A stretch of DNA of 63,727 bases, counting the filler, from Hyphochytrium catenoides (taxonomy: Eukaryota; Protista; Hyphochytriomycota), in the NCBI GenBank assembly GCA_900088475.1. It is 8 parts of 8 records of this genome, joined end to end, with 100 filler letters (N's around TTAATTAATTAA, not from the genome) between each part and the next. Parts side by side here need not be neighbours in the genome. Positions count along the whole stretch, not along the records: positions 5,929 to 17,486 come from FLMG01003606.1; 7 more parts are not named here. One strand, written 5' to 3'. Made by a program: the position numbers and the translations under genes. Under the pieces are notes generated by a model. That model worked only from the letters and a program-made list of their open reading frames with translations, did no database searches and had not been told where the DNA came from. Numbering within the stretch: the stretch's first letter is position 1; every line of letters starts with the position of its first letter. Below are positions 1 through 63,727 of this stretch, one piece after another.

Positions 1-788
1 CTCTCTCATTTATATAATATATCAAACATATAATAACTATTAAGAACTAAGAACTAAGAAGAAGTAAAACAAGAAGAAGGAGACGAAGAAGGAGGAGGAG
101 AAGGAAAAGAACCAAGGAGAAGAAGAAGAGAAAGGAAGAGGAGACAAGAAGAGCTACAAAGCTTTGGACTCTACAACAAGTTCTCCTCCGCCACCCTCGC
201 CATCGATGTCAGAAAGAAGAAGAATCATAGTTGAACTCTTCCGCAACTCTTCTATTATTCCTCCGGCATTAGCCAAACACTCTGCAAGCAAGAAGACAGA
301 CTAGTCTACATCATCTCTCTCTCTGCTTCGCGTAGTTAGTATGGAAAACCTTTAAACCAGCAAACACACTCTTGCAAACAACTTTGGTGGTAGCAGTCAA
401 ATTGTGCTCACTTTGACTCCAACCATTTGCTCACTCATCCCATCATCTTGCCTCCCCTTCTTAGCAAACGCTGGATTAGCAAACAAAGCCTTGCAAACAC
501 ACTGGGCATGCGGTTATAACGCGCACTCCCGAATGCTTGCAACCCTCATGATGAAGTGAGGTCATCCCACTAATAATGTTAAGCCCTACTATGGATGGGA
601 TTAGGATATGATTAGCGGCAGGAGGAGGATGAGTTTGCACATCAAGTTTTATTGAGCTTACTTGTCGTAATAGCGAAGGCTCGCTAACGGTAGCGCTTCG
701 TAATTCCCATCAGCGGAGTTGAGAATATTGATTGGGAAAGGGGAAAACGAGTCAGAAGAGGGCGCAAGGAAGAGGTGAAGATAAACAA

Positions 789-1790
789 AAAGGTTGATCT
801 CCACAATTGATAGTCCGACGACCCAACGCTTTGACGTAGGGGTGTGCTACTACGTGGACGAGCGGGAGGTATGGGCTCTCAAGTGACAGTTGGCAGCGTC
901 CTTCGTTATGGGTTATAGGCCAGACAACAATGGACCGACGCGATGAAGGGTTCAAGAGCAGTAAAGACATCAACAACAAAAAAGAAGGAGTTGATGCCCA
1001 CGAGGATGTGATCTATCCAAATTGTAAGTGAATCATGCTACCTTGACGAGCTGAAGGTGTGAGCTATTAACTGAAGTCTCAGGGTAGGCCGTCCTTCTTG
1101 AAGGCCAGACGACAGGTGGTTGCCTGGATGAGAAAGACAGGGAAGAGGGAAAAAAGGAAGTCACGAGAAAATACCTACGAGATGGAAGGTAAAGCCGGTC
1201 GCCCTCGGACAACAGCAAAAGAACTGAAGAAGACAAAAAAAAAGGTTGATGTCCACGAAAATCTGATCCAATTGATTTGATAGGAGATGTGTGCTACGTG
1301 GGCGAGTTGGAGGTGTGACCTCTCAACTGAAGTGTCAAGGCCCGCCAGTCCTTCTTAAAGGCCAGATGACCGGTGGTTGCTGGGATGGGAAACAAGTTGG
1401 AAAGGGAGGAGGAGAGAAAAAAGGAGATCATGAGATGATGCCTACTACGAGATGGAAGAAGGGGAAGTCGGTCGTGTTCTGGCAAGAGCAAAAGAATTGA
1501 AGAAGATAAAAGAAAGGTTGATGTCCACGAAAATCTGATCCAATTGATTTGATAGGAGATGTGTGCTACGTGGGCGAGTTGGAGGTGTGAGCTCTCAACT
1601 GAAGTGTCAGGGCAGGCCAGTCCTTCTCAAAGGCCAGGTGGTTAGGGGCAGCCAGAAGGAGATCACACGGACGAGCAACAAAAATGGAGATGCTGTCCAC
1701 GAGGAATTGATCGACAGCCAGTTTGATGCTTGAGGTGTGCTACGTGGACGATGTGAGGCGCTCAACCTCACTGATAAGCCTCAGCACTGT
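789..1790. repeat. Degenerate tandem repeat, about 5 copies, unit ~175-272 bp
   Basis: Block AAAGGTTGATGTCCACGAAAATCTGATCCAATTGATTTGATAGGAGATGTGTGCTACGTGGGCGAGTTGGAGGTGTGA is near-identical at ~1241 and ~1513 (period 272). More diverged copies start near 790, 990 and 1690. Confidence 0.85.
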
Positions 1791-4593
1791 GAGTCTCATA
1801 TATGAAGACACTGCAGGAGCGGCAGGTGGGGCAGAGGGATAGACAAACCATCATCAGAGATAACAAAGCATGAAAACTAGGATTATTGAGAGAAGAAGAA
1901 GAGAAACGACAACGAGTGAAGGTCATTGTCGAACTGTATTATTGTTGACTTCCCTCCTTTTTCCCCTTTCTAAGGAGTATTACTACTGCCAGATGACAAC
2001 CACTCTTGACATTGCCACCTAGGAGTGAATGTCTCCAAGGCTGCTACAACTCTCTCTTTCTGCCTACACAAGCGTAATACCATATTATCACTACTGCTGG
2101 GCAGCAGTTGCCCTGGACGCCCTCGACCATCATCATCAGCTTCCGCTGCACTTATTTATTCTCTTCTTATTCTCCTAGGTACCACCACCACCACTCTTCT
2201 TGTTAGCGCGATTGATGGTCCTTTATTATAAGATCTCTCTTCTTCTCTATTATTCTGCACACACTGGGGAGAAGAACCCATCGCCCGGATCTAGTGCCCG
2301 GCCGCCCGGCACAACCTGTTGGGCATAATAAAGGAGAAGAAAGAGAGAGAAGAGAAATTGAAGGTCAAGAGAGGAAAAGATTGACTGTGATTAGCATCTC
2401 ACCATGTAGCACGACTCAGTCAGCAGCCACCGTCGTCATCTGGGTAGAGGAGGGAAATTAGGAAGAAGGTTAGTAGTAGGTATTACTTCGCGCTTGATCG
2501 TCAATCATCTGACAATCTATCGCCATCTTCGAGTGCCTCCTCCTCTTTAGTATCCTTGTTGTTGCTGTTGGTCACCTTGTTGGGCGGCAACCGTCGTTAG
2601 ATTTCTTAGTGCTGAACTGTTCTTGTTCGTCTCACGAGCTGGTCGACCAGTCACCAGAGCTTTTGTTGTTGTTCTACTTATGCGCAGTCCATGATGAACT
2701 CTTGTCAGGCAAAAATTGCCCATAATACCGCACTACTGGTTGACTAATGGCCGACGAGCTTGGCTGCTGGCTGAGGATAGCACCCTAAGAGCCATTCCAA
2801 AAAGAAGACGAGAAAAATGCGTTGTACCATCTAGTAGGTAAAAACGAGGGAGGAGGAGGAGGAATTGCTGCAATTCAATTAGCATCCCTTCGTTCTATAT
2901 GCTTTAGGTACAAGCCACTATAGACAAGCCAAGGCTTTCGTCAGCCCGATAATCTTCCCCAGCTACCGCACAATAGGCCCAAGAGGCTGATTACTGCACT
3001 TAAGCACCACCTGGGTTTAGAAACAGAAAAGTGCAAATGGTGGATGCGCGAATCCGTAGATTTGCAAGCTATTCCCTATAACTAGCGTGGCATTAAGCTG
3101 TGCTTCCTCACAAGATCGGTGGCGACCATGAAGGTGGTTCTGGGAAAGCTGCATGGCCTTGTAGGCACCAGTGAGGAGACTCCTATTACCACTGCCTGGC
3201 GTAGGCTTCATTTCCCATTTACGTGCTTCTAGAGCAGCATGAGCTCTTTGACGTTGTACTCCAGAGACCTGGTACAGCGGTTTGTGGTACCCTTTGGCTT
3301 TTTGGCTTTGGAACAGATACTCTGAAGCGAGCTTGGAAGTAGGTTATGAGCCGTCAAGGCTACGGAAAAGACTGGCCAAGCACCAGGAGAGGTGGACTCT
3401 AGCACTTTCAGAGAGCTCTCTCGCCTTCTCTCTGACTTTTTTGATTCTCTCTCACTTGCGGATGAGAGAGTGGAGAAGCTCCAAACAGAGGCAAAAGTAG
3501 TATCGTTGGCAGGATCGAACCTGCCCCACAGCCACACGCCGGGTCAAGGTTTAGACTCCCTTATTATATCTAGAGGCAAATTGAGGTAACCATTCAGGCA
3601 GCCTTTAGGGTAGAAGAGAGATGGGGCCAGATAGAGGGCGGGCTACAGAGACAGAGAGAGAGGATGGCATAAGTACGCAAGGACAAGAGATATAGGGAAA
3701 ATGTTAAAAAGAGGGAGAGAGACGGAGAGAGAGAGACGATTTGTGAAGATGAGACTAAGACGCATAGACGCTCATCACCTCACTCTCTCCCTCTTTCTTG
3801 TCTCTCGGGGTGGACGCCCGCTAGGGTGAACCTTGCTTTCTGGATGGCAAAGAGGCGGCAATCAGTCAGACCGAGGCAGTGTGTTGGCAGATGTCTTTCC
3901 CTTCTCTCCTACCCGCTCAGGAGTGTGGGTCAACCCTTTCTAAGCCCACCCTTCTTCTCCCTCTTTAAGCCTCTATGGCCCACGTTGTTCTTCCGCCTTC
4001 GTATCTTGTCTTGCTTGGCTAGTCATAACCCCTTAGAGTCATCTCTATAACTGACTTCTTGCATGTCGTGGCGTTCACTTCTTCTTCTAGCGCCATCTTC
4101 TCCCCTCAAAAAAGGTGACCGGCCTGGCTATGCCCTACAAAGCACCAAGACACAAGCCGGAAGGCGGATACTCGGTTACTTTACAATTGTGTCAACTTGT
4201 TCTTTAAAGAGAATGTTAGAGAATGTCGGACTTTGGCGAACCTTCCCTTTCTGTCGTGCTGCTCGATGTATTAAGCATATTCATAGTAGATCGTCCCATC
4301 ACCAGTGGGCGACGTTCAGGATGACGGCAAGCTGCTCAAACCCTTCTCGATGCCCACGTCTCCACTCAGCTGCATACTTTCACCGGAGTCAACCTCGTTC
4401 CTCTGAGCAAAACGTCAGCAAAACATGAGAAGGAGAGATTAGGATCGGGAGTCGCTACTTTGGCGATTAACATAGTGGCAATACTGACGGGACAAGGAAA
4501 GGGAGCTCCTCTTATTTCCTCTATCAAGAGCTCCGGCAGCCAATATGCGCGCAGCAGGGCGTGAGCCCGCGCTACTATGGTAGCTTCTCGTTG

Positions 4594-5394
4594 TTAATAG
4601 TAGTTGTAGGGCCGTCGATAGAAAGGAAGTGACTTCAAGTTGAAGCCTCCAATGTAAAGTCTTCCAAGGACCCGGACCCAGGAGGAGGAAGGAGAGGAAG
4701 CACCACCGCTGCTGGCACCGTCGCCTGCTGTGTCCTCCTCGCCTCCCTCCTCGTTCTCTTGTTCTCTACCTTCATTCCTAGTATCTTTTTCTTCTTGAAT
4801 GCTAGTAGGGTGGACAGGAGAAGAAGAATGTCCTCCTCTTTCTCTTTTCTTCTTGAAAAGAGTTTCAAGGGCTTCTTCTGACCGTTGTTGCTTTTTCTCC
4901 TTCCTTTTGGCCTCCGTTTCCCCTTTCTTCTTCCTCTTCTCCTTTCTGTTGGCTCCCATCACCCAGGGACCGCCCTCAACTATCTCTCTCATCTCTCCAT
5001 CGCCTAGTCCTTCTCTCAGAGAAAGGTTTAGCCCTTTCGCCGCTAGCTCGGATTGTAGCTCTTGAAGATCCAGATTGATTAGCATTAACTGCTTCTGGTA
5101 GGCATTTCTCGTAGTCTTCGCCCCTGGATGCAGGCTGTTCAATGCGCACTCGAGCTCTTTTTTCCTCTTCTGAACTTGGTGAACCAGCCGTGATTCCACA
5201 GCTGCGGGCACCTCAGGCATTTGCCCCTTTACTGCCCTATCTTCTCTGTTCTTCTCCTTCAAGCTTACAGCAGATGCTCCTCCTCCTGCTAGAGTTCCAT
5301 GTACCACGGACTCCATAGCCGGAGTGGCAAGGCCACAAGGCGTCAAGTTTCCCCGCTTCTCCTTCTGGAAGGGAAAAGCAGAACGGTGGTTCAA
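4594..5394 (-). CDS. Hypothetical Lys/Glu-rich ORF, possibly a transposable-element relic
   Basis: 266-aa ORF with coiled-coil-like and low-complexity stretches in a repeat-rich scaffold; no family motif recognised. Confidence 0.25.
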   Translation of the reverse strand: MNHRSAFPFQKEKRGNLTPCGLATPAMESVVHGTLAGGGASAVSLKEKNREDRAVKGQMPEVPAAVESRLVHQVQKRKKELECALNSLHPGAKTTRNAYQKQLMLINLDLQELQSELAAKGLNLSLREGLGDGEMREIVEGGPWVMGANRKEKRKKKGETEAKRKEKKQQRSEEALETLFKKKRERGGHSSSPVHPTSIQEEKDTRNEGREQENEEGGEEDTAGDGASSGGASSPSSSWVRVLGRLYIGGFNLKSLPFYRRPYNYY

Positions 5395-5828
5395 GGCTTG
5401 TAGCGTTCTTCAGTTGTCTACAGAAAATTATATTGTAAGATGTCTTGCCGCCTCCGCTCTATTGTGGATAAATAAGATTATAAAGAGGAAGCTCTTCGCT
5501 TGCGCCTGTCCCAGCAGCACCAGGACGGATGATATTGTTGGACCGACGGCGTGGTGCTGCTAAGAAAACTAACTCTCTTGGTGCTCTTGCGTGATGGAAC
5601 GTCATCTTGAAGATTGTTCGCATTGTGGCTCCTGCTGTCTCTGTCCCACGTCGTCCCTCTGTCCAAACGTCCAGCACTGGACTCACCCGTCCAACTTGAT
5701 GGCAAGCACAAGGGTGTTTTGGGTTTGTATGGTGTGAGTGGGCATGTCCAAGCTGACAAGGCATGTGGCAAAATGTGTACTCGTACAGGCTGATCTGGTC
5801 AATAATGACCTATTTTCTCCGAAAGACC

Positions 5829-5928
5829 NNNNNNNNNNNNNNNNNNNNNNNNNNNNNNNNNNNNNNNNNNNNTTAATTAATTAANNNNNNNNNNNNNNNN
5901 NNNNNNNNNNNNNNNNNNNNNNNNNNNN
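5829..5928. other. Artificial scaffold linker (N44-TTAATTAATTAA-N44); same linker at 17487-17586, 42501-42600, 48660-48759, 50872-50971, 53603-53702 and 56486-56585
   Basis: Identical 100-nt N-padded spacer with a six-frame stop motif occurs seven times; base composition changes abruptly across the linkers flanking the mitochondrial scaffold. Confidence 0.97.
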
Positions 5929-5930
5929 CA

Positions 5931-6416
5931 CCTTTTTCGCCATCTGTAAGTGTTTTTTGTCATTTTTTAAAAAATACAGAAACTTCAAAAAAAAGACAAT
6001 TAGTACCGCAAATGAATGAAATGCGATTTGTAAAAAAACAAATTTTTTTAAATTTTTTAAATCAAAAAACACACCAATTTTCATCTCGTATCAACGGACG
6101 TTTGCTAATTGCTTGTGGATCTTTTTCTACAATAAATGTTACAACTTTATTGCAAATGAATGCATTTAATTTCTCTTTTATTGGTATGAATTGGAAAAAT
6201 TTTTATTTTTCTGATTCTTCTTTAAAAAGTATACATTTATTTAAAAAAATATTTCAAAGCAATGATTTCCCAGAATTAAATCAGAAATTAACAGAATATT
6301 TTATTTATAATTTATTAATGGCAACAGTGCTTACAAATTTGAATCAATATTCTTTATTCAAATTAAAAACACTAATGCTTTTTTCTTCAAATAATTTGAT
6401 AAGTCCTCAAAGATAA
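5931..6416 (+). CDS. Divergent mitochondrial ORF, possibly ribosomal protein L10 (5'-truncated at the scaffold edge)
   Basis: Frame is open from the scaffold start. 'RFVKKQIFLNFL...INGRLLIA...FSFIGMNWKN' follows the uL10 pattern (vvKN.ll...l...l.Gp..ia...l.gg..e). Weak pattern match by eye. Confidence 0.4.
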   Translation, partial: PFSPSVSVFCHFLKNTETSKKRQLVPQMNEMRFVKKQIFLNFLNQKTHQFSSRINGRLLIACGSFSTINVTTLLQMNAFNFSFIGMNWKNFYFSDSSLKSIHLFKKIFQSNDFPELNQKLTEYFIYNLLMATVLTNLNQYSLFKLKTLMLFSSNNLISPQR

Positions 6417-6495
6417 TAATCACATGGAAACATGTGGGACCCGACCTCTGTTTATTATCTTTCTAAAATTTTTTATGTTTTATTAATAAAAAAAA

Positions 6496-7974
6496 ATGAT
6501 GAATAATCTCTTATTTTATGTTTTAATTGCACCGCTTTTTGCAGCTATTATAATTTTAATGACTCCAAAAAAATACGATAATTTTATTCGACAATTTGGA
6601 TTATACGCAAGTTGGGGAATTTTTGGATTATCTTCATGGTTATGGTTTTTATTCAATGAAAATACTTCGAAATTTCAATTTTTAAAATCTTTTCCTATTT
6701 TTGAAGAATATAATATTCATTTTGTTATAGGAATCGATGGTATTTCATTATTTTTTATACTACTAGTTACATTTCTTTTTCCTCTATGTATTTCGGGAAG
6801 TTTTAAAAAAATAAAACTTCATGAAAAAGAATATTTTCTATGTTTTTTTATTATGGAAAGTATGTTAATTGCAGTTTTTAGTTTATTGGATATTTTATTA
6901 TTTTATGTTTTTTTTGAAAGTGTTTTAATCCCAATGTTTTTAATTATTATTATTTGGGGCTCGCGTGAACGAAAAGTACGTGCTGGTTATTTATTATTTT
7001 TATACACATTAGTTGGATCTTTAATAATGTTATACGCTATTTTAGATATTCATGCTAAGTACGGTACAACAAATTATTTAATATTATTAACAACTACATT
7101 TCCGGAAACCTATCAACATTTTGTTTGGTTAGCTTTTTTTATTTCTTTTGCTATTAAAGTACCTATGGTTCCATTTCATTTATGGTTACCAGAAGCCCAT
7201 GTTGAAGCACCAACAATGGGTTCTGTAATTTTAGCTGGAATTCTTTTAAAATTAGGAACTTATGGTATTTTGCGTTTTTTAATTGCTCTTTTCCCACTTG
7301 CAACTCATTATTATACTCCATTTGCCTATACTCTTGCAAGTATTGGCGTTATTTACGCATCTTTAACAGCTATTCGTCAAAATGATATGAAACGTATTAT
7401 TGCTTATGCTTCTGTCGCACACATGAATTTAGTTGTCATGGGTTTATTTTCATTAACTATTCAAGGAATCGAGGGTGCAATTTTACAAAGTATTAGTCAT
7501 GGTTTTGTTTCTAGTGCTTTATTTTTATGTGTAGGTGTTCTTTATGATCGTCACCATACTCGTTTATTAGAATATATAGGAGGTGTTGTTTTAATTATGC
7601 CAATTTTTTCTATTATTTTTTTATTTTTTACTATGGCTAATATTGCGTTTCCATTAACAAGTAGTTTTGTTGGGGAATTTTTAATTCTTGTAGGAGTTTT
7701 TGAAAGCAATACTTTTGTTGCTGTTTTAGGATCAACTGGTATGGTTTTAGGAACGATTTATTCTTTATGGCTTTATAATCGAATTTGTTTTGGACAAATT
7801 AAAGAAAAATATATTAAACAATTTTCTGATTTAACTCATGAAGAATTATCTGTATTTGTTCCTCTAATTTTTGCGACATTATTTTTAGGGATATATCCCC
7901 GTTTGTTATTAAAAGCATTGCATTTTTCTGTTATTGCCTTGATCAGCCATACGACAATGCATATGTTTTTATGA
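6496..7974 (+). CDS. nad4: NADH dehydrogenase subunit 4
   Basis: Motifs FYVFFESVLIPMF, KVPMVPFHLWLPEAHVEAPT, LAGILLKLGTYG, KRIIAYASVAHM; 492 aa hydrophobic protein. Confidence 0.98.
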   Translation: MMNNLLFYVLIAPLFAAIIILMTPKKYDNFIRQFGLYASWGIFGLSSWLWFLFNENTSKFQFLKSFPIFEEYNIHFVIGIDGISLFFILLVTFLFPLCISGSFKKIKLHEKEYFLCFFIMESMLIAVFSLLDILLFYVFFESVLIPMFLIIIIWGSRERKVRAGYLLFLYTLVGSLIMLYAILDIHAKYGTTNYLILLTTTFPETYQHFVWLAFFISFAIKVPMVPFHLWLPEAHVEAPTMGSVILAGILLKLGTYGILRFLIALFPLATHYYTPFAYTLASIGVIYASLTAIRQNDMKRIIAYASVAHMNLVVMGLFSLTIQGIEGAILQSISHGFVSSALFLCVGVLYDRHHTRLLEYIGGVVLIMPIFSIIFLFFTMANIAFPLTSSFVGEFLILVGVFESNTFVAVLGSTGMVLGTIYSLWLYNRICFGQIKEKYIKQFSDLTHEELSVFVPLIFATLFLGIYPRLLLKALHFSVIALISHTTMHMFL

Positions 7975-8077
7975 TTTCAAATATGTACTTTATGGCAATA
8001 TTAACGCATGATATTTGGTTGACACTTCAACATTTAATATTGTATTTCTAAAACGTTTATCGATTAATGAGGAATTT

Positions 8078-8443
8078 ATGTTAAAAACAAAATATAATTA
8101 TTTTTTTTTATTTATTTTTTTACTATTTAGTTTATTTTTAACGGCATTAATTTTTTCATTGTCTTATTTTATTGCAAATCAAAATGAAGATATTGAAAAA
8201 GTATCTCCGTATGAATGTGGTTTTGATCCTTTTGAGGATGCGCGAAACCAAGTAGATATTCATTTTTATTTAGTTGCAATTTTATTTATTATATTTGATA
8301 TTGAAGCCGCATATTTATACCCTTGGGCAGTTTCTTTAGCTAATTTAGATTCGTCTAGTTTATGGGTATTTATTGATTTTCTTGTTGAACTAGCTGTTGG
8401 TTTAGTTTATGCATGGAAATGCGGTGCTTTAGATTGGGAATAA
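8078..8443 (+). CDS. nad3: NADH dehydrogenase subunit 3
   Basis: [28 protein letters not shown]-terminal GALDWE. ATG at 8078 gives the typical 121 aa. Confidence 0.97.
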
Positions 8444-8550
8444 TGTTAAATTCAAGTTCATTTTTTTTTTTTCAATTTAACATTTCATTAAATTTATTTT
8501 TTAACTCATATGTTCTATTCCTGTTTATAAAATTTATTATTCAACAATTT

Positions 8551-9354
8551 ATGATGAAAAAATATCAAACATTACATCCATATCATATTGTAGATAAAAG
8601 CCCATGGCCTTTTTTATCAAGTATTTGCGTTTTTTCATTAACAGTAGGAGGTGTTGCTTATATGCATTTTTATCTTAAAGGAAAAACTTTGTTTTTTATG
8701 AGCCTTCTGTCTTTAACTTATGTTTTATCAAAATGGTGGAGAGATATTATTCGTGAAGGAACTTTCGAGGGACAACATACACGTGCCGTTCAAAAAAGTC
8801 TTCGAATTGGTATGATTTTATTTATTGTTTCAGAAATTATGCTTTTTTTTGCTTTTTTTTGGGGATTTTTTCATTCAGCTTTAGCACCAGTACCTGAAAT
8901 TGGATCGGTATGGCCTCCTTTAGGTATTGAAACACTATCTCCATGGGGAATTCCGTTATTAAATACTTTAATTTTATTAACTTCAGGAGCAACAATTACT
9001 GTAGCACATCATGCTATTGTTGCAGGTAAATATGACTGGGCAGTTTTTTCTCTTTTAGCCACAATTGGTTTAGGAATAATTTTTACTTTTTTACAATATG
9101 AAGAATATAAACATACCACTTTTACAATGGCAGATGGTGTATATGGTTCTACATTTTTTTCTTTAACAGGTTTACATGGATTTCATGTTTTAATAGGAAC
9201 TATTTTTATTGCTGTGACCACATCAAGAGTTTTTCTTGGCCATTTTTCCCGACAACACCATTTTGGCTTTGAAGCCAGTGCGTGGTATTGGCATTTTGTT
9301 GATGTAGTATGGATTTTACTTTACATCACAATTTACTGGTGGGGCGGTAAATAA
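8551..9354 (+). CDS. cox3: Cytochrome c oxidase subunit 3
   Basis: HPYHIVDKSPWP, GMILFIVSE, TGLHGFHV, WYWHFVDVVW. ATG 8551/8554 gives the typical length; an in-frame ATG at 8443 overlapping the nad3 stop is also possible. Confidence 0.97.
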   Translation: MMKKYQTLHPYHIVDKSPWPFLSSICVFSLTVGGVAYMHFYLKGKTLFFMSLLSLTYVLSKWWRDIIREGTFEGQHTRAVQKSLRIGMILFIVSEIMLFFAFFWGFFHSALAPVPEIGSVWPPLGIETLSPWGIPLLNTLILLTSGATITVAHHAIVAGKYDWAVFSLLATIGLGIIFTFLQYEEYKHTTFTMADGVYGSTFFSLTGLHGFHVLIGTIFIAVTTSRVFLGHFSRQHHFGFEASAWYWHFVDVVWILLYITIYWWGGK

Positions 9355-9360
9355 TATTAC

Positions 9361-10407
9361 ATGACGAAAATGATGAAAATGATGAAAATGACGACAATGT
9401 TACAAAATTATAAAAACAAAATTCTAATATATTTTCAAATTTTCCCTTTTTTTTTCGTCTTGTTTGCATTTTTTTTCCTAACAAGTTATGGGATTTTATT
9501 CTATTTTTTGGTAAACCGTTCTTCAGAAACAGCAGAAATTTTGACGGCTCATTTAAATTTTTGTTTATCTGATGGTTACATAAATTTAAAAGAAGAAGAA
9601 CAATCTTCAAAATCATCTAACATTGAAATCATTCGTGTTCAAAAAAATTATGTTCTTCAAGTAAATACAGAAACGGCTGATATTACAATAACATTGACCG
9701 ATGAAATGCAAGAGGAATTAACTCGAAATATGAGTATAAAAACGAACCTCGAAAATATTATGGAAGATTTTAAAAATCCTGAATATCGTCAAAAATTTAT
9801 GAGCCACCCTCTGATGGATAAAGCTATTATGAATTTGCAAAAATCTTTTGAACTTTCAAAACAAGATAATATAGATCCAAAAACTTTTCTAATCGTGGCT
9901 TTTGTAACTATAGGTCTTTCAATTGCTGGTGGATATTACATTCATTATTCTTTTAAAAATGAAATCATGTCTTTTTTAAATTCTTTAAATTTAAACAAAA
10001 ATGATATGTCTTCTATTGCAGATCAAGAAAAAGCTATAAAAAATTTTATAAAAAGTTGTTTTGAAACACAGATTGCTTTGCTTAAAGAGGAACTGTCTGC
10101 ACTGAAACAAGAATCCATTCCTGTTGGAAAGATATTAGTAGGTCAAAAAGGAATATTTGATCAAGATCAAAAATTGTTTAAACTGACTATGTCACGTTTT
10201 TCAGTTTTTGATGCTCGTATAACAAATTTAGAGGGTGCTATACAAAATTTAGATTCTCTTGTTTTAAATTTAGAAACCCTTTTAAATATACAAGAAAAAA
10301 TTTTAAAATCTGTCGCAGCAAAAAAAGAAGAATCATTTGATAAAAATGATATTATAATTAGTATCGTATCAGAAATTTTTGATATGTTGAAATCTAAAAA
10401 AAAATAA
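9361..10407 (+). CDS. Unknown mitochondrial membrane protein orf348 (two TM segments plus coiled-coil C-terminus); paralog of orf310
   Basis: Long open frame in very AT-rich DNA starting 7 nt after the cox3 stop; hydrophobic segments near aa 22-50 and 176-195; clear similarity to the next ORF. Start uncertain because of several in-frame ATGs in 9-bp repeats. Confidence 0.85.
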   Translation: MTKMMKMMKMTTMLQNYKNKILIYFQIFPFFFVLFAFFFLTSYGILFYFLVNRSSETAEILTAHLNFCLSDGYINLKEEEQSSKSSNIEIIRVQKNYVLQVNTETADITITLTDEMQEELTRNMSIKTNLENIMEDFKNPEYRQKFMSHPLMDKAIMNLQKSFELSKQDNIDPKTFLIVAFVTIGLSIAGGYYIHYSFKNEIMSFLNSLNLNKNDMSSIADQEKAIKNFIKSCFETQIALLKEELSALKQESIPVGKILVGQKGIFDQDQKLFKLTMSRFSVFDARITNLEGAIQNLDSLVLNLETLLNIQEKILKSVAAKKEESFDKNDIIISIVSEIFDMLKSKKK

Positions 10408-10499
10408 CAACCTTCCCTTTTATTTTATAAACGGAGCCTATCGACCGACAGATAGTCCCCGTTCTCTTCTCCTATTTCCTTTCCCGTATTAGACTATAA

Positions 10500-11432
10500 A
10501 TGATTTTTTTTCCGAACCAGTTACAAGAAAAGTGGTACTATTGGTACCATACCCTTAAAATTTCATCAACGGTTTTTTTCTTATTTTTATTTCTGGTGAT
10601 CCTTATTTTAAATATCGTAAGTCGTCAAAGCTTTTTTGACAATGCAGAAAATTTCATAGTTTCTTTAAACTCTATTTTATCTGAAGGGTCGTTAATTTTG
10701 GATGAACATGAGAATTCAACTAATTTAACAAATGAGACTAAAGAAAATACTGCAATATCTGACGATATTCAAAAGGAAGAAATTGAAACTCCAGAAGATT
10801 CTATAAAAATGACTTTAGATGACATTTTGGAAAATTTTAAAGATCCAGAATATCGTAAAAAGTTTATTAATCATCCTGCCGTAGAAAAAGCTGTTTTTAA
10901 TTTACAAAAAGCTATTGAAAATACAAAACAAGAGGATATTGATATAAAAGTTTTTCTAGGGATAACCGCTATATGTGTAATTGTTACACTTGCTGGTACA
11001 ATTATAATACACTATTCTTTTAAAAACGAAATCATATCTTTTTTAAATTCTTTAAATTTAAAAAAAGATGATAGTTCGATGTCTAATCTAGAAAAAGCTT
11101 TAAAAGATTTTATACAAAGTTGCTTACAAACTCACTCAGAAATCTTAAAACAAGAAGCTGATCATATTAAAGAAATTTTAAATAATCAAGAGGTAAATAA
11201 GAATTTAACAGATGTTCTAATTAACCGTCTTTATGTTATTAATGATCAAATCAAAAATGTTGTCAGTTCACTAAAGAGGTTGGAAGACTTTGAGAAAAGT
11301 ATCAATAAGCTTTTAAAAGCGCAACAACCAATTTTTATAGATTTAATAGCGAAAAATGACGCTGCTTGTGAAAAAGTGGATGCTGTTCATAATGTACTTT
11401 CTCAATTGCTACAATCGAGACCGAGAAAATAA
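10500..11432 (+). CDS. Unknown mitochondrial membrane protein orf310; paralog of orf348
   Basis: 310-aa frame with the same architecture; shares FKxPEYRxKFxxHP, NLQK and HYSFKNEI(M/I)SFLNSLNL with orf348. Confidence 0.85.
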   Translation: MIFFPNQLQEKWYYWYHTLKISSTVFFLFLFLVILILNIVSRQSFFDNAENFIVSLNSILSEGSLILDEHENSTNLTNETKENTAISDDIQKEEIETPEDSIKMTLDDILENFKDPEYRKKFINHPAVEKAVFNLQKAIENTKQEDIDIKVFLGITAICVIVTLAGTIIIHYSFKNEIISFLNSLNLKKDDSSMSNLEKALKDFIQSCLQTHSEILKQEADHIKEILNNQEVNKNLTDVLINRLYVINDQIKNVVSSLKRLEDFEKSINKLLKAQQPIFIDLIAKNDAACEKVDAVHNVLSQLLQSRPRK

Positions 11433-11526
11433 ATTTTGCACATTACTGTATGTATCGATGATTTAACTTTTAAAAATGTTTAATTAGATTTAAATTATAT
11501 TTTTTTTTATTATAATAAAATAACAT

Positions 11527-11599
11527 CCCGAGTTTTTGTTCCGGTTCAAAATACTTAAACTTCTTTTAGTATCTTTGGGCTCAAATCCCATACTCGTTA
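11527..11599 (+). ncRNA. tRNA-like cloverleaf (degenerate tRNA or t-element)
   Basis: Acceptor CGAGT/ACTCG, D-arm TTG-TTCCGGTT-CAA, stem ATACT/AGTAT, T-arm TGGG-CTCAAAT-CCCA. Anticodon loop is non-canonical (12 nt) and acceptor positions 1-2 mismatch. Confidence 0.4.
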
Positions 11600-11792
11600 A
11601 ATATCTATGTCAAAAAATATTTAAAAAACTTAATATATTGAAACATATTTTTGTTGCAAAACAATCTAAGTCAATGTTTTATTTCGGTGGGGGTAAAACA
11701 TCAACCGACTTCTTCAAAAAAAAATGTCCCGACGGCATTTTGCCTTTTTTTTTTGTTGAAGTACCTGCCTTTTTTTTCAAATTTTAAAAACT

Positions 11793-13280
11793 ATGATGAT
11801 TTTTGAATTTTATTATTTAATTGTTCTTTTGTTCGGATTAATTTATTTTGTTATAATTTCAAATAAAATAGTTAGAAATTATCATCTTGCGTGTTATTTT
11901 GGTATTTTATTACTTTTCAATGGTTTTTTGATTACTTCATATGAATCTGGAACTATTCCTCAAATTTTTTTTGAAGGTTCCTTTATTTTAGATACGTTAG
12001 CAAAATACGGTAAAAATTTAATTTGTTTTATTTCCATTCTATGTTTTTTAATTAATTCCGTTTTTGTAAAAAAAACTGATGGTTCTTTTGAATATATTTT
12101 TATACATCTTTTTGCTATTTATGGTATGTGTTTATTGGTTGGTGCATATGATTTTATTTTAATTTATTTAGCTATTGAATTACAAAGTTTAAATTTATAT
12201 ATTTTAGCTACAAGCCGACCTAAATCTGCATATTCTGTCGAAGCTGGAATTAAATATTTTATTTTAGGTTCATTAGCTTCGGGTATCCTTGTATTTGGTT
12301 TAGCATTGATTTACCTAGCAACAGGTATGCATACTTTAGGTGATTTATCAACGTACATGTCTTCATACGCATCCATTTCTTTAGAAAATGATGATTTACT
12401 ATTATATCCTCCATTATTTGTTTTTGTTGGTATTGGCTTATTTTTATGTGGTTTATTATTTAAACTTGGAGCAGCACCTTTCCATACTTGGGTAGCTGAT
12501 GTTTATGAAGGTGCTCCATTGCATATTACCATGTTTTTTGCTTCTGTTCCTAAAATTGCCATTTTATTTTTTCTAGTACGTTTTTGTGGTATTATTTTAT
12601 CTGATTGTATTTATGTTTGGAGTTCAATTATTGCAATGTCATCATTATTCTCTTTTTTATTTGGGAGTTTAGGTGGTATGTATCAATTTAAATTAAAAAG
12701 ATTATTTGCATTTAGTTCTATCAATCATGTTGGTTATATGCTTATAGGTTTGTTAACATACAGTCAATTGGGATTAAGTGGTTTAATTTTATATTTAGTC
12801 GTTTATGTTTTGGGTGTTTTGGGATTATGGATTTTATTAATGTCTTTTGAACAATCAAATATTTCTAATAAATTTGTTCCGAAATCGATTCAATATATTA
12901 CAGATTTAGTAGGATTAGGAAAAATACATCGTTTTTTTGCAATTCTTTTTGTTATTTTTTTATTTTCAATGGGAGGTATCCCCCCATTTGGCGGTTTTTA
13001 TATTAAAGCTTATTTATTTTTCGGTGCATTAGATTCAAAATTAAATGCTTTGATTTTTTTTGCAATATTATCAAGTATGGTTTCAATTTTTTATTATTTA
13101 CGTCTTGTAAAAATTATTTATTTTAAACCAAAAAATATGAGAGAATCAAAACTTTTATATATGCCTCAAATTAAAAGTGAAATGGCTTGGATTTTATCTT
13201 TTATTTTAGTTTTTTTAGTTTTTTTTCTTTTTGCTTCTGAAACATTACTTTATTTTTGTCAAGATTTAATAGCATTCTAA
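11793..13280 (+). CDS. nad2: NADH dehydrogenase subunit 2
   Basis: YLAIELQSL, EAGIKYFILG, FKLGAAPFHTWVADVYEGAP, KRLFAFSSINH, SMGGIPPFGGF; 495 aa. Confidence 0.97.
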   Translation: MMIFEFYYLIVLLFGLIYFVIISNKIVRNYHLACYFGILLLFNGFLITSYESGTIPQIFFEGSFILDTLAKYGKNLICFISILCFLINSVFVKKTDGSFEYIFIHLFAIYGMCLLVGAYDFILIYLAIELQSLNLYILATSRPKSAYSVEAGIKYFILGSLASGILVFGLALIYLATGMHTLGDLSTYMSSYASISLENDDLLLYPPLFVFVGIGLFLCGLLFKLGAAPFHTWVADVYEGAPLHITMFFASVPKIAILFFLVRFCGIILSDCIYVWSSIIAMSSLFSFLFGSLGGMYQFKLKRLFAFSSINHVGYMLIGLLTYSQLGLSGLILYLVVYVLGVLGLWILLMSFEQSNISNKFVPKSIQYITDLVGLGKIHRFFAILFVIFLFSMGGIPPFGGFYIKAYLFFGALDSKLNALIFFAILSSMVSIFYYLRLVKIIYFKPKNMRESKLLYMPQIKSEMAWILSFILVFLVFFLFASETLLYFCQDLIAF

Positions 13281-13477
13281 GATCTTGTATTTTTAAAACA
13301 AAATTATAATCGTAATTAAACATTCTTATTTTCTTTAATATGATTAACCTTATATATCCGTCATATATATTTTTTCTATGAAAAAAAGAAAATTCATAAA
13401 AATTTTATATTTTGTTTTTTGTTGTTAAGTGTTTTAGAAGGAAATTCACTTTTTTTAATTTCTATATTTTATTTTTT

Positions 13478-14047
13478 ATGAAAAACAAATCGAATCATTT
13501 ACTAAAGCAAGAATTTATTAATTATTTGCAACGTGTGCTACCAATCTATTCTTGGTATATCCAACATAATGAATTGTATCTTTATGTTCCACCATCATTA
13601 ATTCAAAAGATAGTATTTTTCCTTAAATACCATAGTTTAACTCAATATAAAATTTTAGTAGATATCGCTGGTGTAGATTATCCAACAAAAGGGTTCGATC
13701 GTTTTGATGTTGTTTATCATTTTTTAAGTATTCATAGTCATTCACGAATTTCTTTAAAAATTCGTGTAAATGAAGTGGTTCCTATTCCTACACTTATAGA
13801 GGAATTTCCTAATGCAAATTGGTTAGAGCGCGAAGTGTTTGATATGTTTGGTGTAAGATTTGAAGGTCATCCAGATTTACGTCGTATTTTAACAGATTAT
13901 GGTTTTAAAGGACATCCTTTACGTAAAGATTTTCCATTAGTTGGTTTTTATGAATTAAAATATGATAATATTAGTTCACGTATTCTTTATGAATCGATTG
14001 AACTTGACCAAAATCCTAAAATGGAAATACAATATTCGCCTTCTTAG
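13478..14047 (+). CDS. nad9: NADH dehydrogenase subunit 9
   Basis: DIAGVDYP, WLEREVFDMFG, HPDLRRILTDYGFKGHPLRKDFPL. ATG at 13478 gives 189 aa. Confidence 0.97.
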   Translation: MKNKSNHLLKQEFINYLQRVLPIYSWYIQHNELYLYVPPSLIQKIVFFLKYHSLTQYKILVDIAGVDYPTKGFDRFDVVYHFLSIHSHSRISLKIRVNEVVPIPTLIEEFPNANWLEREVFDMFGVRFEGHPDLRRILTDYGFKGHPLRKDFPLVGFYELKYDNISSRILYESIELDQNPKMEIQYSPS

Positions 14048-14157
14048 GATTAAGGTTTTAATTTTTTTTTTTCTGATATATTTATTTTTAAATTCGTTTT
14101 TTTGCGTAAAATTTTACGCAATCTTGAATCTCTTTTTTTTATGAAATAACGTAATCA

Positions 14158-15480
14158 ATGATGTTTTATTTTTTTCCACAACAAGATGCTGCCGTAAGAT
14201 GGCAAATGGGATTTCAAGATCCTGCAACTCCAGTAGCCGAAGGTATTTTCGACTTTCACCATGAATTATTTAATATTATCGTTTTTATTGTTGTTTTTGT
14301 CGGTATATTATTAGCTCGTTGTATTCAATTATTTAATTCTAAACAAAATCCAGTTCCAGCTAAGTTTGTTCATAATACTATGGCAGAAATTATTTGGACA
14401 TTAACACCAGCATATCTTTTATTAGTTATCGCAATACCATCATTTGCTTTATTATATTCTATGGATGAATGTATTGACCCACAAATTACTATAAAAGCAA
14501 TTGGTCATCAATGGTATTGGTCATACGAATATTCTGATTACAATACAAAAGAAAAAGATGATTTCGCTTTTGATAGTTATATGATTAATGATAATGATTT
14601 ACAAAAAGGACAACTTCGTTTATTAGAAGTAGATCGTCGCGTTGTTGTTCCTATAAATACGCATGTTCGTGTCTTGACAACATCTGCAGACGTTATACAT
14701 AGTTGGGCAGTTCCTTCATTAGGTGTAAAAATAGATGCATGCCCTGGTCGTATAAATCAAACCTCTTTTTTTATTAAACGTGGAGGAACTTTTTATGGAC
14801 AATGTAGTGAAATTTGTGGAGTAAATCATGGATTTATGCCAATTGTAATCACCGCTGTCAAATTAAGTGAATATTCAGCTTGGTTATCCAATAAAGGTAA
14901 TGTTATTACAGAAATTCCAAACACAACGAATGTTTCCGAAAGTCTTTCCGAAAGTCTTACAGAAAAGACAAATGACTCACAAAATGTGCAACAAAATTTA
15001 GAAAATCTACCAGCAATTCTTAAACCAAAACAACAAAACCAAAATACATTTGTTGAAAATAAAGCTTTAGCAGAAAACAAATCGACCCAGGCTTCTGAAA
15101 CCACAATTGTTCGAAAAGATCCTCCATCTTTTAATCGAAATCGTTTTTTTTCAAGACCAGAACCAACAAATCCATTTGAGCAGTTTCTTAAAATTAAGCC
15201 ACGTACAGCAGAAGATAAAAAACTTCACGAAACAATGCAAAGACTTTCTGAGGAATTTAAAAAAAATGTGGAAAAAGAAACTTCAAAATTAAGGGCTTCA
15301 AAAACAGAAGCTCCAAAAACAGAAGCTCCAAAAACAGAGGTTAAAAAAGATAAATTAGGAGATCCTATTAAGCCAGTAAGTCAGTGGGAACCAGTTCCAT
15401 TTAATCCAAAATGGAAAGATAAATTGGGAGATCCAGTAGAAAAACCAGAATCACAATCTACAGAAAAAAAAAATGATTAA
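14158..15480 (+). CDS. cox2: Cytochrome c oxidase subunit 2 with long C-terminal extension
   Basis: [31 protein letters not shown], CuA motif [12 protein letters not shown]. Frame continues ~190 codons past the usual end. Confidence 0.96.
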
Positions 15481-15588
15481 ATAACAAATATGTTTTAAGG
15501 CTATATATTTTAAAATATCAATTTTGACCATATGCTATTATGCATTCTTTTAGATTTTTTGAAGGAATTTTGGAAAAAAAAAAACTAA

Positions 15589-17178
<1,590 letters not shown>

Positions 17179-17238
17179 TTACATCTCATTATAATTTTTT
17201 TTATGTTAATGTTCAATTTAATTCTGTTTCAGAAATGA

Positions 17239-17278
17239 AAATAAAAATGCAATATATTAATATATTGCATTTTTATTT
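17239..17278. terminator. Perfect 40-bp palindrome downstream of cox1 (candidate 3' processing/termination hairpin)
   Basis: AAATAAAAATGCAATATATT|AATATATTGCATTTTTATTT checked base by base. The function is inference. Confidence 0.5.
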
Positions 17279-17337
17279 AAGTCTTTTTTTATTTCTGTGT
17301 TAACATTTAACATCAAAAACTTTGTTAAAGGTGTAGG

Positions 17338-17486
17338 TTGAATGTGGGACGTTTTGTGGCAAAATCGAAGTCAAAACCTTCTTTAAAAAACAAAAAAAAC
17401 ACTTCTGCGCCAAAAACGAATCCATCTGAAATACAAAAATCTGCAACAAAATCTGCAAGTGCTGCTCCTAGTGAATTATCAAGTTT
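17338..17486 (+). CDS. Truncated mitochondrial ORF, possibly the N-terminus of ATP synthase subunit alpha with an extension
   Basis: Open K/S/A-rich frame ending AAPSELSS at the scaffold edge, resembling the Atp1 N-terminal motif (A.P.E.SS.L). Only a TTG/GTG start is available. Confidence 0.3.
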
Positions 17487-20400
17487 NNNNNNNNNNNNNN
17501 NNNNNNNNNNNNNNNNNNNNNNNNNNNNNNTTAATTAATTAANNNNNNNNNNNNNNNNNNNNNNNNNNNNNNNNNNNNNNNNNNNNACACCTCACGTGAT
17601 TGCGGCGCTGGTGCGGGACTAGCCGGATCCAGAGTGTTTGGTTGCTTAGGTTTAGAAATATTCTCAAGCTTCCCAAGGACTTCATTCACGCAATCTGCCG
17701 CTACGGTGGCAGCTAGTAGCCGGCTTTGTAGTCCTTGGCCCTCTCCCTCTTCTCCAGCTATGAGTATAGTCCTTCTTAGCGCAGTGGCTACCGACATGGC
17801 ATAGTTTTCACAAGTAAAAGTACCTTCATTGGGTATCCTAGTCCCTCTATCTGCCGTCGTGCCTCCATTCTCTCCATCAAGCTTGTTCCTACTCTCTACA
17901 CTTGGCCCTTCGCTCCCCAGAGAGACGTCTTCGACCATCCCAGAAATAGTGTCCTCCTCGTCGGGGGCTCAACCTCAGTAGGCCGCCGCAGCTCCTCGGC
18001 TGATGAGCTGCTGTAATGTCTGGACAGGCGCCAGAACATCGCCGCCTCCCCTGAGACATTAAGAATGATCTAACAGACAAAGAGTACCGAGAGATCTTAT
18101 CGAGTTCGCATCCGTGATCTCCGTCTCCATCTCAGCAGCAGAAAAAGTCTGAAACGTCCTTTGTAAGCTTCTTCGCTTCTGCTTTTGTCTGGAGTCTGGA
18201 CATTGCGGGCGTTACTCTGATTTATTTCTGATCCATAACCAGTTACCGCTTTGAGATCATTGATGATGATTACTGGTGGACAAGGCGAGAAAGCCAGAAG
18301 CCAGGCCAAGCTGGCTTCCAACAATTAGCAGAGATTACTAGGTGATGTTGTTGACTTACAATAATAGTTCTAGAGTGACTGATTTATTGCTGGAATAGAA
18401 GGAAAATGCGCTTTTTGGAAAAAAAATAGGGATAATAGAATAGCTACTACTATAACGAACTAAGAAGAAGTGGAAGAAGAAGAAGAAGGATGAAGAGGAG
18501 AAGAAGACGAAAGTAGAGAGAAGAAGAAGATGAAGAGCAAGAAGAGACAAGAAAAGCTATTTATTATAAAGCCTTCGTCTCGTCATCAGCTCGATCTGCC
18601 CCACGCTCATCATTAGTAAAGAAACAATCACGGTTGTTTTCCTCAGTGATAATGATAGAATATAATGATGGTGAGATCGACAATAAAGAAGTCTCGCTAC
18701 ACTGGAATCCTAGCAGAAGATTGCATAGTTGCATCACTACTACTGCTCCCTATAGAACTACGAAATGATGGGCACTGTGCATACGCGGGTCAGGACCAAA
18801 ATAAGTTACTGCTGCACGACGCTGGCAACATTGACGAATAAGGCAGAGCATCTCTAACTCTATGGAAAAGAGAGAGAGATCTACTAGAGTAAATAAATGA
18901 GCAGCTGGACCGTTCTCTTGTTTGCCTTGCGGAGGTCGAGCTTGATGGTGATGACATTGTGGTTGGTGGTTCACCTCCTCCTCCTTCTCCTCCCCTTATT
19001 ATTACTAAGGGATCGAGACGACTTCGCTGTATCAAAAAAAAAGCTGGGTCCTCTCTCTTTCATTTAGACATTATTATTGCCCTGGCCTTCTTTCATAATC
19101 AGAGCAGATCATCATAGGAAGAAAGCATATCTTGTATTGACAAGACAGTGTAGGATACGCGATAGTAGCCGCGGACCGCGGCATCATGCGATCTACAAGC
19201 ATCAACTCTATGGGCCTTTTTCTCTCGTATTTACAGCCGAGGTCAGAATCTTGGCCTCTCACTCGACTCCTCGCATGTAAGGGGAAATAGTAACCGTCAT
19301 TGACAAAGGAGCAGATGAAGACAAAGGACTCACCAATAGATAACTGGAAGGCAACAATAACGCAACCACCAACTGTCAGGTGCTATTTTAGTTGTTGCTC
19401 GGTCCTACACTTCCATTGGCCGTCGTAACTAGGCTTAGTCCGTGAGCTTCATCCCTTTGATAGATTCATCTATTTACTGTTCAAAATCTGACATAACGAA
19501 AGCCCCAGAATCCGTGGTGGATGACGACAAGAGATTAAGAGAAAAGGTCTGTGGTCCGCTGGATTTCTTGCCATCCGTTGGGGCTATGCCCTTCAAGCCT
19601 TTACATGACAGAAGAAGACGAGGCACCGCGGCGGCCATAACCATGTAAATACTACCTTAGGTCTCGCCTATTAAGGAGATAACTAAGGCTTCCTGGTACT
19701 CCGTAGATAATATCACAAATGGGATCGCAAAGAAAGATTCTTAGGGGAGATTGGAAAATGGTTGGAATCTCAGAGGCTAGTGTAGAGCTTGTTGTAGCTC
19801 TTGATGGGGGCAGAAAGGTAGCTCATCAAGGACGTATCTACCACTCATCAGAAGGCCTCTTTGATTATGTTGTCAAAGACAGAGTGATGCTCCTGGGCTC
19901 TGTTATTATGCACGATGACAAAAATATCCCGAAAGGAGCACTTCAAGTTCTATTAGAATTCTTTCCCTGGATTGCCTAGTGGATCCGCAATCGAGTCACC
20001 CTGGCTGTTTGCTGCACTTGTACCGCAGTGAAAGCTATCATCAAGCACTACTTGCTACTACGCACGCCCCAGGGACACAGAAAGAGTTATGGCGAGATCG
20101 CTCTTTATCGCAGCTGCATGCCCTCTCACCATCCGCTACTAGTTCTACAGCACTACAGACCTTTACTGACAACCAAGGCAGGAAAGGCGGAGACAATAAG
20201 AACTCAACCATAAGATGCGATGGAGCAGAATCTCAGTAGTAAGGCTTCTCTTTTAGACTGAGAGATCCCAAAATATCAAGAGACATGGCAGATACTTCCT
20301 CTGGATTTGAGTGCTTCTTGCCTTCGTTGGGCGGAGAGGGGAGAGGTTTGAATGAGCTAAAGGATTACTGTTGAGAAAACAGGACAGGCTTCCCTCCAAC

Positions 20401-21530
20401 GAAGTACAAGACCCTGAATGATAGACCAGAGAGACTGCTTTATCAACTCCAAATCAGGCATATTACCGAAATCACATTCCGAAGCTAACTACCCGAGATT
20501 AAGAGCTGAGTTATAAACCACATCACGCTTAGGAGAATAAGCGTTTATGGTTCAGGCGTAGGTAAATTCGTGAAGCCTGCGTGTTGCTAGAAAGGTAGGT
20601 ACAAGTAGTGCTTTGTGTTTGTGTTTGTGAAGAACAGCTGGGTCGTACAAGGGACAAGAGGGGCGGAAAGGGAGAGGACTTGGACCTTGAGGTGCTGGTT
20701 TTACGAGGAGGCATCATCGAGGGTATCACTGTCCCTTCGCTCAGCTTCGATATCCGCAGTCAGTCCGACCCTGTATCTGTCTATCTTCCGCATCTCAAGA
20801 AACCCATGAAGTAGAAGTGGAACTAGTAGTTTATAAGTCACAGCCTTTGGTCGTTTTGTTTGTTGCTTGGCGGTTTGCTCTATCTCTTTGTCCCTCTGTG
20901 TGTCACCACGTCAGCTCATCCCACCTGATAAAATCGCCTCTAGTGCAATTCTGGCTCGCGGCTCCGTGCAGCCTACCTCAACCTGAAAGCTACTTAGTAA
21001 GAGAAATCCAGCTTCCAGTGGAAACTGCCCGCACTCATGGCGCTTTGCTGCAGTTGAGGGCGCTCTGACCCTACGAGGCCATAAGAGACAGAATGAGAGT
21101 CAAGAGGAGGAGAGAGATATCGCCATCAGGACTGGTGAAAAACTGCAGCCACACGTACATCACAACTGCTGCCTGCTCCCACCCACTGCCGTCACCGCAA
21201 AAATCAAACCAACACCCTAGCTAGGATGGGTGGGCTTCGAGAAAAATACAGTAAAGTACTGGAGTACAGTACTTTTGGTTTTTATGCACCACTCACAGCT
21301 CCTCTAAGGCGCCGTGCTATGGGGAAGAAAGGGAGGGAGGGGCTTTGAAAAGAAGTATGACGAAATGAATACTTTAGAGGGTGGTTTTGGTCGCCACCGC
21401 CATAGAAATCAATAAAGAAATTCACCCTTGATGTCAGCCTTTTGGTCCCTGATCTCGACTAAGATGAAGAACGACCAGAACAGCCGAGAGAGGCAAGAAG
21501 AGACAGCAGTGTCGTTTAGAGAAAGAGAGA

Positions 21531-21576
<46 letters not shown>

Positions 21577-22760
21577 GAGAGAAAGGAGAGAAGGGCCCAA
21601 CTTTTACATGCTCTTTTACTGAATTTCTCCTTCCTCCTTTTCTGTATTCTGCAGAAACGGAGGCTCTGTTCTTAGGAAGATGGTTCTTGACTTGCCTTCT
21701 CCCCCATCGCTCTGTCTCGCAGCCCCTCCATCTCTGCTTGGCTGTTTAGAGTTGCCTTTCCATGTCTCCTTGGAGCTCTGTCTTCCTCCTTGTCCCTCTC
21801 TCTCTCCCGGCCTCCCTTTCCCCCTCCCCCCCAATGGCTGCACTGTCCTTAGTCTCGTCTCCTGTTTATGCAGGACATCTGACAACCATGGGGGTTACTC
21901 ACCCATGATCCGACGATTCCCCCCAACGATAGGACTTCTGGTGGGGATAAACTCTTACCATAGGTAAGAGGTAGGGGGTAACCCCCGCTATCGGATTCTT
22001 TTGCGGTGTGGCCCTTAATAAAAAGACAGGCATGAAGGATGGCCACTGGCCCTAAATAAATGTAGGGACAAGCGAAGAAATCAAGCAAATGCAGAATGGC
22101 CGGCAGTACGCGCACACTGAGAAACGCGAGACAGAGCGCGAGACAGAGAGAGAGGCGGTAGGAGGAGACGAGACAAGGCGGAAGAGATATCACAAAAGTG
22201 CCGCAAACATCAGCGCGAGGCGGAAAGGAGGTGGAGATTTTGCGGGCAAGCGCAAAAGGCAAAAGGGCGAACTCCTTGGAGCTCCATAAAAGTTCCGCAT
22301 CAGGCTTCATTAAGGCGACGCCGGCTCGGTTCATTATCAGTCAATTGATCTGTAACGCAACTCGCTTGGCAATAGCATTATCGTGTTGAGGCGGCTTAGT
22401 GGGGCTTTGCTTTCTCCAATTTGTATGTGCTCGCTCCCGAGGGGGACACGCCTTATTTTTCGCCATAGTTTGGGCTCTTGTCTCTAAGGACTTTCTGCTT
22501 GAAAGGAAACTTGCCAGGACTGTCGAGAATGGCATCTTGTCCCTAAGCGCTCTGGAAGCAAAGTTTACTCCTTCGGTGCTATCTCCTCCTCTCTTCTAAC
22601 GTTTTTTTGCCGCTCCAACCGTTGAAAGGTTGCTGAGCTGCGCATCTTTTGTGAGCAATGAGGAAGCGTCATTGTAGGCCCTAGCTTTTCTTTCTTTAAG
22701 CTTGTTCACAACCTACTGGCTGTTTAAAGGTGCAAGAAGGAGAGGACACACCTCTTCCAG

Positions 22761-25280
22761 ATGGGCAACACCTCCTCTGGCTCTTCCACCAAATTTAGTC
22801 AGCTTCAGCACATTGGCGCCGATGACCAGCCGACTCTTGGTGCTTTTGGGAGAAGAGCGAGACGGCAGAGAAGACAAAGCGACTCCAAGGGTGAGATGGT
22901 CTTGTTGGTGCTGAAGTCTCTGCTCAAACGAGAGCCGAGGACTGGGGAAAGAGCAAACAGCCATCAGCAGCCCCACCACCGATCCGGAGAAGACGGCAAA
23001 ACAAGAGAGTTCTCTCTCTCTCCAAAACAGCAGCTACAGCGCGCTGAGAACGGGCTCTTTGCCTATGACTTACCGGCAGACGTGGCTGGGGACGCCGATT
23101 ATATCACAAAGCTGGACACACCAGAAGAGGTAGAGGAATGGCTCGTAGCGCCTTCATCCTCTCAGCATCAATCTCTCACACCTCCAATAGAGAGAGAAGA
23201 GGGTGAAGAGGATGACGCCGACGATGAGGAAGCACCGACCCAGAGTCCCAGTCAGAGTGGGGACGAGCGGCTGACGGAATGCAGCTCGACAGACAGAGAC
23301 GCAGATGAAGACGAGGATGAAGAGAGAGAGATCATTATCTCCTCTGATCCTGAGGACAACTACAGCCTCGTTCTTACCAAGGATAACGCTCGGACGTACC
23401 AGAGAAAGCGTATCTACCATGCGTTCCATAGCACTGACGCCAGATCAACGGGCGGGGCGCCGCAATGGTACATTCACGCTGATGACGGCACTGTTCGAAT
23501 CGTTAGCGACGCAAAATTCGATGAGACCTATGAAGCAGTTGCAGGAGAGAAGCATCAGTATAGGAAGAAGGGCCTGGTCCTTGCCGTGCAGATATCAAAC
23601 ACCACTATACCTAGCCCTTCTGGCCAGTATGGAACTGGCCAGCTGGGAGACTTCCTCCTTCAAGATGAAAAGGGAGAACAATGGAGAGAGAATGAGACCA
23701 CCTTCCACGCGAAATATGAGGAACTGTCTGACCACTTGGAGCGTATTGTTCGAGCGGGACTTCCAGCGGCATCCGACCTTCCAACAGGAAGTCAGATTCA
23801 GACGATTGAAGCTAAAAGAATAGAGAAAGTGAACGCAATGCTTTCCACATTGAATGACTGGAACTTCGACATGTTCACCCTTGCAAGGCTGACGTACAAC
23901 GGCGCCCTAGTCCTTGTTGGGGTGCAGCTCTCGCGAAACCACCAGTTCTCCGCGCGGCTAGGCATTGCAGAAGCGACCATCAAGAATTTCTTTTCAGAAT
24001 TGGAGCGTGGCTACCTCTCAAATCCGTACCATAATTCTACACATGCAGCGGACGTTCTCCAGACGACCAACTCTCTGATTGTACGATCGGGCTTCTTGGA
24101 GAGGATGCGCCCTTATGAGCTGTTAGCGGTTTTGGTGGCAGCTGCTGGGCATGATATTGGTCACCCTGGGACAACCAATAGCTTCCAGATCCTAACAGGC
24201 GCAGAGTTGGCAATTCAGCACAATGATCAAAGTGTGCTCGAGAATTATCACTGCGCGAAGACCTTTACGATTCTCAACAGACCGCAATGTGCTCTGGCGA
24301 AGGGACTGTCATTGGATGAGTATAGAGACTTCAGGAAGATCGTTATCTCTTGCATCCTTGCCACTGACCTCGCAAACCATACAAAGTATATGAACGACCT
24401 AGGAAACGCACAGAGAGAAGGGTTCAATTTCTCTCTCACTCAGCATCGCTCAGCATTCTTCAACATGGTCATCAAGTGTGCAGATGTCTCGCACGTAGCG
24501 AAGTGCACTGATCTTCATATTCGATGGAGCGATCTTGTCCAGCAGGAGTTCAAAAGCCAAGCAGAGAAAGAGAGGGTCCTGGGCATTCCGGTCACCACGG
24601 TGGTGACAACAGATCCCGTAGAGAATGCCAAGGGACAGATCGGGTTCATCACTTATCTTTGCGGACCAATGTTCTACGCCTACTGCGATGTGACCCATAC
24701 GAAGTCTCTCAGAAGAAGGATTGCTAAGAACCTTCGCTATTGGGAGGCAGTTGCAGATGGGAGGAGAGTGCTGCATGAACCATGTCACCCGTCTGCAGAA
24801 ACTGGTAGTGTCTCTGTGGAAAGCACTCAGGATGATTGCCAGTCGGACTCTTACTCGGCGCATGTGGGGCGGAGTCTAAGGGTAGACTCCCGGGTAGAGT
24901 CGAAGGATGGAGACAGAAGTGAGAATACGGGCTCTCCGGGCTCATCTCCAGACGCGTCTTCACAATCTCATGCATCCTCTACCACCCGGAGCCGGCGGCG
25001 GCAGAAGACAGAGGAGAAACGACAGGACACTGATAAATCCAGAGAAAGACAAAGCAAGCCAAGTGGTGTGGACTTATCTCTCTACAGCCGGTCCATGCGC
25101 AAGGTGACAAGTGATAGCGCCCTTGTGCGGCAGGTGAACTTGGAAGAGAAACTGCAGCTGCTTCGCTTCCACAAGAGCCAATCCTTTCGCGCGGGGCTTA
25201 CCATCGATGGTCTGGGAGAGAGTGGACTAGGTAACAAAAGCCCGAACACAGGAGAGGAAGAGGATAGTAAGAGAGACTAG
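22761..25280 (+). CDS. Class I 3',5'-cyclic-nucleotide phosphodiesterase (PDEase_I), predicted N-myristoylated
   Basis: 839-aa uninterrupted ORF; NPYHNSTHAADV, HDIGHPGTTNSF (HDxxHxGxxN signature), SVLENYH, ILATD, KCADVS; N-terminus MGNTSS fits MGxxxS. Confidence 0.93.
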   Translation: MGNTSSGSSTKFSQLQHIGADDQPTLGAFGRRARRQRRQSDSKGEMVLLVLKSLLKREPRTGERANSHQQPHHRSGEDGKTREFSLSPKQQLQRAENGLFAYDLPADVAGDADYITKLDTPEEVEEWLVAPSSSQHQSLTPPIEREEGEEDDADDEEAPTQSPSQSGDERLTECSSTDRDADEDEDEEREIIISSDPEDNYSLVLTKDNARTYQRKRIYHAFHSTDARSTGGAPQWYIHADDGTVRIVSDAKFDETYEAVAGEKHQYRKKGLVLAVQISNTTIPSPSGQYGTGQLGDFLLQDEKGEQWRENETTFHAKYEELSDHLERIVRAGLPAASDLPTGSQIQTIEAKRIEKVNAMLSTLNDWNFDMFTLARLTYNGALVLVGVQLSRNHQFSARLGIAEATIKNFFSELERGYLSNPYHNSTHAADVLQTTNSLIVRSGFLERMRPYELLAVLVAAAGHDIGHPGTTNSFQILTGAELAIQHNDQSVLENYHCAKTFTILNRPQCALAKGLSLDEYRDFRKIVISCILATDLANHTKYMNDLGNAQREGFNFSLTQHRSAFFNMVIKCADVSHVAKCTDLHIRWSDLVQQEFKSQAEKERVLGIPVTTVVTTDPVENAKGQIGFITYLCGPMFYAYCDVTHTKSLRRRIAKNLRYWEAVADGRRVLHEPCHPSAETGSVSVESTQDDCQSDSYSAHVGRSLRVDSRVESKDGDRSENTGSPGSSPDASSQSHASSTTRSRRRQKTEEKRQDTDKSRERQSKPSGVDLSLYSRSMRKVTSDSALVRQVNLEEKLQLLRFHKSQSFRAGLTIDGLGESGLGNKSPNTGEEEDSKRD

Positions 25281-25740
25281 CTCAGTGGTTAGGCGTTCGC
25301 CTCGCTTGCTGTGGGGCTTTCTTCTAATGGGCGCCTCTTCTGGTTGCGCAAGATCAGGTCCGATCCTCTCTGGAGAGACAGATAGAGAACGGAGCACTAG
25401 GAAAGAGGAAGGTGTGTGTCTCTTAGGCTTCTTCTCCTAGCGGATTATCAAGAGGGAAGAGCTTATCGTGCATTGTACATCGGGAAAGCACAGGTCTAGA
25501 CCGCTTTTTACTTTTATTTATTTATTGCAGCCATCGTCGTACAGAGAGAGAGAGAGAGAGAGAAGTAAAGGTGGATGTAGCGCTCTCCTCGCGGATGATT
25601 TTTCAGAGTAATAAAGACTGGCTAATTGACTGTCATGTAAGATCATACGCTTTTTTCCAGCATCTCGTGCAAGACTCTCCTACTTCACTATTCGGCCTGT
25701 CTGTCTGTCTCTCTCTCTCTCTCTTCTCCTCTCATAGCAT

Positions 25741-26291
25741 TTAGAAGTTCCCTCTTAGGGCTCCTTTGCTTCTCGATAGCGCATCTGCGTACTTCGCGCC
25801 CAAGTCTTTCCGGATTGCATTCCTCTTTCCTCCCGTCTCTCCTTCTCCGCTTTTCTCTCCTAGTCTGCCCTGATAGTCCAGCTCGTACGTGGTGGCAAAG
25901 CGAGAGTCCATGTAAAGCTTGTACTTCTCGGCGTAAGACGTGGAAGGAGAGCTCCACTTCGCTGCGGCCTCCACAGGATCTGTCTTCTTCTTTCTTTGCT
26001 TATCCTATGAAATGTAGTTGACGAGAGTGAAGACCGGACAATGGCAGAAGAGGGCGGTAAGAAATGAGAAAGAGGGGAGAGGCAAAGAGAGAGAGAGAGA
26101 GAGAGGTCGAAAGGGTCCATTGTTAACTTCACTACGTAAATAAGGAGGAAATGAGAGCCACAGAGAATGATGCATCACGAGGAAGGCCCACAAAAGAAAG
26201 TGAGCTAGAGGAAGAGAGAGAGACACACACACAGAGGGAGAGAGAGAGAGAGAGAGAGGATAAGAGAGAGAGGAGATAAGAGAGAGAGGAG

Positions 26292-26350
<59 letters not shown>

Positions 26351-26834
26351 CCGTCAACCTCTTTCTTATCGTGAATCTTCCTATTTAGTACATAGAGATC
26401 ATCCTGGAGCTTCGCCTTCTGCTGCTTCAGCGCGACCTTTCTCGTCAGCGGTGTTGAGTGAGACAGACCAGAGCCTACGGGAGGGGGAGAGATAGAGAGA
26501 GACGACGTGGCGGCCTTCTTTCCTTCTGAGGTCTCCGCAGGCTGTCCGTTGCTTTCCCGAGAGGAAGACGCTGACGAGCCACTCGACTGGTTTGTCCTCT
26601 GTCTAATAACGGGACCACCGAGGATGTTTCTCTCCTCTCCCTCACACACTGTCCCTGACTTGACCAGCTCCTCGATCTCCTGCGAGCTACGGAGCTTGCC
26701 AGCCACAAGTCTTCGCTGTGAGGACAATAAGAGCAATAGAGTTAGCCCACAGGGGAAGAACTTTCGCTATTATCAGAGCAGTCGCTTGTGGCATTGAAGG
26801 GGAGAGAGAGAGAAAGAGAGCGAGAGCGAGCGAG

Positions 26835-26868
<34 letters not shown>

Positions 26869-27672
26869 AGAGAGAGAGACCAGAGCGATTGGAGAGAGAA
26901 AGAAAGAGTGTGTGTGTAGGGGGTGTGAACCGGGGGGAGAGAGAGAGAGAGAGAGAGACCAACGAGAGAGAGTGACAGGTCGTCAGACAGAGAGAAAGAA
27001 AACAATGGGAGACGAGCAATGGAGAGACAAAGCAATCGAGTCAAAAAGAGGAGGAAGAAAGAGAGGGAAAAAGAAAAAAGAGACAAGCCAGACAGACAGG
27101 CAGAGAGCTAGGGAACTAGCGAGAGAGGGAGAGAGAGCCCTGGGGACCTGCTGAGGGGAAGCGATCTGGGGCGCGTGTTGAGGCGGAGGCAACGCCGCTA
27201 AACTCTTGGCGGGAACCTTGACGCTGTCTTTTGGCATGACGCCTGGCCCTTCTAAAGACTGCAGACCTGCCTTCAATTGCTGAAGAGAAAACAGAAGACA
27301 GTGGGAAGGACAGGATAAGCAGAGAGAGGGAGACGGAGTGAGAGAGAGAGAGAGAGTTAAAGAGAGTTAAGTTGGAAGGAAGCTTTAACAGAACTTTATC
27401 AGGAAGAGGAAGGTTGGACCGTTATCAGAGACATGAGAAAGAGAGGGACACATCCTGAGTTGATGAAAATCTGTGTCAAGGCGTCTAAAGAGAGGGAAGA
27501 GGTGGTCTGCTCCTGCCCTCAAACCTTTGCTCATTTTTCATCTCCATCCTTCTAACCCGATCGTGCCGTTCTCTCTTTCTCTCTCCCCGTATCGTCTATT
27601 ACCTCCGTGTCGTACCCTTCTTGCCCTTGCTCTTTCTCTCGGTCAAATACACCTCCTTTGCCTTGCTTTTGT

Positions 27673-27710
<38 letters not shown>

Positions 27711-28135
27711 NNNNNNNNNNNNNNNNNNNNNNNNNNNNNNNNNNNNNNNNNNNNNNNNNNNNNNCGTACACTTTTTCTACTCTCTTTCTCTCTCTCTCTC
27801 CTCTCCACACACATCTTTCTCCTGCTCTCTCTCTCTCTCTCACACGATATTATCTCGTGTTCGGCTCTATATCGCAACTCTTAACGCTCTCTGCTTATCT
27901 CTCTTACCCTGGCTATCTTCTCCTGATCCTTGATCCTTTCTATCTCTTTCATCGTCTCAGGAGAGAGGCACAGCGGATCCTGAGGCTTGAGCAGGTCGAG
28001 CGTCGTGCAGCCGCTCATCCCATTGATCTCCTTAGAGTAAACAGACTTCAGGAACTCTGCCTGCTTTGTGTCTGTATGACGGTTAGCCAGCCGCCGGATG
28101 TGCTCCTTCTCCTCTCTCTCCAACTCGCGCGCCAT
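25741..28135 (-). CDS. Hypothetical multi-exon protein (charged/coiled-coil)
   Basis: Protein-like segments (MARELEREEKEH..., ...LSSQRRLVAGKLRS...KKEVDG, ...YADALSRSKGALRGNF*) separated by CT/GA-microsatellite introns. Exon structure not fully resolved; no family recognised. Confidence 0.4.
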
Positions 28136-29120
28136 CCTTGATAGGGGACGCTAAGAGGGAGGAAGAGCCGCGGCTGTTGAACGGCGTCTTGAGATCCTTT
28201 GTCTCCACTCTCTCTTCTTTCTCTCTCTCTCTCTCTCTCGTTTTCTCAATCCTTTCTCAGGCCCTAGAAGGCAGAGCCAGAAGAGGGTCTCTCTCTCATG
28301 GTCTGGCTATAATGAGCCACTGGAACCTCTAGACTGCTTGACGATTCTGATGAGAGAGAAGAGAAGAGTCTTCTGCCGCCAAGGCCATTCCTTCTCCTTT
28401 CTATTGCTATCCGTCAGGCGCTCAGAGAGCGCGGCGCTAGTTAGATCTGATCCCTAGTGCAGGTGGCTCGCTATCTCTTCTCAAGGCCTTCAGAGCGGCC
28501 TTGTCTTCCTCAAGACATGGCATCTGGCCTCTCTCTTCTAACCCGATTTCTTCCCTATCACGTCTCTTCTCTCTCGGCTCTCCTCCTCCAGTGTCCCGTT
28601 TTTCCTCTGGAAGCTGTCTCTCCTCTCCCATGCTCTCTTGATCGTCTGTTCCTGCTCTCTGCCTCTCTTCCAACCTCTTGTCTCTGCGTCGTCGCTCCCT
28701 TCTTCTCTCGCTCTCTCCTTTCTCTCTCTCTGTCTGCTTTCTTAGTCTCTCCCCGCTCCTTGCTCTGTCTGTCTGTCTCTTGATCTCTCCCCTTCTCTTA
28801 CACTCTCTGCCTCTGTCTTTCCCTCTCTCTCTCTTTTTCTCTCTCTCTCTCTCTCTCTTAATCTCTCCCTCTCATAACTCTCTCAGCCTCTGTCCTTCCC
28901 TCTCTCTTTCTTTCTCTCTCTCTCGCTCTCTCTCTCTTTTCTCTTTCTAGTGAAGGCCGTTTCAGCAGCTGCTAACGGCCATTGCATCCATCGTCGTACA
29001 GACAAACAGCTATGTAACGACTACAACAGCGATGTTGAACCTTATGGGATATCTGAAGTTTCTCCAAAGGCCGATAGCAGGCGCCGTCAAGGCTCAGAAA
29101 GACTTCGTCTTCTCTACATT

Positions 29121-29397
29121 AGGCCTTCAGATGAGACTCTTTCTATCTGGGTGAAGTCATTCTTGAGACGGCTCCTGTTATAGACGGACTGACGCCTTAG
29201 CCATTAGCTATTCTGAGCGGCGGGCGAGTAGGGTGAGGGAGAGTAACTCAACCTTTGGTCGAGGCCTTCAGATGAGAATCTTTCTATCTGGGAGAACTCA
29301 TTCTTGAGACGGCTCCCGTTATAGACGGACTGACGCCTTAGCCATTAGCTCTTCTGGGGCGGGCGAATAGGGTGAGGGAGAGTAACTCAACCTTTGG
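29121..29397. repeat. Tandem direct duplication, two copies, period ~141 bp
   Basis: AGGCCTTCAGATGAGA...GAGTAACTCAACCTTTGG at 29121-29258 and 29262-29397, with few differences. Confidence 0.9.
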
Positions 29398-29822
29398 GCG
29401 AGGGTCCCAGCAGGGAAGTCAGCAAGCAGGGTATGGGAAAGACAGAGGTCTATGGGGGAAGAGGGCACAACATTATTAGAAGATGTTGAGGGTATATAGT
29501 AGTAGCCCATGATGGTGGTGAGACGAGCTACGCTCGGAAGGAGCTTGTCCTTTTCTACCGCTCTAAATAGGCGCAGAGGTTCTCTGGCCTTCTGAGGCAC
29601 AGCCACAGTTTCGTTCATGTTATCGTCCGTTCTCCTGTCCCTGTACATCCCTGTTCTCGGCTTCCATTTGTGGATGTTGCCATGCCACACTACAAAGCCA
29701 TCTTTGGCACATGACTGCAGGTCAAACAGCCTGCCTTTTCGGAACCATCTAACGCTCCTAGATTCCATAATATACGGCCCATCAGCCCTACAAGCCCTGC
29801 CGCATATCGCTAGTGCTCTTGA

Positions 29823-31143
29823 CTATGCTGTGTAGAGGAACTTGACGCCGCTGTCTTCAGCGGTGGGACCAGGGATGATCTGTGCCTATTTGTACAAGGA
29901 GGAACGCCTGTGTCAAGAAGGGACAGGAGATAACGCTACCAGGGGAAAGGAGAATACCTTGCCCTCGTCTTCTAAAACCTCAAGCGCCCGCTGGATGAGC
30001 CAAGGCTCCAGGTCGTACCACGCTATATAAGGGCACAGCCTCGATGGTGAGAACGCACTAAAACAGACGCTACGAAGAGTATGACTAGAATTAACGGGAA
30101 GAGGTAGCAAAAGAAAAATATAGCAACGAGAAGGCAAGAGAGCTGGCAAGGGAGAGAACGAGCGCAGAACTCACAGGCGTCTCTAGTCTGATCGCCAGAA
30201 TGCAACTCCCAAATGGTGTACACCGTGTTCATCATACCCCTGGAAACGACCTAAAGACAAGGCACATGCTTAGGAAACAGAAGATCCATGCGCACCAAGA
30301 GAGAAGCGCTAGGCCCCCTACCAAGAGATCAAGACAGACAGGTAGACACAACAGAGAGAGAGAGAGAGAGAAAGCGGTGGAGCTTGGACAAGGTGACCTA
30401 TCAAGGGGCTGTGGACAAGGACGAAGGGAGCCAAAGGTCTCTGCTGATATCTCACATAGTCATAGATCTCTGCAGCCCACTCTTCAGGCCTCTTCCAGTA
30501 CAGTCTCAACCGAGTTCTGGTGTCATCCTCCCACTCTCCGAAGCCCGTCTCTATGAGCTCATCGACAATCACCGAGACTGCTTCCTCACTAAGTTTCCCT
30601 AGAAAACGGAGCAAGAAAAATTAGGGTAATTAGTGAAAGCAAGAGACCGAGAACCTTCGAGCCCCAAGCTCTCAGTACAATGAACCGTGAGAAAGGGAAA
30701 CTGGATTTAAGTGGCAAAGGGGAAGCGAGCAGCGTTGAGAGTATATTGTGCAGAATAATCGTTATGGAGAAAGGGAAATAGGCGAGGGAGTCTGCAGGTG
30801 AGAGATTGTACTGCTTCTCTCACTGTTGATCTTCTCATTGCTGAAGAGCTGTGACTCCGACGGCAGGAGGATCGGCTGGTTGACATGACGGTGGTAGTTT
30901 AGAATGAGGTCCCGCCACAACTGGAGCTGCTTCTCTCGAGTCACGCGGATTGGCTGCAGGCTGTCATAGACAGATTGGCAGTAGACACGAATGGAAGACT
31001 GTTAGACACCACAAGAAAGCTAGCATGTGAAGAAAGAGTGTCAATTCGAGGGAAGTTTGCAATATGTCTCAACTTCTCAGTCAAACTCACGTGTAGAATG
31101 GAGGAAAGTTGACAAAATCGGGGAACTGGAACCCCGAGTCCAT
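29823..31143 (-). CDS. VPS25: ESCRT-II subunit VPS25 (6 exons)
   Basis: Spliced reading MDSGFQFPDFVNFPPFYT/LQPIRVTREKQLQLWRDLILNY.../...YWKRPEEWAAEIYDY/...VYTIWELHSGD.../...RALEVLEDEGK/AQII...GVKFLYTA*; FPPFYTLQP and C-terminal GVKF are VPS25 hallmarks; GT-AG introns. Confidence 0.92.
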
Positions 31144-32059
31144 GCTAAGATTGTCTTACAACCAGGTAAGCCCAGTCAGAAGCGTCAGGAGCCCCCTTTA
31201 TAGCTGTCACCGCCTAGCTGAGGCCCAGCCTCTCATCTATCCCACGGTGGAAGAGGGCAGAATCGATGAAAGTGAGTGAACGAGCTGTATTAGCTTGCAA
31301 TGGGGCCGCCTTCTTAAGAGTAAACGTCTGCCAGTGGGGAGCTCCTTTAGCTGATTATGGCTAAAGGCTGTCCCTTGAGGCTGTGCCAGATCTCAGCATT
31401 CTGCAGCTTTTACATTCTTGAGATCTTCGGGGTGCAGATGAGCGGCGCGCTTGTCTGCTTGTCTCTTTGTTTACCTCAAGCTTCACATCGTAGATATCTC
31501 TTGGTACCCTTCATTTCCCTAATGCCCTTGTTCATGGTCGCTCTGTCTAACGCACCTTCCTTAACCTAGTTAACCTGTCTGGCGAACAAGCAATCAGTAC
31601 TTGGCACTTTTAGTAAGGTTTACAAGCCCTTTCTATATGGGTTTTACAATTGTGTCTCTAGCGTCACCTAGGTTACCCACCCACAATTGATGAGGTGACA
31701 GATTCGCATCCTTCAGAGCTCTGTCAGTGCCTTCGCGGGTCAGTCTTCTGATGACCCGCACGGCCAGTTGATGAGAGCCGATGACTGGATGAGTGTCGAG
31801 CGATCGGGAGTGAGAAGGGAGGAGAGAGCGGCGAACAGCAGCAACGCGGAGGAGTGGAGATGCCACAGGGTATGGGAGAAAAGGCAGTGCCATTATACGC
31901 GTGAAAACACTTTCTCAACAAGGTCTGCCCTCGTGCTCCGGTTGCAGCGAATTTGTGAGTGAGGACAGGGCACGGGCTCCTAAACAGGGCCAGAGCAAGG
32001 ATGGCCGTCTGAGCCATCCCTTGAAGGTTAGAAGTTAGCCGCTTCTCGAGTATAGCAGG

Positions 32060-35000
32060 ATGCGCATCAGGCAAACGCTTTTGCCGTCATGCTGGCGATC
32101 GCTGCTGGGTTCTGGAGACAAAGGTCTGCGGACTTCCTCTTCTCAGCCTCTTCGCCTCACTGCCATCCTTAACCATTGTTAGTGCTTCCAGCCTTGGGAA
32201 GGCACCGCCCACTATTCCATTCCGTCCCACGACGGCACTACCAGCGCGAAGCTCTGATGCGGGAGGAGCAAGTGCTCGAGCGCCTCCGACAGATCAAAGT
32301 CAGAGACATTGAGCGGGATATTGTCACTCTGAACTTCGTGAAGGTTGAGTTTCTCGTCCAACCCATCTGTGCCTGCTGGCATATCCTGCTGCTGAGCCAC
32401 TTGATGTTAGCTCTGCCCCTGTTGCCCACCATCTTCGTCCTCTTTGATGCTCGTGCTTAACGAACAGCTATTCCTGACTTGCTTGGCTCTCTCTCCTCCT
32501 GACGCCAGTAATACCTTCCGCCGTGCTTTGAAGTGCGATGCTTTATCCCTGCATATTAATGGGGGCTCCATGGTCTCTATACCTTTCTTCTGGCTTGTAC
32601 CTGTGATATTGCTCTGGGTCTTCTTTTGCCTTAGAGCCCTGTGAACAAGCCTCATCTGGTGCACGGTCCCTCTCATCTTCATTACCCACAGGATCTAAAG
32701 ATAGAAGGCGAGCGGGTGGAGTTTACTCTTGAGCTTCCACATCTAGCTTTCAAAGAGAAGTCTGAGGTAATAGTCCCACGGCCTTCCTTTTATTCTCTGG
32801 TTGCTTCCTTTCGTCTGCACTTTACTCTTGAAGTGTATGGGATTATGACAGACTGCCTATCCGGATCTTATCCTGTCTCTCCCCGTCGGGCTTTCATTGT
32901 CTCTTCTAATGTCCTCGATCTTTTGCTCTCTCTGGCTCTCTTTCGTCAGCAGTTTGGCTTACCCGCTTATCTGGGTGCTTCTCACCCTTCCTGTTACATT
33001 CCTCCTTTAGTGGCTAAAGGACGCAGAAAGGCGTCTAAAGACCCTACCTTGGGTGCAAAATGTCGATGTCCAGCTTCGTGCAGCTTCTCCTCGCTACCGC
33101 AGCCCCTCAGCACCAAAGAATGCATCTAAGATTGCCAACGTCATAGCTGTCTACAGGTCTAGTTGGAGAAAAGATGTATAACTTATTAGCTGCATTTCCT
33201 GGCGCACTCAAATTGGTTTGAACTTCACGTCTAGTCGTCTACTACTTTTCGCCGATCTTATGCTTCCCCTCATCCTCGTTGTCGACAGACGTTAGTTTTT
33301 CATCTCTCACGTTACGTTACATTGTGCACTGTCTATGCCCAGCTGTAAGGGAGGCGTTGGCAAATCGACGACCGCGGTGAATCTTGCATACAGGTAAGAG
33401 CGGTTCGGCACGGGCAATGACTTTAAAAAGATCAAGTCAGTAGGATAGAAAGCGATTGATGCCGCTGAGGATCGGTTAGTGGCAACATATCAGTAGCACC
33501 GCTATCGACAAGCGGCTCACTACTAAGCACGCTAGCAATAAGTGCTATCTTGAGCGATTAGGGGAATTGCAGCGCTGAAACCTCCTTGTGTATGCTTGCC
33601 TATAGCTTGAACCAGCTCGGAGCACGCGTGGGTCTGCTCGATGCAGATGTTTACGGCCCTAGCCTTCCCACAATGGTCAAGACCAAGGACTCAGGTACAG
33701 TTCTAGACAGGACCTTCAGTTCCTTTAGAATAATTTTCTCTTACTTGGCTTCAGCAGCTGGATGTGAGTCAAAAGCTCAGCCTGATAGTAGGGGCTTCGT
33801 GCTGGAGTCACCACGCGCTACATTTCGACGTCTACCGTGTGCTCTCCTACTTACACGCAATGTAGTCTGATTGTTCTTTCTCGTTGCTGTCCACAGTGCG
33901 GCGATCTGAGAAGAATTCTAGCTTTATATATCCAATTGTAAACGAGGGAGTCCGCCTAATGTCTTTTGGATTCGTGAACAAGGGCGGACCGAGTGGCCGC
34001 GGAGCAGCCGTCTTAAGGGGCCCAGTGGTGTCAAGAGTAATTGACCAGGTGCGGAACAGCGGTTGATAAAAGGAAGAAGGACCCTGGTAGAGCTTCGGTG
34101 GCATAGGTGCATGGAGCCAAGCTTGAAAGGGTACTGTCAACCCATGAGAACACCTGAGCTAGAGCAGACGCATCATCAAGAGAGAAAACAAAGACTCCAA
34201 GTACCAATTGTACTGCTCCTTGCGATCCTCACGGTCTTCCTTCTCTCCCTCCCTCTTATTCACGCATACAATCCGTCCTGCCGCTCCTTCCTTTCCCTGT
34301 GCAGCTGATTAGTGGCACTGTGTGGGGAGAGTTAGACTTCCTCGTCGTCGACATGCCTCCAGGCACTGGCGATATTCAGCTCACCCTCAGCCAACAACTC
34401 GCCTTTACGGGTGCAGTAGTAGTCACGACACCTCAGAAACTTAGCGTGGACGATGTGGTTAAGGTACGACAACTGTTGAAGAATCTCTAGGGAGTGTTCA
34501 AACTGAGATTCAAAAGTAGCGGTTCCGCTCTTTATCGTTTATTTGTGTGCCCTGTCCTCTTTCTTTTGGTGTCAGCAGTGATGCTAAGCCTTGGGTCCAA
34601 AACTCTTGGCTCTTTGCTGCGGATATGCATATTATAGGGCATTGACATGTTCACAGCGGTAAAGGTTCCCACCTTTGCTGTGGTGCAAAACATGGGATAC
34701 TTTGAATGCGAGCACGGCACCCGATACTATCCGTTCGGGAAAGGTAACCGCGAAGCCAAAGCTTGGGAACTGGGAAGACGTTTGGATGACTTAGAGACAG
34801 GCGGGGCCGGAAGGATCTGAGCGGACGGAAGTGACTGTGAGAGGGATCGTCAAGAGAGGGATACAAAGCGTGCATGGTTTACCCGTCGTCTAAGTGCGGC
34901 TCCATCTTCCACGGCATAGGCTATCTCCATATTCTGGAAGCCGAGTATGGCCTCAAACCGGATTTCAACTTTCCCCTCATAGAGCCGCTCACGCAGTGCT

Positions 35001-36086
35001 GCGATCTGGGAAAGTAAGACGCTTTACTACCCATGGTCTGCGTAGCGTCCTTACAACCTACCTATCTCCCTTTGTCTCACTCTCTCTCTTTATTTCTGTC
35101 TTTCCCTGTTTCCTTCTTTCTTTCTGTTTCTCTTCATACCCAAAAACCCAAGTTGCTGACCATTTACTCTCCGATTCAGGCCATTCGTCACAGTGTATCC
35201 AGAGCATGCCGTCACCAAGCTTTATCTCGAACTTGCCGATAAGGTAACTGAGGAAGGGCCAAAAAGGGAGGCAAAATGATATCACGCGTCTGGGAAAGTG
35301 TTGAGAAGGTGGCAATGTGTTGCCTCAGAAGGAGTGACGGAGATGGTGGCAAAAGTGGCAGTAGAGCTCAAGCATATCCCTCATATCCACTGTCGATTTG
35401 CCCTCTAGGTCGTCACTGAAAGCATGCGGCGGCAGTACTCATCCTCACTTCCCCCTACGGTCACCTTCTCGAAGGGGAGAGGAGTAGTTGTCAGGTAGTC
35501 GCCTTGTCAGCTGGCTCTCTATATTTCTCTCCCTTCCTGAAGCTAGAGATCATGTGGTCGATATAAGTGGCACTTCATATAGCCTGCATTTGGTACCATC
35601 TTTTCCTTAAGCTTCAAGCACCGGGACGTCGCTCAATGGTCTAGACGTACTAATGTTGCGGTTCAAGGTTCTTCTATGAAGGAGGAGCAGAAGAGTTCGC
35701 CATCCCAGCTCGCGCGCTGCGGCAGAGCTGTCATTGTGCAGCTTGTGTGGATGAGATGTCGGGTGATAAGGTAAAGGGCATATGCTTGTCTTATGCCGTC
35801 TCTTTCTAGATAACATCTGAATTATAACGCTTTATCCCTATCTCCGGACCCAGCTCTTGGATCCCTCTACCGTGCCGACTGATGTAGAGCCACTTAGGAT
35901 CTCTCTTAAGGTAAGGAGAGGATAAACTACTTTTGTTCCTCCCGCTTCATCAATCAACTCCTCATCTTGTCCCCTGCGCAGGGAAACTATGCAGTTGCAA
36001 TTGCATGGAGCGATGGCCACTCTTCGTCTATCTATCCCTACGATCAGCTAAGGAAAATAGCTGGACACGACCATCCGCACCCTTAA
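32060..36086 (+). CDS. HCF101: HCF101-type Fe-S cluster scaffold (DUF59/MIP18-like + Mrp/NBP35 P-loop ATPase + DUF971), ~15 exons
   Basis: Exons give ...[13 protein letters not shown]...LPWV...; [20 protein letters not shown]; DADVYGPS; [12 protein letters not shown]; VTTPQ; QNMGYFEC; [12 protein letters not shown]; [24 protein letters not shown] junctions keep the frame. Confidence 0.92.
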
Positions 36087-36496
36087 ATCATCCCTGCTGC
36101 AGGCGCAACCTAGTTTTCCCAACCGTAGTCTTGCATGGCACGCTCGGCGACGCTACGCCCCGGTCACTAGCCGTTCGAGTGCCTTCAAATGTATAGCTTT
36201 GAGTCTTGAATCTCCCCTTTGTCACAATAGATGCGCCAGCAACGGCGTGGTTCTTATCCCTCTTGGCCTTCTGGCGAGTGGCTCTTTTCCAATCGTGAGG
36301 ACCGTTGCAGATGAGGGCAGCTAGTTGTTCTTTATCCCTTCGAATGGGTGATGAGTTGGACCGTGGACCTCAAAGTGCGTGAGACGTGTGTTTGACGAGG
36401 CGTAGAGCCGCAGTTGAGGCGGGGTGGCCCTGTGAGCACATAGCTGAAGGAGGCTAGCTCCGCATGGCTGTGTGTGAGGGATGGTCGATGCACAGC

Positions 36497-39400
36497 TCAT
36501 TCTGTCTCCAACAGGAAGTGGAGTCCTGCATAGTGGATGTACTCGTCTAAGGTTCTCTCCTTTCCGAGCCCATAGAACTCAAGATTCTCCCTGGAATCTT
36601 CCAGGAGTCCCGGCTGCGTCGCAACAACATTTGCAAGATCAGCCGAGAGAGGTAGACCTAGAGAAGAGAAAACCCGCAGCTTCGAGAGCGTATGATATTC
36701 CGTTCGCTTCGCGTGAGGAACCTGTAGGAGCAGTAGCGCAATCAGTTGTCAAGACCTTGTCACCCCTGTAACTGGAGTTTGGGATGGACAAGGCCCTCAC
36801 AAGTAATTCAGACTGTGTAAAAAGACACAGAGAGTACCCACAAGCGGGTCTAGCAGACAAAAGCCTTGATGCCGATGTCATGATAAATTGTGCAAAAGTA
36901 GGGAGGCAAATGATAAGAGATTCTTAGCGCTTTTGCTATCAGCACTTGCGCCCTGCCGAGCTTTAGAAGAGAGGAGAATGCGCAAAGCCGAGTGCAATCA
37001 GCGGTAGTTCTATAAAGTTCCTACTCTTTCAGGCGGACTCACCTCCCAGAAGGTCTTTCGGTACGTGCGACTCCAGAGATGGTAGAGAACTGTCTGCGAG
37101 GGAGAGAAGAAAGACCAGCCCGAAGTGTAATAGCGCGCCGTCATGCTGAGCTCTTCGCCAAAGAATAGAAATCGTAACTGAGGATCATAAGGGACCTAAC
37201 AACGACGTAGGAGGAATTAGGGCAGCATTGGTAAGCTTCTAGGTTAGCATGTATATGACCGATGCATATACTTGTCTGAGAGAGAGAGAGAGAGTGAGAT
37301 GACTGGCTTGGAAGAGGTGCGAAGAGAAGCCATGAAGGTGAGATAATTGGCATTATGGAGAGATCTACCTGGCGTATGGCATTTGCTTTAGTAAAGGCAA
37401 AGCCAGCAGCAAGGTGCGCGCACTCTATCGGGTATCCAGAGCTTTCCTCTCTCTTTCCTACATACCGCGGCAGCTCTTCTTGTCCTTTACCCATAAAACG
37501 AGGGACGGTAGGCCTGAGGTCTACTGGTACCTGCTTAGAAGGAGCCCATGTAAGAAACTTTAAGACAAAACGACATCAGACAGTACCAGGTTGCCTTGGC
37601 ATGAAGCAGCAAGAAGCCTTACGACAAGTCTCTTTCGCAGAGTGGGCAAGAAGCAGGCAGAAAGCGTGATATGGTACCAAATCTACCTCAGGGTTCTATA
37701 CCTGGTTAGGCAAGAGATATCCTGCAGGGTAGGTCGTCAGAATGGCTTTCTCTGTCTGGCAACTCTTCAGCTCGTGAATCAAGAAGGAATCCCAGTGAGG
37801 ACGAAATCTGCAGAACAATGGTCAGAAATTAACGAAGAGGACAGACCTTGACAATGTTTCCACCTATAGAGATTACTTGGGAACCGACACCGTCCACTGA
37901 CCTCATATGACTGTCAATCTGGAGGTAATAGTCTTCACCGTTCCAGAGTTTCTGAGCCAAACTGCGTGCTGGGCAAGGTCCAGAGGCCTCCCGCCAATGC
38001 AAATGGCAGCTGCGAACCTAAGGCAACAGTTATTAGGCTTCTATCATCACACCGATGTGTCCCCTTTATCACTATTTTACGGGCCACAGTTAAGCGTCCC
38101 ATTAGTGCCCATCGCTTCCTTCAGTTAATCCAAGCGAAGTCCATACATTTCTCTTCATCTCCGGTGGCAGGTCGAGCTGGTAGCACTCCGGTTGGTCTAC
38201 GCCCTCTTCATACTGCAGCACGAGCCCCACGAAGATCCGCTCCCAACTAGCTGCCTTTAAGAACATATGAGATTAAAGTTCCCAAGGCACAACATCGGGG
38301 TGGGAAGCTAGAGAAAGTGGGCAAAGAGGGAGAAGGACGAAACACTACCCATCTTTTAGCGACGTAGGGGACAAATAGTCAGAAGATGGAGGCGGCTGCT
38401 GGAGACTTCGACAGCTAGAGAGGAGCAAACTCAACATTCAAGAGCTATCCAAGGACGAGCGCAAGTCGAGAGGGACAAAAGTTTAGGAGCAGGTTCAAAC
38501 TGCTCACCGTTCTGAAGAGCTCTCTAACAGTGGCTTGGAGCTCGGGGTCTCGATAGGCGATGATAGAGACAAAGATCTTGGCAGCTCTGTCCTCTTCTGC
38601 ATCATTATAAACTGGCAGCGGCGGCACTGACTTCACGTCAATGTAATCTTCCAACAGTCCTTCGCTTGTGCCACCCTTTTCTTCCATTGCAGCCTCATCT
38701 TCAGTGTAAGCAGCATCACTTGATAAAGAGGCATCAGGGTAGCTAAGAGGGACGAGAGTTGCTCGATTTGAACCATACACCCAGACAGTGATCGCGAAAC
38801 TGTGGAATGAGAGGCCAGTGAGAGAGAGCGGGAAGACCGTAAACCCCTCCTCATCGGAAGGAACTTTTATCTTACCGCTCTCGATAAGCGGGTAAAACCT
38901 CATGTTCCACTTCTTCACTGCGGAAGATAACTAGCCGGTCCATCAGTGGAAGAATGTCCCAGTGCACCTCCTTCTCCTTCAATGTCTCGCCCACTTGCTT
39001 CACCAGAGGCCTTTCTAGGAGTGTTACTACTGTCAGCTAACGGTCTCTAATCCTCCTGTTCTTTTATAAAGCCGTAGACTGCTCGTCCGTTCTCTCTCCA
39101 TTTTTCGACCTACTCTGTCTCTATGTCTCTGTACCTTCAGGCGTCTGCCATGCTCTATACTCTTTCACTCCTTTCATTGTCTCAGTCTCTCTTCTCTCTC
39201 TTTCCCCTTCTCGTACTTCCTCTAGCTTTCGCATCTCTCTTCCTTTCACTCCTCCTCTCTCTTCTCCATTCTTTCTTCCTTCGCCTCGACATTCGTCTCT
39301 CGCTATCTCCCACCTTCCTCACAATGCCAATGCGCTACCTTTAGCGCTTCTTAAGTACACTCTGAGAGCTCCGCCATCGTCTGGAGTCCACTCGGGGTTG

Positions 39401-40825
39401 CAATAGTAAACGCACGTCAGCTTCCGTGTCAACTCTCCATGGCCATTTGTCTGCCCGTTATGATCAGGTGGAAATGCATCGCGGTGCCGTTCAAATCTCC
39501 TCCCGCCTCCTTCCTGATGAGAAGAGCATGGTGCACCAAGGCAGTAAGCAATAGACAGAGATCAACGGAAGGATAGGCGAGAATTGTAAGGCGGTAAGGA
39601 TTTGAGAAAGGACCAGTGTGAGAAGCCCTAGAAGCTTTATTTGGTCGTGCTGCCATGAAGCCAACTGCTAGCGTACAGAGCAGAATGTTGCGCAATTCGG
39701 AAGAGGCCTTAACTGGGATAGAGACATACGGAGGTTGATAAAGGATGGACAAAGAAGAGAAGCCCCATCAAGAATTTCGAAGAGCAGACTATAGTTAGGG
39801 AGCGAGGCTTACGTAACAAGCAAGCTGGATCGATACTCGCTCGGGACTGAGCCCTAGCTCTGGGGCACAGCGTTGGAGCTCTGCCGAGCGCAGACAAAAC
39901 CACAGAGGCAAATGTAAGCGGAAGGACGCAGGAAAGTGAAGCAAGAGAGAAGAAGAGAAGATGTTGAGCAAGAGATTCAGGAAGAAAGAAGCACAAGGAA
40001 GAGACATAGAGGGAGAACGAGAACATTATTAGGATGTGCAGCCCAAGCCAAACAGGGTGATAAATCCAAGAGTTCTCAGCAATAGGTGGACGATTACCTT
40101 CAGCTAAGCTCTTAACCTTCTTCGTGAGCTCCATGATACCTTGATTCTCCCTTCCCCCGTCATCTCCTGCCTGACTTTCGACACACCCTGTCACGTCCCC
40201 TCTCTCTGTCTCTGCCACGGACCCTGGTGTTACCCACATCATCCTGTCTCCCCGCGCCTCAGGATGTCTCCAGTAGGTATCCGCCCGGCCCATTCCTAGC
40301 GCGTAAGGTCAGACAGAGTCAGCAACAGAAGAGGTTGAATGAAGAGCAGATCACTGCATTCGCAGAGGGAGAAGAGACACGATTGATGTAAGCACATCGG
40401 AAGCAGAAGCGGCCCATAACCTCAGCGGAAAGACAGCACATTTAGATAATTAAGTAAGGAGTTTGTACGCCTTCCCATGTCACAGCGAGACAGAGACCGA
40501 GAGAGAGAGAGAGAAATAGCATGCGTACTCAGAGGGTAAGACGAGAGAGAATCGGGAGAAAGGCAACAGAAAGAGCAGAGCAAGAGAGAGAAAGGAGAAA
40601 GAGAAACAGGAAGGCATCGCCAACAAAGAAACCAAGAGAGACTGTTACTGGTTACCTGCTGGTCGAAGCCTCTCGTCTCTCTGAGCAGCTTGACATTCTT
40701 CCAAGATCCGACGCGATAGAGTGGCGCCCAAGAAATTGTCCCTTAGAATAACACCCGGAGATCTTCCTTCCGCCAAGCCTAGAGAGGAAGAGAAGGGGCA
40801 TCCAGCAGCATTGAAGGAGAGTGTT

Positions 40826-40874
<49 letters not shown>

Positions 40875-41373
40875 GAGCGAGAGAGAGAGCGAGCGAGAGA
40901 GAGAGAGAGCGAGCGAGAGAGAGATAGTGAGTGAGATAGTGAGAGAGAGAGGAGGTAGAGGAAGGGTAAGGCAAGGGGGATAAATAGAGGAAGTGTACGA
41001 GAGACAGGCGACATCCTGCAGAGGAGAAGCATGCCTTGAAAGGCAAGAGAAAGAAGAGAGAAAGAGAGAGAGAGACCTATGACTTCTGATGGCTGAAGAC
41101 AGCTCTGGGTCCAGTCCAGCGCCGAAAGATCAAGCTTGAGTGCTGACTCAGTCCTTTTGAAACTCTCTGGTGCTCTTCGCTGTGCTCTATGATATCATAG
41201 GAGGATGAAGAGGTAGGGAGGAGGCCAGCGGTCACGCAACGGAGAGGAGTGGACACAAGGATGGGAGACAGAGTGGGAGCAAAGGACGACTACGATGACG
41301 AGCGTAGGGCTAACATGCAAGGCGGACTGCGGGGGAGAGGAGAGACTGGGTTCACCATGTTGAGAAAGAGAAA

Positions 41374-41425
<52 letters not shown>

Positions 41426-41747
41426 GAGAAAGTCTGAGGCAAGCTGTATGTATAGGCGATAGGGGAACAATAGCTCAAGAGATGAAGAAGAGAAATAGAG
41501 AGCAGCAAACAAGAAGAAAGCAGCGGCGGAAGCCTGGCATTTCAAAGGGTGAGGGAAAGCTCCTGACTTGCCTTAGCGATGCTGTGGAGGACGAAGAGGA
41601 GAGAACCTTGGCAGCCAGCATTCCTTTGACTATGGACTGCGCCGCCACTTGCTTTGCGTCCTGAGGAAGGGGCAGAGAGAGCTGCGGGAGGCCGCGCGCC
41701 CCGACCATGGCGAGAATGTTCTCAGTGATGCTGTCCACGGTCTCCAT
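36497..41747 (-). CDS. Prolyl 4-hydroxylase (PhyA/EGLN-like 2OG-Fe(II)) fused to hydroxyproline GlcNAc-transferase (Gnt1-like, GT60); PhgtA-like, multi-exon
   Basis: P4H motifs [26 protein letters not shown] (HxD), [11 protein letters not shown]...[31 protein letters not shown] motifs [40 protein letters not shown]...[17 protein letters not shown]. 5' end (ATG 41747) less certain. Confidence 0.88.
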
Positions 41748-41968
41748 CTGCCTCTTTTTTCTTGGTCTCCTGCTGCGCCTTCTCTCCCTGTTCCGCCACT
41801 AGTATCATTCCCCGTATTCCTTCAGCTATTCCTTCCCTCCTTCGAGCGCCGTCCTCTCGCTTCTCTTCGGCTGAAGAGCTGCTGGATCATGAACTTCGCG
41901 TTTCTCTCGCCTCTTTGCTTTTTTCTTGCCTCATTCTGCTTTCTCCATCCCGCCTTCCATCTCTCTCA

Positions 41969-41999
<31 letters not shown>

Positions 42000-42958
42000 N
42001 NNNNNNNNNNNNNNNNNNNNNNNNNNNNNNNCTCTCTCTCTGTCTCTGCCTCTCTCTCTCTCACTGGCTCTCTCTCCCTTCTCGAGCTCCGCTTCATCTT
42101 GACAAAAAGATTTGAGCAACAAAGCTTTAGGGCACGGGCGGAGTTTGTTAGGGACATTAACCAAAGGCTTATCTATGTGAGGATCAAGAGGCCGGCGGAT
42201 GTTTAGGATAACTCACAATGTTAACATGCCACAGTTTTCGGCTTCGCATCGGCTGATATTAAGGTCGCATCAGTCTTTTGCCCAAGGTCTAAAAGGCTAA
42301 GGGGGAATAGGATCAGGTTGCAGAAGTTTATTATGTGGAGGCCAAGCAGCATCTCTCCTTGGACGACCACCCAACGCCATTTATCCCCAAAAGTAACTTT
42401 CTTGTCTGTCTCTCTCTCCTCTCTTCTCTCTCTCTCTTCTTTCTCTCGCTTGCTTCATCAGCCATCACGCCCAATGTCCCTTCTCTCTCTCTCTCTCTCT
42501 NNNNNNNNNNNNNNNNNNNNNNNNNNNNNNNNNNNNNNNNNNNNTTAATTAATTAANNNNNNNNNNNNNNNNNNNNNNNNNNNNNNNNNNNNNNNNNNNN
42601 CTCTCTCTCTCTCTGCTCGCACTTCTTATCTTCATATCTTACGTCGTCTCCGTAATAAATAGCTCCTCTTACCTTTCTATCTTTTTGCCTTGCTTCCCTC
42701 CAAACTGCGCCATCGTCATAGCGAGGCCTCTCTCTCTCTCTCTCTCTCTCTCTCCGCTGCTCTCCTTCTATTGCTCGCCAGGCGCTTTCTTCTCTCTCTT
42801 CTCTGCCCGTCTTTCCCCTATTTTCCCACGTTTCCTTCAATCTCTCTCTCAGCCAGTGCCCATGTAGATAGCAGATGAAAGAAAGCTACTAAATATTATG
42901 GCGAACCTGCCTCTCTTCTTCTCTCCTTCTTCTTGCACTTGCTCGTCACAGGATAGCA

Positions 42959-44508
42959 ATGAGGCTCGTACAACTCTGTCACTCTCTCGTGAAGAGGCTT
43001 CAAAGGAAGCCAGTAGTCGATGCGCATGCCCGCGTGTCTCTTCGTGAAGCGGGAGAAGAGATCAACCACTTCCTCTCTTCCACTTCTTCTTCTCCTTCTC
43101 CGTCCTCTTCATCAGGTCAGCATGCTGTTTCTTCTATCTACTATCTCTAGTGGTCTCTCTTCCCTTTCGACTCTTTCCATCAGCACCAACTGCATACTAG
43201 ATGCCGCCAGGAGAGCCTCAGTACGGCAGAGCAGGGAGAAAGAGCAAAGAGACACCAATGGTTCAAGGCTCTTTCTCTCTCCTCCTTCTTTCCATTATTG
43301 CCCGTCTCTTCCAGAAGGAGAAGAGAGAATGCACCCTCCAGAAGTGTGAGACAGCAGAGACATCCACAGTCCTGCAAGAGTATTCCCCATCCTCTCCTTC
43401 TCCTGCTCACACCACCACTCAGGTTGAGAGCAGAGAGGAGGAAGAAGAGAAAGAGAAGGCAAGAAGAAGGGAGAAAAGAAGAAGAAAAATCAAGGCAGGA
43501 AGAGTGAGAAAGACAACGGAGAAGAGAAGAGAAGAGAAGGAAATGCAAAGAAGAAGAGGGAAAGAGCGGGAACAAGCAGAGAGTGATCGTGGCAGTGCAG
43601 CCCTACCGCCAACTAACAGAAAGAGAGAGCAACTTGACGGTGATGGAGAGACTCTGGGGGAGAACCTTCTACGAGCGCTGGTGGAGCTGGGAGAGAGTCA
43701 TTGCCCCTGTTACTTGGCTGGCTTATGGCGTCGTGATGACGGCGAGTATCATCACGCTGACCTTGGAAGGATGGCTGCCTTTGCTCAGTGTCTCTCTCTG
43801 TTTTCTTGGTATTCTCTTAGGTCTTCTCGAAGCGGCGGCGCTGTCTAATGTGACAATTTCTCTCGCAGTCTCTCCTAAGAAGCGCTGCATTTTATAGGAG
43901 AAGTCTTCTTGCTCTCTCTTTCTCTTCTTCCAAGTCTCCTCTGCTTCTCTCAAGCAGGATGGCTTCCTTTCTCTTGCGGCTTTCTTAGCCATTCTCCCTG
44001 TCTTCATCTCCTATGACTCTTTTCCTGTCTCCGTGAGGAAGACCGGGAGCCGAGGCTATTGCGTCTCTTTCTCGCTCTTTATGTGCGCCTTTTGGGGGAT
44101 GGTGTACCTAGGTATCCCGCCAACAATGTGCGCTTTTCGGTGGGACCTTGCGCACGGATGGCTGAACGAGGAGAAGCCTGAAGATATGGAGAGAGTGAGG
44201 CGATGGAGCGTCTCTCTGCGCTGGAGTTCTCTCTCAACAACCGCGGTCTGAATATTCTGATGCTGACATTGCGCTTTGGATATTTAGCCTTCAAGCATCC
44301 CAATGACTGTCTCTTTGTTAGGAGCCGGGTCCAGAGTAGTGGAGATGCCCCTTCTTTCTCCATCTTCATGATCAACAGCTCCTTCTCTTCTTTCTCCTCT
44401 TCCTCTCACTTCCTCGTCAACGCTACCGTCCTCTTTGTCCCATCCTCCTCCTACCACTCGTGGCGATCGATCCTCTCGGATAGCTGCGGTTCAGGTAGAG
44501 TCCAGTGA
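42959..44508 (+). pseudogene. Frameshifted paralog of the multi-TM protein at 45416-47068
   Basis: Segments VAVQPYRQL..ESNLTVME, GILLGLL, YDSFPVSVRKTGSR, NILMLTLRFGYLAFKHPNDCLFVRSRV align to the minus-strand protein but lie in different frames (shifts near 43870, ~43940 and 44215). Confidence 0.7.
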
Positions 44509-45415
44509 GAATGAAGAAGATAGAGGCGAAAGATAGCTCTTGCTACTCTTCTTCTTAGTGGTGTTGGTGCGTGGTGGTGGTGGTGGTTATAGACTCATCA
44601 TGATCATCATCCTCCTCTGACGGTTCAAAGCGGTCTCGACGACCGTCTCTCGCTTGCTCAGCTTTGGCTCCTTCTTCTTCTCTCGCCTTTATTATTTACT
44701 GATGGCTCTGTCACCTCGTGGCCGTCTGTCTTCTGTATCATGTCCAAGGTCAAGCGGAAGAAGAGAAAGGCGCGGCAATAGAAGCGAAAGATAAGGAGAA
44801 GAAGAAAGATAGAAGAAGAGATCGCAACGGAGGAACAGGCAGGGAAGCTTCACAGAGAACTTACTATCTATCAACCATCTTCCCCTGTCACCTTCTCCTT
44901 ATTAATATCTAGCTCCCCATGTCCGCCCTTTCTAACTCCCTCCCCGCAGCTTATCTCCTCTCTCATCGCAGGCGGACCTAGAAGACTCTGTCTCGCCTTT
45001 CTCCTAAAACTTCCTCTCCTCGTTCCCGCTCTCCTTCTCTGTTGTTATCACTCGCTCGGTACTTTGGCTCTTCTCCTTTCGCCCTGCACTGGTGAAGCTC
45101 TTTATGAATACATCGAAGAAGCAAGCATCCGTTGTTAGAGTCTAAGCACGAGAAATGGCGACGAGAGAAGAAGAAGAAGAAGAAGAGAGACCGGCGGGAG
45201 GAGAAAGAAGCGATGGAAAGAGAAAAATAGGAGAGAGCTGGGCCGCATCACAACTGTTATTTTTATAGCGCCAACTAACAAAGAAAATAGCTGAGAGATG
45301 CCATCTTTGCATTGACGCAACGCCGCTCCTTCTTCCGCCATCGCCATCCTTCGGAGCGTGACAAAACAACGGGTCAGACGGGGCATCCATCTTCTGCCTA
45401 CTACTTAGTCGTTGT

Positions 45416-47068
45416 CTAGGGCTTCTCTCCTCTCCTTCTCTTCTCTTCTCCTTCTGTCCTATTGCTCAGTGCCTCGCCGTCTTCGTCTCTTCTGGAAAAG
45501 AGAGAAGAAGGATTTGGTGGCAGAAGAGCTGGCCCTGGTAAAGAAGAAGGAGAAGAAGAGGAGGCCAAGGCAGCAGAAGAGGAAGAGAGAAGAGGCAACT
45601 CTACGACGCGCACACGACTCCTGACAAACACACAGTCATTGGGATGCCTGAACGCGAGGTAGACCACTCTCAGCGTTAACATTAGGATGTTGACGGCGCG
45701 ATTGAGACAGAACTCCGTCACGGACATGCTCCACTGCGTGATCCTCTGCCTTTCTTCCGGCACTTCCTCGTTCAACAGGCCATTTCGTAGGTCAAGCCGA
45801 TAGGAGCACATATCTCGTGGCACTCTGAAGTAGAGAAGTAAAGAGAGAGAGAAGATCCAGATACTGAACATCACAAAGAACTGTCTGCTCCCCGTTGACC
45901 GCACCGATGCAGGGTAAGAGTCATAGAAGACAAAGGAGGTCACTGTGCCGAAGAACGTGGTCAAGGCAAGCAGGCCTCCGACCCAAGTAAAGCAGAAGAC
46001 ACCTGCGAAAGAGAGAGTGAAGAAGAGAGTCTCTCCTATGAAGATGAGAGACTCAAACGTCTGAAGCGACTTCTCCAGAACTCTAACATTAGACAAGGCG
46101 ATGCTCTGAAGGAGACCGAGCAGGATACCAGCCATCCAGACTACGAGGCTTACAAGGTAAGCAGTCCATCCTCCAAGGACCATTGCCCCTGTAAGACTGC
46201 CAGCCATCGAGCTCATGGTGAGCCAGAAGACAGGCCGAAGGACTCTCTTCCAGCGCCACCAGCGGTCATAGGCCGTCCTTCCTGCTAGCCATTCCATCAC
46301 CGTGAGATTACTCTCTATATCTCCCAGCTCTCTATACGGCTCTACCGCCACCATCACGCGTTTCTTCATCGTCTTTCCTCGTCTCTCCTCCTCGTCTTTT
46401 CTCTTCTTCTTCGGGCTCTTCTTCTTCTTCTCACTTTCTCCCTCTTCTCTCTTGCTTTTCAATGCAGAGAGGGGAGAGGAGGAGATGGAAGAGGAAGAAA
46501 GAGGAGGCGAAAGAAGAGAAGAAGGAGCAGGAGAAGGAATGATTCTGCTGCTCGCTGCTGCTGGCTTTCCTCCTCCTCCTCTCGTTGGTGCAGCGCTTCC
46601 AATTATCTTCTTCCTCTTGTCGTCTTCCTCCTCCTGCTCAGCGTTGCTCGCGGGGGAAGAAGAAGAAGGAGAAGAGAAGAAGGGACTCTTGCTCTCGATG
46701 GATGCCACCTTTTTCTTCTTGTTCTGCTTTATAAGTGTAGAAGAAGACGACCAGAACTTTCTCTCTTCTTCTTCTCCTGCTGCATTTAGCTGCTTGAGGA
46801 TGATGGACGAAGGAGAGGAAGCGGGAGAGAGAAGAGAAGCGGAGGTAAGCGATGCAAGAGAGAGCGGAGAGAGGAGAGGATGTGATGAGACTCCTCCTCC
46901 TCCTCCATTCGCGCAAAGCGTGAGGTCTATCTCTGTTCTTATCTCTAGAAGAGAGCTCTTGGCTTCATCATTGAGAAGCGGTCGGCCCTGCAGATAGTGA
47001 AGGAGAGTTCGGCAGAGCTTGGGAAAAGCAGAGCAGTCGAGCATCTGCTGCTCCTGCAGTGTCATCAT
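45416..47068 (-). CDS. Unknown multi-pass membrane protein (~550 aa; Ser-rich N-terminus, about 6 hydrophobic segments)
   Basis: Long intact ORF, supported by protein-level similarity to the neighbouring inverted paralog; first ATG after the microsatellite is at 47068. Confidence 0.8.
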   Translation of the reverse strand: MMTLQEQQMLDCSAFPKLCRTLLHYLQGRPLLNDEAKSSLLEIRTEIDLTLCANGGGGGVSSHPLLSPLSLASLTSASLLSPASSPSSIILKQLNAAGEEEERKFWSSSSTLIKQNKKKKVASIESKSPFFSSPSSSSPASNAEQEEEDDKRKKIIGSAAPTRGGGGKPAAASSRIIPSPAPSSLLSPPLSSSSISSSPLSALKSKREEGESEKKKKSPKKKRKDEEERRGKTMKKRVMVAVEPYRELGDIESNLTVMEWLAGRTAYDRWWRWKRVLRPVFWLTMSSMAGSLTGAMVLGGWTAYLVSLVVWMAGILLGLLQSIALSNVRVLEKSLQTFESLIFIGETLFFTLSFAGVFCFTWVGGLLALTTFFGTVTSFVFYDSYPASVRSTGSRQFFVMFSIWIFSLSLLLYFRVPRDMCSYRLDLRNGLLNEEVPEERQRITQWSMSVTEFCLNRAVNILMLTLRVVYLAFRHPNDCVFVRSRVRVVELPLLSSSSAALASSSSPSSLPGPALLPPNPSSLFSRRDEDGEALSNRTEGEEKRRRGEKP

Positions 47069-48088
47069 CGTTGTTATTGAGAGCCAAACGTGCGGAAGAA
47101 AGAGAGAGAGAGACAAGCAGGTGCTGCTAGAGATGAGAGAGAAAGTAAAAGAGAAAGAAAGAGAGAAAAGAGAGAGAGAGAGCGAAAGAGAGCGAGAGAG
47201 AGAGAGAGAGAAAGAAAGAGAGAGCCAGAAGAAAGGCGAAGCCAACAAACGAAGAGGAGGATTTGGGTGGTGTGGGGAAGGAGAGAGAGAACCAGAAGAA
47301 CGGACTTGCCTGAAGTGGCAACGAGTCGAGAAGCCTATCCGAGCATGACGAGAGAGAGACAGCGATAGACGAAGGGGAGACTTAGGAGGACGATGCTAAA
47401 GGAAAACTTATTAGAGCTGACGAGAAGAGTTTTAGGGCAGACAGATCGAGAGAGAGAGAGAGAGACAAGAGATAACGCTCTTTCAAATCTTTCAGGTTGT
47501 CAAGAAGAGCAGCAATGACAATGGCCGAAGGCAGCAGTCACATCATACTCCAACCCCTTTGCTCCAGACGCTTGGTAGGAAGGACAAGAAGAAAAACGTC
47601 GAGCGGAGGAGACGGAACTGTCCCGTCGCGCGAGAAGCGGGAGAGAGAACGGAAGCGGGGGAGAGAGAGAGAGAGAGAACGGAAGCGGGAGAGAGAGAGA
47701 GAGAGCGGGAGAGAGAGAGAGAGAGAGAGAAAGAGACAAGGAGCGCTGCCAAGTCTGCGTGGCTGGGACGGCCTATACCTAGGGCAGAGGATGAAAAACA
47801 ATTGCGACGGGAAACTGAACCGCGATCTTTGGCATCCCCGCACACGACGAGGCATCAGCAGGAGAACGGAGGAGAGAGGAGAGAGAAGCGACAAAAAATA
47901 GGAGAAGAGAGAGATGGACAAAGAGGCGGAAGAGAAAGATAAAGGAGTTAACGAAGAAGAGGAGAACGGGAATGGAATGATGGGCGACAGAACAGATTTG
48001 AGAGATATTTGCAGGACCAAAGCAGAAGAAGAGGAAAACAGCGTGAGAGCGAGAGAGCTAGTAGAAAGAGAGAGGGGGGGGGGNNNNN

Positions 48089-48135
<47 letters not shown>

Positions 48136-63727: not shown

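Follow-up and report, generated by a model that had tools for sequence, protein, structure and literature searches.

Orphan tandem paralogs encoding predicted membrane proteins between cox3 and nad2 in the mitochondrial DNA of Hyphochytrium catenoides

Mitochondrial ORFans are common in protists; the time of their origin and their genuineness as genes have rarely been established. Eustigmatophyte mitogenomes carry orfX, orfY and orfZ, which are conserved only within that one stramenopile lineage and have no homolog by HHpred; orfZ, with two predicted transmembrane (TM) regions, is presumed to be an inner-membrane protein, and de novo origin, horizontal gain and extreme divergence have all been considered as the source of these ORFs (Sevcikova et al. 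2016, PMC4824035). Oomycetes, the sister group (Pseudofungi) with nearly the same mitochondrial gene content, have unassigned mtDNA ORFs of their own (ymf98, ymf99 and ymf101, and orf273 and orf312 of Saprolegnia ferax), some of them conserved and some species-specific (Makkonen et al. 2016, PMC5093560). The two ORFs considered here, orf348 and orf310 of the hyphochytrid Hyphochytrium catenoides, resemble orfX, orfY and orfZ as ORFs without homologs in the mtDNA of a single lineage, and they raise the same question of origin. They differ in the much larger size of their products, which have an acidic loop of 100 aa and a tail of heptads, in being tandemly duplicated, and in that their insertion can be dated against relatives. 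An exhaustive profile search, with a library drawn from public genomes, revealed no sequence relationship to the eustigmatophyte ORFs and, up to E 0.001, no protein from oomycetes; unlike the oomycete ORFs, moreover, this pair sits at a cox3/nad2 position that is specific to Hyphochytrium.

Two less closely comparable systems come from animals and plants. The F-orf and M-orf of bivalves evolve fast and have predicted TM helices. These ORFans have been described as orphan ORFs encoded in the mitochondrion (Mitchell et al. 2016, PMC4979158). Neither the host biology (doubly uniparental inheritance) nor the sequences are related to what is found here, where a tandem pair with a coiled-coil tail is concerned. 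The ORFs of plant CMS, whose products impair mitochondria and are counteracted by nuclear restorers, likewise specify lineage-restricted small to medium-sized membrane proteins, lie beside essential genes and are flanked by recombination copies of other genes' flanks, but the frames of orf348 and orf310 include no known-gene segments, and the family is not confined to one species, since a relative with flanking-gene dS of 0.5-2.1 has an ortholog. Unlike in plant CMS, we know of no sexual conflict in the host.

The H. catenoides mtDNA is 48.1 kb long; the DNA examined is a fragment of it, lying in a window (the whole stretch analysed, filler included) of 63,727 nucleotides, along which all positions are counted. 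As an earlier note on this DNA had described, two long intact ORFs, orf348 (9361..10407, 348 aa) and the downstream orf310 (10500..11432, 310 aa), lie on the + strand in the same direction as the respiratory genes that flank them (as do the features given window coordinates below). According to the ORF listing, these are cox3 (8551..9354), the true start of which is probably Met47/48 of the listed ORF, and nad2 (11793..13280). The packing is tight: orf348 starts 6 nt past the cox3 stop codon, and the TTAC-ATG junction found there is common to the single ORF of a relative, orf308, to be discussed below. The existence of the two ORFs is not new; the published annotation of this mtDNA already lists them, without comment, as two of its six unassigned ORFs. 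A search of the whole 61 Mb genome for additional copies finds only these two members of the family, both on mtDNA contigs; a further pair of matches arises because the assembly contains this mtDNA a second time.

The proteins are tandem paralogs, far beyond chance (36% identity over 294 aa; BLASTP E 3e-51), and both have the sequence of elements that the earlier note had claimed for them, namely a TM segment, a hydrophilic loop, a second TM segment and a coiled-coil-like C-terminus. In orf348, a Lys-rich N-terminus (+4) leads into TM1 (9415..9516, residues 19-52; this and the other TM segments come from Kyte-Doolittle windows), followed by an acidic hydrophilic loop of 118 aa with net charge -7 (9517..9870), TM2 (9871..9945, residues 171-195) and a helical, heptad-rich C-terminal region of 153 aa (9946..10404). 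The corresponding parts of orf310 are TM1 (10545..10640, residues 16-47), a 98-aa acidic loop with net charge -12, TM2 (10935..11024, residues 146-175) and a 135-aa helical, heptad-rich tail (11025..11429). Heptad periodicity is above that of shuffled tails (p 0.03 and 0.04 for orf348 and orf310), and the best heptad windows are at homologous positions. The family's best-conserved motif, PE[YF]..K....P...KA....Q...E, falls in the last ~40 aa of the orf348 loop. The high identity claimed for the block before TM2 is there, although a recount gives 28-29 identical residues of 54 rather than 30. AlphaFold2, supplied with the three-sequence alignment, returned all-helical, unusable models (pLDDT 42.2 for orf348, 39.4 for orf308), and complex prediction for the conserved halves of orf348 and orf310 gave no answer (score 0.00), which carries no weight for or against binding.

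The earlier note's statement that the pair matches none of the standard mitochondrial genes stands after much wider searching. Pfam offers no family at E up to 1, PHROGs and NCBIfam yield nothing significant, and a PDB profile search brings up only GCN4-type coiled-coil noise, with no stalk subunit among the matches. Word-based searches of 5.8 billion proteins, with orf310 and with the three-sequence alignment, find nothing beyond orf308 (P0002), and when 1.84 billion representatives are searched exhaustively with a profile, orf308 and a fragment of the orf310 sequence are all that is found; apart from the ortholog, these searches give no homolog, whether from viruses, from plasmid-like elements or from any other source. 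Language-model protein neighbours are below chance level for both proteins (best 0.78 for orf310, none usable for orf348). An Rfam scan of 9300-11850 gives no family at E up to 1, and a JGI metagenome scan with nad2 as seed gives no match above 37% identity, and so no hyphochytrid relatives. With no homolog detectable outside one narrow lineage, orf348 and orf310 would form an orphan family limited to the Hyphochytrium lineage, a new member of the known protist mitochondrial ORFans.

The one ortholog, orf308 (308 aa), stands alone in the corresponding cox3/nad2 slot of a close relative (cox3-orf308-nad2) and keeps the architecture of TM1, acidic loop, TM2 and heptad tail. The cox3 proteins of the two species are 94% identical and those of nad2 91.5%; the ORF products are only about 25% identical. 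In four more distant relatives, in which the gene order is atp6-orf-nad4-nad3-cox3-nad2-nad9-cox2, cox3 lies directly beside nad2 with no ORF between them, and the loci fetched from these four hold no homolog of orf348 or orf310. Because there is one ORF in the slot of the close relative and none in that of the four others, the ORF is best read from these comparisons as a lineage-specific insertion between cox3 and nad2 that was later duplicated, which bears out the proposal of a lineage-specific family expanded by duplication. The duplication apparently took place in H. catenoides after its split from the one-copy relative, a timing that fits dN of 0.52 between the paralogs and 0.83-0.98 between either and orf308.

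ORFs of this length are not due to chance, because shuffles of the 2,072-nt region (27% GC) yield open frames whose maximum length averages 63 codons and never exceeds 130. In such DNA, a random codon is a stop in about 8% of cases; three frames of 308-348 codons are nonetheless open, at nucleotide divergences of 39% between the paralogs and 54% to the ortholog. In a neutral-drift simulation, 0.3% of copies are still open after 0.1 substitutions per site (P<0.003). GC content falls over the three codon positions as it does in coding sequence (0.36-0.39, 0.23-0.24, 0.18-0.20), and synonymous codon usage correlates with that of known mitochondrial genes at 0.77-0.81 in frame, as against 0.18-0.63 out of frame. 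The reading frame, then, is maintained by selection. The constraint on amino acid sequence is weak: setting the ORF dN to the ortholog (0.85-0.98) against the dS of the flanking genes, which ranges from 0.5 to 2.1 with the method of estimation, makes omega roughly 0.4-1. The sequence of these ORFs changes about twenty times faster than that of the neighbouring genes while the frames are kept open. Positive selection, suggested by an ORF dN (0.83) greater than the neighbours' Nei-Gojobori dS (0.5-0.6), was considered and rejected: YN00 and maximum likelihood put dS at 0.9-2.1.

Soil samples contribute some population data and metatranscriptome sequence. Metatranscriptome contigs 99-100% identical to orf348, but none to orf310, occur in libraries X15 and X6/X10; X6 and X10, which gave identical contigs at identical places, are perhaps not independent of each other, and assembled metatranscriptome contigs of this kind may contain DNA. 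In near-identical soil strains, 3 changes are synonymous and 2 nonsynonymous, and 3 nt are inserted in frame; a soil strain has an in-frame extra ATG after 9378, in the N-terminus of orf348, and a further synonymous change comes from an RNA contig. This sample of variants is too small for significance (about p 0.1 with only transitions counted). One metagenome contig of low coverage (1.4x) has a stop at codon 187 of orf310, near an error-rich contig end; it is probably an error. Both genes are probably translated, because their frames stay open against drift, their codon usage is native and orf348 sequence is present in soil metatranscriptomes.

The paralogs also share a stretch of near identity at the DNA level, 9943..9993 matching 11010-11060 at 48 of 51 positions. 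The earlier note had counted three differences here, two of them synonymous, and had seen in this a sign of protein-level constraint. The count is exact, but the argument drawn from it is weak: since the block stands out locally in nucleotide identity (p<0.0005 by codon-column shuffling) and is not conserved in orf308, the sole ortholog, it is likely that gene conversion explains it at least as well. Better evidence of selection is to be had from the open frames, the conserved architecture and the native codon usage.

Other traces of recombination lie outside the frames. From the orf310 stop codon, a 75-nt element (11426..11500) repeats, with 89% identity, the stretch beginning at the stop codon of atp8 (C4759 6317-6391). 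Further along the orf310-nad2 spacer, a degenerate rps14 fragment (11606..11686; 80% identical to C4759 1701-1780, reverse complement) is responsible for a spurious 83-aa ORF at 11536-11787. Self-BLAST of the mtDNA and all of its unassigned ORFs finds no pieces of standard genes inside orf348 or orf310; sharing occurs only from the stop codon onward. An element of the spacer just upstream of nad2 (11673..11792, ~120 nt) is largely conserved in the close relative, with most aligned positions identical, although synonymous sites of the flanking genes have diverged heavily. The 92-nt spacer between orf348 and orf310, which is relatively GC-rich, contains an imperfect 13-bp stem-loop (10430..10463) that may be a transcript-processing signal. 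A CCGAC-type spacer motif was dropped because its intergenic distribution is inconsistent.

The same mtDNA has a second, unrelated pair of ORFs, orf261 and orf685, with a near-identical N-terminal module in common; immediately ahead of orf685 is a 98% copy of the 3' end of rps3 together with the spacer downstream of it. Both pairs have a TM segment, an acidic loop and another TM segment, but this is a likeness in build: aligning the orf348/orf310/orf308 profile with that of orf261/orf685 (hhalign) gives no relationship (probability 0.4%) and so lends no support to homology. The published annotation of the H. catenoides mtDNA lacks rps7 and tatC. Among its six orphan ORFs, orf182 is linked to rpl10 by transitive homology; orf246, tried as a hidden tatC, has no Pfam match even at E 10.

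On balance, we consider it probable that orf348 and orf310 are genuine protein-coding ORFan genes, derived by tandem duplication from one founder, and that their products are two-pass inner-membrane proteins, which would form a membrane-anchored coiled-coil oligomer. The founder would have arisen in the empty cox3-nad2 spacer after the split from the relatives in which these genes are adjacent, and its tandem duplication in H. catenoides would have followed, apparently, the split from the one-copy relative; recombination would then have reshaped the 3' flank, which gained the copy of the atp8 3' flank and the rps14 fragment. If charge distribution alone is taken as the guide to topology, each protein would span the inner membrane twice, with its Lys-rich N-terminus in the matrix, an acidic loop of ~100 aa, carrying the one well-conserved helix pair, exported between TM1 and TM2 to the intermembrane space, and a heptad-rich helical tail of ~140 aa back in the matrix. 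We infer that such a coiled-coil oligomer would most likely serve an inner-membrane complex as an accessory or scaffold peculiar to this lineage; it would be a homo-oligomer in the relative with one copy and possibly a hetero-oligomer in H. catenoides. The earlier note had offered, as examples of a role, a hetero-oligomeric structural protein, an accessory respiratory subunit and a selfish (CMS-like or toxin/antidote) module. Selection would bear mainly on the open frame, the hydrophobic anchors, the charge pattern and the heptads, and less on the exact sequence.

The same observations can be read in terms of conflict. The pair could be chimeric membrane ORFs in the manner of CMS, or a toxin with its antidote, perturbing the inner membrane and kept by drive and not for any benefit to the cell. 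In favour of this are the very fast evolution of the proteins (about 25% identity against 94% and 91.5% for cox3 and nad2), their TM segments, the essential genes next door, the patchwork of atp8 3' flank and rps14 sequence behind orf310, and the shared module of orf261/orf685 with the rps3 copy ahead of orf685. Recombination copies in this style are a hallmark of plant CMS loci. Nevertheless, we regard a selfish module as rather unlikely. The frames are free of known-gene pieces, the shared segments beginning no earlier than the stop codon; codon usage is native; the family has outlasted, architecture intact, a species split with deep divergence at synonymous sites (dS 0.5-2.1); with codon bias taken into the model, the estimates do not show omega above 1; and, as the relative has one copy, a two-component toxin/antidote system is not ancestral. 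We know, besides, of no inheritance conflict in hyphochytrids. The more specific proposal of a rapidly co-evolving membrane pair in genetic conflict, whether CMS-like, toxin/antidote or one that determines how mitochondria are inherited or whether they are incompatible, strikes us as unlikely. Capture from a foreign source (a mitochondrial plasmid, a virus or the organelle of another organism) followed by domestication would account for the sudden appearance of an ORF in a conserved gene order and for the lack of a nuclear paralog, but the ORFs cannot be told apart from resident genes in GC content or codon usage, the searches already described turned up no viral, plasmid-like or other homolog (and language-model neighbours only below chance level), and no polymerase, integrase or terminal repeats are seen nearby. 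We think it quite unlikely; being a statement about origin, it is compatible with the explanation in terms of genuine ORFan genes.

Two further readings would deny the novelty of the genes or their function. Open frames that are mere by-products of a recent duplication and of recombination within a spacer, with transcription only in a polycistron and no selection on them, are suggested by an omega that may approach 1, the lack of homologs outside one narrow lineage, an evidently recombination-active region and the stop codon in a single low-coverage environmental contig. The survival of three long frames at 39-54% divergence, when drift would close nearly all of them by 0.1 substitutions per site, makes this very unlikely, as do the conserved TM positions, loop charge, heptads and motif, and GC by codon position and synonymous usage like those of translated mitochondrial genes. 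The other is that a standard gene has diverged beyond recognition, the best candidate being atp4, for the peripheral-stalk subunit b of ATP synthase, with the paralogs acting like b and b'. Tandem b/b' paralogs exist in bacteria and plastids, and other missing genes (rps7, tatC) may hide among the ORFs, as the link between orf182 and rpl10 illustrates. In a subunit b, an N-terminal membrane anchor should pass straight into a long helix in the matrix; TM2 with its heptad-rich tail of 135-153 aa (~140 aa) fits in general build and length, but TM1 and the 100-aa acidic loop are extra and have no counterpart there. Pfam, searched up to E 1, also gives no match to Mt_ATP-synt_B (PF05405), ATP-synt_B (PF00430) or another family, the PDB and 1.84-billion-protein searches being no more productive, and the slot is empty in four relatives of otherwise identical gene order, so that the gene is not ancestral at this locus. 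Since a candidate nuclear ATP4 exon exists (G000:C3288:206090-206206, matching Mt_ATP-synt_B with 26.1 bits at a curated cut-off of 21.7, with helical exons downstream), a divergent atp4 is very unlikely.

Should genuine ORFan genes be the right explanation, the interest of the locus lies in the way that the birth of a gene is bracketed: the spacer is empty in four relatives, holds one gene in a close relative and two in H. catenoides. If the proteins were dispensable passengers, the finding would be of local interest only. If, on the other hand, they are in conflict with their host, then, together with orf261/orf685, they would mark the recombination-active mtDNA of hyphochytrids as a place, outside plants, where selfish chimeric genes are generated. 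Because H. catenoides grows in culture, transcript mapping and complexome proteomics are feasible. The cox3-nad2 slot thus offers a tractable case of the origin and duplication of new mitochondrion-encoded membrane proteins, one that bears on whether lineage-specific subunits of respiratory complexes start in this way and on whether CMS-like selfish ORFs exist outside plants.

The two tandem ORFs orf348 (window 9361-10407) and orf310 (10500-11432), each found at the coordinates that an earlier note had claimed from sequence, lie in a piece of mtDNA (5929-17486; ~27% GC, standard genetic code) that reads nad4, nad3, cox3, orf348, orf310, nad2, nad9, cox2 and cox1, all on the plus strand; no tRNA genes were found in it. 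The piece is contig C1785 of a 61 Mb, 4,759-contig assembly, in which these 11,558 bp occur twice with zero mismatches, on C1785 (a 'nuclear' scaffold) and at C4759:33441-44998. This is assembly redundancy and not a nuclear copy. C4759 is the 48,127-bp mtDNA, oomycete-like in gene content (atp1, nad11, many rps/rpl genes), with an inverted rpl16 duplicate and a nad6 fragment at one end; the probable published version (LT578416) is a linear fragment of 48,124 bp ending in rpl16, beside 4,758 scaffolds. The six published ORFs without similarity can be matched to orf182, orf246, orf261, orf685, orf348 and orf310 in the present ORF list. The existence of the pair is thus already known (deposited earlier as unassigned ORFs), but its paralogy, ortholog, dated insertion, rate, architecture and flanking patchwork were not found described in the literature examined. 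Sequence of this mtDNA is also present in soil and rhizosphere metagenomes, in agreement with a soil saprotroph habit. Among the neighbors, cox2 ends in a hydrophilic C-terminal extension of ~200 aa (14860-15477) that contains KTEAP and KDKLGDP repeats; in more distant relatives the whole of cox2 measures likewise 410 aa (L032, L035) or 252-286 aa (L030, L034).

As had been proposed, the products of orf348 and orf310 are paralogous, with 36% of residues identical over 294 aa (E 3e-51). The 54-residue block preceding the second hydrophobic segment is indeed strongly similar, at 28-29 identities rather than the 30 counted by hand. Hydropathy analysis bears out two membrane segments (TM1 and TM2) around an acidic loop of 118 aa in orf348 and 98 aa in orf310, followed by tails of 153 and 135 aa, respectively. 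The coiled-coil-like character of these tails is supported as well: their heptad periodicity exceeds that of shuffled sequences, the highest-scoring windows of the two proteins correspond in position, and AlphaFold places long helices there at low confidence.

Searches of Pfam, PHROGs and NCBIfam gave no significant match to either protein, a PDB profile search returned GCN4-type coiled-coil noise and nothing else, two word-based searches covering 5.8 billion proteins added nothing and a language-model protein atlas held no usable match. An exhaustive profile search of 1.84 billion representatives matched two proteins: a 50-aa fragment on an environmental contig, identical to the end of orf310, and P0002 (E 7.6e-6). 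The statement that the pair matches no standard mitochondrial gene thus withstood all of these profile comparisons. P0002 is encoded on a 3.3-kb Logan contig (L010) in the order cox3, 308-aa ORF, nad2, so that a close relative holds one copy, orf308, in the same slot. Orf308 is built like the pair (TM1, acidic loop of 102 aa with net charge -9, TM2, strongly heptad tail). Residues conserved among all three proteins are concentrated in two places, one immediately C-terminal of TM1 (LN..S.G..L.E), the other a helix pair N-terminal of TM2 (PE[YF]..K....P...KA....Q...E), the latter being the highest-pLDDT region of an orf348 model that is unusable as a whole.

Relatives beyond L010, sought with nad2 as query, are only 44-48% identical in that protein. 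Their contigs keep the order atp6, unassigned ORF, nad4, nad3, cox3, nad2, nad9, cox2, with cox3 directly adjoining nad2 in every one (L030/L031, L032, L034, L035), and the family profile matches nothing in these loci. The family is therefore a Hyphochytrium-specific insertion. Distances (dN 0.52 between the paralogs, 0.83-0.98 to orf308) agree with a tandem duplication on the branch leading to H. catenoides; an older duplication followed by loss or gene conversion is possible. One copy in the relative, two here and none between cox3 and nad2 farther out is what the suggested lineage-specific family expanded by duplication would look like. In one of these more distant relatives the nad3-cox3 spacer contains an orphan ORF of 705 aa that is unrelated to the family (L030:6974-9091); spacers around cox3 seem to acquire orphan ORFs repeatedly in this group.

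The earlier note had read a 51-nt block with three nucleotide differences between the copies, two of them synonymous, as a sign of protein-level constraint. The count is right and nucleotide identity does peak significantly in the block (p<0.0005), but its peptide is not kept in orf308. A gene-conversion tract between tandem copies is, on these grounds, no less likely than special constraint. Selection on the frames is better argued from their openness despite divergence, from the retained architecture and from codon usage. Between H. catenoides and the L010 relative, cox3 is 94% and nad2 91.5% identical at the protein level, the ORFs 24-26%, and ORF dN is ~20 times that of the neighbors. By the Nei-Gojobori method ORF dN (0.83) exceeds the neighbors' dS (0.5-0.6), which would have implied positive selection; that reading was dropped once strong AT codon bias was modeled, the neighbors' dS then being 0.9-2.1. 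Since dS depends on method, omega is put at roughly 0.4-1 and no positive selection is claimed. In a simulation of neutral drift only 0.3% of copies kept an open frame at 0.1 substitutions per site, and by 0.2 all had lost it; the real frames persist at a nucleotide divergence of 39-54%, so that by this reckoning they cannot be neutral. GC by codon position matches resident mitochondrial genes and synonymous codon usage correlates with theirs in frame (r 0.77-0.81; 0.18-0.63 out of frame), in support of translation and of a long stay in this mtDNA.

Within the ORFs, near-identical soil strains differ by three synonymous and two nonsynonymous substitutions and by an insertion of 3 nt that keeps the frame; one further synonymous change comes from an RNA contig. 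This is a trend toward purifying selection in a sample too small for significance. One low-coverage (1.4x) environmental contig, ~98% identical (L011:1-394, window 11039-11432), has TTA>TAA at orf310 codon 187. Of its six differences, five lie in the first 50 bases, near an error-rich contig end, so the stop is probably a sequencing error; a truncated allele is possible. Soil metatranscriptomes (X15 and X6/X10, the last two of doubtful independence, having given the same contigs at the same places) contain contigs 99-100% identical to orf348, which is consistent with, but not proof of, its transcription; orf310 is not covered. The listed cox3 ORF overlaps nad3. Its true start is probably Met47/48 (about 8551), giving ~267 aa as in relatives, so that 8413-8550 would not be coding for cox3; two soil-strain variants counted as 'nonsynonymous' (8539, 8545) and a deletion of 3 nt at 8461 then fall upstream of the start.

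What these proteins are has to be judged against several alternatives. A divergent atp4, perhaps a b/b' pair, is attractive for its build and is disfavored: no profile test matched it, an Mt_ATP-synt_B exon in the nuclear genome passes the curated cut-off, and the cox3/nad2 slot is empty in more distant relatives. Two other ORFs of this mtDNA may themselves be hidden standard genes. Orf182, between atp6 and nad4 (window 5929-6416; in full C4759:33380-33928, L009:3380-3928), has positional counterparts in L035 orf189 and L034 orf244; it matches the former (BLASTP E 2e-6), which itself matches Pfam Ribosomal_L10 (E 1.1e-5), and is thus probably a very divergent rpl10. Orf246 (C4759 17583-18323, minus strand; L008:7583-8323), very hydrophobic, Phe-rich and polytopic, has no Pfam match even at E 10 and could by content be the 'missing' tatC.

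A CMS-like or selfish ORF pair is a less likely alternative, for which recombination around the genes and a second ORF pair speak. The 5' junction with cox3 (TTAC-ATG) is common to orf348 and orf308, and the 3' side of orf310 is a patchwork of three pieces. A 75-nt element (window 11426-11500), 89% identical to C4759 6317-6391, begins in both places precisely with the stop codon, that of orf310 and that of atp8, and may be a 3' processing/termination signal or a recombination footprint; the L011 strain has a 27-nt deletion inside it. A degenerate rps14 fragment follows in the orf310-nad2 spacer, and then a ~120-nt nad2-upstream element largely conserved in the L010 relative too. (An 83-aa ORF at 11536-11787 is spurious, its middle being the rps14 fragment and its end overlapping the nad2-upstream element.) A second paralogous pair, orf261 (C4759 6588-7373) and orf685 (8244-10301; both L005), is 62-67% identical over the N-terminal ~130 aa, with a ~70-aa stretch almost identical. 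Orf685 has a TM segment, acidic loop and second TM, with repeats inside the protein and a highly acidic tail of 546 aa; in orf261 only TM1 is called at the same hydropathy threshold, the region aligned to the second being hydrophobic. Directly upstream of orf685 is a 369-nt, 98% copy of the rps3 3' end and downstream spacer (C4759 7870-8238 vs 26671-27038), which looks as if flanking sequence, possibly with a part in expression, had been captured by recombination. Hhalign finds no relation of this pair to orf348/orf310. Against a selfish pair stand the absence of known-gene fragments inside the orf348/orf310 frames, a family that predates a species split and native codon usage; for a foreign origin there is no positive evidence.

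The pair compares most closely with mitochondrial ORFs restricted to other lineages, among which are the CMS ORFs of plants. Others are eustigmatophyte orfX/Y/Z, orfZ having two TM segments (PMC4824035), oomycete ymf98/99/101 and Saprolegnia orf273/orf312 (PMC5093560) and bivalve mitochondrial ORFans (PMC4979158). Orf348 and orf310 are best read, we infer, as accessory or scaffold proteins with a membrane anchor and a coiled coil. Lys-rich N-termini (+4 in orf348, +2 in orf308) and acidic loops suggest a topology with the N-terminus in, the loop out in the intermembrane space and the C-terminus in, which would leave a heptad tail in the matrix able to oligomerize, with selection acting on architecture rather than on exact sequence.
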